A stretch of 64,000 bases of DNA from a virus. The DNA lies in the IMG/VR virus record IMGVR_UViG_3300028840_003271, positions 32,001 to 96,000 of that record. One strand, given 5' to 3'. The position numbers and the translations under genes are program-made. Positions 1 through 64,000 of the stretch are shown piece by piece; positions within the stretch are counted from its first letter, which is position 1, and every line of letters starts with the position of its first letter. The notes below the pieces were generated by a model. The model was not told the origin of the DNA and ran no database searches. It saw nothing but the letters and a program-made list of their open reading frames with translations.

Positions 1-522
1 AATTCTTTGTAAAATAAATTGACCACATTTTTTACATCGTAAAATAGATTTAACTTTTTTAGTTTTAACTATTTCATCAACAGCACGAATTACTCCATAA
101 TTTTTTGTTTTTTGCCAATAATCGTCTTCCGCTAAATATCCTCCAATTTTTACTTTTGGTAAATATGCTTCAAGTTCTGAATGAATTAATTCATAATTAT
201 GAAATGTATCTAAATATACAAAATCAAAAAATTCATTTACAAATAAAGACGACACTTGAACAGAATCCTTTCTTAATATTGTAACATTATTAAGTGGTAT
301 ATATTGTTGATATGTTTTTTCATAAATATCGTTAGCAGTAAGGTTTTGTTTTTCGTGTGGTTGAATCCATAAATCTATTAAGTATAAATGTTTTGGATTT
401 TTGTCTAAAATTAAAGACGCATTTTCTCCTAAAAAAACACCAACCTCAGCACATATTGATCGAGTGTTAATATATTGAGTATATATTTGTTTTCTTTTTT
501 TTCTTTTAAGAACTTCGTTCAT
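1..522 (-). CDS. Class I SAM-dependent methyltransferase (Methyltransf_24-like), runs off the window edge
   Basis: Manual translation from ATG 522: MNEVLKRK...AEVGVFLGEN...YLIDLW...DFVYLDTFHNYE...LPKVKIGGYLAEDDY. Not in the ORF track because it is truncated. Confidence 0.75.
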   Translation of the reverse strand, partial: MNEVLKRKKRKQIYTQYINTRSICAEVGVFLGENASLILDKNPKHLYLIDLWIQPHEKQNLTANDIYEKTYQQYIPLNNVTILRKDSVQVSSLFVNEFFDFVYLDTFHNYELIHSELEAYLPKVKIGGYLAEDDYWQKTKNYGVIRAVDEIVKTKKVKSILRCKKCGQFILQRI

Positions 523-1565
523 TATAACATAGAATTTCTTGGTATATTTATTGCTTCACAACTTGGATAAGGATTTGATGGAGCAAAATCGTTGATAATT
601 GTTCGACGAGGACATGTTTGAAACAATATCCTATCAGCTTTAATACCACATCTTTCTATTTGTTCTAATGTTTCTTTTTCAAATTCTCTAGTACGACTTG
701 TTGTAATTATGATTTGATTACCTTGGTCATAAAGAGCATTAATATAGTCAATATTTGCTTGAATACCTTTTGTGGTTCCCCAATACGGTTCAAGATATTC
801 TCCTGAATTTTCTACAAGAATTCCATCTAGGTCCACAAAAATAGTTTGAAACTGTTTTTTATATTGTAACCAGTCATCAAGAGTTCCCCAATCTTTGTAG
901 TTTTGTACTTCAATAGTGTTGACGATATAGCCTCCATACAACATATAATGAAGAATAGTGGATAAATAAATATTAGAATGTTCTTTTGGATTTGTATTAG
1001 ATAATATTCTATAATAATCTTTACAAAACCTTTTAGCATTATCTATTGAATATAATCCACAACAAAACTTATCACTAATTACTCGTTTTTCAATGATATT
1101 TACAACCTGACCAACATCATTTACTTGAACATAACTTTTATTGGAAGGGTTGACGCTTAATAAATCATTTAAACTTACAACAGTAACATTGTTACCGTTT
1201 TGTGGCATACATTCAAAGTAATTATCACAATCCTTAATGTGTATTTGGTCCTGAATATTTTCTTGCTCAATAATTTTGACCACTGTTTCTGGTTGTGATA
1301 ACGTTGGTTTATCCAAAATAGAATATTTAACTTTAATAGTATCCAATTTTTTTTCTAATTGTCTCATTAATCGAGAACCAAACTTATACTTATCATAGTG
1401 TTCTCGAAGAACACCAATGTATATTTGGTCAATATTTTTTAAATCAATACCTCTTAAACTTTGTGTGACCATAGCATTACCATTTGGGTGAGTTAGTAAA
1501 TACTTTGGTCTCATATTGGGATATCTTGATGATTGTCCAGCACAAGGAACTATTAGTGTAGACAT
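522..1565 (-). CDS. Sugar-phosphate nucleotidyltransferase-like domain fused to a HAD-family phosphatase
   Basis: N-terminal PCAGQSSRY...RPKYLL motif and DWGT; C-terminal FVDLDGIL (DxD), TTSR and INDF HAD motifs. Confidence 0.75.
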   Translation of the reverse strand: MSTLIVPCAGQSSRYPNMRPKYLLTHPNGNAMVTQSLRGIDLKNIDQIYIGVLREHYDKYKFGSRLMRQLEKKLDTIKVKYSILDKPTLSQPETVVKIIEQENIQDQIHIKDCDNYFECMPQNGNNVTVVSLNDLLSVNPSNKSYVQVNDVGQVVNIIEKRVISDKFCCGLYSIDNAKRFCKDYYRILSNTNPKEHSNIYLSTILHYMLYGGYIVNTIEVQNYKDWGTLDDWLQYKKQFQTIFVDLDGILVENSGEYLEPYWGTTKGIQANIDYINALYDQGNQIIITTSRTREFEKETLEQIERCGIKADRILFQTCPRRTIINDFAPSNPYPSCEAINIPRNSML

Positions 1566-2341
1566 TTAATTTGCTCCAGTAAATAGTCGTCTGTTTCTGA
1601 ATTTGTAGAATATGGAATAATACGACAAAAATTGATAAATTGAAATAGTTTGTAATACTTATTATACCACTCAAACTGTTCGAAAAATTGAACAAGTTTT
1701 TCATCCATATAGTTTAACATTGTCTTTATTCTTGTTTGGTCATAGTCATCTGAACTCAAAAAACATTCCCAATGGTGTTTTGTGCTTTGACGAAGTTTTA
1801 CTATGTCAATTAATGGTGTTTCAATAAAACTATCGAGAAAATCAATAAGAACAATTTGATTTTTCAGTGTGTCAATTAAAATATTACTCAACGTACAATC
1901 CCCATGACATACTCCAATCGGTAATGTTAAAAATCCTGGCACACCAGTTGTTAAAATAGGTATTATATTGTTACATTTTTTTTCAATCGATTCGTATTTA
2001 TCCAGTATAATGTTACCATCAATGGTTTGTATTGAACTGTTCTGAATTTCATAATCAATAAACCGACAAAGTGTGGTGACTAATTCATCAACTTGTGATT
2101 TAGTAGCATAAATTAGAAATTGAAGAATGTTCACATGGTTGACATATTCCATTTCAATAGAATGAATTTCTTGAGAAATTGTTGGTACACAAAGACGAGA
2201 TGGTAAATCAAAATTAGAAAACTGTCGCTGTTTTTTTGCTTGAGCAATAAGACGATTAATGTCGTAGTTATTCGACGATGCTGATTTTATTACTTTACCA
2301 TCTTTAATCTCGATAGTGCAACCGGATTTTCCTTGAATCAC
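1553..2341 (-). CDS. APH/choline-kinase-like phosphotransferase (probable sugar kinase)
   Basis: GKSG glycine loop, HGDCTLSNIL catalytic loop and LIDF motif. Confidence 0.75.
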   Translation of the reverse strand: MIQGKSGCTIEIKDGKVIKSASSNNYDINRLIAQAKKQRQFSNFDLPSRLCVPTISQEIHSIEMEYVNHVNILQFLIYATKSQVDELVTTLCRFIDYEIQNSSIQTIDGNIILDKYESIEKKCNNIIPILTTGVPGFLTLPIGVCHGDCTLSNILIDTLKNQIVLIDFLDSFIETPLIDIVKLRQSTKHHWECFLSSDDYDQTRIKTMLNYMDEKLVQFFEQFEWYNKYYKLFQFINFCRIIPYSTNSETDDYLLEQIKCLH

Positions 2342-2919
2342 TTTCTAACTACTATATCATTATATAATTCTATATCCTTTTTACAATATTCTTTCACTTT
2401 ATTATAACTAGGTGCTAACAACCTTGAAATAATTTCATAATAAGGTGGATGAATTGTTGCTTTATCATGTATAAGAGGAATGTCTACTCCAAGTTTATCA
2501 CATATTATTTTCCAATTTCTGTCAATATTTTCTAATGTTCCAAAATGTATTCTTTCATCTAATTTACCATCAATAGTTATTTGAGGATACATTTGAGGAC
2601 ATTCAAGATATCCATTCTTATTTATCCACCTATCAAAAGTTACATCTGATGATAGATTATTGGGTGGTTTTCTAACCTGTTGTAAATAATAATAAAATGA
2701 TACAATACGAGCATATGGATGACGAACTATTGAAAACACAAAATAATTCCTCCATTGTTCGTATGTAAGATTTTTAGAGAAAAGAAATTTATGTTGTAGT
2801 GGACGATACTTTTCTCGTGAAACTCCAAGATGTTTAGCAATACTTTTAGTTATTGATGATCCACCACATTTTGCTAAGTGAATATAAATAACTTTGAGGT
2901 CTGGATGATTAACTATCAT
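2338..2919 (-). CDS. Sulfotransferase family 2 protein
   Basis: YIHLAKCGGSSI (5'-PSB) and VRHPYARIVSFY (3'-PB) motifs. Confidence 0.8.
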   Translation of the reverse strand: MIVNHPDLKVIYIHLAKCGGSSITKSIAKHLGVSREKYRPLQHKFLFSKNLTYEQWRNYFVFSIVRHPYARIVSFYYYLQQVRKPPNNLSSDVTFDRWINKNGYLECPQMYPQITIDGKLDERIHFGTLENIDRNWKIICDKLGVDIPLIHDKATIHPPYYEIISRLLAPSYNKVKEYCKKDIELYNDIVVRK

Positions 2920-3457
2920 TTAATAAACCATATAAGTATTGTTTGTGTTTTTGTACATAAATATATTGTGATAATTGTTCTATCCACCATTTTTCTGGTT
3001 GAACTGTAAGGTGTAAATTTCGTTTATCTGTTAAATAATCATTGTGGTTGGTGTTTGCTAATCTATAACAAATTGAAAACACTAATCCTTTTGATACTAT
3101 TCTAACAAATTCTTTTAATACATCGTGTATTTCGTTTGGTAGTAAATGTTCCATAACATCAAAAGCTACTATCCACTCAAAACTTTTATTCTTAAATGGT
3201 AAATTATGTGCAAAAGCAATTTGGTCTGCTTGTGGAGAAGCAAAATCTACACCAACACATTTAACACTTTTTACTTTCATAAGTTTACAAAAACCGTTAT
3301 CACCACATCCAACATCTAAAACTTTTTTAGGATTAAACTTTGATATGAAAAAATCAATAAAATCTTTTCCATGAATATATTGTCCATAATGCGAACACAT
3401 TCCATAAAGCTGACGATATCTTTTTTGTTCTTGTAGTTGTTGCTGATGTAAATTCAT
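2909..3457 (-). CDS. Class I SAM-dependent methyltransferase
   Basis: VLDVGCG, GVDF, LPF and FDVMEHL motifs. Confidence 0.8.
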   Translation of the reverse strand: MNLHQQQLQEQKRYRQLYGMCSHYGQYIHGKDFIDFFISKFNPKKVLDVGCGDNGFCKLMKVKSVKCVGVDFASPQADQIAFAHNLPFKNKSFEWIVAFDVMEHLLPNEIHDVLKEFVRIVSKGLVFSICYRLANTNHNDYLTDKRNLHLTVQPEKWWIEQLSQYIYVQKHKQYLYGLLNDS

Positions 3458-5160
3458 TATGTATGAATATTAAATTCAGACGCCCATAATCTTAAATAAA
3501 ATAAGGATACTCGTTTTTTCATATGATTATCAAACAAATGTAATATGTCGTTTGTATTTTTATGAAAACCTTTAGAGTTTATTTCTCGAATTTTTCTGCT
3601 TATAAACGGATGATATGACCAAGATTTTTTTGGAATTGACCAACCGGTTTTTTTCTTATTTAAAACAAAGTTTGGTAATTTGTTTTTATAAGTTTGCTTA
3701 CTTAAAATTTTAACATTTTGTGACCATTGATTTTTTTTCTCAAAAGGTTTATTTGTAATTTTGTGTATATAAGGAATATTTAAAACATATTGACGAACCA
3801 AATTTGTTGTTAATGGAAATCTGGCTTCCATAGAAAACTTCATTCCAAGTTTATCATTACGAATTAAATAATCTTCACAAAGTTGAGTATAACATTCAAT
3901 TAAAAGTTCGTTATTACGAATGTCTGGACCAAATAAATCTGAAGGATACCAAGACTGCATATATTCATTAATTCTTTTTGCAAGATGTAAATCACCCTGC
4001 ATTACACCATTATGATACCAATGTTTATATTGTGATTTACAATTCGTAGGTAATTTTGTGTGTTTGATATAACCTGTAAAAATTTCATCACCACCATCAC
4101 CAGATAATGTAACAATAATTCCTTGTTCAGACATATATTTATACATTAAGTAATATGCTGGTGTGTTAATATTAGCATGTGGTAATTCTAATGCTTGAAT
4201 TGTTGGAAGAATAGCGTCTACAAAATCTTGTATATTAATAACTAATTCTGTATGGTTACTTTTATAGTGTTTACTTAATTTTAACGCTACATCAGCATCA
4301 TCATTAAATACTGTCTCGTTTGTATCAAATCTTGTTGAAAAAGTATCCATTTGGGTAAATTGACTACCTTCATGTAAAATGGCAGACGAATCTAATCCAC
4401 CACTTAATAATAATGCTATACGACGCTTACCCATCAAACATCTTTTTACAGATGTGGAAATAATATTAGATAATTTATCAGGTTCAAAAGTTGAAGAATT
4501 ATCCAATTTAAATTTTACACTATTTTTTTTCTCTGTAATTTCTTGTTTTTGACAATCATATATTAAAATCTGTCCAGGATAAAGTTGATAGATATTTTCA
4601 ATAAGAGTTAATGGTCCTGGAACGTATCCTAAATCTTGATATAATTTAAGAGCAAAAATATCTAATTTACGACTAATATGTGGTACTGAAAGAATAGATT
4701 TCAAACTTGATGAAAACACTAATTTGTTATTTATTGTTGAATAATATAATGGTTTTGTTCCACCATTATCTCTAGCAAGAATAAGTTGTTTAGTTTGTTT
4801 ATTATACCAAGATATAGCATACATACCATCAACATTATTTAAACCATCAATTCCATTTTTAAAAAGATGATACGCTAATACTTCTGTATCAGTTTCGGTA
4901 ACAAATTTACAATCTGTTAAATTATTTTTTAAATCTAAATAATTATAAATTTCACCATTAAAACATAAAACATATGAACTAATGCTCCAAGGTTGTTTTG
5001 AAACCAAACTACTATCAGTAATTGATAAAAGATTATGTCCTAATGTTACATATTCATCATGATATATGTCCTGATTGTTTGGTCCTCGATGAATTGACAG
5101 GTCAATCATTTTTTGAACTTGTTCAATATCTTTGACTGTTATACCATAAATTCCACACAT
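3457..5160 (-). CDS. asnB: Asparagine synthase (glutamine-hydrolysing) family amidotransferase
   Basis: MCGI Ntn N-terminus, HRGP, FNGEIYN, TDTEV, LSGGLDSS, SGDGGDEIF.GY and EARFP. Confidence 0.9.
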   Translation of the reverse strand: MCGIYGITVKDIEQVQKMIDLSIHRGPNNQDIYHDEYVTLGHNLLSITDSSLVSKQPWSISSYVLCFNGEIYNYLDLKNNLTDCKFVTETDTEVLAYHLFKNGIDGLNNVDGMYAISWYNKQTKQLILARDNGGTKPLYYSTINNKLVFSSSLKSILSVPHISRKLDIFALKLYQDLGYVPGPLTLIENIYQLYPGQILIYDCQKQEITEKKNSVKFKLDNSSTFEPDKLSNIISTSVKRCLMGKRRIALLLSGGLDSSAILHEGSQFTQMDTFSTRFDTNETVFNDDADVALKLSKHYKSNHTELVINIQDFVDAILPTIQALELPHANINTPAYYLMYKYMSEQGIIVTLSGDGGDEIFTGYIKHTKLPTNCKSQYKHWYHNGVMQGDLHLAKRINEYMQSWYPSDLFGPDIRNNELLIECYTQLCEDYLIRNDKLGMKFSMEARFPLTTNLVRQYVLNIPYIHKITNKPFEKKNQWSQNVKILSKQTYKNKLPNFVLNKKKTGWSIPKKSWSYHPFISRKIREINSKGFHKNTNDILHLFDNHMKKRVSLFYLRLWASEFNIHT

Positions 5161-5164
5161 AATA

Positions 5165-6004
5165 TTATTTCAAACGAGGTAATAATTTTGTTTCAGGATA
5201 AAATTTATGTCTTTTTTTACATAAACATCTTTTCCACGGTAATCTGACAATTTCTATATCATTTTTATCCAATTGTCTTTGAATAGCACGATGAGGTAAA
5301 CCCCACCCACCACATTCTTTATAATTGAAAAAAATTAGTCTATCAATATCTGAATATACTGATGTATATACACACATTGTATCCGATGTACCAATAGCTG
5401 TTTGGTCGTCTGGTCCAGAACCATATTGACACTTATTATCTGTTCCTTCAGGAATAAAAAGTTGTCCTTTTTGAGGTAAAAACTCTTTTTTTATTGGTTC
5501 AAGAAACAAGTTATCAAAACGATTTCTAATAACATAGTTATAATTAAACCCATGTTCTTCTTCATAAATCTGACGTAATTGATCAGATTTCCATATGTTA
5601 TAAAGCATTCCAAGCTGATTGTGTGCAATTTGACTACCACATATTTTACATTTGAGTGACTTTTGCTTACACTCACACTTCGTCATTTGTTGAAATTCAT
5701 AAAGTTTACATTGTTGTGCTAATTCTTCTTTTCTCAATAAAGTATAGTCTTCGTGGTTATATTGAAGTGGTTTATATAAATCTAATACTTCGTCAAAAGT
5801 TCCCTCGTCATTTGAAACATGTTTGTTTTGAGGTATAACATGGTTCCAACAACTTATAAAAGTGTCGATTTCATATTGCCACGACGACAGCACATCAAGA
5901 ATGTTTTGCTTATAATGTGGATAACAAGATTTGAACTCACGAGGAGCACCACTAAAACAAATTGCTATTTTTTTATTGGACATATCTTTGTAAATATTTT
6001 TCAA
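5165..6004 (-). CDS. Putative glycan-modifying protein
   Basis: KIAICFSGAPR.F N-terminus, Y.YVIR.RFD and D..A.G motifs typical of viral glyco-cluster proteins; probable start at MSNKK. Confidence 0.5.
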   Translation of the reverse strand: MKNIYKDMSNKKIAICFSGAPREFKSCYPHYKQNILDVLSSWQYEIDTFISCWNHVIPQNKHVSNDEGTFDEVLDLYKPLQYNHEDYTLLRKEELAQQCKLYEFQQMTKCECKQKSLKCKICGSQIAHNQLGMLYNIWKSDQLRQIYEEEHGFNYNYVIRNRFDNLFLEPIKKEFLPQKGQLFIPEGTDNKCQYGSGPDDQTAIGTSDTMCVYTSVYSDIDRLIFFNYKECGGWGLPHRAIQRQLDKNDIEIVRLPWKRCLCKKRHKFYPETKLLPRLK

Positions 6005-6653
6005 ATAGTTTAGGATACTTACATTCTACATAATCACACAACCATTCTCGCTCAGCATTATCATATTTAGCAATGTGGTATTTGTGTTTTTGTTTCATAT
6101 TATATGTTCTACGACTACAAAATTCAGCATCTTGAATTTGTTGTTTAGTTATATTTTCATAGTTTTCCAGATTTAAAAACTTAAAAAGCGGATAAAGCTG
6201 TTCAAATCGACCAATAAAATCTTCATAATATAACAAAAGTTTACAATTTGGATAATTATCATATGCTCGGAGATTAACAAAGTAACTTTCAAGTGCTGTA
6301 GCATTTAATCTTGCTTTGAGTGGTTCATTTTTTCCGTAAGTTAATTTCTTATTTGTTCGTATATATCCATCATAAAAATCTCTCAAGAGAAGAATTATTT
6401 TATTATAACGATAGCTTCCGTCAATATTAAATAATGGTTCAATTGTTGGACGACCTATTTTATCTGTTCCTCTTACATCGTGAGTTCTTCTAATCCAAAA
6501 ATCTTCTTCTTTTTCTACATCATCGTATGCTTTATTTGTAACCAATTTGAGCATTTGACATACATAATTTGTGCCAGAACGAGGATATGCTACTATAATA
6601 GGTTTATTAAAATGTTGAATTGGAATTGTCGTTGTCACTGTTTCGATTTTCAA
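5973..6653 (-). CDS. Sulfotransferase domain protein
   Basis: AYPRSGTNY (PSB loop), LLRD..D and YEDF motifs. Confidence 0.7.
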   Translation of the reverse strand: MKIETVTTTIPIQHFNKPIIVAYPRSGTNYVCQMLKLVTNKAYDDVEKEEDFWIRRTHDVRGTDKIGRPTIEPLFNIDGSYRYNKIILLLRDFYDGYIRTNKKLTYGKNEPLKARLNATALESYFVNLRAYDNYPNCKLLLYYEDFIGRFEQLYPLFKFLNLENYENITKQQIQDAEFCSRRTYNMKQKHKYHIAKYDNAEREWLCDYVECKYPKLFEKYLQRYVQ

Positions 6654-6810
6654 TATCCTTTTTTGCTAGTTTTCTTGCCCTTTTATTTATTGCTCTTTTG
6701 ACTTTTTTACCTAGACCCGTATGATTATTAAACACACATAAAAATTTCCTCCAACGAGTTGTCCAATCCTGTTCATCACCATTAATAGTTGGTATTCTAT
6801 CTTTTCTCAT
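6607..6810 (-). CDS. Small basic hypothetical protein
   Basis: ORF in operon; GDEQD..TRWRK...KVKRAINKRARK pattern. Confidence 0.5.
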   Translation of the reverse strand: MRKDRIPTINGDEQDWTTRWRKFLCVFNNHTGLGKKVKRAINKRARKLAKKDIENRNSDNDNSNSTF

Positions 6811-6820
6811 GATATAATAA

Positions 6821-7756
6821 TTATTTTTCTAAAATTTTTAGAGAAAAAAGATAATCTAAATAGTCTCCGTTTGATAATTCTTTGAGTGACCAATGACAGT
6901 ATGCCATATCACACAACCATTGATAACGATCATAATAATATGGTGGATTTATAACATTTTTTACACAAGAATAAGATACGTTATATGTTGGACAGTTTTG
7001 GTTTAAAGTAAAAATTGGAACTCCATGTAGAAATGCTTCAATTGTCGTTTTTGAACTAACGGTTATTAAGCATTTAGCATTATATAAGTCTTCAAACAAT
7101 GTTCTTGTTGGTAAAATTTCTACACTTGGAGGAATATCTAAAAACATATCTTCTCCAAGACTTTTCCATCTTGGACGGCCTGGATGTGTTCTAATACTTA
7201 CTGGTATAGAATTATCAATTTTACGAATTTGGTTATAGGTATTCCATATCCATCGTGTCCATTGTTTTCTAGTTTTAAAATTGTGTCCTATCCCTTCCGG
7301 TCTAAATTGCTCGCAAATTAAAATATATCCTTCTGTATGCCATCTGGGTGAATCATCTACCAACCAAGAAAAATAATTGTTTTGTGATAGTCTTTCATGG
7401 TCGTGTCCTTTTTTATACCAACATCGAGCATAATCTTTATCTAATAGTTCAGTATAAACATAAATTTGATCAGATGGTAAAAATGGGTTACACCATTCTT
7501 CTTTTTCTTTAAAACCAACCACTCCTTTTGGATGTAATACGGGTGATTTTATTGTGAGAAACTTTCCTCCATGTTTCTTTTGTTTCTCAATAATTTTTTG
7601 TGCTTTATTATTAAAAGTGAAAGACACGATTAAATCATATATTTCGTCTGGATTATATAGTGAATATTTCAATTCGTGTTTATGTAATCCATCTACAAAA
7701 TGATTAGCAAAGTTTTTTAGAATTGGTTTATCTTTTAGAAATAGTCCAATTTTCAT
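6821..7756 (-). CDS. Capsule-synthesis-like (GT-B) glycosyltransferase, paralog 1
   Basis: RTHP, SSKTTIEAFLHGVP and R.QWLCDMAY.HW...EL motifs shared with 7989 and 11018. Confidence 0.6.
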   Translation of the reverse strand: MKIGLFLKDKPILKNFANHFVDGLHKHELKYSLYNPDEIYDLIVSFTFNNKAQKIIEKQKKHGGKFLTIKSPVLHPKGVVGFKEKEEWCNPFLPSDQIYVYTELLDKDYARCWYKKGHDHERLSQNNYFSWLVDDSPRWHTEGYILICEQFRPEGIGHNFKTRKQWTRWIWNTYNQIRKIDNSIPVSIRTHPGRPRWKSLGEDMFLDIPPSVEILPTRTLFEDLYNAKCLITVSSKTTIEAFLHGVPIFTLNQNCPTYNVSYSCVKNVINPPYYYDRYQWLCDMAYCHWSLKELSNGDYLDYLFSLKILEK

Positions 7757-7779
7757 TATGTTTTCCAGTCTATTTGAAC

Positions 7780-7992
7780 TTATATGGAAGATAAGTCTTT
7801 AGTAATATCAAATAATAATGTTTTTAGTCTTTTAATTTCGTGTTCGTATGCCCATTCAATTATGGAAGAATGTGTTGGAATAGTTTGTAATTCTTCACAT
7901 TTTTTTAATGCCCAATTTGGCACTTTTGAATTTTTCCAATATCCATGTTTTTTTAGAAATTGAACGTCTTGATATGGAGTTGAATTTGTCAT
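7780..7992 (-). CDS. Hypothetical protein
   Basis: ORF coupled to the upstream gene by a start/stop overlap. Confidence 0.45.
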   Translation of the reverse strand: MTNSTPYQDVQFLKKHGYWKNSKVPNWALKKCEELQTIPTHSSIIEWAYEHEIKRLKTLLFDITKDLSSI

Positions 7993-8885
7993 CTTAGTCC
8001 TCTACAAATATGTTTCCACGCTTCTCCAGTTTGAAGTTCGATTAAATTCCATTGGGTATATGCTAAATCACAAACCCATTGAAGTCGTGATATTTTAATT
8101 GGTTTGTTGATAGTTAATAAATCTTTATTACATACATTCCATATCATCGAACCTTTATCACAAGCATAAGCAGGTACTCCTGCAATTAAAGAGTCTACTC
8201 CACAATTTGAGTTAAAAGTAACGGTAGCCCAAGCGTTTTGTAAATCGTCGTCAATGTTTGAGTGGTTAGAATAGATAGCATTCTTTATTGTTATTTGACC
8301 CTTTTGTCCGTGTGGACGAAAAACAATATCTCGTCTTGTATGTTCTTGAAGTATTTTATAGGTATGTCTACACCATTCTATGTGGTTACTATGTTGAACA
8401 GACGAATCCCACGGAATTTGACCACATAATAAAATGTATTTTTGTAGTAATTCTTTATTGTCATCTCTCCAAGGACTCAATTTAATGTTTAATTTATTCC
8501 ATCTATCTGGTGGACTGTTTTCGTTACAAAAGTTAGCTCGTCCATTAAGTCCGCTCCATCCTACAGAATAATACTTATCTCGATGTATATAACCTCTTTC
8601 TATTACTAACCAAGGTTTTCCATTATGAGACTTAACTAATTGAGGTATTAAGTGTCCTCTAACATTACCATTTGAACGACCAATTTTAGATATACCAAAC
8701 GTTACCAATATATCACATTGTTGATAACCTTGATACATATCATAAATTTCTACATTTTCACGACAATTTTTAAATCCATCGTATAAACAATTCAAAACTT
8801 TAACATGTTTTTCTTTTTCTGGTTGACGAAAAATTCCAATTTTCATAAAAATCTTCCTTATATATGAAATATAATACCCATACAA
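7989..8885 (-). CDS. Capsule-synthesis-like (GT-B) glycosyltransferase, paralog 2
   Basis: ERGY, NSPPDRW, FRPH, NSNCGVDSLIAGVP and QWVCDLAYTQW; probable start at MKIGIF. Confidence 0.6.
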   Translation of the reverse strand: MYGYYISYIRKIFMKIGIFRQPEKEKHVKVLNCLYDGFKNCRENVEIYDMYQGYQQCDILVTFGISKIGRSNGNVRGHLIPQLVKSHNGKPWLVIERGYIHRDKYYSVGWSGLNGRANFCNENSPPDRWNKLNIKLSPWRDDNKELLQKYILLCGQIPWDSSVQHSNHIEWCRHTYKILQEHTRRDIVFRPHGQKGQITIKNAIYSNHSNIDDDLQNAWATVTFNSNCGVDSLIAGVPAYACDKGSMIWNVCNKDLLTINKPIKISRLQWVCDLAYTQWNLIELQTGEAWKHICRGLR

Positions 8886-8961
8886 AGTTTTTCAATTAGA
8901 AAAATTGTTGAGATAAAAAAGTTAGAATAATATATACGATATAATTTATGTAATATGGAAT

Positions 8962-9792
8962 TCATTGTATATATTTATCCAAAATTTTGTATTTAAATTT
9001 GCCTTTATTATGACGAATGTATGAAGAAAATAGTCCGTGTTGAATTGCTTCTTTTGGTCCTTTCTGATTTTTCACCAAATCTCGCGTAGGATATTGTGGA
9101 TTTTCTTCAATTACTTTTTTAATTACATAACCATCATCAAATCTTTCATATTTACGAAATCGACCATCCAAAAAATAATCAATCATAAGTTGTAATAATT
9201 CAAAACCTTGATGTTTTTCTCTCCAACCAATAAAGCCAGCTTCAATACCTAAGTCTACTTTCCTTCTTTTTTCACCTAAATGATAAAACATTCCAGTATC
9301 ACCAAATGCTTCTAATAAAAGTGGTTTTGGTATTTGTTGTAGAAAAGTTACGTCGGCATCAACAAAAACAATCATTTTAAATTCAGATAAAGTTAAAGCA
9401 TACTTTAATGCTATGATTTTACGAAACCATTGAGATGCTCGAAAATTGTAATAGGTTCTTAAACATCCTTTTTTATGGTCACACGTTTTCCAAATATCTT
9501 TACCAAGTTTACAGTTACAAGGTCCAACCAAACCACCAAGTTCTTTTGGAATAATATCTTTATTGTCGTCTAACCATTTTGAAAGAATTTTGTCATTATC
9601 CAAATTATAAAGCATTATAGGAGATGGGTCTGAATAACTATTTGCTGTTTTTATGACTACGTTAGATAAATTGTTTTCATAAGTTACTAAAAGATTACCA
9701 TTTACTTTAACACTTAAAAAAGATTCAACCAATGCTGAACCACAAATATTCCACAGTTGTTTATTTACACTCGTGACATAAAGTACTTTCAT
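8962..9792 (-). CDS. Putative GT-A glycosyltransferase, paralog A
   Basis: WFRKI, FVDAD (DxD), EAGF, DDGYV and H.KG motifs. Confidence 0.6.
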   Translation of the reverse strand: MKVLYVTSVNKQLWNICGSALVESFLSVKVNGNLLVTYENNLSNVVIKTANSYSDPSPIMLYNLDNDKILSKWLDDNKDIIPKELGGLVGPCNCKLGKDIWKTCDHKKGCLRTYYNFRASQWFRKIIALKYALTLSEFKMIVFVDADVTFLQQIPKPLLLEAFGDTGMFYHLGEKRRKVDLGIEAGFIGWREKHQGFELLQLMIDYFLDGRFRKYERFDDGYVIKKVIEENPQYPTRDLVKNQKGPKEAIQHGLFSSYIRHNKGKFKYKILDKYIQ

Positions 9793-9990
9793 TTTTTCTA
9801 TTCTTTCTTTTTATTACAAAATGCTAAAAATCCACTACCGACTAATAATGCTGTATGTATATTGGTCCACTCTTTAGTATGACTTAATAAATTTAAAGAT
9901 AACAACAGTATTGTAATAAACATTATATAAAAAACAATATGCCAAGCACGGTCAAACAAATAAAATAATAAGTTTTTTATTATAATTTTC

Positions 9991-10821
9991 CTAATTCTTG
10001 ACTACTAATCCACTACGAGAATGTATACCTTTTAAATGTTGAACATAATCTCTAAACGGTCCATGGCAAATTACATGACCACCAACTTGTTCAATATGTG
10101 GTTGTACAACATCAATAACTTTAATATTAGGATTTTCTTCTAAAATCTTTTTGTAAACATAACCATCATCCCAGCGTATAAATCTTTTAAAATCTCCAGA
10201 CATATAGCAATCAATGACTAGTCGTGGAAACATGGAATTTTGTTTAAAAACAAGAAACCCTGCTTCAACACCCATATCACGACGAATTTTATGTTCACCT
10301 AAATGAATTAGAACTTCATTATTTCCCAAAGCAGATAGAATTATTGAATATGGAAGATGTTGTGTAAATATTGTATCACAATCTAATAAAACAGTTAGTT
10401 CATGTTGAGGTACTTCTTTACCTGTAGCATATATTATAGTGATAATTTTACGAAACCATCGAGCAGTTTGACGATTAAAATTGGTTCCATATTTATTTTT
10501 TATCAAGTTGCCAAAAGTTTCACACCGTCCACCATATTCAGATGGTATTATATCAGCATTATCTTCAGTCCATTTTCGTAATGTTGGATCGTGAGTAATA
10601 TCAAATAAGTAAAAGTTTTGACCAGTAGATAATTTAACTACACCAGCTTCCTGACCTAATTGTTTCTTTAATTCTCGTCGTAAACCTGTTTCATTATCTT
10701 CATAGCATATCAACATATTTCCTTCGGTCATTGTGTTGACAAAGGAGTTTATCATATTTTTACCAGTAGCATCATAGAGTTTACGATTAAATGTGGTAAT
10801 GTAGAGTGGTTTGTTATTCAT
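9991..10821 (-). CDS. Putative GT-A glycosyltransferase, paralog B
   Basis: WFRKI, LDCD (DxD), EAGF, WDDGYV and HLKG; same length (276 aa) as the 8962 gene. Confidence 0.6.
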   Translation of the reverse strand: MNNKPLYITTFNRKLYDATGKNMINSFVNTMTEGNMLICYEDNETGLRRELKKQLGQEAGVVKLSTGQNFYLFDITHDPTLRKWTEDNADIIPSEYGGRCETFGNLIKNKYGTNFNRQTARWFRKIITIIYATGKEVPQHELTVLLDCDTIFTQHLPYSIILSALGNNEVLIHLGEHKIRRDMGVEAGFLVFKQNSMFPRLVIDCYMSGDFKRFIRWDDGYVYKKILEENPNIKVIDVVQPHIEQVGGHVICHGPFRDYVQHLKGIHSRSGLVVKN

Positions 10822-11042
10822 TTGGAATTTTCTAATTGTTTAATTAAATGAGCATGTTTTTCACCATCTTCCAATGCTTGTCGTCTCACACCCCAAGCAC
10901 CACGAGCACCATTATATAAACTATAATAACGATATTGGTCACCATGAAAAGTGGATATACGCTCTAAATTATAAAACATACCAAAATGAGGATATTTTTC
11001 TTTTTCTTCCAATTTATCTATTGTTGACATTTTTCTTTCCAT
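10818..11042 (-). CDS. Hypothetical protein
   Basis: ORF in operon. Confidence 0.45.
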   Translation of the reverse strand: MERKMSTIDKLEEKEKYPHFGMFYNLERISTFHGDQYRYYSLYNGARGAWGVRRQALEDGEKHAHLIKQLENSK

Positions 11043-11926
11043 AAATTTTTTCTAAAATGTTGCCAAGGTAATCCTTCTCGAATTTCTGCTACATTCCATT
11101 GAGCATATGCTAAATTGTAACACCATTGTTCACGACCTATAGATAAATATGGTTTAGCAACACTATAAATAAGTGTTCCAGATATGTTATAAGTTATGTT
11201 TTTAGGACTACAACAAACTACAGGTATTCCATTTAAAATAGCGTCTACAGCACCGTTAGTAGTATAAGCAACAACACACCAACAATTTTCCAAATCTTCA
11301 ACAATGGTTGTATTTTTTTTAGGATTACTTATTGTATAATTACCTTGTGGTAAAATGGTTTGATTAGGATGTAATCTTAATTTGACAGGACGACTTGTTA
11401 ATTTATTGAGAGAAAAAATAGTGTCGGTCATCCACTTTACAATATCAACATCTTGAACGCTGACACCTTTTTCGTGTTGACCTAAAACTAAAATATGGTC
11501 TCCGTTTTTTCTCCAGGGTTTTAATTCAATATTTAGTTTTTCCCATCTATCAGGAGGACTATTTTCATTATAATAATTAGCATCTCTTTTTATTCCATCC
11601 TCACCAACAGCGACATAGCGACTATCGGTTAGTGCAAATTTATTTTCTCGTTCATTCAAAGAAGTAATAAATCCAGTATCCATTACTAATCGTGGAACAC
11701 ACCAAGTTTGACAATAATCTCTAATATACCATCTTAAATCTTTTCCATTATGTTTTGTATAATCACAAACTTGAACAATACAATCAAAATTAGCACCTAA
11801 AAGGTCGGTTGGATGTCGAATTGAGACTGGATTATCTCCAGATTTTATTATACCTTCAATAAAAGCATGACACAAACCAATACCTATTGTATCGTCTTTT
11901 GTAAAGGCAACACCAACATTTAACAT
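11018..11926 (-). CDS. Capsule-synthesis-like (GT-B) glycosyltransferase, paralog 3
   Basis: NSPPDRW, RLHP, TNGAVDAILNGIP and REQWCYNLAYAQW. Confidence 0.6.
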   Translation of the reverse strand: MLNVGVAFTKDDTIGIGLCHAFIEGIIKSGDNPVSIRHPTDLLGANFDCIVQVCDYTKHNGKDLRWYIRDYCQTWCVPRLVMDTGFITSLNERENKFALTDSRYVAVGEDGIKRDANYYNENSPPDRWEKLNIELKPWRKNGDHILVLGQHEKGVSVQDVDIVKWMTDTIFSLNKLTSRPVKLRLHPNQTILPQGNYTISNPKKNTTIVEDLENCWCVVAYTTNGAVDAILNGIPVVCCSPKNITYNISGTLIYSVAKPYLSIGREQWCYNLAYAQWNVAEIREGLPWQHFRKNLWKEKCQQ

Positions 11927-12198
11927 GGTATTTTTTGTTCCTTGTTAATTTTGTCTGCTAATTGAGTAGCTTTTTCAATAGCAGAACCGAGCATGCTTTG
12001 AGTTGTTGCTTGACGATTATAATATCCTTCACCACAATGTATAAGTTTAATTCCTCGTTTTTGAGCAACTTTTTTATTTAGAACTTTTAATTTTTCAATG
12101 TTTGGAGAAACCACTTGAACCATTACATAAGTATCTGGTCCTTGTTTCGGCCATGTTCCTACTGGAGATTGTGAACGAATTTCAACAAATGCCTTCAT
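11920..12198 (-). CDS. Hypothetical protein
   Basis: ORF in operon. Confidence 0.5.
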   Translation of the reverse strand: MKAFVEIRSQSPVGTWPKQGPDTYVMVQVVSPNIEKLKVLNKKVAQKRGIKLIHCGEGYYNRQATTQSMLGSAIEKATQLADKINKEQKIPC

Positions 12199-12569
12199 TA
12201 TTTTTCCTCGTATGAAATTTGAAGATAAATGTTTTTACCATAAAACGGTTCTAATATTTTGTCTAATCTATAATCCTCATAATATTCTCTAATTTTACGT
12301 CCGTCACGAGAACGTCTATAAACTATTTCTGGATAATTTCCGTCATTATTTAGATTTCTTCTTTTTCTTACGTATAATGATAGTCTGTTTTTATCAGGAG
12401 TATCGTGTAAACTTATATATAACTTAGCATCAATCGGAATATGAAATTGATTTAAAATATGTTCCATTGCTTCCAAACAAATACTATGATATGTATCTGG
12501 TCCATTAAAATATCCAAAAGAATATATTTCTGCTTCAATAATTTTCATGAAATTTCTCCTAAATATCAA
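12198..12569 (-). CDS. Hypothetical protein, paralog of 29703..30062
   Basis: Shared QF.IP...ISLH...YP...EYY...L.P..GK..YLQI.Y.E pattern. Confidence 0.6.
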   Translation of the reverse strand: MIFRRNFMKIIEAEIYSFGYFNGPDTYHSICLEAMEHILNQFHIPIDAKLYISLHDTPDKNRLSLYVRKRRNLNNDGNYPEIVYRRSRDGRKIREYYEDYRLDKILEPFYGKNIYLQISYEEK

Positions 12570-13107
12570 AAAGTAACCAACGATTAAAAGTATTTACCAT
12601 ATTAGAATTAGAGCAACTTACAAACAGAAGATAATCTTTAACTTCCTGCCACGACGAAAACATAAGTTCGTGATTTATCGTACCAAACAACCAGTCGTTT
12701 ACATTCTGTTTACCTTGCTCACACATAAGTAATATTGGTTTTTTCATACGGTTACACCAGAAAAGTTCTTCTAATGTTCCACAACTTTTTATGTCTTTAT
12801 TCCAATAAACTATACAAAAATCACAAATATCACATAGTCTCAAGTCAAAAGTTCGTATGCTTCTAACCAATCTTGACAATTCATCGTATCTTTTTTCCTC
12901 TTTTAATTTTGCTCGTAATTTATGAAATTCCTTTCCCTCTGTAATAGAATGTCCTAAAAGACATTTTGGTTTATTTGTTGGATCAAGTACGACTATTTCC
13001 AATGATTGTAAAAATAGAGTTAGTTCTTGTCTCCAACCTTGTCCTAAATCAGAAGCGTGGTCAATTGGACCACATAAATAACAACGAGAACCTTTAAGAC
13101 GATTCAT
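12559..13107 (-). CDS. Nucleoside 2-deoxyribosyltransferase-like protein
   Basis: YLCGPI, WR, DP, DL...D and GT.EE motifs. Confidence 0.7.
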   Translation of the reverse strand: MNRLKGSRCYLCGPIDHASDLGQGWRQELTLFLQSLEIVVLDPTNKPKCLLGHSITEGKEFHKLRAKLKEEKRYDELSRLVRSIRTFDLRLCDICDFCIVYWNKDIKSCGTLEELFWCNRMKKPILLMCEQGKQNVNDWLFGTINHELMFSSWQEVKDYLLFVSCSNSNMVNTFNRWLLFDI

Positions 13108-13122
13108 AAATATACCTCATTA

Positions 13123-13512
13123 TTAGTCGTTCTGATGAATAATTTTGTGAATTTCATCAATATCATCATATGATAGACGTATATTATTGTTGATAAAAAC
13201 ATTATTTACTATATCATTTTCTATAAATCGGACAGTATGACTGCCACACTTAAGTAGTGGTTTTTGTTTTTTTGGTGGTTTTGACAAAATTTGTATCGCT
13301 TCTTCGATTGAAATAAGAGGATTAGCATTTTCATATTTTTCACTATTCCAATCTACTATACCACGATTTTTATAAATAACTAAAAACGGACGTTCTTTGT
13401 CTGGATTTTGTAATATTTCATGCCATACTTCCCATCCATTATTTCTTGCTAAATCAACCAAAACTTGTGTAATATCATTGGTAATTGTTCTAACTTGTAC
13501 TTTACTCATCAT
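13123..13512 (-). CDS. Hypothetical protein, paralog of the 38648 and 39370 genes
   Basis: Shared V.V....A...GW...P.L....WN...ISIEEA pattern. Confidence 0.55.
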   Translation of the reverse strand: MMSKVQVRTITNDITQVLVDLARNNGWEVWHEILQNPDKERPFLVIYKNRGIVDWNSEKYENANPLISIEEAIQILSKPPKKQKPLLKCGSHTVRFIENDIVNNVFINNNIRLSYDDIDEIHKIIHQND

Positions 13513-13518
13513 TATCTC

Positions 13519-14025
13519 CTAATTTATTTTAGTATAAAGGTAGCGAGAAAATTTCTCACACGAAAACAATAACCGTTTTTTCCATAATTTTACGTCTAAA
13601 TATGGAAAATGTCTATCACATTTATAGGAGGAAGAAATCTGTGTAACATAAATCGCGTTTACCCAATTATTTGTTAGTGCTGTACGATATATCGATTCTC
13701 CACCAATAAAGAATAGGTGACGAGGCTTAAAACGTGACGATAATAATTCAAGAAACTTTGTGTGTAACGATTTATTCATAAACCATACGTTTTTTTGTTT
13801 ATGACAGAGACCATATCCACTATACATACTAGTCATAACAATATTATGTCTATTAGGTAGTGGTTGTTTTGGTAAACTATCCCAAGTTTTTCTACCCATA
13901 ATAATTACATGACCATCTGTAATATATTTAAACCATTCTAAATCTTCTTTGAGATTCCAAGGAATTTTACCTTTAAAACCAATTCCATGATTTTGGTCAT
14001 ATGCTACAATAATTTTTCCGTTCAT
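13519..14025 (-). CDS. folA: Dihydrofolate reductase
   Basis: GIG..G.IPW...D, IMGRKTWDSLP.PLPNR.NIV, IGG..IY and CD.HFP. Confidence 0.95.
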   Translation of the reverse strand: MNGKIIVAYDQNHGIGFKGKIPWNLKEDLEWFKYITDGHVIIMGRKTWDSLPKQPLPNRHNIVMTSMYSGYGLCHKQKNVWFMNKSLHTKFLELLSSRFKPRHLFFIGGESIYRTALTNNWVNAIYVTQISSSYKCDRHFPYLDVKLWKKRLLFSCEKFSRYLYTKIN

Positions 14026-14027
14026 TT

Positions 14028-15113
14028 TTACCTCGATAAATATTCAACACTAATGGATTTAAAAATAATCCGACCTAATGTTGGATGTTCTCTTTCTTTG
14101 AGTGGAGTAATAACTATTCCTTCACGACCTTTAAATTTACCAGTTAGAGGTAGTATGCTTTCACCATCTGTATATTTATCAAGTAAATCGTTTGACCAAG
14201 GACCAACATATATAATAGGAACCATGGGAATTTTAAAATTGCTACATAGTTGCTGTAATTCTTCGTATCCGAGATATTTTCCATCTATAGAAACGTCAAA
14301 AACTCTAAAATCCTTTTTACCATTTTCCATACCATACGATAAATTCTGAACTCCACTACCGTAAATTTCTCCAAACACAATAGCAGATGAACATTTATAT
14401 ACTGAATGTAGATGTTTTAATAAATCTTGAATGTCTGGATACCAATCTAACGGTTGCCAATATAAACAAGTTCTTTTTTCTTTATCTTGATATTTACGAC
14501 GAGTGTTATGAGAACCACACATAAAAGTTGGTTTACCACAGTCGTTAACTAAACCTATTCTCGTGTTTGTGCCATGGATTTTCAGCGTTATTCTTACGAA
14601 TTCACTCCCTTGTAAAATATTTGGATGGTTTCGTATGTTTTCAATTTTGGTATATTTATGAAAAAGAGGATGGTCTTTATGAACATCTCCTTGAGTAGAT
14701 TTTAGTGGTGGATTCCATTTTGTAATTTCTAAATCTTCAGTAATATTTAATCCGTTTGGTAAATATTTATATAACTTATTATAAATTCCTGACATATATT
14801 TTGTAAACGATGAAATCGTCATAATTGTTCCATACGATGCTATTCCACGAATTTTTGCTGCTTTTACTCGTCGTGACTTTGTATTTTGATTTTTTGGTAG
14901 TTCAGCACAATATTTTGTAATACCTAAAAATGTATGTAGACTTTCTGGAAGAATACAGTCGGGTGGAATAAAGACTATATTTTCTCCTACTTTCAACAAA
15001 TCTTTTTGAACCACAACTTGCCAACCCTTGATGACAGCAATTTCTAAACGATCAGCATTAGGATGTGCTTTTATTTCTAATATTGGAGTAATTTCAGCAA
15101 GCGATTCAGACAT
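14028..15113 (-). CDS. ATP-dependent RNA ligase (DRB0094/Rnl2-like) with N-terminal OB domain
   Basis: HPNADRLE OB domain, KIHGTN motif I, FGEIYG, FDV, REGIV and IFK. Confidence 0.85.
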   Translation of the reverse strand: MSESLAEITPILEIKAHPNADRLEIAVIKGWQVVVQKDLLKVGENIVFIPPDCILPESLHTFLGITKYCAELPKNQNTKSRRVKAAKIRGIASYGTIMTISSFTKYMSGIYNKLYKYLPNGLNITEDLEITKWNPPLKSTQGDVHKDHPLFHKYTKIENIRNHPNILQGSEFVRITLKIHGTNTRIGLVNDCGKPTFMCGSHNTRRKYQDKEKRTCLYWQPLDWYPDIQDLLKHLHSVYKCSSAIVFGEIYGSGVQNLSYGMENGKKDFRVFDVSIDGKYLGYEELQQLCSNFKIPMVPIIYVGPWSNDLLDKYTDGESILPLTGKFKGREGIVITPLKEREHPTLGRIIFKSISVEYLSR

Positions 15114-15748
15114 TATTTTTTCTCCGTTAAATAACGATATTTACCAACACCCTTTTCTACTTTAACTAAAATGTGTGGGGTTTGTATCCAGTTTCCATGT
15201 TTTGATTTTTGTTTCGGTCCCATATATAAAAAACAATATCCTGCTTCTGACTTATTACAAGACCGAGTAAGTATTCCGTCTTTTTCCACTCTTAATACAC
15301 GATAAACTCCACGATATCCCAAGTGATACATTTCAGGAATACCGTCGTTGTGTTCAATTATTTGATAGGGACCACCATTTATAGCACGAATTAAATCCCC
15401 TTTTTGTAGAGTTGTCCAATCTTCAATGAGACTACTTTTTTCTCTCAATAATTTTGCTTTAGATGATGCATGTTTAATAACAAATATATGAGAACATGAT
15501 GGACAAACCTTCGTTCTTACTCCACATATTAATTTACATTTTGGACAAGATTTAGTTCCAGGTTTTAAACCATTACGACTTTTTTTCTTTATCTTTTTTT
15601 GAATTTTTGGTTTGGATTTTAATTTTTTCTTTTGCTGCTGTTTTGGTTTAGTAGAATTAAATATAAACTTATGACCACACGAACACTGTTTTGTTCGTGG
15701 TCCAACTTCTTTTTTACACGATGGACAAGTTTTTTTACCTTTAGGCAT
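15113..15748 (-). CDS. Basic protein with two zinc ribbons
   Basis: GKKTCPSC..VGPRTKQCSCGH.F and GTKSCPKC..CGVRTKVCPSC.H.F. Confidence 0.6.
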   Translation of the reverse strand: MPKGKKTCPSCKKEVGPRTKQCSCGHKFIFNSTKPKQQQKKKLKSKPKIQKKIKKKSRNGLKPGTKSCPKCKLICGVRTKVCPSCSHIFVIKHASSKAKLLREKSSLIEDWTTLQKGDLIRAINGGPYQIIEHNDGIPEMYHLGYRGVYRVLRVEKDGILTRSCNKSEAGYCFLYMGPKQKSKHGNWIQTPHILVKVEKGVGKYRYLTEKK

Positions 15749-15907
15749 CGCTATTTTCTTTTTTATTTTTTTCTTGAGTTAGTCGTAATTTTTTCCAACA
15801 TTCATCACACAACATTCTATCAACATGTCGTTGAAGAGTTGGCCAGAACCAAGTGGAACAGTTTGAGCAAGGTATAAGATTAAAAATTAAAACCTGTTTT
15901 GATTTCA

Positions 15908-16258
15908 TTAAAATCCTAAATTAATAACACCACCAGTTAACGTTTGTGAAAGATTTGTAGGAGAAATAGATGATGGAAAGTTTTGATTATGATTATTGGA
16001 CTTATTAGATTCATCTTGTTGTGTTTTTGGTTTAGATTTGTGTAATTCATTCCACTTTATATAAGCACATTTACCATGATTATATATTATATAGTGTGGA
16101 TATTTATTGTATAACCATAATCTTAATTGATTCATAGTTTTACCAATAAATCCTAATTCAGAAAAAATTGAATCTATTCTCAATATGTTGTCTAAATAAT
16201 TCACTTCAATATAAGCAGGAGAAAAATTTAAACCTTTTATTTCATAAATATTTACCAT
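15908..16258 (-). CDS. Hypothetical protein
   Basis: ORF only. Confidence 0.45.
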   Translation of the reverse strand: MVNIYEIKGLNFSPAYIEVNYLDNILRIDSIFSELGFIGKTMNQLRLWLYNKYPHYIIYNHGKCAYIKWNELHKSKPKTQQDESNKSNNHNQNFPSSISPTNLSQTLTGGVINLGF

Positions 16259-16352
16259 TATCTTAACCTGTGTTTTATTTTAATTTTCTACAATGTCTTT
16301 TTAGAAAGTTTTTTTTACTTTATCATCGATACATAAATATGCTTTTAGTTCC

Positions 16353-16727
16353 TCAATTAAGTAATTCAAATTTTCCACTACGATTAGTATAATATACTTT
16401 TTGTATTCCAAAATCTTTTAAAAGTTTCTGACAAATTTTACACGGTTTTGACATTCCAATACTACCATCGGCCATAATTCTTATATTTATCATAATATGT
16501 TGAGATAGTTTTGATGGTGGATAAGGAAACAGTTTGATACAAGCAACTTCACTATGCACACAACTAAAACGATAACCATATTTATTAGCAAGCGGATCGG
16601 TTTTCCGTTTATTATTTATTCCAAAACAAATTATTTGATTACACTTTTTATTTTTTACGAGAAAAGAAATGTGTTGGGAATTTGTATACAACAAAACATT
16701 ACGAGCGAGACTAATCAATTTGTTCAT
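16353..16727 (-). CDS. Cytidine/dCMP deaminase-fold zinc protein
   Basis: HSE and SKPCKIC zinc motifs, GI.KVYY. Confidence 0.8.
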   Translation of the reverse strand: MNKLISLARNVLLYTNSQHISFLVKNKKCNQIICFGINNKRKTDPLANKYGYRFSCVHSEVACIKLFPYPPSKLSQHIMINIRIMADGSIGMSKPCKICQKLLKDFGIQKVYYTNRSGKFELLN

Positions 16728-17130
16728 TTTGTAATTTGTGCCACAATTTTAATATTTCGTTAGTGGGTAAATTATGTTCTTCGTCTATTTTGTTTTTCTC
16801 AATAATATAATCTGACCACATTTTTGTAATATCTTCACTACTCATATGGTCAACCAATTCATATTCTTTTGGTTGTAGACGATATTCTGTTTTTTCAGAA
16901 ATTTCTTGTATTGCCAAATATATTCCTTTTGATTCATAACTGATTAAAATTACTGTTTCAAAATAATGTTCTGGTTTTCCAAACCAATTCCACTCTTCAA
17001 CATAAGTTTCAAACACCCATAAATTTGGAGGATTTGCTTCAAGTATATATTGTGGAGTTGTGTCTACTTCAAAAAAACCATATAATATAGACAACCATAC
17101 GGTTAAAACTATTTTACAAATAATCATCAC
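16711..17130 (-). CDS. Hypothetical protein with hydrophobic N-terminus
   Basis: ORF with N-terminal hydrophobic stretch. Confidence 0.45.
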   Translation of the reverse strand: MMIICKIVLTVWLSILYGFFEVDTTPQYILEANPPNLWVFETYVEEWNWFGKPEHYFETVILISYESKGIYLAIQEISEKTEYRLQPKEYELVDHMSSEDITKMWSDYIIEKNKIDEEHNLPTNEILKLWHKLQNEQID

Positions 17131-17217
17131 TTAAATCCTGTTTGTGTGTATTTCCAAATAATTTAGATGTAAAAATACACAATAATCCTAATGTTACACC
17201 TACACAAACACCAAATG

Positions 17218-18114
17218 CTATGTCGAACATATTATTCTCCCTTTTAGAGTTTTAACAATCAAACCTTGTCGTAACAAAAATGGTTCAATTTGGTTTTCAA
17301 TTGTGTCTTTGGACAAATTAGTGAGCGAACAAAGAGTATGAATACCAAGTGGAAATTTTGCGTTTTTTAACACTTGTAAATATTTTCTATCATTCAGTGT
17401 AAAACCCTTGTTATCAATTTGTAACATTTGCAAAGCAGACATAGCCACTGGTACATTAATAAAAGTGTGTCCTTTTGAAAAACAATAATCTCCTATCCAA
17501 CTTAACAAATGATTAGCAATTCGTGGAGTTCCCTTACTACATTTAGCAATAAAAGCGGCTGCTTCATAGTGTAGTTTTAATCCTAGTTTTGGACTGTTAT
17601 GAACTAATAAATCGGCTAATTCGTTAATTGAATATGTTGTTAAGCTCAATTTTACACCAAATCTGTCAAGTAAAGGTTTTGATAATGAACCACTATCTGT
17701 AGTAGCACCAATAAGAGTAAATTTTCCTAAATCTAAATTAAACGACGACTTTTCCCAAGTTAGAGTAATTTGAAAATCTTCCATGACTGGATATAATATT
17801 TCTTCAACTGCTGGAGCAATACGATGTATTTCGTCAATGAATAGTATAGAAAATGGTGTTATTTTACTCAAAACTGGTAATAAATGTTTGAGACTACGAA
17901 AATTTCCACCGTTTGTGATTTGAATATCTACACCAAATTCTTTTGCTATAATATACGCTAAAGTAGTTTTACCAGTTCCAGCAGGACCATTAAATAGTAT
18001 ATGAGGTAGAGACTTTTCCTGTTTTTTTGCTGAATTGATTAAAATTTGAAGACATTCTTTGGTTGTTTTTTGACCTATTACTTCTTGTAATTTAGACGGA
18101 CGAAAAGTATTCAT
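17218..18114 (-). CDS. ruvB: Holliday junction branch-migration ATPase RuvB
   Basis: RP..L....GQ, GPAGTGKTTLA, LFIDEIHR, LYPVMEDF, TLIGATT..G.LSKPLLDRFG, GTPRIA and IEPFL. Confidence 0.92.
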   Translation of the reverse strand: MNTFRPSKLQEVIGQKTTKECLQILINSAKKQEKSLPHILFNGPAGTGKTTLAYIIAKEFGVDIQITNGGNFRSLKHLLPVLSKITPFSILFIDEIHRIAPAVEEILYPVMEDFQITLTWEKSSFNLDLGKFTLIGATTDSGSLSKPLLDRFGVKLSLTTYSINELADLLVHNSPKLGLKLHYEAAAFIAKCSKGTPRIANHLLSWIGDYCFSKGHTFINVPVAMSALQMLQIDNKGFTLNDRKYLQVLKNAKFPLGIHTLCSLTNLSKDTIENQIEPFLLRQGLIVKTLKGRIICST

Positions 18115-18455
18115 ACATTATTTTCCATCCTCTTTAAAAGTTTTTTTACATCAGCACCATTTCGTAAATCAAACACCTCGTCTTCATCTATGTTTTTACG
18201 AATGTCTGATGCTGAGTATCCCTGTTGAAGAAGAAACGTTTTAACATCACAAAACCGAGACAGCACATCAAGTATGTTAAGATTATTAACACTAACATCT
18301 ATTTGTAATGGTTTGAGTTCTATAGCAATTTTACATATTGGACATAAAAATTCTCCCCCTTGTTTTGTTTCTTCTTGTTCAAGTTCAAATATACACGAAC
18401 AATGAGGACATTTATATTCAAAATATAAACAATAATCAATAGGTAACAAACTCAT
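18111..18455 (-). CDS. Zinc-ribbon protein with possible RuvA domain III-like C-terminus
   Basis: CPHC...CPIC; C-terminal FLLQQGYSASDI...VKKLLKRM; start/stop overlap with ruvB. Confidence 0.5.
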   Translation of the reverse strand: MSLLPIDYCLYFEYKCPHCSCIFELEQEETKQGGEFLCPICKIAIELKPLQIDVSVNNLNILDVLSRFCDVKTFLLQQGYSASDIRKNIDEDEVFDLRNGADVKKLLKRMENNV

Positions 18456-18691
18456 TCGTCTTCTCCAGAGGTTCGATAAACATCTGAATTTTTAATTTTA
18501 AATTTTGCTCTGCGTAGATTACGAAACCCCCTTTCGTCTACGCAGAAATAATAGTCTAATGTTTCTCCGTGTGCTAACTTTAATGCTTTTTCACACGCAT
18601 GAATTGGACTAGTTGCCATAACCAATCTTTGTAATTGTCCTGATTTTACATAGTATTTTGTATATTCAGGTTTTGTTGGTTTGTTTGTCAT
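18452..18691 (-). CDS. Hypothetical protein
   Basis: ORF in operon (KYYVKSG...VDERGF). Confidence 0.55.
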   Translation of the reverse strand: MTNKPTKPEYTKYYVKSGQLQRLVMATSPIHACEKALKLAHGETLDYYFCVDERGFRNLRRAKFKIKNSDVYRTSGEDE

Positions 18692-18694
18692 AAA

Positions 18695-19654
18695 TCACTT
18701 ACAAAACCTCCCAAATTGGTCTCTCTTGTTCCAGTATTTACTATAACCATGATAACCATAGTTGTTATTTATTGTCATATCAAGTTTATCTTGTTCATCC
18801 CAATTTTCTTCATCAACATCTTCCTTGTCATAATCATTCCATTCATATTCATCATCTATATCATAGTCATTTCCTTGAACTTCCACCTTAGGAGCAACGT
18901 AAGCGGTGCTTCCAAGACTATCATATAAAGTATGAGTAAGTGCTCCTTCACAAACCTTTAAAACTTCATAAGAACAGGTTCTCAATTTTTGACATGAACA
19001 ATCAGTAGGAACAGAAACTACATCTTTAGGATTAATTTTAACTACCATCATTTTACAACTACAACCACCATAATTTCTAGCATATTCTAAAGTTCCAGCA
19101 TGAAAACCATAAGAACATCCTCGATTTCTATCATCATCAACACTACCTCTTGACATTGAAACAACTTGACCAACTGAATTATCTATTTTCTTTGAATAAA
19201 TATCCTTATTATCTTGAGTTACTGCTTTATAAGCAAGAAAACATCCGTCATCAGTAATAGGTAGGTTGTGATGACTAAGAAAATCAAACAACTCTTTTTG
19301 TGATTGATAAGAAGGATTAGAGTTTAAATTACGGAGAAAAGAAAGCAAATGTTCAAACGGAAGTCTATCTCGAACATATTCCTTTACTCGATTGGTAAGT
19401 TCATTATGAATAACTTTTCTATTGAGATACACTTCTCCATTTCGATATTCGACTGTTCCTTGTCCATGAGTGTTTACATAGTCTGATAAATATTGATCTG
19501 CTTGGTTTAATAGTTTTTGAAGTTCTACTACATCATTATTAGACAATGCTTCTTTTACTCGACTAAAAACCCAATGGTCTGAATTAACAGTATAAGTATT
19601 ACCATCCAGAAAAATACTAATTGACGAATCGGTTGAAATAAACGGAACTGACAT
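18695..19654 (-). CDS. rIIB: rIIB-like protein
   Basis: NPS....ELFDFL, PITDDGCFLAYK, CSYGFHAG..Y, VKINPKDVVSVP.D and KLRTC.YEV; adjacent to rIIA-like gene. Confidence 0.8.
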   Translation of the reverse strand: MSVPFISTDSSISIFLDGNTYTVNSDHWVFSRVKEALSNNDVVELQKLLNQADQYLSDYVNTHGQGTVEYRNGEVYLNRKVIHNELTNRVKEYVRDRLPFEHLLSFLRNLNSNPSYQSQKELFDFLSHHNLPITDDGCFLAYKAVTQDNKDIYSKKIDNSVGQVVSMSRGSVDDDRNRGCSYGFHAGTLEYARNYGGCSCKMMVVKINPKDVVSVPTDCSCQKLRTCSYEVLKVCEGALTHTLYDSLGSTAYVAPKVEVQGNDYDIDDEYEWNDYDKEDVDEENWDEQDKLDMTINNNYGYHGYSKYWNKRDQFGRFCK

Positions 19655-19697
19655 TTGTAACTCCTTTGTTTTTTTAGAACTAGTTAAGACTTAAGAC

Positions 19698-21779
19698 TTA
19701 AGACTGATTTTTATCTACAAGATTAATATAATCTATCCAATCTGATGAAGATGGAGAATTATATAAAACACATGCTAATAGGGGATATTTTTCAAGTAAG
19801 ATTTGTTCATTTAATCCAAAATCTCGTGCTTGAATATCTTGGTCAAAAATTATACAACGTAATTTACTAAGTGACTGTAATTCGGATTGTAATTTACTAT
19901 ATTGTTTTTCGTATTTTCTACTTTTCTCCATAAGTTGTTTAAATAAACCACTAGACAATAATAAACTGTTTTTATCATCGAGAATTTTGCTAAAAATATC
20001 TCTTAAATTTTTGAAATTGTGTCTATAGACATAATACTCCAATAGTTCTTGTAAATTGTGTTTTTTCAAATAATCATTATATTGTTTTTCTAACCACTTC
20101 CAAAAACTTTCACAGACATGTGTATTAGATACATTCTTAACAAACTTATCTGCATAAGCATTTTTTACTCCTATAATTGGTGGTATGGAAATTTTTAGAT
20201 TTTTCAAATTATTTATAATATCTGTAATTCGATTTGGTAATATTGTTGGTGTTTTTAGTGGTGGTTTAATTACTTTATAGTTTGCAATTGGTATGTAAAG
20301 AAAATCTTTAACATCAGATAAATTAACATCTTTCCAACAAGGTTTTATACAACGACGATAAAACGAACGATTAGCATCAAATATATAATATTTATCTCTA
20401 TTTACCATTATTGTATTGTTTGTATTTTTCTTACGAGATGGTTTTGGTAAAGTGCTACTAAATATTAATTGAGAAAAAGGAATACCTACTGTTAGACAAA
20501 AATCTTTAAGGGATTTGTCGTCATATTCACTAATAACGTAAATATGGTCATATTTTCCAGAATTTAATAATTCTTTTGAGCGAACAAACGGACCAGCACT
20601 ATCGTTGACTACAAATCCTACTTTAGACCAAGCAACAATTTGACTTGGTTTATGTGTCAATTGGTGAGTCTTGTTTAAATGTTTAACTTTTACTGGTAAA
20701 TTTCGACACTTAATAAAGTGATTTGCATTTTGACCTTGCCATTGAGCATCGTTTAATAATGTTCGAATAAATCCAGAATTTGCATTATTATATTTTGAGC
20801 GTACAAATTGTCTCGCTTCCCATAAAGTTTTACATTTTAATATACCGTTCGTAACTTGTGATGAAATTTCAGACTTTACTTTATCCAATTTCGATTTAAT
20901 ATTATCTACTGTGTGTGAATTATATTGTAGTCCTTCACGAGAAACATTAACATCAAGTTTTCCAAGATTAAAATACAAATCAAGATTAGTATTTAGTATT
21001 GAATAATAACCTGAGTGATAATTACCAAATTTATCGTTATGTTTTTCTATTGGATAAGCGACATTACCCATAATAGCATTAACAGTTTGTGGATATGTAT
21101 TTTCATACATTTTCCAATCTTTATCTTTACCTTCAAACACTACCGATTTATTTTCTATAGGTATTGTTGGATGGGTTTTTGGAATTGGAGAAAATCTTTC
21201 TACAACTTGCTTTGCCTTTTTTTGAAATAAAGACACATCACTACTTTTAACTCCAAAAGAAATTTCCACACCATTACCATCTCCGTTAGCTGACGCTTCT
21301 CCTAGTTTATGTAGTGTTGGTAATCCACGACTATCTTTAGCAACCACATATGTTGTAGAAATTCCATTATATCTTGAAATTATTGTAAAACTATCAGTAT
21401 AAGCAAGTGGTGATTTACTACCCAATCCCATACATCCAATTAACTCGTTTGTATGAGTTTTATCTGATAATCCATATACTGTGTATATATTATGAATATC
21501 TTCTGAAGATAAACCAGTTCCAAAATCTTTTACTTTGAAAACTGGATCATTACATGTTGGTAAAGTAATTTCAAACGGAATTTCTTTTTTACCTGCTGTT
21601 ATATGACTATCATAAGCATTTGTTGCTAGTTCACGAATTGGTGCTAGAATTTTGTCAGAATAAAGACTGTCACTTAAAAGTTGCATAAGATGTGGAGTAT
21701 TGGCAACACGAAAATTGATACTTTCTTCGTGATTAATACCAGATGTTTTTATTCCACTTGATGGTGTAGAAATTTTCAC
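19698..21779 (-). CDS. rIIA: rIIA-like protein (GHKL ATPase N-terminus)
   Basis: LYSD...PIREL.TNAYDS, DFGTGLS, GCMGLGSKSP.AY, MGNVAYP and SREGL.Y. Confidence 0.85.
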   Translation of the reverse strand: MKISTPSSGIKTSGINHEESINFRVANTPHLMQLLSDSLYSDKILAPIRELATNAYDSHITAGKKEIPFEITLPTCNDPVFKVKDFGTGLSSEDIHNIYTVYGLSDKTHTNELIGCMGLGSKSPLAYTDSFTIISRYNGISTTYVVAKDSRGLPTLHKLGEASANGDGNGVEISFGVKSSDVSLFQKKAKQVVERFSPIPKTHPTIPIENKSVVFEGKDKDWKMYENTYPQTVNAIMGNVAYPIEKHNDKFGNYHSGYYSILNTNLDLYFNLGKLDVNVSREGLQYNSHTVDNIKSKLDKVKSEISSQVTNGILKCKTLWEARQFVRSKYNNANSGFIRTLLNDAQWQGQNANHFIKCRNLPVKVKHLNKTHQLTHKPSQIVAWSKVGFVVNDSAGPFVRSKELLNSGKYDHIYVISEYDDKSLKDFCLTVGIPFSQLIFSSTLPKPSRKKNTNNTIMVNRDKYYIFDANRSFYRRCIKPCWKDVNLSDVKDFLYIPIANYKVIKPPLKTPTILPNRITDIINNLKNLKISIPPIIGVKNAYADKFVKNVSNTHVCESFWKWLEKQYNDYLKKHNLQELLEYYVYRHNFKNLRDIFSKILDDKNSLLLSSGLFKQLMEKSRKYEKQYSKLQSELQSLSKLRCIIFDQDIQARDFGLNEQILLEKYPLLACVLYNSPSSSDWIDYINLVDKNQS

Positions 21780-21831
21780 TACACTTCTCCAACTAAAGAA
21801 AAATTATTGAGAATAAAAATAATATACACAA

Positions 21832-22341
21832 TTAAAAAGGTATTTCTGCGTCGTTCAGTCTGTCTTTAAGTTTGTTAAAATCGTTTTCAGTTAAATAGTG
21901 TATAGTAAAACTGCTTTCGCTATTAATACCATTTAAATTACAATCTTCAGAACGAACATTTTCTAAAACTATATCTGGAAATCCGTTTCTTGAAATAGTA
22001 ATTGTTAATTCTGTTTCTAGTTGTGGAGAAATGGCATAAATTGTATCACCAACAATATAAACGTTATATCCATCGTATTGATAATCGGTTTTTATTTTTC
22101 CTGAATAATTAAACGGAAGCGAAGATATTGATACAGATTTCCAATCTTGGATTTCTTTTAAATTGCAAATTTTATGGACATAAAAATTACGATAACCATT
22201 GGAAAGAAAATCCCATACTCGAACAAGTTTAGTATTAGGAGTATCATCATAAGATTCTGTTATAGAAAATACAATAAATAATCTTTTTTTTGATCTATAG
22301 ATTCCAGAATAGATTCTATTTTTTTCAATTTGAACTGACAT
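21832..22341 (-). CDS. Hypothetical protein (possible WYL/SH3-like fold)
   Basis: VWDF...GYRNF...KI pattern. Confidence 0.45.
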   Translation of the reverse strand: MSVQIEKNRIYSGIYRSKKRLFIVFSITESYDDTPNTKLVRVWDFLSNGYRNFYVHKICNLKEIQDWKSVSISSLPFNYSGKIKTDYQYDGYNVYIVGDTIYAISPQLETELTITISRNGFPDIVLENVRSEDCNLNGINSESSFTIHYLTENDFNKLKDRLNDAEIPF

Positions 22342-22363
22342 TTTTTTCTCCTTTAATTTTTAT

Positions 22364-23374
22364 TTAAGATGCCAATGACAAAGCAGTTTTTAAAGCCTTA
22401 TCATTAAGTTTAAGACCAGTACCAAACCACAAATTGTTAAGACGATTATTATTTCGTCCAAGTTCATAATTTAAATACTCATTTACACCAGAATATGCAC
22501 TCCAATAAGTATTACGAATTACTGGATTAGTATTACCTCGTCCAGTTTCACAGAGTTCAATAATACGATTAATTTTGTTCTTAGTTCTTGTTTTAATTTT
22601 TTCGTCAGGAATTTCATCTACATCCAAGACGAGTTTGACATACTTTCTTAAATCTTTAGTGTTAATTTGTTTAGTAGCCAAGTAAGCATACTTTTCTGCC
22701 GTAGCTTCAAATTCAGCATCTACAGTATTCATAATATCTCGAATATCATTTAGGTTGTTGTGTAATTGACTAGTATGTCTTACTCTCAATAATTTAGAAG
22801 AATTATTACTATGAGCAAACCCCAAAGTGTTCGAGCACACAACGCGTATTGGTGTATATCCTACTCTAACAGCAGAACTTCCATCATGTGAGTTTGACAG
22901 AAGAATAAATTTACACACTTCATCATTTTTAGCAACAATTGATGGTTTCTTATTGAGTTGTGCCAAAACCCAAACCTTTGAACCACCACAAAGACTGCCG
23001 GCAGTATGTAAACTACACAATTTAGCATCCAAAAATGGTTGAAACCATTCAAAAGCCTCCTTGTTTTGTAATGGATTATAAGAAGGTCCAACTACTCCCA
23101 ATACTTTATTATCTGTTGAACGAACTACTGCTTGAGAACGAACATTTGGTTTTACTTCAGGAGTATCACAAAATTGGTCAAGTTTATGAGCATAGTTAAC
23201 CGCTGATTGTGCTTGTGGAAGTGTAACCAAATTTTGAAGCTTTACTTCCCAATCCATTCCTGATTTTTCCAATCCCTTTTTAATCGAAAGATTTTCTCCT
23301 TCAGGAATATAGGTTCCTTCACCATGCCACGGAGTTTTTCCAACAAACATCATACTTTCAACTTCTGCTGACAT
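22364..23374 (-). CDS. DUF932/DUF945 family phage protein
   Basis: TPWHG.G, LGVVG..Y.PLQN.EAF, TAGSL.GG, NSHDGS, TPIRVVCSNT and RHT. Confidence 0.9.
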   Translation of the reverse strand: MSAEVESMMFVGKTPWHGEGTYIPEGENLSIKKGLEKSGMDWEVKLQNLVTLPQAQSAVNYAHKLDQFCDTPEVKPNVRSQAVVRSTDNKVLGVVGPSYNPLQNKEAFEWFQPFLDAKLCSLHTAGSLCGGSKVWVLAQLNKKPSIVAKNDEVCKFILLSNSHDGSSAVRVGYTPIRVVCSNTLGFAHSNNSSKLLRVRHTSQLHNNLNDIRDIMNTVDAEFEATAEKYAYLATKQINTKDLRKYVKLVLDVDEIPDEKIKTRTKNKINRIIELCETGRGNTNPVIRNTYWSAYSGVNEYLNYELGRNNNRLNNLWFGTGLKLNDKALKTALSLAS

Positions 23375-23439
23375 CTTACTTTCTCCTATATTTAAGAGAA
23401 TAAAAAATTAAAACATCAATGGATAACGAATACACACAA

Positions 23440-24036
23440 TTATTTTTCTTTCATTAATTTAACAGGACTAAGGGATGGATGAAAACTAAACTCGACTCCA
23501 TCTTTATGCTTTTCATTTATTGAACAATAATAACTTCCCCAATTTGTTCTTCCTTGATGAGAATCCAATTCTATTGATCGTTTTCTATCAAATACTTCTT
23601 TGATTAAACAACATCCACACATTTCGGCACATTTTTCAAGTAAAGGTAAAGAAAAAGCATATCCACCATAATAACTTTTTCCAACTATTAGTGTTACTTC
23701 ACTACAAGGTCCAAATTCTTGTTGGTTTACACAACTTGCTCGACTAGACCACGGACCTTTCAATATCTTATCAGTTCCATTTTTCATTTTAATGTTAAAG
23801 TGACACCCTCCAAATCCATTTCCAGGTCGTTTATAATAGAAAAATTTATAAATTCCTTCATATTCTGCTACGTATAATCCATTTTTTTCTTCAAAAATAA
23901 AATTATCCGGTTCTGGTATCTTATCTACCAAAACCTCAAATGTAGGTGAGTTAGCGTAATCTTTATACCAACGAACTCTACAATTTATAATTTTCATGCT
24001 TCCGATCTTTACATGAGAGAATAGACATATGTACAC
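23440..24036 (-). CDS. Conserved-looking phage hypothetical protein
   Basis: GFGG..F.I.M..G....LKGPWSS motif; probable start at MKIINC. Confidence 0.6.
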   Translation of the reverse strand: MYICLFSHVKIGSMKIINCRVRWYKDYANSPTFEVLVDKIPEPDNFIFEEKNGLYVAEYEGIYKFFYYKRPGNGFGGCHFNIKMKNGTDKILKGPWSSRASCVNQQEFGPCSEVTLIVGKSYYGGYAFSLPLLEKCAEMCGCCLIKEVFDRKRSIELDSHQGRTNWGSYYCSINEKHKDGVEFSFHPSLSPVKLMKEK

Positions 24037-24460
24037 TCAAATCCCTTATGAGAATATCTTCATATTTATTATGGTAACAATTGGAACATATATACCGTTC
24101 TTGTTCTTCTTTGTAATTATAGTCACTAATCATATTAGTTTCGTAAAAGATTTTAAAACAAATTGGACAAGTTCTTAAACTGTTTATGTCTATGTCTATA
24201 TTCATTTGAATTCGTTTTTCAAACTCGTTCTTAGTTTCATTGTCCTTCATATTACAATATTCTTGACCTAAATAAACTGAACTAGGATAATTATTTGGAT
24301 CACCATAAAAGAAACAAACACCCAATTCTTTAAGAATTAAACCCTTTTCTTGTGCTAACTCTTCTACTCTTTCGTCAAATTCAGATTCTTTTGAACTAAT
24401 ACCAAAAATAGTAAAACTGGTTGAATTGGAATTAGATACAAAACCCTGTCTAATTTTCAT
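23978..24460 (-). CDS. NSS-motif protein 5 (possibly fused to a CxxC domain)
   Basis: N-terminus MKIRQGFVSNSNSTSF; C-terminal CPIC...CSNC. Confidence 0.75.
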   Translation of the reverse strand: MKIRQGFVSNSNSTSFTIFGISSKESEFDERVEELAQEKGLILKELGVCFFYGDPNNYPSSVYLGQEYCNMKDNETKNEFEKRIQMNIDIDINSLRTCPICFKIFYETNMISDYNYKEEQERYICSNCYHNKYEDILIRDLSVHMSILSCKDRKHENYKL

Positions 24461-24561
24461 AATTTTTTCCTTCTTATTGTGTTAGAAAATCAACTACTTC
24501 GTGTGAAAAATTTAACTTTTGTGCTACATATAAAAATAATGAGTGTCTGCTGTAAAATATA

Positions 24562-24855
24562 TCACATACTCTCTCCTTCCACATGTTCTAAATTTACTCC
24601 AATACTTTGAAGATATTCGTTTACTTTATTTATATCGTGTTGTTCCATTACTCCATGAAAATAATATTTTCCATTTACAATAAAAGTTTCTGTACTTAAT
24701 CTTTTTGTCCAGTCTACATTTTTATCGTTTGCTAAATCTTTTTGATATTTTAACCACTTATCAAACAAAACTATTTGTTTTTCTGTTATAAAGTTTTTAC
24801 CAAGCACAAAACTCGACGACGACGAATTACTTACAAATCCACTTCTAATCTTCAT
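24562..24855 (-). CDS. NSS-motif protein 4
   Basis: N-terminus MKIRSGFVSNSSSSSF. Confidence 0.8.
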   Translation of the reverse strand: MKIRSGFVSNSSSSSFVLGKNFITEKQIVLFDKWLKYQKDLANDKNVDWTKRLSTETFIVNGKYYFHGVMEQHDINKVNEYLQSIGVNLEHVEGESM

Positions 24856-25321
24856 TTAAGAAATCCTCAATAGGTATTTTGTGATAACCCACTTTAATTG
24901 CTTCTGTATTCAAATCATTATAAGCACCATATGTTTCCATATATGTTCCATAATTATATGCTTTAATAACGTAATCATCTTTATTACAATAAAAAATATG
25001 TTCATGACCATAATGACAACAAGCACTAAATGAAATTTTATTCTCGATAAGAAACTTAATTATATCATCTTGATTACAAACTACACTATATATTAATGAA
25101 TTAGCATCGTTTGGTAAAACTTTATTTTTATCGTATAAAAATCCGTGTTCAAGATGAGAAGGATGTAAACAACTAGAAAACACAAAACCATAATCTAATA
25201 ATTTTTGTGTTTGTAATGGTGTTAAATTGTTTAATAAATTATCTGTATGAAAAAAACCTTTAATCTTTACTACAAATGATGAAGACGAACTATTTGATAC
25301 AAATCCTTGTCTAATTTTCAT
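24845..25321 (-). CDS. NSS-motif protein 3
   Basis: N-terminus MKIRQGFVSNSSSSSF. Confidence 0.8.
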   Translation of the reverse strand: MKIRQGFVSNSSSSSFVVKIKGFFHTDNLLNNLTPLQTQKLLDYGFVFSSCLHPSHLEHGFLYDKNKVLPNDANSLIYSVVCNQDDIIKFLIENKISFSACCHYGHEHIFYCNKDDYVIKAYNYGTYMETYGAYNDLNTEAIKVGYHKIPIEDFLNED

Positions 25322-25330
25322 TCTTAACTC

Positions 25331-25831
25331 CTAATAATTATCATTGTCTGTTTGAATATAACTATCTTCAGAAAAAAGAAACTTTTCAAGAATTTCGTCA
25401 CTATCAAAGATTTCCATATTTTGATTTTCAGAAGCATTAGATTCGTGGTCAATATATCCATGTTGTTCAGAATTCCAATCATTCCAGCTAGATGGCCAAA
25501 TGAACGCTTTAATTGATGGAATATTTTTTACTAATACTTTTTCTAACATTGACAAATATTGATTACTATATATACTGTTTTCATTATAATTTCTTTTTGG
25601 TTCAGCATATTGACTTTGATAAAAAGCCCATAGAACTTTTGAACCCAAATCATAATACTTTTCAGGGTCCCACCCAAATTCTTTAGTACCAAATATTTTG
25701 TGAACATCAAGAACACCCATTGTATCAACATATTCATCAAACTTTTTAATAAAATTAGTGCTAATTTTACGTCCAACACATACAAAACTTGACGATGATG
25801 AATTACTAACAAAACCATTACGAATTTTCAT
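25331..25831 (-). CDS. NSS-motif protein 2
   Basis: N-terminus MKIRNGFVSNSSSSSF; also EFGW, GYIDHES and C-terminal TDNDN. Confidence 0.8.
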   Translation of the reverse strand: MKIRNGFVSNSSSSSFVCVGRKISTNFIKKFDEYVDTMGVLDVHKIFGTKEFGWDPEKYYDLGSKVLWAFYQSQYAEPKRNYNENSIYSNQYLSMLEKVLVKNIPSIKAFIWPSSWNDWNSEQHGYIDHESNASENQNMEIFDSDEILEKFLFSEDSYIQTDNDNY

Positions 25832-25849
25832 TTTATTTCTCCCTAATTT

Positions 25850-26893
25850 TTACTCCAAGTTATAAACAAAACAGCTTCGACCATTATTTAAAAGACGACG
25901 ACGCCATTTAATCAGACGTGGATTGGTCCACACATCTTTATGAAAGTCGTTACAGTTTAAAATATCAATGCCTTGCTCCCATTCTGACTCACCTTCAACA
26001 AACGAACACGGAAATCCAAAACCGTTACAATTAATGTAAAATGAAAATAGTGAACTTTCACAAGGTTCCACATATTCGCTCAGTTTGTCATAGTTTGGTC
26101 TGTCTTTAATTGCTGACAAATATATTCCAGCAGAACAGGAATCGAAACCATAAGCAACTCCTAATTGTTCACATAATTGAATAAGTTCACGATATTTATT
26201 AACATCTCGAAGGCTATGATAACCGGACTGTTTACCTTTACCTTTTGGTTTAAATTGTAAAAATACAATAGCATTTAATTTTGACAGACGAGAATCGGTA
26301 GAAATATCTTGTACAACCTGTTTTGCTTTTTCAAAAGTTTCTTCTGCTAATACAAAGTGGATATTAACTTGTTTCATTCCAACATCGGTAAACTTTTGTA
26401 TAGCATTATAGCTTGATTCCTTGTTAACAATACTTACTGCTACAGCACCCAATAATTGAGATGCTTTTTGAGCAACTTCATCAGTTACACCTAATCCATT
26501 ACAAGTAAGATTTGGAATTACTCCTTTTTCTTCTCTTAAAAATTGACAAATTTGCCAAAGTTTAGGATGGCTATCAATATCACAAATACCCAAGGCAACT
26601 TGACACACCGTGTTTGGAATTTTACTCCACAACTTTCTAAAAGTTTTCAAACTCATATATCGTCGTAACTCATTACTACCATTAGACTTATAACACCACC
26701 GACAATTTCCTGAACAGTACCCCTCACTAATTTCAATGTCTAAAAGTTCAACCGATGGAGCATATTGTGGATCATCTTCTTTTGTTTCTCCCCAACGAGC
26801 AAAAAAACCATTCTTTTTTGAGAAGAAAAAATTATAGTCGGGTGAAATGCAAATCTTACATTGTGGATAATCAAGAATTTGCACATTATTCAT
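25850..26893 (-). CDS. Radical SAM protein with C-terminal SPASM/twitch-like Cys motifs
   Basis: CSGNCRWCY (CX3CX2C), PNLTCNG, GAVAVS, GFDSC, CESSLFSFYI...G...PCSF and terminal RSC; start moved to ATG 26893 (MNNVQ). Confidence 0.85.
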   Translation of the reverse strand: MNNVQILDYPQCKICISPDYNFFFSKKNGFFARWGETKEDDPQYAPSVELLDIEISEGYCSGNCRWCYKSNGSNELRRYMSLKTFRKLWSKIPNTVCQVALGICDIDSHPKLWQICQFLREEKGVIPNLTCNGLGVTDEVAQKASQLLGAVAVSIVNKESSYNAIQKFTDVGMKQVNIHFVLAEETFEKAKQVVQDISTDSRLSKLNAIVFLQFKPKGKGKQSGYHSLRDVNKYRELIQLCEQLGVAYGFDSCSAGIYLSAIKDRPNYDKLSEYVEPCESSLFSFYINCNGFGFPCSFVEGESEWEQGIDILNCNDFHKDVWTNPRLIKWRRRLLNNGRSCFVYNLE

Positions 26894-26894
26894 T

Positions 26895-27266
26895 TTAGTC
26901 ATCCAAATTAATAAGAACAATTGAACCAGAATCAGCAAGTTGCTGTAACTTAGTATTTAGATATTCATCATAGTAACTAATATCTGCTTGAATAAAATAA
27001 TAATCTGGATATTGACTTACTGTTTGAACAATTTCATCACCTTTGATGTAAAAATCAATCATACCATCTTTAATTTTATGTCTAAAAATGTCATTATCAT
27101 ATTCAATACTTGTTTTATTATAACGATAACTATGTGTTTCAATTAAGTCTTTAATATCTACAGATGTAGATTGACCACAAGTTGGACAAGCTTTACTTTC
27201 TTGTGGATAACCAATAACGAATGAGGATGAACTACTGTTACTTACAAATCCTGATCTAATTTTCAT
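26895..27266 (-). CDS. NSS-motif protein 1
   Basis: N-terminus MKIRSGFVSNSSSSSF followed by CPTCG. Confidence 0.8.
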   Translation of the reverse strand: MKIRSGFVSNSSSSSFVIGYPQESKACPTCGQSTSVDIKDLIETHSYRYNKTSIEYDNDIFRHKIKDGMIDFYIKGDEIVQTVSQYPDYYFIQADISYYDEYLNTKLQQLADSGSIVLINLDD

Positions 27267-27283
27267 TTTATTTCTTCTTTTTT

Positions 27284-27787
27284 TTAATTAACAACTAAAA
27301 TTTGAATATTACTATATTGATGAATATTATCTATTTCTGTAATAGGAACGTTTTTGACTAATTCGGTTTCATCATAAACAGCTTTAATAGAATTGTGACT
27401 ATATTTGGACACACATAATATGTTATCATTAATTTTATATATATGATAATTTTGTTTAAAATTAGGAATTTGGACAGAACTTGTTATTGAATGAATATGT
27501 ACTAAATCATTTTTAATTTCTTGATTTACCATAATAGAATAACCATGTCTAATGGATCCATGTTTTGTTTTTAATTTCGGATATATTTCAAAATATCTTG
27601 TTGTATAAGGACAAATATTTAATTTTGCTATATGAAAATTATTTTCGTCTAAAATTAGAAGAAATAGATTTAAACTATCTGTATGAGCAACATAACTAAA
27701 CTGTTGTTCAGAACTAAATTCCATATGAAAAAGTGATACTGGACGATATCCACATTCACTCGGCAACACATGTTCTAATAGTTTCAT
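27284..27787 (-). CDS. Hypothetical protein
   Basis: ORF in operon. Confidence 0.5.
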   Translation of the reverse strand: MKLLEHVLPSECGYRPVSLFHMEFSSEQQFSYVAHTDSLNLFLLILDENNFHIAKLNICPYTTRYFEIYPKLKTKHGSIRHGYSIMVNQEIKNDLVHIHSITSSVQIPNFKQNYHIYKINDNILCVSKYSHNSIKAVYDETELVKNVPITEIDNIHQYSNIQILVVN

Positions 27788-28013
27788 TACATGTTTCCTT
27801 TTTGTTTCTAGTTACATAACAAGTGTTTTTGGTTTCAGGAAATTTAGTGGTTGCGTTTGTAATACTCAAAGTTTTTATTTTAGTAGAATTTGTAATTTTT
27901 TCTTTTTTTGAAGAAACGGTTTTATTATTTGTTAAAAATTTTAATATATCACTATTTGTAATGTTAAATACTGGTGTACTACTATTACTAATAAAATTAA
28001 CACGAACTTTTAT
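27756..28013 (-). pseudogene. Degenerate sixth NSS-motif gene with lost or non-canonical start
   Basis: GGAG, 7 nt, then ATA AAA GTT CGT GTT AAT TTT ATT AGT AAT AGT AGT ACA CCA GTA TTT = (I)KVRVNFISNSSTPVF. Open for 85 codons. ATA overlaps the upstream TAA as ATAA where an ATGA overlap would be expected. Confidence 0.6.
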
Positions 28014-28214
28014 TTTTGTTCTCCGTTAATTGGTAGTCCAGTTTCAGACAGTGGTAATGAACATCCATAAAGCATTTTCCAATCTGGAAATTTATTTTTA
28101 GCATGACTAATAGCAGACTCTATTACCATAGGCATTGGTAGATCATATGTTAAAAAAGACATAGTATTTCGTCTTCCTAATCTAATCCAAAGCAACTTTT
28201 CTTCTTTTTCATTT

Positions 28215-28916
28215 TTATTTTTGTTTTTGTTTGATTTTTTTCCAAACACTGTTAACACCTTTTGGTTGAGTGCCGTGTAACAATAAAGCAAAATTTCCAC
28301 GATTTGTTAAAGCGTGTAATTCAGTAGAACTAACGGGTAAAGATAAAGACCGTGCTGATTTTTTTGTAAATAAAACACGACTATTTTTAAGACGGTATTT
28401 TTCAATTAAAAAGTCGTGAGTTCCTCCATATGATGCTGTTAAAATAAAATTCGGAGGAACTTCACGACGACATTCTATCCAAAACGGCAATGCTTTAGTA
28501 TAAGCATAAAATTTTATATCTGGATGTTTTTCTGCTAGTTTACACGCTGCTTGAAAATATTCCTTTTTGAAAAAATCACCAGCAGTATGAAATCGTATAA
28601 TTGAAGCATCAATAGGAAGTGTGCGGTCCATCAAGTTAGTTAGGTTATTCACACCACGAGTACTTTTTATACACTCAAAATTAGATTTATGGAGAGAAAA
28701 AGTATGTGGATATAACGCTTCCAATGATACAGCATAACATCTAAATTTACACGACGGACTATCTTTTACTTTACGTTGTCCATCTATTATTACTACTTTT
28801 GATTTACAATCTTTAGCAAAAGGACAAGAATATCCCGCTAATAAATCAAGCGAGTAAACCTTTCCTGTAAAAGGAATTTTTTTAAGTTTGGTGTTTGCTG
28901 GACTATATTTTAACAT
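28215..28916 (-). CDS. GP88-family (radical-SAM-related Fe-S) phage protein
   Basis: N.KL.K, LLAGYSCP.A..C...CYA, RFHTAGDFF, FYAYTK, SYGG and FALLLHG.Q. Confidence 0.7.
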   Translation of the reverse strand: MLKYSPANTKLKKIPFTGKVYSLDLLAGYSCPFAKDCKSKVVIIDGQRKVKDSPSCKFRCYAVSLEALYPHTFSLHKSNFECIKSTRGVNNLTNLMDRTLPIDASIIRFHTAGDFFKKEYFQAACKLAEKHPDIKFYAYTKALPFWIECRREVPPNFILTASYGGTHDFLIEKYRLKNSRVLFTKKSARSLSLPVSSTELHALTNRGNFALLLHGTQPKGVNSVWKKIKQKQK

Positions 28917-28918
28917 TT

Positions 28919-29332
28919 TTATTTTATTTTATTCACCTGTAAGTAAAGATTAGTTACAAAAGTGTCTTGTGGACGATTAAAAATTAGATTATGATTCACT
29001 CTTAACCAATCAGACACACAATATAAAAATCCTCCACAACATTTTCTTTTATTATCTACAATTCTAGGAGTGTATCTATATGCTTTTGCCCAAAGGTGTG
29101 AAGGTTGATATGAACACAAAGAAATTGGAATTAAATACTTGTTATTAACACCTGAAGGTTTGCCTTTCCAAAGAGTTAATTTAATTTTTTGTGGCTTACA
29201 TCCTAGCTTTTTAATAAATAGTCTTGGACACAATGTAGTTGTGCCTGAAGAAAAATTCAATCTATATTTTCGGTGTTGCAAATTCGCTACTCGACTAAAC
29301 AATATTTGAGACATTCTATTTCTCCTATACAA
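28919..29332 (-). CDS. Hypothetical protein
   Basis: ORF; the C-terminal LYLQV weakly resembles the 12198/29703 family. Confidence 0.5.
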   Translation of the reverse strand: MYRRNRMSQILFSRVANLQHRKYRLNFSSGTTTLCPRLFIKKLGCKPQKIKLTLWKGKPSGVNNKYLIPISLCSYQPSHLWAKAYRYTPRIVDNKRKCCGGFLYCVSDWLRVNHNLIFNRPQDTFVTNLYLQVNKIK

Positions 29333-29702
29333 TTAGAAATTAATAGATACAATAGATACTAATAGTAACAACTTGTTTGTTTTTGATACAATAGTATTAT
29401 TGAGGGAAAAAAGTATAATGTAAAGATTACCTTACTAATACTATAACTATTTTCTTTCCTCTATAAATACTTTTTATTAGCAGGTTAGAAGTTTTTACTG
29501 GATGATTTATTTTTAGTGGAAGTATAACTTTTTATTGTAACTTTTTTATGATGTTTTTGACAATTTGATACTATATAGATACATATAGAGCGAACATCCT
29601 CTATTATTACAGTACCAACTTTTTGCCAAAAGTGAAGTAGAAAAATGCTAATTTTGTCCAACTTTTACATAAGTTTTACATTTTACCTCTGACGAGGGGG
29701 TG

Positions 29703-30062
29703 TTATTCGTCATATTCAATCTGTAAATAGACAGTTTTACCAATATATGGAGTAAGTTTTTTACCCACCTTTTCGTTATCATAATATTCTTGATGACTTA
29801 GTCCATTATTACGAAAGCGAATACTAACCACGGGGTATTCAGATTGGTGATAATACTCGTAAGTGTTTTTAACAATTCTTACTGGTTTTCTGTCCGGTGA
29901 TTTTTGATTGTGTAAACTAATTATAACGTTTTTAACGTTACTAGGAATTTTAAATTGACGAAGTAAATTATCAAAACCCCCACCACAAAACACTTCGCCA
30001 TTATTGTCATGCCATTGATTATAATATTCTTCATGTGTAAAGGGAACTTCACAAATTCTCAT
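29703..30062 (-). CDS. Hypothetical protein, paralog of 12198..12569
   Basis: Visible alignment with 12198..12569; GGAG Shine-Dalgarno. Confidence 0.6.
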   Translation of the reverse strand: MRICEVPFTHEEYYNQWHDNNGEVFCGGGFDNLLRQFKIPSNVKNVIISLHNQKSPDRKPVRIVKNTYEYYHQSEYPVVSIRFRNNGLSHQEYYDNEKVGKKLTPYIGKTVYLQIEYDE

Positions 30063-30074
30063 TTTCTTTTCTCC

Positions 30075-30572
30075 TTAAATTACTTTATAAGTTTCTTTGT
30101 CAATAGTAATTTCACGAATTCTATCAAGACGATAATCTTTTAAAACAATTGGATTTTCTATACCCTGATTGGTTGGTGATTTGTCCGTTTGTAACATATC
30201 TGAAAAGTCTGATGGATTTATTCTTCTTTTAATAAAACCAGTTTTGTGAAAATATTGTGTTTTATATACATGTTGAAGTTTAAGTTCAAGATACTGATTT
30301 CCATTATGTTCAACGAATGGAGTTTTTGGAATACGAAATCCCCATCGTCTCATATGACTTGAAAAATTAGCCGGTTTACCCTCTTTTGTTCTTTGTTTAT
30401 TTACAGCATTGCTATAAATCCAGTTAATAACTCCATTTACTTTTGACTTTTTAATAAAGCGACCTTTATACTTTTTCTTACCTGGATCTGTTTCAACAAC
30501 AAGAGTGACTATTTTTGTTCCACTCAAATTTTGTAGCATTTTTACTAAATCGTGACGCTTAATGGTTTTCAT
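30075..30572 (-). CDS. Phage hypothetical protein
   Basis: Y.NAVN.QR.KEG...F....WG...PFVEH....YL and DYRLDRIREITI. Confidence 0.6.
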   Translation of the reverse strand: MKTIKRHDLVKMLQNLSGTKIVTLVVETDPGKKKYKGRFIKKSKVNGVINWIYSNAVNKQRTKEGKPANFSSHMRRWGFRIPKTPFVEHNGNQYLELKLQHVYKTQYFHKTGFIKRRINPSDFSDMLQTDKSPTNQGIENPIVLKDYRLDRIREITIDKETYKVI

Positions 30573-31018
30573 TATATTTTCCTTACTGTACGAGTGTGAA
30601 TTTCTACATCTTCTAAACTAGAAAAATAACCTTCCCACGGAACATAATTATATTCACCTCCTTTATAGGTTTTATTATATATTGCTTCTGACACATTATA
30701 TGCTTCATCATATGTTGCATAAACCCCTTCAATATAAAAATTTCCATGACTTGTTCCAAAAGTATCTCCATCTTTATAACGGACAACCACAATATGAACT
30801 TCGCTTCCTTCTTTAGCATGAAAGAAAACTTTTTCTCGATGTTTTTCCCATCCAACCGTTTTACTTTTATTTATTTTTTCTTCTTCTCCAATATATACTT
30901 GTTTCAATACAAAATCTATATAAGTTGGATTTTGGCTTGGCGGCCACTCTTCATTTTCTTCACCTGCTCGAATACCACCACCAGTAGTCATTTCTGAATA
31001 ACTAATGTAAACATACAC
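30572..31018 (-). CDS. Phage hypothetical protein
   Basis: VVRY.DGDTFG...G and PW.GYF..L motifs; GTG start with Shine-Dalgarno. Confidence 0.6.
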   Translation of the reverse strand: MYVYISYSEMTTGGGIRAGEENEEWPPSQNPTYIDFVLKQVYIGEEEKINKSKTVGWEKHREKVFFHAKEGSEVHIVVVRYKDGDTFGTSHGNFYIEGVYATYDEAYNVSEAIYNKTYKGGEYNYVPWEGYFSSLEDVEIHTRTVRKI

Positions 31019-31049
31019 TATTCATTCCTCCATAAAGAGAGTTTAGTTG

Positions 31050-31751
31050 CTAACTATATGTATAAGAGAGACATTTATTTTGCTCTGTTTTTGGAAATTG
31101 AAAAGTAAATTTTAATTCTTCAAGTTTTCGTGGTGAAATATCTTTGTAACATCGACTGTCTTGATATGCTTCAATATCATTTAGTTCTTGACAAATTTCC
31201 CAGTAGTCATGAATATGAATGTTACCAACTGTTGGTGATTCTAAACAATCACAAGGTTTAATGTCTCCATTAGGTTTAATCATAACGTCACACCCAAAAC
31301 ATTCTTCACTACCTTCTAAACATCTTCCACTTTTTATAAGATTTTCGGAAGTATTTCTTATTGCTTTAAATCCACTAGTATTATAACGACAGGTTCCTAA
31401 CGCTTGAAAAACCCTAACTACTTCTTTATCTATTGGTTCATGAAATTTATCTTGAGACAGTTCAGCATGTATAACATTTTTTTGAGTTAGTTTTGCTAGT
31501 AACAATGCTCGTTCTTTTAGTTTACCATTAGTGATAATACTAACGTAGTTTACAGACGCTATTGCTAGACATAATATTTTTTCAAATTCAGGATGTATTG
31601 TTGGTTCACCACCACCTAGACAGATAAATTCATCAGTAAACTCTAGACATTTTTTAAACGTGAATAAACTCATATCTTCACCATTTGAAGTACAAGCAAA
31701 TCCACAATGACTACAATGCATATTACATTTTGAAGTTATTTGAACGTACAT
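31050..31751 (-). CDS. Radical SAM protein
   Basis: CNMHCSHC, LGGGEPT.HP, ITNG, SQD.FH and C...C...G.IKPC.C twitch-like tail. Confidence 0.85.
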   Translation of the reverse strand: MYVQITSKCNMHCSHCGFACTSNGEDMSLFTFKKCLEFTDEFICLGGGEPTIHPEFEKILCLAIASVNYVSIITNGKLKERALLLAKLTQKNVIHAELSQDKFHEPIDKEVVRVFQALGTCRYNTSGFKAIRNTSENLIKSGRCLEGSEECFGCDVMIKPNGDIKPCDCLESPTVGNIHIHDYWEICQELNDIEAYQDSRCYKDISPRKLEELKFTFQFPKTEQNKCLSYTYS

Positions 31752-31763
31752 ATGTCTATTCTC

Positions 31764-32000
31764 TCATGTAAAAATTGGTCCACTCCAATGAACATCTTCA
31801 ATAGAAGTTGCTCCAAAAAATTCAACTGCTGCTAATTTAATATCTTTTCCTGATGTGTCTGGTGGAAAATGTTCTAAAATATCTTCATCAACTAACAAAA
31901 TTTTTCTACTATCATATCTACACAGTGCTAACGACAGTAATTTTCCTCCACCTTTAGGGTGAACTGGACGAATGTACAAACGATAAGGTTTAGTAGACAT
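31764..32000 (-). CDS. Hypothetical protein
   Basis: ORF with GGAG Shine-Dalgarno. Confidence 0.5.
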   Translation of the reverse strand: MSTKPYRLYIRPVHPKGGGKLLSLALCRYDSRKILLVDEDILEHFPPDTSGKDIKLAAVEFFGATSIEDVHWSGPIFT

Positions 32001-32009
32001 AATTTTCTC

Positions 32010-32315
32010 CTAGACGAACCAGTCTTGATATTTCAACGCTTCTTGATAGTTCTCAGTTATAAGACGAAAAGCATATGCTGGTGTTTTTTCTTTCATACAT
32101 TCTGTGTGAACAAAGCGGTTTGGAATACCAACTTGATTTGAAATAATAAGATAAACTGAGGTAGTAGTTAGTGTGGTAAAAGCCTTTTTACATAAAGGAC
32201 ACACGTCTCTATTACCATATCTTCTTCTTGCTGCAACAAACTTTTTTCCATCTTCCATATATCTAAACGTGACACCTTTACCATCCCACATTATTTTCTT
32301 ATCTTGTGGATTCAT
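32010..32315 (-). CDS. Hypothetical zinc-binding protein
   Basis: CPLC...HTEC. Confidence 0.55.
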   Translation of the reverse strand: MNPQDKKIMWDGKGVTFRYMEDGKKFVAARRRYGNRDVCPLCKKAFTTLTTTSVYLIISNQVGIPNRFVHTECMKEKTPAYAFRLITENYQEALKYQDWFV

Positions 32316-32317
32316 TT

Positions 32318-32503
32318 TTAGTAATCCTCATCTATTGGTTCATCACATTCATAACCACAATCGGTAAAAATCTCTGGACGAAATCCTCTTTTGACTTCAT
32401 CCTCACATTTTTCACAAACATTAGTTACAAAAATACCTCTGGCATCATAAAGAGGATAAGAAAATTCTTGACTACCACAGCTACAAAGTCTATCATATCC
32501 CAT
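32318..32503 (-). CDS. Small zinc-binding phage protein
   Basis: CSCGS.......DARGI....C..C......RPEI. Confidence 0.65.
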   Translation of the reverse strand: MGYDRLCSCGSQEFSYPLYDARGIFVTNVCEKCEDEVKRGFRPEIFTDCGYECDEPIDEDY

Positions 32504-32505
32504 TT

Positions 32506-32703
32506 TTATTCTTCCGATATTTCAGGTTTATTTATTTGAAATCTAGCAACTCTAAAACAAAACACATAAATATCTAAATAACACATATAACTACTATTCC
32601 ATTGATATATGATGTATTCCGAACTAATTGGTGTTAAAATACGGAACCAACTAAAAAACTCAAAAAACATACGTCTTACTTTTTCGTGTCCTTCAATTTT
32701 CAT
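32506..32703 (-). CDS. Hypothetical protein
   Basis: ORF in operon. Confidence 0.45.
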   Translation of the reverse strand: MKIEGHEKVRRMFFEFFSWFRILTPISSEYIIYQWNSSYMCYLDIYVFCFRVARFQINKPEISEE

Positions 32704-32718
32704 TTTATTTTCCTGGTT

Positions 32719-32946
32719 TTAGGAGTGTGAACCAGTAATTTTTACAACGTTTTGTGGATTATCAATAAGTCTATCTACTTCAGTTTGTGTTATATAATTT
32801 CCAATATGTGGAGTGGTTGTATTAACTAGTTTTAATACTTTATACTTGTACACTGGATATAATTTATATTCGCTTGACCAAGTTTGAATTTTTCTTTTTT
32901 CGTTGTGTGAAAATTCTTGTCTTAATTCAATAATTGTTTTACTCAT
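32719..32946 (-). CDS. Hypothetical protein, paralog of 34248..34457
   Basis: I..RQ...Y.V..L.N...P.IG..(I/L)T...V.I; start moved to MSKTII. Confidence 0.55.
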   Translation of the reverse strand: MSKTIIELRQEFSHNEKRKIQTWSSEYKLYPVYKYKVLKLVNTTTPHIGNYITQTEVDRLIDNPQNVVKITGSHS

Positions 32947-32947
32947 T

Positions 32948-33160
32948 TTATTCTCCAAAAAAAGCGTCTTGACACTTTTGACACAATCCACTCATTCGAT
33001 ATTCTTTGAGAGATATTTCATTTCGAAATTCATTTACAAGAACAGGTTCTCCACATCCAATTGGTGGTTCTACACATCTATCATTTGTAATAGCTTCTGT
33101 TCGGTTTGTAAAAGAATTAAGATAATCTTCAATTTGTGGTGATTTTTTAGTTTGGTTCAT
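32948..33160 (-). CDS. Small zinc-binding phage protein
   Basis: CV.PPIGCG...FR.EIS..EY..SGLCQ.CQD..FG; start at MNQTKK. Confidence 0.7.
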   Translation of the reverse strand: MNQTKKSPQIEDYLNSFTNRTEAITNDRCVEPPIGCGEPVLVNEFRNEISLKEYRMSGLCQKCQDAFFGE

Positions 33161-33194
33161 GTAAACAATCTCCATTTAGTTATTAGATTTATTA

Positions 33195-34175
33195 TTATTT
33201 AGTAATAGTTGCTAATTCAGTATTTTTAATAGTTGCTGATCCAGCATTTTCAATAGTTGCTGATCCAGCATATATAATAGTTGCTGATCCAGCATTTTCA
33301 ATAGTTGCCGATCCAGCATATTCAATAGTTGCTAATTCAGCATATTTAATAGTTGCTGATCCAGCACATTCAATAGTTGCTGATCCAGCATTTTTAATAG
33401 TTGCTGATCCGGCATATTTAATAATTGCTGATTCAGCATTTTTAATATTTGCTGATTCAGCATTTTTAATAGTTGCTAGTTCAGCATATTCAATAGTTGC
33501 TGATTCAGCATTTTCAATAGTTGCTGATCCAGTATATATAATAGTTGCTGATCCAGCATTTTCAATAGTTGCTGATCCAGCATATATAATAGTTGCTGAT
33601 CCAGCATTTTCAATAGTTGCCGATCCAGCATTTTTAATAGTTGCTAATCTAGCATATTTAATAGTTGCTGATTCGGCATATTCAATAGTTGCTGATTCGG
33701 CATATTCAATAGTTGCTGATCCAGCATATTTGATAATTGCTGATCCAGCATTTTTAATAGTTGCCGATCCAGCATTTTTAATAGTTGCTGATCCAGCATT
33801 TATGATTCTCGAATTGGTACAACGATTAATAGTTACATTTCCAACTAAGATATAGCATCCATTAAAAAGAATTTTTTGATCTTGTGTAACTAGCATTTGA
33901 GAAACACGAGAACGTAATAACTGTTTTACATGATTCTGTTCGTATTCTGTAAACCATTCTGGACATATAGAAGAATCGATTTTTAATTGATATGATTCCA
34001 AATCTGCATAATTTTCTTTTTTTGGAATGTATTCTAATCTCACAAACGAATAGTTTCTATTTTGTTCATCATTAAGATTTGCATAATCAATCAAATCTTC
34101 GTGACTATCTGTAGATTCTGGATGAAAAATTAATTCACGACTTTGTGTGTAAATAGCAGAAAACGTTCGACACAT
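33195..34175 (-). CDS. Protein with 8-residue tandem repeats (probable beta-solenoid)
   Basis: N-terminal domain MCRTFS...DSHEDL followed by 24 full ATI(K/E/I)(N/Y)A(G/E)(S/L)-type repeats. Confidence 0.8.
   Translation of the reverse strand: MCRTFSAIYTQSRELIFHPESTDSHEDLIDYANLNDEQNRNYSFVRLEYIPKKENYADLESYQLKIDSSICPEWFTEYEQNHVKQLLRSRVSQMLVTQDQKILFNGCYILVGNVTINRCTNSRIINAGSATIKNAGSATIKNAGSAIIKYAGSATIEYAESATIEYAESATIKYARLATIKNAGSATIENAGSATIIYAGSATIENAGSATIIYTGSATIENAESATIEYAELATIKNAESANIKNAESAIIKYAGSATIKNAGSATIECAGSATIKYAELATIEYAGSATIENAGSATIIYAGSATIENAGSATIKNTELATITK
33198..33800 (-). repeat. 24-bp coding tandem repeat, about 25 units
   Basis: Consensus GCAACTATTAAAAATGCTGGATCA on the minus strand. 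Confidence 0.95.
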
Positions 34176-34188
34176 GTGATTGTTCTCC

Positions 34189-34224
34189 TTATTTTCCAAA
34201 AAGTGACTTTTTAGTTGGGTTCAT
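34189..34224 (-). pseudogene. Collapsed remnant (5' end joined to 3' end) of gene 32948..33160
   Basis: Encodes MNPTKKSLFGK* versus intact MNQTKKS...FFGE*; upstream ttac also shared. Confidence 0.7.
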
Positions 34225-34247
34225 GTAATTTTTTTTCTTTCTATAAC

Positions 34248-34457
34248 TTATTGTACTATTGTAACATTAATTTCTACATTGTGAAGATAGATTTGAAGCT
34301 GTTCAACAGTTAATTTGGTTCCAATCGTTGGGTTAATTAAATTAAAAAGCTCAACCACTTCATAATGAGTAATTTCGTCCACGTATGAATTGCCACCATA
34401 ATCTTTTTTGGTTACGTTGGTTGTAATTTGTCTAACCATGATTTGCTTTTGTTTCAT
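34248..34457 (-). CDS. Hypothetical protein, paralog of 32719..32946
   Basis: Visible alignment with 32719..32946. Confidence 0.55.
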   Translation of the reverse strand: MKQKQIMVRQITTNVTKKDYGGNSYVDEITHYEVVELFNLINPTIGTKLTVEQLQIYLHNVEINVTIVQ

Positions 34458-35905
34458 TTTGACCTCACAATATACTTGAGGAAAAACTCTTGTAAATCCC
34501 GACTACCATCTTTTGACTTTGTAATATGGTGAACAACTTCTTCAAAAACAGTCATCCACAAATCATTATTTATTCCTCCTGTAGCATATTCTTTTTCCAC
34601 ATAAACAGTTTCAGTATCAAAATTGTAGACACCTTTTGCTTGACATTCAGCATTAGCCACCTCTGTAAAACAAGCAATTTTTGGTTGATTCAATCCATTA
34701 GTCAAACCAACATTATGAATTTTTGACCAAACATCGTTGAGAACTTTTATCAAAGTGTCTGTAGCTGGAGAAAATTGTTTACCTTTTTTTTCCAAACCAC
34801 TCAGAACACTATCTGCTACTACAACCTCACTTTCTTCAAGATTTTTTAACCATCCATCATTTTCAATTTCTACTACAGTATGTCCTTTTGCTGAAACTAA
34901 ACTACTTAGTGAACTATCTTTTCTACAAAGTACCGAAACACCAACCGCATTTTGCCAAGCCTTTTTCCAGTTGCTTTTTATTCTATTTTTCTGTTCTCGT
35001 GAATAGTTATATTTATTATTGTAGTTTAGATAGTATCCATCAAAATGTTTTTCCCACAATGGATCACATTTAATGAGAGAAGAAAATAGCGTGGTCAAAC
35101 TTTTTTCATTTGCTTCACGAATTGCTTCTGCTGCACGAGCTTGAGCAATATAGTCGCTTGCATTTCGACATTCATCTAACTTAAGTTCATCGCCAAAATT
35201 ATAATCAAATAATGCTGGTCGAGGGTTGTGGCTTTCACTATCAATTTCTCTTACATAAACACCTTTTTTATAAATAACTGCTGTTGGAATTTGACTGATT
35301 AAATTTCGGCTGTTTTTTGTTAGAACTTTTTCATAAACCAGTTCTGGTCGGTCTGAAAAATGCAAAAATCTTCGTGGAAGTTCGCCATAGAATTTTTGAA
35401 TTTCTTCATTTAGAGGAATAAAAATTCGTGTATATTCCTCTCTTGGTTCTAGACTAGATACTATTTCAACACTTAATTCATCTTTTGAAATAGCAGAAAC
35501 AAAATCTCCATCTTGACGAATTGTTCTATCAATAGCGTTTGCTACAAATTCACGCAATGCCATTGATAAATCATTCCAGTCTTTTTCTCCATATTCTACA
35601 ACAAAATTAAGTTCTCGTGACGGAGTATCGTTTATGCAAAATAACACTTGGTTTACTTTGGTTTCTGACAGACCATCGTTCACAATCTTTTCTTTTGTTG
35701 AAAAAGTTAATCTGTCTTTTCCACAATAAATTGTTGGTGACAAGCCTTTACGGAGAAGAAGATTTATAGCATGTTTTGTTCCTGACCCAAATTCTCCAAT
35801 TGTATCTGAACTATTTTCTTCATCATTTCGTGTCATACTCATTCCTAAAAGAGTAAAACCTTCAAGAGGAGCGACGCCTTTATTTTGTATTCTCAGATAC
35901 TTCAT
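34454..35905 (-). CDS. GHKL/HATPase-like protein with C-terminal HExxH-like motif
   Basis: I.N.G, IGEFGSG.K.A, REFVANAID and EEVVHH..S.D.SR..Q. Confidence 0.65.
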   Translation of the reverse strand: MKYLRIQNKGVAPLEGFTLLGMSMTRNDEENSSDTIGEFGSGTKHAINLLLRKGLSPTIYCGKDRLTFSTKEKIVNDGLSETKVNQVLFCINDTPSRELNFVVEYGEKDWNDLSMALREFVANAIDRTIRQDGDFVSAISKDELSVEIVSSLEPREEYTRIFIPLNEEIQKFYGELPRRFLHFSDRPELVYEKVLTKNSRNLISQIPTAVIYKKGVYVREIDSESHNPRPALFDYNFGDELKLDECRNASDYIAQARAAEAIREANEKSLTTLFSSLIKCDPLWEKHFDGYYLNYNNKYNYSREQKNRIKSNWKKAWQNAVGVSVLCRKDSSLSSLVSAKGHTVVEIENDGWLKNLEESEVVVADSVLSGLEKKGKQFSPATDTLIKVLNDVWSKIHNVGLTNGLNQPKIACFTEVANAECQAKGVYNFDTETVYVEKEYATGGINNDLWMTVFEEVVHHITKSKDGSRDLQEFFLKYIVRSK

Positions 35906-36089
35906 TTTCTTTTCTCACAACTATAGTGAAAATGTTGAAAAAGCTTAGACAATTGAAAATGCCTTTTCTCACACGAACAATTTTAGCACCGTTTTTTCTC
36001 CATTTTCGAATATAATTTGCTACATCCTTTCTACTCTTAAATGGGTGTCTTAATGGTCCAAAAAAATCAAAAGCACTTATTTGTGTCAT
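35880..36089 (-). CDS. Hypothetical protein
   Basis: ORF in operon. Confidence 0.45.
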   Translation of the reverse strand: MTQISAFDFFGPLRHPFKSRKDVANYIRKWRKNGAKIVRVRKGIFNCLSFFNIFTIVVRKENEVSENTK

Positions 36090-36111
36090 ATCAGCACCAA
36101 GTTTGTTTAGG

Positions 36112-36312
36112 TTATTGCCCTTCTTTTATAACACAAGAACCATACAATTTTCCATAAATATCTCTATTAATTTCTATCATTGGTCTGTTTTTTTCGTTTA
36201 ATATTGTCTGAATTTGTTCATGAACAGTATTGACGATTTTTATTTCGCCAATAATATCTATTCCACTTACAACAACTATATTTGTTGATGGTTTAACACA
36301 TAATCTATCCAT
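36112..36312 (-). CDS. Hypothetical protein
   Basis: ORF with Shine-Dalgarno. Confidence 0.45.
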   Translation of the reverse strand: MDRLCVKPSTNIVVVSGIDIIGEIKIVNTVHEQIQTILNEKNRPMIEINRDIYGKLYGSCVIKEGQ

Positions 36313-36321
36313 TTTCTTCTC

Positions 36322-36561
36322 CTAAATATTTAGTGGAATAACTGATGTAATTTGTTCTTCATCTATCCATTTTCCAGAATCCATATCACTACAATCAGAT
36401 AGAGTATCGACAATTCGATATTTCCATTTTCCAGTTAGTGGACTTTGTAAAACATCAGCAACTATTCCACAACCGTCATAAGTATATTCTATTTCTTGAT
36501 AAGGATTATAATACTGATAATTGTAAACTACTTCATCACCAACTTGATATTTCACGCACAT
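36322..36561 (-). CDS. Hypothetical SH3-like small protein
   Basis: KYQVGDEV...G.V......Y.I.......W..E..I pattern. Confidence 0.5.
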   Translation of the reverse strand: MCVKYQVGDEVVYNYQYYNPYQEIEYTYDGCGIVADVLQSPLTGKWKYRIVDTLSDCSDMDSGKWIDEEQITSVIPLNI

Positions 36562-36827
36562 TTTCTAATCTCCATTATAACAGGAAATTCTGACATACTC
36601 AAATTGTGTTTTACTCCAACTTCCAATGGATAATTGCGTACCAATTTGTCAATTTCTTCTTCAGGAAGAGGATAAGCCCAGTGATAGGCATATCTTATAG
36701 CGTCTTCAAGTGTTTCAAATTTTGAATTTTTCCAATCTTTACAAGACGGATATCCAAAACAATCTGCCGGCTTATCGTCTTGAAAAACTTGAAACATTTT
36801 CTTTTCCTTTTCTGTTAACATCTCCAA
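36552..36827 (-). CDS. Hypothetical protein
   Basis: ORF in operon. Confidence 0.5.
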   Translation of the reverse strand: MEMLTEKEKKMFQVFQDDKPADCFGYPSCKDWKNSKFETLEDAIRYAYHWAYPLPEEEIDKLVRNYPLEVGVKHNLSMSEFPVIMEIRKCA

Positions 36828-36851
36828 TTATTCGAAGATATTTAGTCATTT
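36820..36851 (-). pseudogene. 5' fragment copy of the metallophosphoesterase gene
   Basis: 30 of 32 nt identical to 40904..40935; encodes MTKYLRIIGD versus MTKYLQIIGD. Confidence 0.65.
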
Positions 36852-36890
36852 TGACACAACTTGTCTAATATCATAGTAGTAGACGACATT

Positions 36891-37109
36891 TTACTTTCTA
36901 CTATATTTGAGAGCATAAAAAACTGAAGCACCGATGAAGATGCATAGTAGGATTACTAAAGCAATAATTACTGGAATCCAAAGCGGTGATAATACCCACC
37001 ACCACGACCAATTAATTACATTACATAATTTAAGAGTAATGAAGACAATTGTAAGTAAACCTACAAAACCTATTCCACCACTTGATGATGCGTTGTTTTT
37101 GTTAGACAT
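36891..37109 (-). CDS. Small two-TM membrane protein
   Basis: GGIGF.GLLTIVFI.LKL..VI.WSWWWVLSPLWI, a common phage membrane protein pattern. Confidence 0.8.
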   Translation of the reverse strand: MSNKNNASSSGGIGFVGLLTIVFITLKLCNVINWSWWWVLSPLWIPVIIALVILLCIFIGASVFYALKYSRK

Positions 37110-37389
37110 TTTTATTCTCCTTTTTCTTAAATTGGGTGTATACTATATTCACAAGATATATCATATAATAATCGACCATTTCTGGTTTATTTGGAAAAAC
37201 TTTTTTCAGAATATTTTCTGCTTCGTAATATAAACGGTCATCATAGTTCTTACTGTAAGTATAACCAATAAAGTCTAATTCCAAATAACCCAACGCTTGA
37301 ATTAGTGCTTTATAGTATTTAACCATGTGAATTTGTTGTGATGTCATCTTTTTCTTTCCTTGTTTGTTACAAAATAAAAAGAACCCCAC
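37102..37389 (-). CDS. Hypothetical protein
   Basis: ORF; probable start at MTSQQ. Confidence 0.45.
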   Translation of the reverse strand: MGFFLFCNKQGKKKMTSQQIHMVKYYKALIQALGYLELDFIGYTYSKNYDDRLYYEAENILKKVFPNKPEMVDYYMIYLVNIVYTQFKKKENKNV

Positions 37390-37416
37390 TAGACATTTCT
37401 GCCTAGTGAGGTTTCC
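37376..37416 (-). terminator. Putative intrinsic terminator
   Basis: CACTAG/CTAGTG stem with flanking pairing, followed by a T-run on the minus strand. Confidence 0.45.
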
Positions 37417-37449
37417 AAAAAATGGGTATTATCGCCACTGTAACACCCA

Positions 37450-37890
37450 TCAAGGAATTGATAAAACTCGTTTTATTCCTAACATTACAGAATTCCACAC
37501 TTTATATGGGGTTTGTGTTTTTTTCAAAATATCCAAAATCGTTGGACTGTGTTTAATAAATTCTTGAGTAAGAATTTTTAATTGCACATCGATTTGACAC
37601 TGAATATCCACTTTACCATTTCTGAAAACCGTTGCTGTGTTTTCGTCACAATAATCATTAAAATCTGTAACTTCAAATTCGAAATAGGAATCAGGATTAA
37701 TTTCTCGAAATCCATTTTCTCTCAAAAATTGTCTAACCTCTGGACTATCTTGAGTAAAAAAGTCCCAATCAGAATCAGGACGATCTGTTCCAAAAAACCT
37801 TGAACCTGTAAGGTAAAACTTAAATGAGTTTTTTTCCAAAATTTCAAGAATTCGTTGTGTTTCGTTTTTGGTTGAAAAACTGATTAACAT
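37450..37890 (-). CDS. Pol-beta-type nucleotidyltransferase domain protein
   Basis: LTGSRFFG...DSDWDFF (GS-x-DxD) and VDI. Confidence 0.7.
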   Translation of the reverse strand: MLISFSTKNETQRILEILEKNSFKFYLTGSRFFGTDRPDSDWDFFTQDSPEVRQFLRENGFREINPDSYFEFEVTDFNDYCDENTATVFRNGKVDIQCQIDVQLKILTQEFIKHSPTILDILKKTQTPYKVWNSVMLGIKRVLSIP

Positions 37891-37948
37891 TTTACATTCC
37901 TTTTTGGAGAGAGAAAAAGAGTAAATCGGTTTACGCAAAAAAGCGAAC

Positions 37949-38344
37949 TTACGACACAATCATTCTAACTACTTTTGGATTGTTTGTTTGTGTAAATTCA
38001 CCTTTGTAATATTGTTCTAAAATATAATTATAACAAAGCTGACTAATTTTTGGGTTGATAGGAGTTCCTCTTTTTATTAGAATATTAGTTCGTATAAGAA
38101 CCGAACCGTTATTTGACCGAATTCTCATCCAACAAGTCCTACCTTTTTTACAGGGTATCCACATTAGTTTGTTTTGTTTTTTCTTCTCATCATTTTTGCA
38201 CTGTTGTCGTGCTAACTTACTGACTTCTTTACACTTATTACACACATTACGTGTACAGCCAAACAAATCTAAATCATCAATAAGCATAGTGAACTTTTTA
38301 TAACACACGTCACATCTTACTTGTATCGTATCTATGTCGGCCAT
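37949..38344 (-). CDS. Hypothetical zinc-binding protein
   Basis: CDVC...CNKC. Confidence 0.5.
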   Translation of the reverse strand: MADIDTIQVRCDVCYKKFTMLIDDLDLFGCTRNVCNKCKEVSKLARQQCKNDEKKKQNKLMWIPCKKGRTCWMRIRSNNGSVLIRTNILIKRGTPINPKISQLCYNYILEQYYKGEFTQTNNPKVVRMIVS

Positions 38345-38396
38345 TTTCCACCAAGTTTGTTTGAGTATTTAGAGGTTTAGTTTTTCTTTTTTATAG

Positions 38397-38479
38397 TGAC
38401 CTAGATGGGATTTGAACCCATATGTCATAAAGACACAGCTTTTTAAGAGCTGAGTGTATACCTATTCCACCACTAGGTC
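38397..38479 (-). tRNA. tRNA-Leu(UAA)
   Basis: Acceptor GACCTAG/CTAGGTC, anticodon arm CAGCT-CTTAAAA-AGCTG, long variable arm, GGTTCAAATCC; CCA not encoded. Confidence 0.9.
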
Positions 38480-38493
38480 AACCCTTTTTGTTT

Positions 38494-38643
38494 TATCCCC
38501 AATGTGTCATGTTTAGTGGAACACAATAATTTTGTCCACGACATTTCAAGACTACATAATCTTTTCCACTACCCACACAAAGATATTCTTGTCCCTTAAG
38601 AAAAGGAAAATAATCTTCAGTCATAAAGACAACTTCGCTCATT
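38494..38643 (-). CDS. 49-aa hypothetical protein
   Basis: MSEVVFMTEDYFPFLKGQEYLCVGSGKDYVVLKCRGQNYCVPLNMTHWG; GAGGAG upstream. Confidence 0.45.
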
Positions 38644-38647
38644 TCTT

Positions 38648-39232
38648 TTACTCCTCGGGAAAACATTCTTTGTAAATCTTTTCAACGATTTCTTTGCTAA
38701 TTGTATGTGATTTTTCACCAACATTACCAGCGTAGTGTATCCATTCTCCATCTATATCAATTTTGACATAATTACCTTGAACCTTAATTGGTGTGAGTCT
38801 TTCATAGATTTGTTTTATTGTTTGTTTTGTAATTTGAACACAACCAATTTTTACCACGTCTGATGTGTCACTAATTTCAACGTCGTAATCACCAATTTTA
38901 ATTTTTTCCTTTTGGGGAAAGTTTTGAAGAAGGTTGACAGCTTCTTCAATTGAAATTTGTCGCACATTTCTTGCACTTTTCTGTGGGTTCCATCCAAGAT
39001 TTCGATAGTCAGTTTTATCGTGTACAATAATCAACCAAGGGTATTTGTTATAACTTATTTGGTCCAAATTAAATATATTCCACTTATTTTCTTTTGCAAT
39101 TGCGTAAATAATTTTAGCTATTTCTACACACAAAGGATCAACTTGTAATTCAAATTCATCTGACAGTGTTAGTTCTGTTACGCTTTTCATTTGTTTTACT
39201 CCTTTAGATAGGAACATTTTCCAGTTATCCAA
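38648..39232 (-). CDS. Hypothetical protein, paralog family with 13123 and 39370
   Basis: EIAK...IA...W...PWL...GWNP...QISIEEA...VKIGC..I....I..IY; probable start at MKSVTE. Confidence 0.6.
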   Translation of the reverse strand: MDNWKMFLSKGVKQMKSVTELTLSDEFELQVDPLCVEIAKIIYAIAKENKWNIFNLDQISYNKYPWLIIVHDKTDYRNLGWNPQKSARNVRQISIEEAVNLLQNFPQKEKIKIGDYDVEISDTSDVVKIGCVQITKQTIKQIYERLTPIKVQGNYVKIDIDGEWIHYAGNVGEKSHTISKEIVEKIYKECFPEE

Positions 39233-39369
39233 CCCTTGTTACAAAGTAGGAATTGTTAGGAAAATGACATTTCCAAATTTCCGCTTGTTTTTCTGCTTTT
39301 TGTTGGTCAAACCAAGTAGAGAGACTATATTGAAAATCTTCCCACTTGCTATTTCGACGCCATACTATT

Positions 39370-39768
39370 TTATACACTTCTTTTCTCCTGAAATTTCAGG
39401 TAAATTTTCTTAACTGTTTCGGCGTCAATTGTTTGACAACCCACTTTAATATACTTTTCGTGAAAAATAACTGGATAACCATCAATAAAGACTTGTTGAT
39501 CTTCCGTAATTATTGGTATAATTTCATCAATAGTAAATTGTCTCAAATTATCGTATGATTTGTTTGGATTAAATCCCACATGTCTGTCTTGATAAAAGAC
39601 TAACCAACATTCTTGAAAGCGACAATTGCGATAATTGTCAAATATACTTTCTGGTGTAAAATTGATTATCCAGCCGTGTTCTTGAGCAATCTTAACCAAA
39701 GTTTTTGCAACTTCAAGATTTAGCGTGTTAACTTCAACTTTTACTTCGTCAGGTAGAAATTCAGCCAT
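39370..39768 (-). CDS. Hypothetical protein, paralog family with 13123 and 38648
   Basis: EVAK.L..IA..HGW...WLVF...GFNP...IKVGCQ.I....V..IY. Confidence 0.6.
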   Translation of the reverse strand: MAEFLPDEVKVEVNTLNLEVAKTLVKIAQEHGWIINFTPESIFDNYRNCRFQECWLVFYQDRHVGFNPNKSYDNLRQFTIDEIIPIITEDQQVFIDGYPVIFHEKYIKVGCQTIDAETVKKIYLKFQEKRSV

Positions 39769-39950
39769 TTTTTCCCTTTCTAATCAACAGTAAAGTTACT
39801 TTTGTTAGTTGCAGTTACTAAATAACGCCCCATAGAATTTCATAAAACACTTTTACCATGTCTTCATAGGACATCATATTTGTATCATATCCCATATCTT
39901 CTAATTCATCTTTTAATTCTCCAGGTGATATGTAACTACAATTGTACATT

Positions 39951-40307
39951 TTATTGTTTCCTTTCTTTTTGAGAAAGATTGCTCGTAAGATAAAATCGAT
40001 TTGCTAATTCCAATTTATACATTTCCTTTTTTTCCCCTTCCCACATTTCCCAAATTTCTTGTATTGAAATGTTATATTTAGTTTGAATTTTTTTAATTAG
40101 TTTGTGCAGATCTTTATTTGCTGTTTCTAGTCCTTTATAAGCAGTTTGAATAGCGTGTAAGTGTTCGTGTGTATTTAGATTTTCAACGTTAGGATATTCT
40201 GGAGCAATTCTTATTGCCATTCTTGCGACGTGTGAGTGTAATTGATTTATTTTATCAATACAGGTTTTAAGACGTTTAACAATAGATTGTATTTTTCTTC
40301 TCCTCAA
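39951..40307 (-). CDS. Hypothetical helical protein
   Basis: ORF coupled to the upstream gene. Confidence 0.45.
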   Translation of the reverse strand: MRRRKIQSIVKRLKTCIDKINQLHSHVARMAIRIAPEYPNVENLNTHEHLHAIQTAYKGLETANKDLHKLIKKIQTKYNISIQEIWEMWEGEKKEMYKLELANRFYLTSNLSQKERKQ

Positions 40308-40933
40308 AAAAGAATTTTACCCTCTGGACTAAAATCCAAAGTTGACAATTCATTCAAACAAATAAAGCGGGTTCCTTTATACATTAGGATTTTATTGTTG
40401 TGATGATGACCAAATATCCACAAACCTGGTTGATGAAAATGAAAACATGCTGATAACAAACGGGTTGTATTTGAAAAATTTAGTTTTCCATAATGAGTAA
40501 CTACTTTTTTTGCTATTTGAAAAGGACAATCGTGTGATAAGACTATATTTGGTTTTATTTTACAGTATGCGTCATATGCAGCTTTTTGCTGCATAAAATT
40601 TAATTCTTCCTCTGGCCACCAACTTACTCCTTCAATTCTATATTTTTTGTCTACAGAATAAGCTCCACGAATAAAGAAAAAGTCAATTGGTGAGGAAAAA
40701 AAAGGAATAGTGTGTATTCCAAAATTTCCTAAAAAGTGCGGACGATTTATATCGTTATAATTATCATGATTACCAGGAATTATTTTATGTTTTCGACTGT
40801 CTACTTTATCCAACACAGAATAATCAAACCCAAAATCTCCCAATTGGATCGAATATTCTGCATCGGAAATTAGTTGGAGATATTGTTCATATTTTCCATG
40901 AATATCTCCAATAATTTGAAGATATTTAGTCAT
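40304..40933 (-). CDS. Calcineurin-like metallophosphoesterase
   Basis: GDIHG, LGDFG, GNHD, SHDCP and FGHHH. Confidence 0.9.
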   Translation of the reverse strand: MTKYLQIIGDIHGKYEQYLQLISDAEYSIQLGDFGFDYSVLDKVDSRKHKIIPGNHDNYNDINRPHFLGNFGIHTIPFFSSPIDFFFIRGAYSVDKKYRIEGVSWWPEEELNFMQQKAAYDAYCKIKPNIVLSHDCPFQIAKKVVTHYGKLNFSNTTRLLSACFHFHQPGLWIFGHHHNNKILMYKGTRFICLNELSTLDFSPEGKILF

Positions 40934-41030
40934 TTCTTTTCTTCTTCTAATTCGTGTTTTATTTGACTAGGTTGGAGGTTGTTTTCAATAAAAAGGCTTC
41001 ATATATTAGGAGAACTAACAGGATAAAACG

Positions 41031-41061
41031 AAAAAAGGGTGCCACATATTGTGACACCCTA
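41031..41061 (-). terminator. Intrinsic terminator
   Basis: AGGGTGTCACA-AT-ATGTGGCACCCT followed by a T-run, just after the 41065 gene. Confidence 0.7.
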
Positions 41062-41064
41062 CAT

Positions 41065-41301
41065 TCAGTATGAACCTTCAATATATTTTCCCGCATCAAT
41101 TAGTGCATATACACTGCTTGCGAGAAACATTGCTATTTCGTGTTTATGTCTTTTACTAAATATGTCGGTTGGGTCGTCTGCAATATTCCATTCAAACGGA
41201 TCTTTACAGTCTTCAATTTTACACGTTCCTGTTAAAACGTGCTTATCATAATCAAACTTGACTTTCACTCTATCAAAAGTCTGAGTAATATTGATTATCA
41301 T
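41065..41301 (-). CDS. Hypothetical protein
   Basis: ORF with Shine-Dalgarno, followed by a terminator. Confidence 0.55.
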   Translation of the reverse strand: MIINITQTFDRVKVKFDYDKHVLTGTCKIEDCKDPFEWNIADDPTDIFSKRHKHEIAMFLASSVYALIDAGKYIEGSY

Positions 41302-41795
41302 CGTTTCTTTTTTCCTTTTTCTGGTCGGACACCAAGTTACTTTGGGTAATCAAACATTTCTATTTGTATTTTTTATTCTTCCATTTCTTTTCTCCTGAAA
41401 TTTGAAATTTATTCGATTAGATTACAGTTTGTTTTCAATAAAAAGGTTTCACATATTAGGAGAACTAACAGGATAATAAGATATGACAAGGGGTATAGCA
41501 TACTATTTACTATCCATTTTTTTATTTGTGAGAATGAACGTAACACGATAATTACAAACAAGATGATAACTACTTAATAAGAGTAAAAGAAGAATACAAA
41601 CCATACATACTATATATTCAGAAGAGGGGGGGGTGTTTCTGAATTTTTAGATAATAATACCTTTATATTAAAAACAAAAAAACTATTAAAATAACTATGA
41701 CCTTCAAGTCAATAATCTTGATTTTTACTTCAATAAACCATGACTATGACTACACTTATGACTTTTGCAATAATTGACTTTTTTAAGTAGGAAAG

Positions 41796-41867
41796 TAGGA
41801 CTATATGGAATCGAACCATATCCTCGGCCTTATAAGAGTCGCGTGCTTACCATTACACCATAGTCCC
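41796..41867 (-). tRNA. tRNA-Ile(UAU)
   Basis: Acceptor GGGACTA/TAGTCCT, D-arm GTGT/GCAC, anticodon loop CTTATAA, T-arm TATGG-TTCGATT-CCATA; anticodon stem has an A-C mismatch and a U-G pair. Confidence 0.8.
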
Positions 41868-42031
41868 ATACTTTTTATTTGTAGATTTGTTAGATGTGTC
41901 TACCCGACTGAAAAAAAACCTTACTAGTCTTACTGAAAAAAAACTGAAAAAAAACTTTGGCCGATTTCAAAGAAAATGTATGATTTCATATGTCAAAGTG
42001 AAAAAAACACGATACTATTGAAATAGGAGAT

Positions 42032-42295
42032 ATGACTATGACTAAATGTTTATGTTGTGGTTTTCAAACAAATAATCCAAAGTTTTGTTCTTGTTCTTGT
42101 GCCAACTTATATAATTATAGAAAATATCCAAGACGATTAGGGCGGCGAAAAATTAATGAGATAAAAAAAGACATGTCCAAAAAACCAAATCATATTTGTA
42201 AGTTTTGTTCTGCTGAATTTTATAGCCCACATAAAAACGCCAAGTTTTGTTCTCGACTATGTTTTCAACGTCATATGAAAAAGCTTTTTGACTAA
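42032..42295 (+). CDS. Zinc-finger repeat protein resembling the N-terminus of HNH homing endonucleases (nuclease domain absent)
   Basis: C..CG...KFCS.SC and C..C...F......KFCSR.C; AGGAG Shine-Dalgarno; lies antisense between two tRNA genes. Confidence 0.55.
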   Translation: MTMTKCLCCGFQTNNPKFCSCSCANLYNYRKYPRRLGRRKINEIKKDMSKKPNHICKFCSAEFYSPHKNAKFCSRLCFQRHMKKLFD

Positions 42296-42302
42296 TTTTA
42301 AG

Positions 42303-42374
42303 TGGGACCATTGGGAATTGAACCCAAATTGCCGGATTAAAAGTCCGGTGTTCTACCATTTGAACTATAGTCCC
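42303..42374 (-). tRNA. tRNA-Lys(UUU)
   Basis: Acceptor GGGACTA/TGGTCCC, anticodon arm CCGGA-CTTTTAA-TCCGG, GGTTCAATTCC; CCA not encoded. Confidence 0.92.
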
Positions 42375-42387
42375 GATTTTCCATCAT

Positions 42388-42534
42388 TTTTGTTTGGGTG
42401 TTAAATTTTAAGTTTATCTCAGTCTCAATAAGGACCCTCTCAGTCTCAATAAGATCCGTATAAGGGGGTTTGAAGCGTCTTATTGAGACTACGATTTTCT
42501 TATTGAGACTACGATTTTGTTTGGGTGTTAAATT
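42388..42534. repeat. Array of two direct and two inverted 12-bp boxes bounded by a 20-bp direct repeat
   Basis: AGTCTCAATAAG at 42421 and 42442; CTTATTGAGACT at 42479 and 42499; TTTTGTTTGGGTGTTAAATT at 42388 and 42515. Confidence 0.9.
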
Positions 42535-42716
42535 ACTTCTTCTGTAGTGTGAGTTTGTTTTCTATTGACATAATAATATTTACCACCCAAGGGAATTCGA
42601 GTTAGAAAACGACCCCATTCATCTTTATAAATTTGACAATTATAAATGTCTGTTCCGTGTTTAATTTTAGCACATCCAACAGATTTAATTTTTATTTCTA
42701 CTTTTTGGGGTTTCAT
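42528..42716 (-). CDS. Hypothetical protein
   Basis: ORF with Shine-Dalgarno. Confidence 0.45.
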   Translation of the reverse strand: MKPQKVEIKIKSVGCAKIKHGTDIYNCQIYKDEWGRFLTRIPLGGKYYYVNRKQTHTTEEVI

Positions 42717-42753
42717 TTTTCTACCTTTTCAAAATTACAGAGAAAAAAAAAGA

Positions 42754-43257
42754 CTACATAACTTCAGACAAAGGTTCCTTGCTTATTGCAGTGATTTTTT
42801 GCCGGCATCTTCGACAATAATACCTTTTTCCCTCCAAAAATCTTTTCTTTTGAGTTGCTCCCAATGTGCAGCCGTTATGACATGCACATTTTCCACGATA
42901 TCTTTTGACTTCCAATTTTTGACAACTTACATTATGACATCTTTGTGGTAATTTTCCACATTTTCGCATATAATATTGCCATTCAGTTCCATGACTAGGT
43001 GGTTGCCATCTACTTTCCTTAAATTTTTCCATGACTACAATATGACATGCTTCATGCACAACCGTATTTTCCCTTTCCTTTTCGGACATATGTTCCATTA
43101 CATGCGGAGAAAGTTCAATATAATACTTTCCATCTTTTCTATTTGCCCGACCAGCAGTGGTTTTCAATGCACAATTGACTACCATATCACATTTGATATT
43201 CGGGTAGCCACATTTAACAAAGGTTTCATTCATTAAAACACGATATTTGCCGGCCAT
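42754..43257 (-). CDS. SprT-like zinc metalloprotease
   Basis: TTAG.A, HEACH, HG.EW...M and C.C...Y.C..C. Confidence 0.85.
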   Translation of the reverse strand: MAGKYRVLMNETFVKCGYPNIKCDMVVNCALKTTAGRANRKDGKYYIELSPHVMEHMSEKERENTVVHEACHIVVMEKFKESRWQPPSHGTEWQYYMRKCGKLPQRCHNVSCQKLEVKRYRGKCACHNGCTLGATQKKRFLEGKRYYCRRCRQKITAISKEPLSEVM

Positions 43258-43562
43258 TTTCTTTTCCTTTATTTTAAGGAGAAAAAAACAGACTACTTAA
43301 TTACAATCAATAATAGCACCACCAATCTTTTTCCGTTAGTTCTAGTGCTAAGATAACCGTGTTTTCCGCACTCATTTTTTCTCTCCTTAAATACTGACTA
43401 TGCCTGACTACCGAATTTTCCACCAAATTAGATTGGGTAATCATTTTCACATTTGGTGGCGAATTGTTTCTTTTTTTGTTTTCTCTTTTTTCCTTCTATA
43501 CTACATTTTACCTATTCAGCTTGCCCCACAAGGGGGGGTTGCATAGGCGAGGTGCCGCAACC

Positions 43563-43591
43563 ATTCTAGCATATCGGCAGACCGAATACAA
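43563..43591 (-). promoter_or_regulatory. Sigma70-type promoter P1
   Basis: TTGTAT-17 nt-TAGAAT with extended -10 TG; near-identical upstream context to P2. Confidence 0.7.
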
Positions 43592-43610
43592 CCCCTAGAA
43601 TGTTTTTCTA

Positions 43611-43626
43611 TGGCATAGCTTTTGCT
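43611..43626 (+). promoter_or_regulatory. Sigma54-like -24/-12 site
   Basis: TGGCATAGCTTTTGCT (GG-N10-GC). Confidence 0.55.
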
Positions 43627-43720
43627 GGAATACCCCCCGATTTGACTAGACAGACGGCTGACACTATATATAGATAATGCCATAGCATTTGTACATCACT
43701 AATGGGAGGGGGGAGCGAAT

Positions 43721-43896
43721 CCCACACCCCCCAAAGGTACCCCCCTAGGTGGAGAATGCTGTGCCCCACACCCCTCGAAGGCACCCCCCTGGTTGGATAG
43801 GGTTGTTCCCCACACCCCCTAGAAGTGCTTCTCCCCTAGGTGGGGGGTAGGGTATCCCTCGCGTGCGAAGCTGGAGTAGGGTATCCCTCGCGTATG
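43721..43896. repeat. GC-rich module copy A (three CCCACACCC units at 44-bp period)
   Basis: Units at 43721, 43765 and 43809; aligns with 44971..45146, including the identical GTTGGATAGGGTTGTTCCCCACA. Confidence 0.85.
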
Positions 43897-43901
43897 CCCA
43901 C

Positions 43902-43924
43902 AAAAAAAGCCCCCTTGCGGGGGC
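43902..43924 (-). terminator. Intrinsic terminator
   Basis: GCCCCC-GCAA-GGGGGC-TTTTTTT. Confidence 0.9.
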
Positions 43925-43935
43925 GAGCATGTTTC

Positions 43936-44076
43936 CTATCGCTTTGATAGGGTTTTCATGCGTTGTTGGTGGTGCCATCCTGCCTTGTGTCGGTCTAGAT
44001 TGCCTCCTCTGACGCGAAGGCCACATTGAGGGCATTTCTTGGGGCTTTGTTGGGAAGGGTCAGTTTTCGTTGTCAT
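43936..44076 (-). CDS. 46-aa C2H2-type zinc-finger microprotein
   Basis: MTTKTDPSQQSPKKCPQCGLRVRGGNLDRHKAGWHHQQRMKTLSKR; GGAG Shine-Dalgarno; ends just before the terminator. Confidence 0.65.
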   Translation of the reverse strand: MTTKTDPSQQSPKKCPQCGLRVRGGNLDRHKAGWHHQQRMKTLSKR

Positions 44077-44113
44077 AACACAGACTCCGTAAAAGGGGAA
44101 GGGAAGCTACAAG

Positions 44114-44329
44114 CTAGTTGATACAATTGGGCGTACGCAAGGGGTGCCCTTTGTCGAACGTGTAACGATAGGGGTCTGCAAGACCATTGTCGATTTGGTG
44201 TTCTTCAGTCTCATATGGTCCTTGGCGAGGACAATCGAGAACTGGGCGGATATGCCACCCTATCGGGGCAATGTGGCGGATTGCTACATAGCCCACTATC
44301 ATATCTTGCGTGCTACCATAAAGGGACAT
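44114..44329 (-). CDS. Hypothetical protein (GC island)
   Basis: ORF from MSLYGS. Confidence 0.45.
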   Translation of the reverse strand: MSLYGSTQDMIVGYVAIRHIAPIGWHIRPVLDCPRQGPYETEEHQIDNGLADPYRYTFDKGHPLRTPNCIN

Positions 44330-44414
44330 GTTTGATTCTTGGGTTATAGGGTGCAGAGAAGCTGACCTATTCTCCCCCCTCCGGAGAGGGGGGGTGGTAG
44401 GGTAGCTTGCCGTG

Positions 44415-44735
44415 TCACTCTTCAGTGTCTTCAACAAGAAGGGCAGTAAACGCGGTCTTTTTTCCGCTTCCCTTTGCTCGCCCCCTTGGAAGGGAAGGAA
44501 GGATAATCCCCCTTTCCTTCTTCAGGGCATTACGCAGTTCGACGCGAACCTTTTTCGCGTCATCAAGGGACAGTTGAAATTGTTCGGCGAGCTCTTCATT
44601 GGTGAGGGTCGCTTTGCCCTGGGCATCGGTCGCCTGCAATGCAACTACCATAGGGCGGGTACGACGTGCCTTGGCAATCAGTACTTCCCTCGTGTCGCCC
44701 GAAACCGCAACATAATCCTCGTAACTTGCCATCAT
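44415..44735 (-). CDS. Hypothetical DNA-binding-like protein (GC island)
   Basis: First gene after promoter P2; HTH-like TNEELAEQF...LRNALKKERGIILP.L.RG; GC-rich codons. Confidence 0.6.
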   Translation of the reverse strand: MMASYEDYVAVSGDTREVLIAKARRTRPMVVALQATDAQGKATLTNEELAEQFQLSLDDAKKVRVELRNALKKERGIILPSLPRGRAKGSGKKTAFTALLVEDTEE

Positions 44736-44788
44736 TCACCCTTTCGCAAAACAGAGAATAGAATCGGTTGAAACGCACAACACCTCTG

Positions 44789-44817
44789 ATTCTACACTGT
44801 CGACAATCGGAATACAA
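44789..44817 (-). promoter_or_regulatory. Sigma70-type promoter P2
   Basis: TTGTAT-17 nt-TAGAAT, same hexamers as P1. Confidence 0.7.
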
Positions 44818-44846
44818 CCCCTAAAATGTTTTTTTTTGATTCCGTT

Positions 44847-44862
44847 TGGCACAAAATATGCT
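44847..44862 (+). promoter_or_regulatory. Sigma54-like -24/-12 site
   Basis: TGGCACAAAATATGCT (GG-N10-GC). Confidence 0.55.
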
Positions 44863-44889
44863 ATTGGTGACGGACCATCAAGATAGATC

Positions 44890-44918
44890 GACTGACTGAC
44901 TGACTGACTGACAGACTA
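44890..44918. repeat. GACT tetranucleotide microsatellite
   Basis: gactgactgactgactgactgacagact; a degenerate counterpart gactagacagacggctgac lies near 43644. Confidence 0.8.
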
Positions 44919-44970
44919 ACTACTTCGCGTGGGGGGTAACCAGGTCTCCCCCCTGTCGGCAGATACCGTA

Positions 44971-45146
44971 TTCCACACTCCCCAAAGGAGTATCCCCCTT
45001 GTGGAGAGTGTTGTTCCCCACACCCCCCGAAGGTATCCCCCTAGTTGGATAGGGTTGTTCCCCACATCCCCCAGTGGTGTTTATCCCCCGAGTGGGGGGT
45101 GGAGTTCTCCTCGCGTGCGAGATCCAGCAGGGTATCCCTCGTGTGC
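44971..45146. repeat. GC-rich module copy B
   Basis: Units at about 44972, 45017 and 45061; homologous to copy A. Confidence 0.85.
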
Positions 45147-45397
45147 TAGGCTAGGCCAAGGGGCAGGAAAAAGTCCCGATCGGCAAGATATTGTTCCATG
45201 CCATGGTACCATGCTGCCCATGCAATAGGATCGTGGGTGAGGGAGAAGGGGTTGTCGGTTGGATGGTCATATCCCCGATTGTACCCCCTCGCATAATGGG
45301 GGTCATACATGAATCTATGCCAATCCCTCTGATTAGGGGGTATGTCGGCAAAATGCCGATCGAGTATTGCAATGTGGCGAAGGGGTTCGGTTAGCAT
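45146..45397 (-). CDS. Hypothetical protein (GC island)
   Basis: GGAG Shine-Dalgarno; Y.RGY..GY.....NPF.......AW..G pattern. Confidence 0.55.
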   Translation of the reverse strand: MLTEPLRHIAILDRHFADIPPNQRDWHRFMYDPHYARGYNRGYDHPTDNPFSLTHDPIAWAAWYHGMEQYLADRDFFLPLGLA

Positions 45398-45409
45398 GGA
45401 TGATTCTCC

Positions 45410-45715
45410 CTATTCTGAGGGGGCAAGATAGAATCTTATCAAAGCTTGTCTTTCATCTTCCGAAATGGAGGGAAAGACTCCCTTCATATAAGAAGCTTTC
45501 TGTACTCGCGTAAAATGCGGAAGGGGGGTTCCCTTATCGCTCAGTCCGAAAATACGATATAGTAATCGGGGGAGATCACCTTTGAGATGCACACCTTCCC
45601 CCTCATCGAAGGGGGTTTCGCCTTGTGCCCTTCTGCCGAGAGTGTAGAACTGGGCAAGTTCTTCCACCCTTTCGGGAGTAGCTCGCCGAGGGGCATATGG
45701 TATCGGAAGGAACAT
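45410..45715 (-). CDS. Hypothetical protein (GC island)
   Basis: AGGAGG Shine-Dalgarno; stop/start coupling. Confidence 0.55.
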   Translation of the reverse strand: MFLPIPYAPRRATPERVEELAQFYTLGRRAQGETPFDEGEGVHLKGDLPRLLYRIFGLSDKGTPLPHFTRVQKASYMKGVFPSISEDERQALIRFYLAPSE

Positions 45716-46062
45716 CAGGAATCCTCCTTTTGGGGGGTAACTAGATAGGCGAGCATTTTCGCAAACTCATCCGACTTTTGGGGGGTATTGTTCCCTCTCC
45801 TTTTTCTCCCCTGTTTTGAGGTATACTTATACCTCCCCTTGCAATTGTTGGGGTGTTTGCCTACTGCCGTTTTCGGATAGCGGCGAGCTAGGATACCTTC
45901 CGATTCTGCCTGACTTGATATGGCCTTGTCCCTTGTCTTTCTCGCCTCCACTAGTTCCATTGCCTTTTGTGGAGTTAGTTTCTGTATCTCGGCAGAGGAA
46001 AGGTACCGTTTCATAAGAGGCAGCATCATCTCCACCAAAATGGGGGGTGTGTTCTCAGTCAT
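45715..46062 (-). CDS. Hypothetical basic protein (GC island)
   Basis: Probable start at MTENTPP with AAGG Shine-Dalgarno. Confidence 0.5.
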   Translation of the reverse strand: MTENTPPILVEMMLPLMKRYLSSAEIQKLTPQKAMELVEARKTRDKAISSQAESEGILARRYPKTAVGKHPNNCKGRYKYTSKQGRKRRGNNTPQKSDEFAKMLAYLVTPQKEDS

Positions 46063-46522
46063 CGTATTACTACCTTTTGGGGTGGAAGGGATTGTACTAG
46101 GCCGGTGGTCGAATCGACCACTATAGCTCGTAATCGCTTGCTGTTTGCCTCCCTTACGTAGGCTAGCAGATAGCCCATGCGGGAGGTTCTCAGTCGGTTG
46201 TTTACTGGCGTGCGTCGAATCTCGACTTGCATTGTTCATCCTCCTGCTAGGGGGAACTAGTCCCCCGCTTGCCGAAGTAGTTCCTTTGGGGACAACCCCC
46301 CCGATTGTAGGGCAATCCACTCCGCCCTACTCTGCAATCCCCCCTGCTGGTTGTCGATTCTCCGCCCGATGGTGGGAGAGCTATCGGTATGCAAAGGGGA
46401 TATCGGGGTATTCTGTACAATCCCGAAAAAGGTTCCTTTCGTGCGGGGAGGTTCCTTGCCTCCGATAGGGAAGCACAGTTTCCCTTTGCGGAATTGCCCC
46501 TTGCGTTGACGGGGTTGAATCG

Positions 46523-46810
46523 TCACCATGGTCTTCCTTCATGGAGTATAAAGGTTGCCATTTCATAGGCTAACTTGGCCTGTAATAGACCGAGGTGTGG
46601 CAACACGGACCGAATAACCTTTATCGTGGCAAGTCTTCTCTCATTGCCGCTACTAAGGTTATATTGGCACAATGCCATGATACTTTTGTATTCCTGTTCT
46701 TGCAATTCAAGGGTGGGGTTCGGCTGGTCCATTTGCCACGATCCGTCTGCCTGCTCCCGATACGTTACTACCACGCCATTGTCGCCATGAATTCGGATTA
46801 CGTGTTGCAT
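46523..46810 (-). CDS. Protein with ribosomal L7/L12 C-terminal-like motif
   Basis: RLATIKVIRSVLPHLGLLQAKLAYE resembles K..aIK.vR..tgLGLkeAK..vE; AAGGGG Shine-Dalgarno. Confidence 0.55.
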   Translation of the reverse strand: MQHVIRIHGDNGVVVTYREQADGSWQMDQPNPTLELQEQEYKSIMALCQYNLSSGNERRLATIKVIRSVLPHLGLLQAKLAYEMATFILHEGRPW

Positions 46811-46981
46811 CGCCGATCCCCTTATGCGAAAGTACAGTTCCGATTCTCACCGGATTGTGAGAATCTACCGAAGTATAGCATTGTCAAGCCCACCCCCCAA
46901 AAGATATTCGTCGCAAGTCGGTTCATAGTCAATACTTAGGGCAATATTTTTCTCGAAGTGGACACACCGAAAAATGAGACC

Positions 46982-46997
46982 AGCAAACCGTATGCCA
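46982..46997 (-). promoter_or_regulatory. Sigma54-like -24/-12 site facing the island genes
   Basis: TGGCATACGGTTTGCT. Confidence 0.55.
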
Positions 46998-47243
46998 ATG
47001 GTTCGGTATGGCATTTGCTGTCGGGTTTTGGTACGAAAGTTGCTGTGAGTCCAGGTGGGGGGGATGCCGGCACCCGTAGGATATAGTAGGATTTGGGGCT
47101 GTGGGGCATAGGTTCGCAGAGAAGGGGGAGAACAAACGTTCATACCCCATATGGGTGGGTGGTATTTTCTGATTTTGGGTTGTGGGGGATATTATACCCC
47201 CCAAAAACGGAAGGCATGTATTCTAAATATAGACCAAACAATA

Positions 47244-48188
47244 TCAAACGGACACCTTTTTGTTTCCGTTTCTTACTAATCTTAATCTATCGTTCATATT
47301 ATCTTTATCACTTCCAAGTTCCAAATGGTAAGGATTACAGCATAATTTATTATCACATTTATGACGAACAACCAATCCGTTAAAAGGTTTATTAGAGAAA
47401 AGAAAATACATTAAACGGTGAGCGGGCCATGTACGTCCTGTTAATTTAATTTGTCCATATCCATCTTTACACGTCTTTCTTGTCCACAATAAACATTCTT
47501 CTTTGTCTCTTATAATAATTGATGCTTTATCTCGACCTTTATATTTTAAGTTTTTCAATAATGGATCAAATTTAAACTCAACTCTTGTTTTATCAAAAAA
47601 AGATAAAAAATATTCAACTTGTCGATACGTTAAATTTAATATTTGATGTTTAATAGTAGTATTATATAACATGGTTGAATCAAGCCCATATAAATATCTT
47701 GCTTCTAATTTCATCGCTTCGTGTTCTGTATTCGTATATTTCAAAACACCATATCCAAAATTATCACGTCCTAACTTATTATAATCTTGTTGTAGGTTTC
47801 TATTTTCGTGTTTGTTTTGATTAAGAAATCTAACATGTGTTTGAAATCTATAACCCAAATTTGAAGTATATCCAATATAAAATTTATTATTAATCAAACA
47901 CTGAATAAAATACAACCCACACAAATTTTCCAAACTTGTATTATTGATAATTTGTTTCTCATTATAGTGTGCTACAGTACCAATTTTAATCAACTTGAAC
48001 TCTCGTGCTTTATTATAAATAGCATATTGTGATTTATTAAAATGTTTTTGTAACTCTTTATTTGACATTTTGTGATACAACTTTTTAAATTCTTGTTCGT
48101 CTTTTGCTGTCCAGTGTGAGCGATATTTTTTATTTGGTCCACAAGAACCTTTTGGTCTACCTACTTTCTTTTTTTTCAACATGTACAT
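47244..48188 (-). CDS. Homing endonuclease-like protein with HTH, GIY-YIG and HNH domains
   Basis: WT..D...F...Y..MSN.EL (HTH), GLYFI...FYIG.T....R...H (GIY-YIG), AHR...VVRHKCDN..CCNP.HL..G...DN (HNH). Confidence 0.8.
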   Translation of the reverse strand: MYMLKKKKVGRPKGSCGPNKKYRSHWTAKDEQEFKKLYHKMSNKELQKHFNKSQYAIYNKAREFKLIKIGTVAHYNEKQIINNTSLENLCGLYFIQCLINNKFYIGYTSNLGYRFQTHVRFLNQNKHENRNLQQDYNKLGRDNFGYGVLKYTNTEHEAMKLEARYLYGLDSTMLYNTTIKHQILNLTYRQVEYFLSFFDKTRVEFKFDPLLKNLKYKGRDKASIIIRDKEECLLWTRKTCKDGYGQIKLTGRTWPAHRLMYFLFSNKPFNGLVVRHKCDNKLCCNPYHLELGSDKDNMNDRLRLVRNGNKKVSV

Positions 48189-48399
48189 GTATATTATCCT
48201 CCTGTTTTTCTATACACCAAAAAATCCCCCTATGTCCATGTTTAATAATTCCCAACTTCCTCCTCTGTTTACGTAAAGCTTGCAAACTAATTTTTCGCCC
48301 ACTCAAATTCTCCAATTTCCGACATAACTCCTCATCTTTCATGGTGGGAGCTAACTTTTTAATAAGTGCGTGTTCTGCTGGCGTCCACACTATATTCAC
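48157..48399 (-). CDS. Small HTH protein, paralog of 51181..51384
   Basis: VW.........A.TM.D..L...L....G........R..RR.LGI.K...RG. Confidence 0.65.
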   Translation of the reverse strand: MNIVWTPAEHALIKKLAPTMKDEELCRKLENLSGRKISLQALRKQRRKLGIIKHGHRGIFWCIEKQEDNIHVHVEKKESR

Positions 48400-48483
48400 T
48401 TTTTTTCTCCTTAATTTGTTAATTTGTTAATTTGTTAATTTGTTTTTGTGTTTATGTGCTTATGTAGTAGTAATGTGACTAAT

Positions 48484-48493
48484 GGTGTATAAT
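48484..48493 (+). promoter_or_regulatory. Putative phage late promoter motif
   Basis: GGTGTATAAT, also found at 51078(-) and 60313(+). Confidence 0.55.
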
Positions 48494-48509
48494 TACATAA
48501 GAAAACTTA

Positions 48510-48570
48510 CAAAGTACAAAAAGTACAAAAAGTACAAAAAGTACAAGGCACAAGGTACAAGGTACAAGGT
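48510..48570. repeat. Short tandem repeats (AAAGTACAA)x4 and (GGTACAA)-like x3
   Basis: Read directly; (TTAATTTG)x4 lies nearby at about 48411. Confidence 0.85.
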
Positions 48571-48577
48571 CTTTATT

Positions 48578-49072
48578 ATGGCAAACGATATATTTTCATG
48601 TAAAGGAACGGGCAATACTACACTTAACCATGCCGTAATTGTAACAAATATTCCTGGAACTGGTTATGCTCGAAATGATGATTTTAGAACTCAAAACCCC
48701 ACTTTAACTAAAATTCAAGACAAATGGGACGCGAGATTTGATGACGTGGGCGTTATAACCTCTACATCTGGAACCACGGGTGATCTTACTGGAAGTGGTG
48801 GAACTTACAAGAATACGGGAGCAACGGCTCTTACAGAATACAACCTACCTTCTGCGTCCGAGGGTTTAAATTACTCTTTTCTTGTAACAAATTCCAATGG
48901 AATTCGTGTAAATGCGAATACAAGTGATCGAATTCTCGTTGGAGAGGTTACGGGCGTAATTGGTGGTTATGTCGAATCGTCTGGTGTTGGTTCAGTTTTG
49001 AAGCTTCTAGCCGTTGACAGTCAAGATTGGTATAGTCAAGAATTTGAGGGTGGGTGGTTTCTAAAACAATAA
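48578..49072 (+). CDS. Putative virion structural or decoration protein
   Basis: Start at MANDIF; G/T/S-rich; C-terminal LP.A..GL.Y.F.V......V.A...D.I......G..L.L.A....W beta domain. Confidence 0.55.
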   Translation: MANDIFSCKGTGNTTLNHAVIVTNIPGTGYARNDDFRTQNPTLTKIQDKWDARFDDVGVITSTSGTTGDLTGSGGTYKNTGATALTEYNLPSASEGLNYSFLVTNSNGIRVNANTSDRILVGEVTGVIGGYVESSGVGSVLKLLAVDSQDWYSQEFEGGWFLKQ

Positions 49073-49107
49073 GTTAGCAAGCTAACAAAAAGATAAAGAG
49101 AGAAAAA

Positions 49108-49293
49108 ATGACAAATGATATTCACGCGGCTAAAGGGGCGGGAAACACACAATTAAATCATGCCGTTGTTGTGACCAACACTCCAGGAACCGGCTACATG
49201 GCAGGTCGTGATGACATTACAAACAGTCCCACGCTCACAAAAATTCAAGATAAGTGGGACGCGAGATTTGATGATTACGACGCATACGACTAG
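49108..49293 (+). CDS. Stand-alone paralog of the N-terminal domain of the 48578 gene
   Basis: NDI...KG.GNT.LNHAV.VTN.PGTGY...PTLTKIQDKWDARFDD shared. Confidence 0.7.
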   Translation: MTNDIHAAKGAGNTQLNHAVVVTNTPGTGYMAGRDDITNSPTLTKIQDKWDARFDDYDAYD

Positions 49294-49322
49294 CGGCAAA
49301 AACTCAAATTAAAAACAAAAAC

Positions 49323-49362
49323 AAAAGAAGGTCGGAATTTAATGTTTTTTTCCGACCCTTTC
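49323..49362. terminator. Putative bidirectional terminator between convergent genes
   Basis: GGTCGGAA...TTCCGACC stem flanked by A and T runs. Confidence 0.55.
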
Positions 49363-49392
49363 CATTTATTTTTTTATTTTTTATTTTTTTCT

Positions 49393-49632
49393 CTATAAAA
49401 TTACGTCGTCGTCTGGATCAGGTGTTACGGCTTCTTCAGCAATTTGGCGATTTCCAATATGTACCTGAACCACAACCCATTTTCGCACTCGTTCTTTAAA
49501 CCAAGCTGCTTCACCCATTGTGGGTTCGCCCGTTTCTTCGTCAAGTGGAACCGGATGAACTTTTAAAAATCCAGCCCGAAACGATGGAACTTTTGCTTCG
49601 GGAATCGTAAAAGTAATGTTAACATCGGCCAT
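49393..49632 (-). CDS. Hypothetical protein
   Basis: AAGGAG Shine-Dalgarno; downstream of the fibre-like gene. Confidence 0.6.
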   Translation of the reverse strand: MADVNITFTIPEAKVPSFRAGFLKVHPVPLDEETGEPTMGEAAWFKERVRKWVVVQVHIGNRQIAEEAVTPDPDDDVIL

Positions 49633-49689
49633 TTATTTTTTTCTCCTTAATTTTTATTTTTTTTTATTTTTATTGTTATTGTTATTTAA

Positions 49690-51048
49690 TTAGTGTGCTG
49701 AAATTCCTAAACAATAAATTGTAACTGCCTCGGAACTTTCTGTAACATTTGTAACCACAGCCATAAAAGTACCCGTTTCTCCTTCTCCAATTGCGTTACT
49801 TGGATCGTTTGGAGAGATGGTTACACCTGTTCCTCCGTCGAGGGTGAGATCTTGGTCGTCATCGGTATTATGAATATAAAATGTAAATCCGTCACCAACT
49901 TGACAATTTGGAATGGCGGCTACAATATTTGCTGCTGTGTCTGTATCGTCTTCTTTTGCTCCAGCCGTCATGCCTGAACGAATAATCATTTTTCCTAACA
50001 TTTCTGCTGCTGTGTGCGTTCCAGCTCCATCCGTTGTGTCGGTTGTGACTACATATTTTTCAGTTAATGCTCCATGAATAGTAACGTTTTGCCCAAAAAT
50101 GGCATTGCCCGAGCTGTCAATCTTAAACCAGTCTCCATCCGTGTTGTCGTCACTCGATACCATAAACGGGGCTGTTGCTCCACCCGAGGCAGAGACTTCC
50201 AGAATGGCGTCGGGGTCGTCATCTCCAATTCCAAGCTCACCAGCACCAGTGAAGTATGCTACTTGAGTATCGCCGACAGTAAAGACCATCTCATCATTGG
50301 CGTCTGTTTCCGTATGATCGTACAAAATGCCGCCTTCTAGCGAATCATTGTTGTCGCCAAAGATGAGATATGCGTTCTTGTTATTTGGACAAAGTATACT
50401 GATTGCAACATTGTCATTCTTCTCAACTGACAAGGCCGAATAGCTATGGCTGCTTACCGAAGCATCGGAAGCCATGAAATGTCCCAAGGTGTCAGGCGAA
50501 GTTGTACCAATGCCGACGTTGCCGTCATGATCTATTCTCAGTGCTTCAAAAACAGCACCACTATTAGCTACAGAAAATACTAATTCGGTACTATTATTGT
50601 CTGCTGCAAAAGTATCATCTGCTTCAGCCCAAATTGATGCACCAACAACAATAGCATCTGTTCCATCAGATTCTAATGGAGCTTGAAAATCAATTTGTCC
50701 CAATTTATCTCCATCGACAACAGTAAGTTCTTTTGTTGATAAAGTTATAGTACCAGCAGCAGCGGCAGCGGCACGCAATTCTAACATTGATCCTGGAGAC
50801 GGTGTTCCTAAACCAATTCTAGCAGTTGAAGCGTCATAAAAAAAGTCATTAGCAGAAGTATCTCCACTAAAACTTAAATCCACGTTTTCTTGTTTTTCAT
50901 TAAATGTCCAAGTTCGATTATTTAAAGAAAATGGTCCTATTGAATTTAAAGTTGCTCCAGATTGAGCAGAAATTATATCTACAATAGAAAAAGTTATTAT
51001 TGAGAAGAAAAATAAGGATAAAAACAAACCTATAATTTTAGGTGGCAT
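49690..51048 (-). CDS. Fibre/decoration-like protein with signal-peptide-like N-terminus
   Basis: RIGLGTPSP, GNVGIGTTSP and GELGIGDDDP repeats; C-terminal TAANIVAAIP...GTGVTI domain. Confidence 0.6.
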   Translation of the reverse strand: MPPKIIGLFLSLFFFSIITFSIVDIISAQSGATLNSIGPFSLNNRTWTFNEKQENVDLSFSGDTSANDFFYDASTARIGLGTPSPGSMLELRAAAAAAGTITLSTKELTVVDGDKLGQIDFQAPLESDGTDAIVVGASIWAEADDTFAADNNSTELVFSVANSGAVFEALRIDHDGNVGIGTTSPDTLGHFMASDASVSSHSYSALSVEKNDNVAISILCPNNKNAYLIFGDNNDSLEGGILYDHTETDANDEMVFTVGDTQVAYFTGAGELGIGDDDPDAILEVSASGGATAPFMVSSDDNTDGDWFKIDSSGNAIFGQNVTIHGALTEKYVVTTDTTDGAGTHTAAEMLGKMIIRSGMTAGAKEDDTDTAANIVAAIPNCQVGDGFTFYIHNTDDDQDLTLDGGTGVTISPNDPSNAIGEGETGTFMAVVTNVTESSEAVTIYCLGISAH

Positions 51049-51077
51049 GATAAATCTCCGTTTTCGTAATTATATAT

Positions 51078-51087
51078 ATTATACACC
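51078..51087 (-). promoter_or_regulatory. Putative phage late promoter motif
   Basis: GGTGTATAAT about 30 nt upstream of the 51048 start. Confidence 0.55.
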
Positions 51088-51107
51088 AATTCACAAATTA
51101 CGAAAAT

Positions 51108-51141
51108 AAAAAACTGCCGAGAAAAAAATTTCCCGACAGTT
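51108..51141 (-). terminator. Putative intrinsic terminator
   Basis: ACTGTCGGGAAA-TTTT-TTTCTCGGCAGT followed by a T-run. Confidence 0.6.
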
Positions 51142-51180
51142 AACAGTTAACAGTTAAAATCAGCTTATTAATTTACTAGT

Positions 51181-51384
51181 TTACTGACTTACTACCGTAC
51201 AACCTCGCCCACGAGCCTTTTTAATACCTAATTCTCGACGAACAGCACGCACATCAGACACGGTAAATACTGACCCGTTTTTTTCACTTAATGTTTGAGA
51301 CAGCCTTTTATCTGTCATAGTCGAGGCGTTTTCCTGCACATAAGTCTTAACGTCCTCATTCCACACTTTCTTTACTCTTGCCAT
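51181..51384 (-). CDS. Small HTH protein, paralog of 48157..48399
   Basis: Start at MARVKK with GAGG Shine-Dalgarno; visible alignment. Confidence 0.65.
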   Translation of the reverse strand: MARVKKVWNEDVKTYVQENASTMTDKRLSQTLSEKNGSVFTVSDVRAVRRELGIKKARGRGCTVVSQ

Positions 51385-51505
51385 TTTTTTGTCCTCTCTA
51401 AACTTTTTTTGAGCACTTGTGTTTTTTGAATGACAAACTACTTCGTTTATCATATTATATAATACAGTTCGAAACTTTTTTTTCACAAACAAAAAGGAAA
51501 TTTTC

Positions 51506-51694
51506 ATGACTTTTTTGAAATCAACGCTCGAAGTTAAGGCTGTGGGCGGACTTACGGAGCAAATCGGTGGTGAAATTAATTTACCAGATCCACCAAAAGA
51601 GGTTGCTCAGGCAATGTTAATGTCTATCGACGAAATAGACGAAGACGATGAAGAAGAAAACAAAAAAAATGCAAATTCCAAACGGAATGACTGA
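51506..51694 (+). CDS. Small acidic protein
   Basis: AAGGA Shine-Dalgarno. Confidence 0.45.
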   Translation: MTFLKSTLEVKAVGGLTEQIGGEINLPDPPKEVAQAMLMSIDEIDEDDEEENKKNANSKRND

Positions 51695-52253
51695 AAATGA
51701 AGTTGTTGAAATTATTAATAAAATAGCTCGACGACTTTCTACAATTTTTCGATTTGGATATTATAGTGCGGACGATATATTTCAAGAGGCATGGATTATT
51801 GCTATCGAGGGTTTAAACCGATATTCTGTTCAAAAGGGTCCTCTTGAAAACTTTCTTTGGATACATGTTCGTAATCGTTTGTGTAATTTTAAAAGAAATA
51901 AATATGAAAGATTGGAAAAACCTTGTAAAAGATGCATATACGACTGTGAAGAATCACCGTTGTGTGAAATTTATAATAAATGGTTAAAAAGACGAGATAG
52001 TAAAAAAAATTTGGTAGATATGATCGACTTGAATTGCGTAGATGATAAATATGAAAAAAATATGAAAATTGTTAATGAATATGGAGATATTGATCATTTG
52101 TCTGAAATTATTGATAAATTTTTACCTCCACAATATCGTCGTGACTATTTACAGATGATTGGTGGTATATATGTGCCCAAAAAAAGACGAATTGAAATTC
52201 AGAATATAATTCGTGAAATTCTAGAAGAACATGGATATGATATTGATTTTTAA
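51669..52253 (+). CDS. Phage sigma-factor-like protein (sigma70 region 2)
   Basis: DDIFQEAWI.AIEGL.RY....G.LENFL..HVRNRL.NF.R; CxxC insertion. Confidence 0.7.
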   Translation: MQIPNGMTENEVVEIINKIARRLSTIFRFGYYSADDIFQEAWIIAIEGLNRYSVQKGPLENFLWIHVRNRLCNFKRNKYERLEKPCKRCIYDCEESPLCEIYNKWLKRRDSKKNLVDMIDLNCVDDKYEKNMKIVNEYGDIDHLSEIIDKFLPPQYRRDYLQMIGGIYVPKKRRIEIQNIIREILEEHGYDIDF

Positions 52254-53143
52254 TGGTTAAAAAAATATCTCAAGAACAATTAGATCGAGAAAATAAGCGT
52301 GGTCGATGGTCTACTAAAGCCACCGAACTTATTATGAATTGTATGAATTTGGGTGAGGATGCTCATACAATTAAAGAAAAATTGGAAAATATGAAGCCAC
52401 CATGTAAAAGAAATTTAAACACTTTGGTAAAATATATGACAAAATTGAGAATGAAGGTTGGATTAAAACAAGCAACGGATAAAATTGAAGGATTAAGTTT
52501 GGGTTTACGAGCAAAAACTTTTTATCCACGACTTAAATCTCAATTTTCAGCAGACGAGTTAGAATATTTTGAAGAGTTGTGGGTGCGTTATATGGAACAG
52601 TTTCGAGAAGACGTATTACCTTCTGAAGAAATGCAATTAAAACAACTTTTGACTTTGGAAATTTTTATTACTCGGGCTGTTGAAGATAAAAGAAAGTTGA
52701 CTCGTAGAATAGAAAAATTACAAAAAATATTAGATGCGGAATATGAAAAAAAAGATCCAGATTTAAAAGTTATAGGTAATTTACAAACAGATATTGATAC
52801 AATTAGAGACAGTTTAGCAACACATAATAAAGATTATCTAAACTTAATTCAAGAACACCGAACACTAAATAAAGAACTTAAAGCAGATCGTAATCAACGA
52901 ATAAAAAGAATTGATGACTCAAAAAGTCATTGGGCTGGACTTTTGAGATTATTAGATGATGCTGAAATTCGTTCACGAGTTGGAGAACATATTGAGTTAC
53001 GACGGGTAGCTAAAGATAAAGCTAAAGAAAAATTGTCTGAATTACATATTTATGAAGACGAACGGGCTGATTACCCATTATTAAATGCAGATACAATATT
53101 ACAAGTACAAGGAGATGAAAATGACGAAGAGGATTCCAATTAG
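52253..53143 (+). CDS. Hypothetical coiled-coil protein (small-terminase candidate)
   Basis: Helical protein upstream of the packaging module; no diagnostic motif. Confidence 0.5.
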   Translation: MVKKISQEQLDRENKRGRWSTKATELIMNCMNLGEDAHTIKEKLENMKPPCKRNLNTLVKYMTKLRMKVGLKQATDKIEGLSLGLRAKTFYPRLKSQFSADELEYFEELWVRYMEQFREDVLPSEEMQLKQLLTLEIFITRAVEDKRKLTRRIEKLQKILDAEYEKKDPDLKVIGNLQTDIDTIRDSLATHNKDYLNLIQEHRTLNKELKADRNQRIKRIDDSKSHWAGLLRLLDDAEIRSRVGEHIELRRVAKDKAKEKLSELHIYEDERADYPLLNADTILQVQGDENDEEDSN

Positions 53144-53363
53144 TTTAATGGAACCAAGTAGCTTGGTTAAACCAAGTCGAGATAGTGTAAAAAAAGTTAG
53201 ATTAAGTGAGAAAGAAAAGGCAAAACGAAAACAGGAAGAAGAAGAAAAGAAAATTGAGCGTGAAAAATTAAAAAAACCCAAGGATTATTTTGTAATAAAA
53301 GAAGGTGAAGTGGAATGTCAAGGAACCGTTTTTACCGGAGGAAAATATGTCAAGCATAAGTGA
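53121..53363 (+). CDS. Small charged hypothetical protein
   Basis: ORF from MTKRIP. Confidence 0.45.
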   Translation: MTKRIPISLMEPSSLVKPSRDSVKKVRLSEKEKAKRKQEEEEKKIEREKLKKPKDYFVIKEGEVECQGTVFTGGKYVKHK

Positions 53364-54471
53364 GGAACCACTTATTATACACACTGAAGATTATAAAACT
53401 GAACTAAATCCTAAATGGAATTTAATACCAATATTACCAAAAGTAGCAATGGTTTGGGGTGTAACAGGACAAGACGGGTCATATTTGTCAGAATTTTTAC
53501 TTAAAAAAGGATATACCGTTATTGGTGTTAAAAGACGGACAAGTTATGATAATACCGAAAGATTAAAAGAGGTAAAAAACAACTCTAATTTTACTCTTGT
53601 TGAAGGCGATATTTGTGATTCGGGCAATGTTTTTTCTCTCATTAAAAAATATCAACCAACAGAATGTTATAATTTAGCTGCTCAATCTCATGTTCATACG
53701 TCGTTTGAACAACCATCCTACACATTTCAAGTAAATACTTTGGGTGAACTAAATATTTTAGAAGGAATACGACAATTTAGTCCACACACCAAACATTATT
53801 TTGCTGGAACATCAGAAGAATTTGGTAACAATTATAGTGTTGATCAGTTTGGAAAAAAATATCAAGATGAAGATTGTGAATTTGATCCAAGTTCTCCATA
53901 TGCTGTAAGTAAAGTTGCCGCTCATAATTTGGTTAATCTTTATCGAGATGCTTATAATTTACACGCTAATGTGGGAATATTATTTAATCACGGAAGTCCA
54001 CGACGAGGAGAAGAATTTGTAACACGAAAAATATCAAAATATGTTGCCCAACTAAATTGTTGGATGAAGAAATATGGGCAAAGTAAGTCTGTTATGAAGT
54101 GTTTGAAAGAAGTTGGACACCTACATTTAGGTAATTTAGACGCTTGTCGAGATTGGAGTCATGCTAAGGATATGGTTAGAGGTATGTGGTTAATGCTACA
54201 ACAAGAAAAACCACGAGATTATGTGTTGGCATCGGAACGCACACATTCTGTTCGACAATTTTTAGACGAAGCGTTTAATTATATTGATGTTAATTGGAAA
54301 CCTTTTGTAAAAATAGATGATAAATTTAAACGACCAAAAGATGTAGAATATTTATGTGGTCGAGCAACACGAGCAAAAGAAGAATTGGACTGGAAACCTC
54401 AAATTTGTTTTTCTTTTCTCGTTAAAAATATGGTTCAAGCAGATATTGATTTATTAGGAGATAAAAGATGA
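53305..54471 (+). CDS. gmd: GDP-mannose 4,6-dehydratase
   Basis: GVTGQDGSYL, YNLAAQSHV..SF, SPYAVSK, GILFNH.SPRRG.EFVTRKI, LGNLDA.RDW.HA.D and RP.DV..L.G. Confidence 0.95.
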   Translation: MKWNVKEPFLPEENMSSISEEPLIIHTEDYKTELNPKWNLIPILPKVAMVWGVTGQDGSYLSEFLLKKGYTVIGVKRRTSYDNTERLKEVKNNSNFTLVEGDICDSGNVFSLIKKYQPTECYNLAAQSHVHTSFEQPSYTFQVNTLGELNILEGIRQFSPHTKHYFAGTSEEFGNNYSVDQFGKKYQDEDCEFDPSSPYAVSKVAAHNLVNLYRDAYNLHANVGILFNHGSPRRGEEFVTRKISKYVAQLNCWMKKYGQSKSVMKCLKEVGHLHLGNLDACRDWSHAKDMVRGMWLMLQQEKPRDYVLASERTHSVRQFLDEAFNYIDVNWKPFVKIDDKFKRPKDVEYLCGRATRAKEELDWKPQICFSFLVKNMVQADIDLLGDKR

Positions 54472-54670
54472 CAATTACGAAAAGCCAAACTAATAAAGAC
54501 GATATTTTATGGTATATATTTAAAGTAATTTCTCGTTATGGAGTATGTGTAACTGAAGAACAACCAATAAAATGTTTATCTTTTTTGTAATACAGAAGAT
54601 GGTGGGGTTCTCAAATTAAAATATAATAATGGGTTTTATATAGTAGGTTCTGATGGTGTGAAGGAAGTTA

Positions 54671-54895
54671 ATGATGATACAAAATAATAAATCATATAAT
54701 AATGGGACCGTTTTATTCAAAATTTTGAAAGTTTTAATAGAACATTCGTGTGAGTTTTTAGATTTTAATTATTGGATAACAAATGATAGTAATATAGTTA
54801 TTAAGTTTAAAGACAAACATAATAACCAAACCTATGAAATAAATTCTAGGAATATTAAGAATTTAAGTACGGAGAAGAAAAGTGTCAATCAATAA
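54671..54895 (+). CDS. Hypothetical protein
   Basis: ORF with Shine-Dalgarno. Confidence 0.4.
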   Translation: MMIQNNKSYNNGTVLFKILKVLIEHSCEFLDFNYWITNDSNIVIKFKDKHNNQTYEINSRNIKNLSTEKKSVNQ

Positions 54896-55247
54896 ATCAT
54901 ATGGTAAAGAATTAATTTTAGATTTAGCAGATTGTAATACTGAATTGTTTAATGAAGACAAACTTACAGAATATGTTGAGAAGGTGACGGATTTGGTAGA
55001 AATGAAAAGGGTTGGCAATCCGTTTTTTTGGGCCGATTGGCTAACTAAAGAAAAACATTTACATGGAATTTCGTGTTTTCAATTTATTGAAACGAGTAAT
55101 ATTGTAATTCATGCTTTAGATTTATTAGGCAAGGTTTGTGTAAATTTATTTGCTTGTAAAGATTTTGATAGTCAAGATGCTATAGATTTTACTAGAGATT
55201 TTTTTGGAGGTAAAATTATTAATGTGGCTGTACTCGTTAGGGGTTAA
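54882..55247 (+). CDS. S-adenosylmethionine decarboxylase-like proenzyme
   Basis: YG.ELILDL..C, G.S..Q.IETSNI.IH, NLF.CK.FD and C-terminal RG. Confidence 0.75.
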   Translation: MSINKSYGKELILDLADCNTELFNEDKLTEYVEKVTDLVEMKRVGNPFFWADWLTKEKHLHGISCFQFIETSNIVIHALDLLGKVCVNLFACKDFDSQDAIDFTRDFFGGKIINVAVLVRG

Positions 55248-55540
55248 TGAGTAAACATAACGGTAACGGTAGTCGAAATTATCGTTCTTTAGCATATCGA
55301 AAGTGGCGAAAAGCTGTTCGGAATAGGGATGGTGGTCGATGTCAGTGGCCAGGATGTAAACATAAAGGTAGAGTGTATGCTCATCATATTCGTAAATGGG
55401 AAGATTATCCGTCATTAAGATATGATGTGGATAATGGAATTTGTTTATGTTATCGTCATCATAAGCAAGTTACTGGACGAGAGGAGGAATATGTGAAATT
55501 TTTTAAGATGATTCTTAGGAGAAATGAAAATGCAGATTGA
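55247..55540 (+). CDS. HNH endonuclease
   Basis: WR.AV..RD...CQ..GC......AHHI......P.LRYDV.NGICLC..HH. Confidence 0.85.
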   Translation: MSKHNGNGSRNYRSLAYRKWRKAVRNRDGGRCQWPGCKHKGRVYAHHIRKWEDYPSLRYDVDNGICLCYRHHKQVTGREEEYVKFFKMILRRNENAD

Positions 55541-55880
55541 AGATCAAAAATATATTTATTGTTGGAAGTGTGGAAACAAAATACCTGAACCCGGTCGTTT
55601 AGATTGGTCTAATAAAGCTTGTAATGAATGTAGTCAAGAAGTCTATAAAATTTTTAATAAATATGGTCCATGGGAGTATATACCGGTTACTGGTTGTGTA
55701 ACACAGGTTGGTTTAACAGATAGACCAAATTGGTCAAACTATGAAGAAATGAAAGATATTATTACATTAAAAGCTTTTGGGTTTGATGAGCAATACGATT
55801 CTTATCTTTTGAAAAAAAAGAAGTATTCTCATATTAATGTAATTTTTTGTGGTCCTATAATTCACTATAATAAGGAATAA
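55524..55880 (+). CDS. Hypothetical zinc-binding protein
   Basis: CWKC...CNEC. Confidence 0.5.
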   Translation: MKMQIEDQKYIYCWKCGNKIPEPGRLDWSNKACNECSQEVYKIFNKYGPWEYIPVTGCVTQVGLTDRPNWSNYEEMKDIITLKAFGFDEQYDSYLLKKKKYSHINVIFCGPIIHYNKE

Positions 55881-55882
55881 AA

Positions 55883-56260
55883 ATGTATCCAGAAATAGGA
55901 AGCGAAATAACGATTAAATGGGATGGGTTGAGTTATGTGGATGACAAGGGTTTTGCGTTTTTAAAATTTATACCTGTTGATGATATCAATAAGAAATTTC
56001 CAGATTTTTGGAAACATTTACCTACTGGTAGTGTTGATAATGTTACTCAACCTACTTATTATAGTAAGTTTAATGGTTTTGGTGATGGATGTGTGAATAG
56101 AAAATATTGTCCAAATTGTGATATTTGGTATGTTTGCGACAGTTCTGGTACAAAAAATCGAGATAATATTGTTTATATTGATGGGCCGTGTTGTTGTGGA
56201 ATGTGGAGATGTGATAGGTGTGGAGGTAATTTAAAATTAACAAATGAAAATATTAATTGA
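55883..56260 (+). CDS. Hypothetical Cys-rich protein
   Basis: CPNC...CCC...CDRC. Confidence 0.5.
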   Translation: MYPEIGSEITIKWDGLSYVDDKGFAFLKFIPVDDINKKFPDFWKHLPTGSVDNVTQPTYYSKFNGFGDGCVNRKYCPNCDIWYVCDSSGTKNRDNIVYIDGPCCCGMWRCDRCGGNLKLTNENIN

Positions 56261-56327
56261 TACAAGAGAAAAAATTCCATGGAAATTTGAGTCAACTTCT
56301 GCTTCATATGAAAAAATTTTATGAGAA
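56244..56327 (+). pseudogene. Collapsed remnant of the ERCC4 gene (5' 63 nt joined to 3' 21 nt)
   Basis: 56244..56306 equals 57161..57223 with 1 mismatch; 56307..56327 equals 57574..57594. Confidence 0.85.
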
Positions 56328-56346
56328 TTTTAGTAAGAAATAAAAA

Positions 56347-57177
56347 ATGAAAGCCGTACATATAAACGATTATACATGTGGTACTGGTTATCCATTATTA
56401 ATTATGGCTGGTCCTTGTGTTATTGAGAGTGAAGAATTAACTTTAGAGATAGCACAATATCTTAAAAAAATTACTGATAGATTAGGGTTGCAATTAGTAT
56501 TTAAGGCATCTTTTTGTAAAGATAATCGTACAAGTATTCAATCGTATCGTGGAGTTGAATTATCGAGTGCTATTAAGATTTTTCAGCGTATTAAAAGTGA
56601 AATTAAATTACCTATTGTTACGGATATTCATCAACCTTATCATGCAGAAGCTCTTAAAAATGTTATAGATATTATACAAATTCCTGCTTTTTTATGTCGT
56701 CAGACAAGTTTGTTGTTAGCTGCTGGTTTGACCGGTTTACCTGTACATGTTAAAAAAAGCCAAATGATGTCTCCTAATGATATGAAATATGTTATTGAAA
56801 AATTAAAGCATGTTGATTGTAAGCAGATTTTACTTTGTGAACGAGGTACTTTTTTTGGTTATGGTAATTTGGTAAACGATATGACTTCTATTCTTAAAAT
56901 GCAGCAATTGGGAGTTCCTGTGATATTTGATGCTACTCATAGTGTGCAAAACAGACATAATAGTAATCAAATAAGTGGTGGTAATATTGAAATGATTGTT
57001 CCGTTAGCTAAAGCAGCGGTAGCTATAGGAGTAAATGGTTTATTTTTTGAAGTACATCCAACACCTCAATTAGCTTTAAGTGATAGTGCAAGTATGTTGT
57101 CGCTTGATAATTTTGAGGATTTATTACAGCGATTATTATTAATTCGTAAAGTTGTTGATAATGAAAATAATAATTGA
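56347..57177 (+). CDS. kdsA: KDO8P synthase (3-deoxy-8-phosphooctulonate synthase)
   Basis: AGPCVIES, FKASF.K.NRTS..SYRG, QIPAFLCRQT.LL, ERG..FGY..LV.D, FDATHSVQ and F.EVHP.P..A.SD. Confidence 0.92.
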   Translation: MKAVHINDYTCGTGYPLLIMAGPCVIESEELTLEIAQYLKKITDRLGLQLVFKASFCKDNRTSIQSYRGVELSSAIKIFQRIKSEIKLPIVTDIHQPYHAEALKNVIDIIQIPAFLCRQTSLLLAAGLTGLPVHVKKSQMMSPNDMKYVIEKLKHVDCKQILLCERGTFFGYGNLVNDMTSILKMQQLGVPVIFDATHSVQNRHNSNQISGGNIEMIVPLAKAAVAIGVNGLFFEVHPTPQLALSDSASMLSLDNFEDLLQRLLLIRKVVDNENNN

Positions 57178-57604
57178 TACAAGAGAAAAAATTCCATGGA
57201 AATTTGAGTCAACTTCTGCTTCAACTGAAGTGTGTAAGCTTGATACTGGTGATTATAGTTTAGAAGGATTTGAAAAACAATTTATTATTGAGAGAAAAAA
57301 GAGCGTGTCGGAACTTGCTGGTAATATCACCCAAAAAAGATTTGTACGCGAATTACAAAGAATGAGTGAATATGAATGCCCGTTTATGATTTTAGAATTT
57401 GATTTTCGTCACATTGACGATTTTCCTAACGAACTTCCATATCCAGTTAGAAAGAAAATTAAAATTAGTGGAAATTTTATTATTAGCAAGCTGTCTGAAT
57501 ATATGGTAAAATATAATGTGAAAATTTTACCTTGTAGTTGTACAGTATATGCTGAACATGTAGCATATTCTATTATGAAAAAATTTTATGAGAAAAATAG
57601 ATAA
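57161..57604 (+). CDS. ERCC4-domain nuclease
   Basis: IIDTRE, L.TGDYS and IERK motifs. Confidence 0.85.
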   Translation: MKIIIDTREKIPWKFESTSASTEVCKLDTGDYSLEGFEKQFIIERKKSVSELAGNITQKRFVRELQRMSEYECPFMILEFDFRHIDDFPNELPYPVRKKIKISGNFIISKLSEYMVKYNVKILPCSCTVYAEHVAYSIMKKFYEKNR

Positions 57605-58208
57605 TTATATTAATAAAATTATTTTAGGTGATTGTTTACAGGTAATGAAAGAAATTCCGTCTTCATCTATAGACTTAATTATTACAGATCCACCATATGA
57701 AGAAAAATATAATTATTTATGGGAACCTTTTGCCGAGCAATCTTCACGATTATTAAAAGTTGGTGGTTCGTTAGTTACTTTGTGTGGACACTATCAATTA
57801 CCGTATGTTATTTCTTCTCTCAATAAATATTTGAGATATTGGTGGATTGGTTGGTTATATCATCCTGGAAATTTTAATAGATTTCCTGGTAAATGGGTGT
57901 GTATAACAGGTAAACCTTTTTTATGGTATGTAAAAGAAAAAAGAAAAAAGAAAGACTATAGGTGTCCCGAAGATACTATTTTTAGTGATTTACAACAATC
58001 TAAAATAGCAAAACTAAAACATAAATGGGGACAGTCAGAAAATTTGTTCAGTAAGTATATTAAAGAATTATCAAACGAAAACGATGTTATATTAGATCCT
58101 TTTATTGGTTCTGGTACAACTATTAGAGTTGCTAAGAAATTAAATAGAAAATTTATTGGTATTGAAATTGATAAGAAATATTATGAATTATGTAAGGAAA
58201 TTGAATGA
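57588..58208 (+). CDS. Site-specific DNA methyltransferase (N6-A/N4-C, beta class)
   Basis: TDPPY and LDPFIGSGTT...R.FIGIE. Confidence 0.88.
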   Translation: MRKIDNYINKIILGDCLQVMKEIPSSSIDLIITDPPYEEKYNYLWEPFAEQSSRLLKVGGSLVTLCGHYQLPYVISSLNKYLRYWWIGWLYHPGNFNRFPGKWVCITGKPFLWYVKEKRKKKDYRCPEDTIFSDLQQSKIAKLKHKWGQSENLFSKYIKELSNENDVILDPFIGSGTTIRVAKKLNRKFIGIEIDKKYYELCKEIE

Positions 58209-60313
58209 GCAATTTTGAAGAAATTTTAAAACCAATAAATCAAAGTAAACACGGTTGGGTAGATGATGCTTGGTTAGGATTGGGTGATACGTCTAATTTA
58301 CGATTTCGTAATCCACTTATAAAAACAACTCCATTAGAACGAGAAAATATTGGTTTAAAAGAGTTGAAGTTGATGAGAGATCCAGAATATTTATATTTTG
58401 CTGCTCGTTTATTGTTGAATGTCGAACTTATTCCAATGCAATGTGCTGTTATGGAAGAACTTTGGACAAGACCTTTTCCTATGATGATATGTTCTCGTGG
58501 ATTTTCAAAAACGTTTTTACTTGCTGTTTATTCTCTTTTAAAATGTGCTTTATATCCTGATCAAAAAATTATTGTTGTTGGTGCTGCTTTTCGTCAATCA
58601 AGATTAGTATGGGAATATATGATTAAAATTTGGGATAATGCTCCAATTTTACAATCTATTGCTGTAAAAGGTACAAGATTTGGTCCAAAAAGAGAAGTAG
58701 ATAGATGTAGCTTTTTTATTAATAGTAGTGTGACGCATTGTATTCCGCTGGGTACGGGAGAAAAAATTCGTGGTATGAGAGCTACAACTATTTTAGTTGA
58801 TGAATTTAGTTCTGTTAGTCCTGAAATTTATGAAACTGTTGTTGCTGGTTTTGCTGCCGTGTCTTCAGATCCAGTTACTAATATAAAAGAAGCAGCAAGA
58901 CGAAAAGAAATGAACAAACTGGGAATTTGGACGGCCGATGCTGAGAAAAAATATCAAACCAAAGGTGGTAATCAAGCAATTATTTCTGGAACAGCTTCTT
59001 ATGATTTTAATCATTTTGCTGATTATTGGAAAAGATATAAATCAATTATTGAAAGCAAAGGAAATTTAGAAAGATTAAAAGATATTGTTGGTGAAGACGC
59101 TTTATCTGATAATTTTAATTGGAGAGATTATTCAATTATTCGTATTCCATACGAACTCATACCTGAAGGATTTATGGATGATCGTCAAGTTATACGAGCA
59201 AAAGCTACTGTTCATAGTGGTGTTTATATGACTGAATATAGTGCTGTTTTTGCTTTAGATTCAACTGGTTTTTTTAAACGGTCTCTAATAGAAAAATGTG
59301 TAACTTCAGATGTTGAACCTGTTGTTTTACCTTCTGGAAAAATTTGGTTTGACGCTATATTAAGGGGAGATGAAAAATATAAATACGTTATTGGAGTAGA
59401 CCCTGCTGTAGGTAGTGATGCTAAAACTGGTGGTGACAATTTTTCAATTGTGGTTTTAGAACTTCGTCAAGATCATACTCGAATTGTATATTGTTGGTCA
59501 ACTAACCGAAAAGAGTTTAAACGACGATTAAAAGAAGGATTGTCAGATAAGTATGATTTTTATGGTTTTTGTTCTCGTAAAATTCGTGATTTAGTAAGTG
59601 CGTTTCCTTGTGTTGGTATTGCACTTGATACTCAGGGTGGTGGTCGAGCTATTTTGGAAGCATTACAAGATCCAGATAAAATGAAAGAGGGTGAAATTGC
59701 TATTCTACCAGTAATTGATGATGATCATCCTGCCGATACTGACAATTTGCCCGGTAAACATATTATTCATTTATGTCAATTTGCTAGTTCTGATTGGACT
59801 GCTGAGGCTAATCATGGTCTGAGAAAAGATTTTGAAGACCGAGTTTTATTGTTTCCAAGATTTGATCCATTAAGTTTAGAAATATCTAGTGAAGATGATG
59901 AGAGAAGAAGATTAGCGTGGGAAAAACGACATCCTGGTAAAAAGTTTAATATTTATGATACACTGGAAGATTGTGTAATGGAAATTGAAGAATTAAAAAA
60001 TGAGTTATGTACGATTGTTCAAACTCGTACAGGAACAGGTGTACAGGCTCGTGATCGTTGGGACACTCCAGAAACAAAATTGCCTAATGGAAGAAAAGGT
60101 CGTCTCCGTAAAGATAGATATTCTGCTTTAGTTATGGCAAATATGATTGCTCGTAATATTCAAAGATATGTTCCACCACCCGAATACGAAGTGATTGGTG
60201 GAAACACTAAAATTCTTAAAGGTAAACATGCTTCTGGAAAATTATATCATGGTCCAGAATGGTTTACAAAAGAAGTAAATCGTGGTTTTATTGGTCGAGC
60301 AATTTCTAAATAG
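58205..60313 (+). CDS. terL: Terminase large subunit
   Basis: P.Q motif, variant Walker A SRGFSKT, RG.RA, Walker B ILVDEF, nuclease GVDPA and KDRYSAL. Confidence 0.9.
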   Translation: MSNFEEILKPINQSKHGWVDDAWLGLGDTSNLRFRNPLIKTTPLERENIGLKELKLMRDPEYLYFAARLLLNVELIPMQCAVMEELWTRPFPMMICSRGFSKTFLLAVYSLLKCALYPDQKIIVVGAAFRQSRLVWEYMIKIWDNAPILQSIAVKGTRFGPKREVDRCSFFINSSVTHCIPLGTGEKIRGMRATTILVDEFSSVSPEIYETVVAGFAAVSSDPVTNIKEAARRKEMNKLGIWTADAEKKYQTKGGNQAIISGTASYDFNHFADYWKRYKSIIESKGNLERLKDIVGEDALSDNFNWRDYSIIRIPYELIPEGFMDDRQVIRAKATVHSGVYMTEYSAVFALDSTGFFKRSLIEKCVTSDVEPVVLPSGKIWFDAILRGDEKYKYVIGVDPAVGSDAKTGGDNFSIVVLELRQDHTRIVYCWSTNRKEFKRRLKEGLSDKYDFYGFCSRKIRDLVSAFPCVGIALDTQGGGRAILEALQDPDKMKEGEIAILPVIDDDHPADTDNLPGKHIIHLCQFASSDWTAEANHGLRKDFEDRVLLFPRFDPLSLEISSEDDERRRLAWEKRHPGKKFNIYDTLEDCVMEIEELKNELCTIVQTRTGTGVQARDRWDTPETKLPNGRKGRLRKDRYSALVMANMIARNIQRYVPPPEYEVIGGNTKILKGKHASGKLYHGPEWFTKEVNRGFIGRAISK

Positions 60314-60322
60314 GTGTATAAT
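60313..60322 (+). promoter_or_regulatory. Putative phage late promoter motif
   Basis: GGTGTATAAT between terL and the portal gene. Confidence 0.55.
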
Positions 60323-60344
60323 TCTATTATAATAGGATTGTAAT

Positions 60345-62483
60345 ATGACTAATCAAAGAAAATATAAATCTGGTGTTGATTTAGCTAATATGGGTGGGTC
60401 GAAAGCGGCATATGTTACTTGGACTGGTGAAAAAATTAGTCCAGAAGCTTTGAATGCTTGGTCTAAGACTATTGATGATCTTAATCCAATTCAACGCAAT
60501 CGTGGAGTTACACGGGGTCGGTGGAATCAAGATTTATCAGATTTACAAACCGATGTGTCTGGTCGTCCTGGTCTTTCGCCCAATGATTATTATGCATTTC
60601 GTCCAGAACTTCGTCCACCTACAAAATTTGCTGATATTTTATCTTCAGTAAACGATATTTATTATTCTATTGGTCTTATTCGTAATATTATTGACTTGAT
60701 GAGCGATTTTGCCTGTTCGGGCATTGATATTGTTCATCCTAATAAAAGAATTGAAAAGTTTTATCAACGATGGTTCCAAAAAGTTAATGGTCCTGAAAGA
60801 AGTGAAAGATTTCTCAATAATTTATATCGGTTGGGCAATATTGTTATTCGAAAACAAACAGCAATAATTAAGAAAAAGAAAAAGCAAACATTATATAAAA
60901 CGTTAGGTAAAGAAGATATTGAACTTGAAAAAGAAACCGTAAATAAGGGTGAAATTCCATGGAGATATTCATTTTTATATCCTGGTTATGTTGAAAATAT
61001 TGGTGGCCCGTTATCTTCTTTTCTCAATAAACCTATTTTGGCTGTAAAACTTTCAAATAAATTATCTCAGGCTCTTAAAGGAGCAGATTCTAAAATACTT
61101 TCGTCTTTACCTACAGAAGTTCGTCAAGCTGTAAAATCAAATAGACCAGTTCCATTACCTCCAGAAAAAACACGAGTATTTTATTACAAAAAGGACGATT
61201 GGCAATCTTGGGCTTATCCCTTTCTTTATTCTATTTATGATGATATTAATATGCTTCGTCAATTAAGATTAGCTGATATGGCTGCTCTTGATGGAGCAAT
61301 ATCAAATATTCGTATTTTTAGAATTGGCAATCTTGAACATAAAATTGCTCCAACATCAGTAGCTGCTGCTCGACTAAGTAGCATTCTTGAAGCTAATGTT
61401 GGTGGTGGAACTATTGATATTGTGTGGGGGCCAGATATTGACTTATTGGAAAGTAAAACCAATGTTCATGAGTTTTTGGGAGAAGACAAATATATTCCAC
61501 ACTTAAACGCAATTTATGCCGGTGTGGGTATACCTCCTACTTTAGCTGGACAAGTTGGACAAGGTGGAACTACAAATAATTTAATTAGTTTAAAAACTTT
61601 AATTGCTCGTTTAGAATATGGTCGTAAACTTCTTACACAATTTTGGGAGGAAGAAATTGAAAGTGTGCAAAAAGCTATGGGTTTTCGTCTTCCAGCACGA
61701 ATTGAATTTACAATAACAAATTTAGGAGAAGAAGCTGCTGAACGAGCTTTGTTAGTACAATTAGCTGATCGTAATCTTATTAGTGACGAATTGTTACAAC
61801 GACTTTTCCGACACGATCCTGATATTGAAAGAATACGAATTAAACGAGAAAATCGTGATAAAGAAGATGGTAAAATGGTTCCTAAAGCTGGTCCTTTTCA
61901 TGATCCACAATTTGGTTTGGCTCTTAAGAAAATAGCTTTACAGAGTGGATTATTATCACCTGAGCAATTGGGATTAAGCGAGGATAGTAGTGTTCCATCA
62001 TTAAAAGTTTCTCCAGGAAAACCTCTTCCAAAGGATAATAAAACCGGAGTTCCTGGACGACCTAAAAATGCTAAAGATAAAACAAAGAGAAAAACTAAAA
62101 CATTTGTTCCGAAAACTAAGGCGTCATTAGGATTGTGGGTAAATTCTGTTCAAGAAGAAATTAATAAAATATTATCTCCGTTAATTTTAGCACATTACAA
62201 TAAGAATAATATGAGACAATTAACGAGAAAAGAAATGTTGAATTTTGAACAAATTAAATTTGGAGTTTTGTGTAATTTAGTTCCGTTTGAAAAAATAAAC
62301 AATAATAAAATACAAACCGCATTACAACACTCATTACCTAAAAATGTAAATGGGGTGTATAAAGATATGTGTAGTCAAGCAAGTTACGAAGTCGGACGGA
62401 CTTTGACGCTTGATGAAATGCGGTATTTACAAGCATATACTTATATTTTAGTTCATAAAGGAGAGGAAGATGTCCAAGATTAA
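60345..62483 (+). CDS. Portal protein
   Basis: Position after terL; IRNIIDLM.DFA, K..W..WA.P, GIP..L and C-terminal GRP motif. Confidence 0.8.
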   Translation: MTNQRKYKSGVDLANMGGSKAAYVTWTGEKISPEALNAWSKTIDDLNPIQRNRGVTRGRWNQDLSDLQTDVSGRPGLSPNDYYAFRPELRPPTKFADILSSVNDIYYSIGLIRNIIDLMSDFACSGIDIVHPNKRIEKFYQRWFQKVNGPERSERFLNNLYRLGNIVIRKQTAIIKKKKKQTLYKTLGKEDIELEKETVNKGEIPWRYSFLYPGYVENIGGPLSSFLNKPILAVKLSNKLSQALKGADSKILSSLPTEVRQAVKSNRPVPLPPEKTRVFYYKKDDWQSWAYPFLYSIYDDINMLRQLRLADMAALDGAISNIRIFRIGNLEHKIAPTSVAAARLSSILEANVGGGTIDIVWGPDIDLLESKTNVHEFLGEDKYIPHLNAIYAGVGIPPTLAGQVGQGGTTNNLISLKTLIARLEYGRKLLTQFWEEEIESVQKAMGFRLPARIEFTITNLGEEAAERALLVQLADRNLISDELLQRLFRHDPDIERIRIKRENRDKEDGKMVPKAGPFHDPQFGLALKKIALQSGLLSPEQLGLSEDSSVPSLKVSPGKPLPKDNKTGVPGRPKNAKDKTKRKTKTFVPKTKASLGLWVNSVQEEINKILSPLILAHYNKNNMRQLTRKEMLNFEQIKFGVLCNLVPFEKINNNKIQTALQHSLPKNVNGVYKDMCSQASYEVGRTLTLDEMRYLQAYTYILVHKGEEDVQD

Positions 62484-62706
62484 TGTTGAATTTGATACAA
62501 AAGAAAAATCTTTATCAGTAAAAAAGGATGGTAAAGATGTTGCTAGTGTGAGCGAAGTTATGTTTTATAATTATATGTATGATGATAAGCCACAAGCAGA
62601 AATGTCAATCTATACACGAGAAAAAGTTGATGATGAAGACATGTATGTTGTAACCAAACTTTATGCTTCTGAAGATGGACGAATTTCTAGTAAAAAAATT
62701 AAATAG
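62470..62706 (+). CDS. Hypothetical protein
   Basis: GGAGAGG Shine-Dalgarno; lies in the head module. Confidence 0.55.
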   Translation: MSKINVEFDTKEKSLSVKKDGKDVASVSEVMFYNYMYDDKPQAEMSIYTREKVDDEDMYVVTKLYASEDGRISSKKIK

Positions 62707-62715
62707 GGTTTATTT

Positions 62716-64000
62716 ATGTTTAATTCTAAAATAAAAATATATCGTGCTGAAGCAGAATTAGCAGAGAAAATTGAGCAAAGTGCGTCTGTTGCGTGTTGTT
62801 CTTTATTAGAAACTGCTGATGATAAGTTGAAAAAGCAAATTTTTGGTAATGTGGATAAATTGGGAAAAACCTTTGCTTCTGCTCAAGATAGCGATTTATA
62901 TTTTACGAAATCTTTACTTGTAACTACTTGTTGGAATAAAAATGATGATGTTTTTGCTCCAGAAGAAGTTTGGGCAGCTCGTCATACTCCTTCACATAAA
63001 CGAACAAATTTGGAACATAACGAACATGAGGTTGTTGGTCATATTGTAGATGGATGGCCAATTGATGATGAAGGTAATTTTATTGCTGAAAATACTGTTA
63101 TTGAAGATTTACCACAGAAATTTCATGTGGTTGTTGGTTCAGTAATTTATTTAGTTTGGGAAGATGAAAATTTACAAAAAAGAACAGACGATTTAATTAC
63201 GCAAATTGAAGCAAATGAAAAATATGTGAGTATGGAAGCGTTGTTTACGAGCTTTGATTATGCTGTTCAAAATAAGGATGGAAAATCTAAAGTAATTTCA
63301 CGAGATGAAAATTCAGCATGGATGACAAAATATTTAAGAGCATATGGTGGTTCTGGAGAGTATGAAGGTAATAAAATTGGAAGATTGTTAAGAAATATCA
63401 CTTTTTGCGGTAAAGGGTATGTAGATAAGCCAGCAAATCCAGAAAGTATTATTTTTACTTCTGCTGAAAATTTACCTTTTATTTTGGATAAAGACGAGAA
63501 AAATGAAAATAATACAAATGCTGATATAAGTGGTGTATATATTTTACAGAGTGACGTAAACTCAAATATAACAAAGGGAGAGGATAACATGGCTGATGAA
63601 AAAGAGAAGCAAATTGCTGATCTACAGAAAGAATTGGCTGAAGTTCGAGATCAATTAGCCAAGGCTGATATTGATAAGTATACCTCTCAAATTAGTGATC
63701 TTGAAGATCAGGTTAAAACTTCAACTGAAAAAATTGAAGGTCTAAATAAGCAATTAAAAGAATCGAAAGATAAGTTGGTTGCTATGGAAACCGAACTTAA
63801 AGATCTTAATGAGAGTAAGGCTCAGGTAGAAACTCAATTAGCTGAAGCTAAAAGGGAAAAAATGGTAACTGATCGAATTTCGATGCTAGTTGATGCTGGT
63901 ATTGAAAAAAACGATGCCGAAAAGAAAGTTGAAGTTTTTGCAGATCTTTCTGATGAGCAATTTCAAGTTGTTGCTAAAGAATTAATTGAAGCTAAAAAAA
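62716..64000 (+). CDS. Prohead protease fused to coiled-coil scaffold (runs off the window edge)
   Basis: Manual translation: WNKNDDVF, N.EH....VVGH, VSME and G.G.V.KPANP.S.I protease-like motifs, then heptad coiled coil; in-frame internal ATG at 63589 with strong Shine-Dalgarno. Confidence 0.75.
   Translation, partial: MFNSKIKIYRAEAELAEKIEQSASVACCSLLETADDKLKKQIFGNVDKLGKTFASAQDSDLYFTKSLLVTTCWNKNDDVFAPEEVWAARHTPSHKRTNLEHNEHEVVGHIVDGWPIDDEGNFIAENTVIEDLPQKFHVVVGSVIYLVWEDENLQKRTDDLITQIEANEKYVSMEALFTSFDYAVQNKDGKSKVISRDENSAWMTKYLRAYGGSGEYEGNKIGRLLRNITFCGKGYVDKPANPESIIFTSAENLPFILDKDEKNENNTNADISGVYILQSDVNSNITKGEDNMADEKEKQIADLQKELAEVRDQLAKADIDKYTSQISDLEDQVKTSTEKIEGLNKQLKESKDKLVAMETELKDLNESKAQVETQLAEAKREKMVTDRISMLVDAGIEKNDAEKKVEVFADLSDEQFQVVAKELIEAKK

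Follow-up and report, generated by a model that had tools for sequence, protein, structure and literature searches.

A radical SAM enzyme and the N-terminal tag of unrelated small proteins: a putative two-component maturation module in viruses and cells

In the 64,000-nucleotide stretch of viral DNA analysed here (the window; positions 32,001 to 96,000 of IMGVR_UViG_3300028840_003271), a radical SAM (rSAM) enzyme is encoded among five proteins that share a 16-residue N-terminal tag. We regard this arrangement as probably a two-component maturation module, in which the one rSAM enzyme modifies a portable tag on many cargo proteins; a covalent modification of the tag, and its site, is what we infer from the evidence below. 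The preliminary description of the window had taken the tag to be a portable recognition or substrate motif that serves one maturase and a swappable set of cargo, and this reading is supported by the co-occurrence of tag and enzyme, the unrelated bodies behind the tag, the maturase-like fold of the enzyme and the predicted binding of the tag to it. Family models and the literature yielded no description of such an enzyme-plus-tag system.

The genes of the module are listed in Table 1. All five tagged reading frames start where the preliminary description had placed them, lie on the minus strand and open with MKIR[SNQ]GFVSNS[SN]S[ST]SF, and the rSAM gene among them carries both the CX3CX2C motif and the extra C-terminal Cys ascribed to it; its reading frame remains open upstream to a TTG at 26938. 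The arrangement is far from anything that chance would produce. The packing is as tight as described, with an overlap of 8 nt between the rSAM ATG and the t123 stop, gaps of 18, 9 and 101 nt (the largest) and one overlap of 11 nt at the remaining junctions. The range 23978-28013, originally assigned to the module, was retained for the tagged genes and the rSAM gene, but not for a 167-aa reading frame at 27284-27787, which was placed outside the module because it lacks the tag and no related locus has a homolog of it. When the complete 170,004-bp genome was scanned in six frames, exactly five tags were returned, all of them in the module.

Table 1. Genes of the putative maturation module, in window coordinates
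Feature	Coordinates	Strand	Evidence and remarks
t123 tagged protein, 123 aa	26895..27266	-	ORF and N-terminal tag; CxxC-containing body; first gene of the module
rSAM enzyme, 350 aa	25850..26902	-	ATG at 26902; match to phrog_7293 (E 3e-73)
t166 tagged protein, 166 aa	25331..25831	-	ORF and tag; recurrent body family
t158 tagged protein, 158 aa	24845..25321	-	ORF and tag
t97 tagged protein, 97 aa	24562..24855	-	ORF and tag
t160 tagged protein, 160 aa	23978..24460	-	ORF and tag; last gene of the module

Across systems, the tag follows the consensus M-K-[ITV]-R-x-G-F-V-S-N-S-S-[ST]-[STA]-S-F, with the variant ...SNSNSTSF in t160. Of 573 occurrences of the tag, 561 begin exactly at the start codon (residue 1) and 7 follow one extra residue, and none of the 573 is internal. 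K2 (452/455) and R4 (453/455) are near-invariant, both having been left out of the search pattern; S9-N10-S11-S12 is kept in 453-455 of 455 tags, and 11 of the 13 substitutions of F7 are to H, Y or W. At equivalent positions of the five window copies, Ser is encoded by AGT, TCA, TCT, TCG and TCC. This confirms the earlier observation of switching between AGY and TCN codons, from which it follows that the peptide rather than the DNA is conserved and that selection acts on the peptide. An identical tag is common to enzymes of only 28-40% identity, so that its conservation far exceeds that of the enzyme; such constancy would be surprising in a peptide that serves recognition alone and hints that more than binding to the enzyme constrains it.

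Behind the tag, the 460 tagged proteins fall into 136 BLAST body clusters. Profile-profile comparison of the 14 largest with hhalign related only clusters 4 and 11 (probability 90.6) and, weakly, 0 and 8 (43.8), and a Pfam domain (LRR) was found in a single one of 138 body representatives. The proteins range from 66 to 305 aa, with one LRR fusion of 423 aa, and their bodies include zinc-ribbon, alpha/beta and LRR types. The bodies are thus as unrelated as had been claimed. In the window, t123 has a singleton body among the 460, matched over at least 60% of its length in 3 other loci; t158 belongs to cluster 7 (12 members across 12 loci), t97 to cluster 11 (9 members) and t160 to cluster 1 (41 members across 36 loci), the last with a CxxC...CxxC pattern in its C-terminal half and only weak, sub-threshold zinc-ribbon matches in Pfam. 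For t166, with 93 full-length homologs, a place in cluster 3 (33 members) and the conserved body motifs EFGW, YIDHQS and DNDN, an AF2 model was obtained (pLDDT 85). Residues 11-20 are confidently placed within the body in this model, and tag residues 1-10 form a low-confidence tail (below 50), so that the tag is not a shared core strand as far as this one model extends. No fold match to the t166 model, hydrolases included, was found in the PDB.

In the rSAM enzyme, an N-terminal all-beta domain precedes the CX3CX2C core and a C-terminal domain bearing four conserved Cys; among 56 sequences, C63/C67/C70 (CX3CX2C), C256, C281 and C299 are invariant and C344 is near-invariant. The AF2 model (pLDDT 95.2) has strands at residues 7-37 and no helices in the N-terminal domain. 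With VIA-align, it matched the SuiB-SuiA complex with Z 23.1 and rmsd 3.7 over 309 aligned residues, N-terminal domain included, and SkfB with Z 23.1 over 284 residues, followed by anSME (Z 20.6), CteB (19.9), ChlB (19.1) and, at only 13.8, PFL-activase. The modelled fold is therefore peptide-maturase-like, with SuiB and SkfB closest. None of the NCBIfam and Pfam maturase models matched the enzyme at its cut-off; among the cyclophane-family models, AmcB was the sole match, for a spirochaete homolog only (E 0.0068, 15.5 bits vs a 425-bit cut-off).

Modelling of the enzyme with the motif peptide had been suggested, and was carried out with the rSAM sequence, a 35-residue tag peptide, SAM and two 4Fe-4S clusters. 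The complex scored 0.91 vs 0.01 for the best of 3 controls, a score that is the model's own confidence and could borrow from solved maturase-peptide complexes. This mark is attained by 58 of the 80 solved complexes and by 2 of the 110 mismatched pairs used for calibration, counts that are only roughly valid here because the prediction relied on our own alignments and included riding ligands. Between runs, at least 64% of contacts agreed and the partner's pLDDT was no lower than 57; for the tag itself it was only about 58. In the predicted complex, tag residues 2-4 pair with enzyme residues 32-37, and G6-F7 touch residues 101, 131, 152-153 and 178, of which Q101, N131, G152 and Q178 are invariant or near-invariant in the enzyme family. 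The model speaks for a tag that binds the enzyme at conserved residues.

Enzyme and tag are seen paired in hundreds of viruses. Between 1 and 11 tagged ORFs lie within 10 kb of the rSAM gene in 76 of 80 rSAM-centred viral loci, always on the strand of the enzyme, and an rSAM gene lies within 10 kb of the tag in 42 of 60 tag-centred loci. Over 96 distinct rSAM loci, 377 tags were counted downstream of the enzyme and 50 upstream. In some genomes tagged genes are at least 20 kb from the enzyme; KP15 and the L008 record have no tag near the rSAM gene and intact tagged ORFs about 20 kb away, and in the two tag-bearing records that are at least 90% complete and have no rSAM gene nearby, the gene is found elsewhere in the genome. 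All complete genomes tested carry tag and rSAM, those of the cultured Klebsiella phage KP15 and Vibrio phage D479 (five tagged ORFs) among them, and the rSAM gene went undetected in two fragmentary tag-bearing viral records (79% and 88% complete). The number of tagged genes per phage, five here, reaches 15 elsewhere. The proposed co-occurrence is near-complete in both directions at the genome level, and among the records analysed tagged proteins are not commonly found without this rSAM clade. For each of ten flanking untagged genes of the window, a homolog over most of the gene's length is present in at most one of about 185 related loci, and no conserved leader protease, exporter or other tailoring gene was found alongside the pair; by sequence comparison, only the rSAM and tagged genes travel together in viral loci.

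The system was first described as one of phages, which holds for its viral occurrence but not as a confinement, since minimal cassettes of rSAM enzyme and tagged protein are present in bacterial and archaeal chromosomes. In spirochaete and other cellular loci, rSAM and one tagged protein alone are conserved, with no capsid genes near the bacterial and archaeal cassettes; some cassettes adjoin an Avs2-like STAND ATPase or an OLD-family nuclease.

It is unlikely that the tag binds the rSAM enzyme unaltered, the tagged proteins being adaptors, regulators or pseudo-substrate plugs that recruit or gate an enzyme whose real substrate lies elsewhere, e.g. in a host protein, a nucleic acid or a small molecule. 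Co-occurrence and predicted binding would fit equally well without catalysis, highly diverse bodies are as expected for adaptors bringing different targets, and the Slopekvirus phages, which carry the enzyme, are reported to have an unknown DNA modification (PMC5219037). The modelled contacts, however, involve invariant barrel residues and a strand of the N-terminal domain, as for a peptide substrate, every one of the nearest relatives by structure alters its bound peptide, and the minimal cellular cassette of enzyme and one tagged protein only leaves no obvious third party. A function of the tag without the enzyme, as targeting or assembly signal, degron or co-assembly strand next to a merely co-inherited rSAM gene, we judge improbable. 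T4-type internal proteins combine a conserved N-terminal tag with hypervariable, clustered small proteins, a pattern that is matched here in a T4-like genome and could point to capsid targeting; the Ser/Asn-rich tag also resembles short self-pairing peptides, and some tagged genes are far from the enzyme. Against this, the tag is obligately partnered with one enzyme clade with no other neighbour conserved, its complex prediction beats the controls, bacterial and archaeal chromosomes carry it with no virion genes nearby, and it lacks Glu, which leaves no T4-type L/I-x-E protease site.

Highly improbable, finally, is a single divergent superfamily in which the tag would be the N-terminal element for catalysis or ligand binding, such as a Ser nucleophile loop that works together with a D/E-H motif further downstream. 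Several body families do have conserved His-containing motifs of this kind (YIDHQS, lEHg, S.Hd, hYgH), so that the tag might belong to the active site of each protein, and it passes without a linker into a hydrophobic strand, F16-[IV]-[IV], whose surroundings in t166 are confidently modelled as part of the body. Such a superfamily is nevertheless difficult to reconcile with body families that are mostly unrelated by profile comparison, with the range of lengths and body types, with tag residues 1-10 outside the modelled fold of t166 and with the missing match of that model to a hydrolase or other solved fold, and it leaves the obligate partnership with the enzyme unexplained.

A maturation module of the kind favoured here resembles several known systems in part. 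SuiB (streptide Lys-Trp crosslink) and SkfB (sactipeptide thioether; twitch domain) match nearly the whole phage enzyme in structure, share CX3CX2C and a C-terminal auxiliary-cluster domain, and resemble the predicted complex, in which the start of the substrate lies as a strand against the N-terminal domain and the residues after it cross the barrel. Identity is only 15-16%, however, and the model gives the N-terminal domain an all-beta fold where a canonical recognition element would be a winged helix. Neither a conserved Cys or Trp nor a Lys-Trp pair is present in the tag, folded proteins of 66-305 aa take the place of short precursor peptides as substrates, no conserved leader protease or exporter accompanies the pair, and the genomes that carry it are mostly viral. 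In the prochlorosin system, the promiscuous maturase ProcM acts on many ProcA precursors with a conserved leader and hypervariable cores. The likeness lies in one enzyme gene with many, sometimes dispersed, substrate genes that share an invariant N-terminus and diverge beyond it; ProcM, however, is a lanthionine synthetase and not an rSAM enzyme, and there the variable part is modified and the leader removed, whereas here the invariant tag, running straight into a folded body, itself appears to be the site.

To FxsA/FxsB and related three-residue cyclophane (triceptide) systems belong rSAM-SPASM enzymes with FxSxx peptides, which have been described in NTP-dependent conflict systems with STAND/AP-ATPases (PMC7159879). 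This association is shared by the present system, as are the rSAM enzyme and a short aromatic-x-Ser motif (here F7-V8-S9, with F7 replaced mostly by H, Y or W). The FxSxx motif is C-terminal (PMC7159879) and the tag strictly N-terminal, the enzyme here does not have the complete Cys motif of SPASM domains, and ChlB is a weaker structural match. Modification of a Ser within a short, near-N-terminal motif on a folded, full-length protein is known from anSME (Ser/Cys to formylglycine), which aligns over residues 50-350; this alignment leaves the N-terminal peptide-binding domain unmatched, and anSME differs further in its two auxiliary clusters, compared with only four extra conserved Cys in the phage enzyme family, and in its C/S-x-P/A-x-R motif, which the tag lacks.

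In the proposed maturation mechanism, an rSAM enzyme with one auxiliary-cluster (twitch-like) domain would recognise the N-terminal tag on unrelated small proteins. Residues 2-4 of the tag would dock as a beta-strand on the conserved G-F-F-A-R-W-G strand of the enzyme, in the manner of a RiPP leader, the G-F-V-S-N-S-S segment would cross the open face of the SAM barrel, and the 5'-deoxyadenosyl radical would take a hydrogen, resulting in a covalent change in the tag; a single enzyme could thus serve a swappable cargo set. In a rough split of the possible chemistries, a C-C or cyclophane-type crosslink involving F7 is the foremost, if tentative, candidate, oxidation of a Ser C-beta of the formylglycine type and some other change are each a little less likely, and epimerisation is less likely still.

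The biological role of the module is probably in virus-host conflict, because the cargo consists of fast-turnover early-region phage genes and some cellular cassettes adjoin defence-type genes. If the proposed maturation holds true, this would be a previously undescribed system, in which a single enzyme modifies the N-termini of many different proteins.

In the window, six tightly packed minus-strand genes encode t123, the radical SAM enzyme (rSAM), t166, t158, t97 and t160, in this order, where the t-numbers denote the five tagged proteins by their length in amino acids and the tag is their shared 16-residue N-terminus, MKIR[SNQ]GFVSNS[SN]S[ST]SF. The ATG of the rSAM gene (26902) overlaps the stop codon of t123 by 8 nt; at the remaining junctions of the module, one pair of genes overlaps by 11 nt and the others are separated by 18, 9 and 101 nt. 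Five copies of the tag, and no more, were found in the whole genome by six-frame scanning and profile search. The genome is complete (170,004 bp, direct terminal repeats, about 30% G+C) and is read as that of a phage; judged by the rSAM gene alone, its nearest cultured relatives are T4-like phages. The DNA is present in one sediment and one seawater metagenome run, from which it may originate. At equivalent Ser positions the five copies alternate between AGT, TCA, TCT, TCG and TCC. Because codon classes differ between copies, selection acts on the peptide, as the preliminary description had proposed, and a recent DNA duplication as well as selection on the tag at the DNA or mRNA level are excluded.

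The extent originally assigned to the array stands for the five tagged genes and rSAM; the untagged 167-aa ORF within that range shows no conservation with the module. Ten untagged window genes nearby were compared with about 185 related loci, and for each of them a homolog covering the greater part of the gene product turned up in one locus at most. The 167-aa ORF, a 198-aa ORF, the GP88-family gene, which is not conserved with the module at other loci, and others were rejected as module parts, their homologs being absent from related loci. Elsewhere in the window, a 3.7-kb island stands out by its base composition; it gave no Rfam match at E-values up to 0.1. Features are listed with their coordinates in the table.

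Coordinates of the module, its surroundings and related loci (L-numbers denote homologous loci)
Feature	Location	Strand	Remarks
Six-gene module, t123 to t160	window 27266-23978	minus	
rSAM, 350 aa	window 25850-26902	minus	CX3CX2C
Untagged ORF, 167 aa	window 27284-27787		
GP88 family protein, 233 aa	window 28215-28916	minus	PF17338, E 1.6e-31; close upstream of module
tRNA genes Leu-TAA, Ile-TAT, Lys-TTT	window 38396-42374		just upstream of island
Island	window 43500-47200		about 50% G+C in 30% G+C genome; no long clean ORF
738-aa protein KP15_100	L147:2327-4543		annotated with MIDAS (vWA-type) site
Four-gene operon	L171:6736-11502		also L151, L159, L170, L174, L176, L177
Tag/rSAM pair, Asgard MAG	L188:10001-13649		beside OLD-family gene
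Tag fused to 423-aa LRR protein, Asgard MAG	L183:2640-3911		only tagged protein with recognisable domain

The consensus of 455 distinct tagged ORFs is M-K-[ITV]-R-x-G-F-V-S-N-S-S-[ST]-[STA]-S-F-[IV]-[IV]. Its most invariant positions are S9, N10, S11 and S12 (453-455 of 455); K2 (452/455) and R4 (453/455) are near-invariant, and since both lay outside the search pattern, this constitutes independent confirmation. G6 (433/455) and F7 (442/455) vary slightly, F7 being replaced by H, Y or W in 11 of 13 cases. The invariant S-N-S-S core and these mostly aromatic substitutions are the best clues to the chemistry. The motif begins exactly at the start codon in 561 of 573 occurrences and is preceded by one extra residue (MA-, MS- or MC-KIR) in seven more, giving 568 N-terminal cases; two matches are chance antisense hits, and none is internal or C-terminal. 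With a profile of the first 35 residues, searched against 1.84 billion representative clusters (50% identity), 25,275 clusters were matched at E ≤0.001, a figure that may contain Ser-rich false positives, and 466 at E ≤1e-10. In some database proteins (P0096-P0101 and P0105), a second tag, again starting with MK.R, lies inside the protein. Such proteins resemble a fusion of two neighbouring tagged ORFs, whether by loss or recoding of a stop codon or by an artefact of gene calling. In P0105, a variant tag with D6 and T9 is found (MK[VI]R.DFVTNSS...).

Co-occurrence of the tag with this radical SAM clade, suggested earlier as a check, is borne out from both sides. A scan of viral contigs with an alignment of rSAM homologs gave 204 relatives, and the 80 best loci were analysed further; 76 of these 80 have 1-11 tagged ORFs within 10 kb, all on the strand of the enzyme. 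Around 96 distinct enzyme loci, 377 tagged ORFs lie downstream and 50 upstream, with none truly antisense; in the Vibrio phage D479, five lie upstream of the enzyme. Among 60 tag-centred loci, 42 encode the enzyme within 10 kb. For ten of those without a nearby enzyme, the whole records were searched for rSAM, which was present elsewhere in the genome in both records that are at least 90% complete and was not found in the other eight, which are fragments (5-88% complete). Two enzyme loci without a nearby tag belong to records with intact tags elsewhere: the record behind L008 holds three intact tagged ORFs, and the Klebsiella phage KP15, with no tagged protein within 5 kb of its rSAM gene KP15_135, encodes two proteins with the exact tag at their start (KP15_97 and KP15_102; whole-genome profile search) about 20 kb away. 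The other three tag-less enzyme loci are fragments (2-31% complete), one with a split tag-like match and two without any. As tags pair with the enzyme and the untagged neighbours lack homologs, the conserved unit is the enzyme plus the tagged proteins, and nothing else. The two tagged genes of KP15 flank the gene for KP15_100; vWA proteins are part of the conflict systems in PMC7159879.

For comparison of the bodies, i.e. the tagged proteins beyond the tag, the first 20 residues of 460 proteins were removed and the remainder clustered by BLAST, resulting in 136 clusters, 100 of them singletons. The five bodies of the window fall into four recurrent clusters (41, 33, 12 and 9 members) and one singleton. 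In profile-profile comparisons of the 14 largest clusters, only clusters 4 and 11 are related (probability 90.6), and clusters 0 and 8 weakly so (43.8); conserved motifs vary between body families. Tagged proteins are 66-305 aa long, apart from the LRR fusion, whose leucine-rich repeats provide the one Pfam domain among 138 representatives. No significant family was found for the tagged proteins in Pfam, NCBIfam or PADLOC, and their PHROGs matches are limited to the unannotated phrog_7397 (tag alone) and phrog_6688. The t166 family comprises 93 full-length relatives. The AF2 model of t166 (pLDDT 85) has a confident body and residues 1-10 below 50, and matched no solved structure in Foldseek (best E 2.1) or in VIA-align over 48,161 chains (best Z only 2.3). 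In the ESM Atlas, it falls with viral 'hypothetical protein' clusters and a cluster resembling Tad2 (Thoeris anti-defence 2; TM 0.57/0.40), a weak lead by which this cargo family could be an anti-defence sponge. A tblastn search with t166 against 50,697 phage records gave no match, the tag probably being masked by the low-complexity filter.

The enzyme is a member of the radical SAM superfamily, combining the CX3CX2C motif with a partial TIM barrel. The extra C-terminal cysteines noted before are conserved along with the core triad: among 56 homologs, C63/C67/C70, C256 (in GFDSC), C281 and C299 are invariant, and full or near invariance extends to C344 and to G32-F-F34-A-R36-W37-G38 in the N-terminal part. 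No named family model (Pfam, NCBIfam) matches the enzyme above cut-off, and its PHROG family 7293 is unannotated. For PF04055 it scores 19 bits against a cut-off of 29.5, which is passed by bacterial (51.5 bits), archaeal (33) and spirochaete (31.6) homologs. Its AF2 model (pLDDT 95.2) is matched by 250 solved rSAM chains at Z ≥8, headed by SuiB bound to SuiA (Z 23.1; 309 residues aligned, model range 10-350) and SkfB (23.1; 284, 14-342), followed by anSME (20.6; 273, 50-350), CteB (19.9; 259, 49-350), ChlB (19.1; 272, 47-350), PqqE (18.9; 258, 47-348) and EpeE (18.2; 250, 20-348); PFL-activase (13.8; 194-199) aligns with the core only (52-253). Recognition elements of RiPP maturases are N-terminal PqqD-like winged helices that bind the leader as an added beta-strand. 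The SuiB and SkfB alignments extend into residues 10-50, yet the N-terminal domain of the enzyme is modelled as all-beta, with strands and no helices in residues 7-37.

SPASM proteins carry a seven-Cys motif for two auxiliary clusters (CX9-15GX4C ... CX2CX5CX3C ... C). The enzyme conserves only four Cys beyond the core triad and lacks CX2CX5CX3C, and SPASM membership was therefore rejected; the scores are E 0.41 for PF13186, which one spirochaete homolog passes (26.1 against 21.5 bits), and 20.7 bits against a cut-off of 27 for a bacterial homolog with TIGR04085. A GX4C-like stretch, NGFGFPC, precedes C299. By their number, the four extra Cys would fit one auxiliary cluster of the twitch type (BtrN, MoaA, SkfB), built from three or four Cys, rather than the SPASM arrangement. 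The twitch protein SkfB is a joint top structural match, and the BtrN profile matches the enzyme weakly (E 0.058).

Modelling of the enzyme with the motif peptide, as the preliminary description had advised, predicted binding. The enzyme (56-row alignment), the first 35 residues of a tagged protein (95-row alignment), SAM and two 4Fe-4S clusters gave a complex score of 0.91, compared to 0.01 for the best of three controls; of 80 solved complexes, 58 come up to this mark, as do 2 among 110 mismatched pairs, a rough calibration given our own alignments and the riding ligands. At least 64% of contacts agreed between runs, with a partner pLDDT of at least 57. The interface comprises tag residues 1-20: residues 2-4 pair as a strand with enzyme residues 32-37, and G6-F7 contact residues 101, 131, 152-153 and 178, of which Q101, N131, G152 and Q178 are among the invariant or near-invariant family positions; residues 250-256 and 276-300 also participate. 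The model, which cannot resolve which atom faces SAM, supports binding of the tag by the enzyme.

We consider it probable that one radical SAM maturase would recognise a portable N-terminal tag on many unrelated cargo proteins and chemically alter it. The proposal of a portable tag with swappable cargo has thereby gained from the co-occurrence, the unrelated bodies and the predicted binding. The same predicted binding would also be seen if the enzyme held the tag without catalysis, which we regard as unlikely. The main oddity is that conservation of the tag far exceeds that of the enzyme: the tag is invariant across enzymes only 28-40% identical, which suggests that every residue is under constraint from the product's chemistry or from a downstream partner common to all. 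Slightly less credit still is due to an enzyme-independent targeting or assembly tag. In its T4-type form, an N-terminal tag on internal proteins ends in a prohead-protease site (L/I-x-E) and needs a T4-type head; the tag here has no conserved Glu, and tag and rSAM occur in chromosomal cassettes without head genes. We find it improbable that the tagged proteins form one divergent superfamily with the tag as catalytic element: the largest body clusters are mostly unrelated by profile, and, with the low pLDDT of the first ten residues of t166, this also speaks against the motif being a core strand of one shared fold, which the preliminary description had named as a refuting outcome. A specific version, an SGNH/GDSL-like block I Ser with a C-terminal D-x-x-H, was rejected as the proteins are too small, a fold match is absent and the N-terminal half of the tag lies outside the fold.

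Among known systems, the closest conceptual relatives are radical SAM RiPP maturases and the FxSxx peptide/rSAM pairs of conflict systems, which involve short peptides with C-terminal motifs (PMC7159879). Membership in the FxsA/FxsB triceptides, whose substrate motif is FXSXX-COOH, was rejected because the tag sits at the opposite end. An anSME-type reaction, which involves the motif C/S-x-P/A-x-R and two auxiliary clusters, is argued against by the lack of Pro/Ala-x-Arg after any tag Ser and by the number of extra cysteines. Glycyl radical enzymes are large barrel proteins with an R-V-x-G-[FWY] loop towards the C-terminus, and their activases are small and lack a C-terminal cluster domain, whereas I-R-x-G-F places Arg one position nearer to Gly, at the extreme N-terminus of small proteins; moreover, G6 is replaced in 22 of 455 tags, and by Asp in the variant tag, and PFL-activase ranks well below SuiB as a structural match. 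The Ophion defence system (rSAM + PHP + PRTase; bioRxiv 10.1101/2025.09.30.679545) is unrelated. The motif string is absent from 8.4 million papers, literature searches by keyword (phage, radical SAM, RiPP, jumbo phages) yielded no description of the system, and the KP15/KP27 paper does not mention the tagged or rSAM genes; across Pfam, NCBIfam, PHROGs, PADLOC and the literature, no described family or paper was found for either component.

Outside phages, 41 loci with the tag were found in assemblies of bacteria and archaea, most of which are MAGs. A four-gene operon conserved in Acidobacteriota and Verrucomicrobiota, including contigs of 1.47 Mb and 361 kb, encodes a SMEK-domain Avs2-like STAND NTPase (959 aa), a 128-aa protein (p128), a 137-aa tagged protein and an rSAM homolog (29% identical to the window enzyme, E 3e-36). 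All four genes are found in four of seven loci; the match to the NTPase or p128 is missing in the other three. Avs proteins are validated anti-phage STAND NTPases with a sensor and an N-terminal effector; the operon NTPase carries an SMEK N-domain, and its matches with Avs2 models are confined to the ATPase region (PADLOC E 1.8e-23; 55 bits for NCBIfam Avs2, whose cut-off is 1000). In PADLOC, the operon rSAM matches only viperin (pVip) models, over the rSAM core region, and the tagged protein has no match. Neighbours at L171 include an Eco57I-like methylase (restriction-type), a MerR regulator and integrases. The operon looks like an undescribed candidate defence system using the same tag/enzyme pair. 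On a 793-kb Asgard (Promethearchaeota) contig, the pair lies beside a gene for an OLD-family AAA/TOPRIM ATPase-nuclease. Some of these cellular contexts are typical of defence islands. In spirochaetes from termite guts, conservation is limited to the enzyme and a single tagged protein, amid housekeeping genes; as these and other cellular loci keep just the pair, the minimal unit is the enzyme and one tagged protein.

A further-reaching reading, which we put forward tentatively, is a new class of post-translational modification, in which the radical SAM enzyme installs a crosslink, an aldehyde or a cofactor-like group on a universal tag. The tag would then be carried by thousands of unrelated folded proteins and used by bacterial and archaeal viruses and by the minimal cassettes of their hosts, as a shared 'radical tag' currency of virus-host conflict rather than a RiPP pathway, and its invariance would reflect the chemistry of the product, not recognition by the enzyme. 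The system is directly testable, as the cultured phages KP15, KP27 (Klebsiella) and D479 (Vibrio) carry the pair. If the tag is modified, radical-SAM peptide chemistry would reach beyond short natural-product precursors to folded viral protein families, more than 100 'dark' phage protein families would gain a first functional handle, and 16 residues could make any protein a substrate, a natural transferable handle of interest for protein engineering. That cellular genomes carry this pair next to genes of the STAND and OLD types suggests that both parties to virus-host conflict make use of it.
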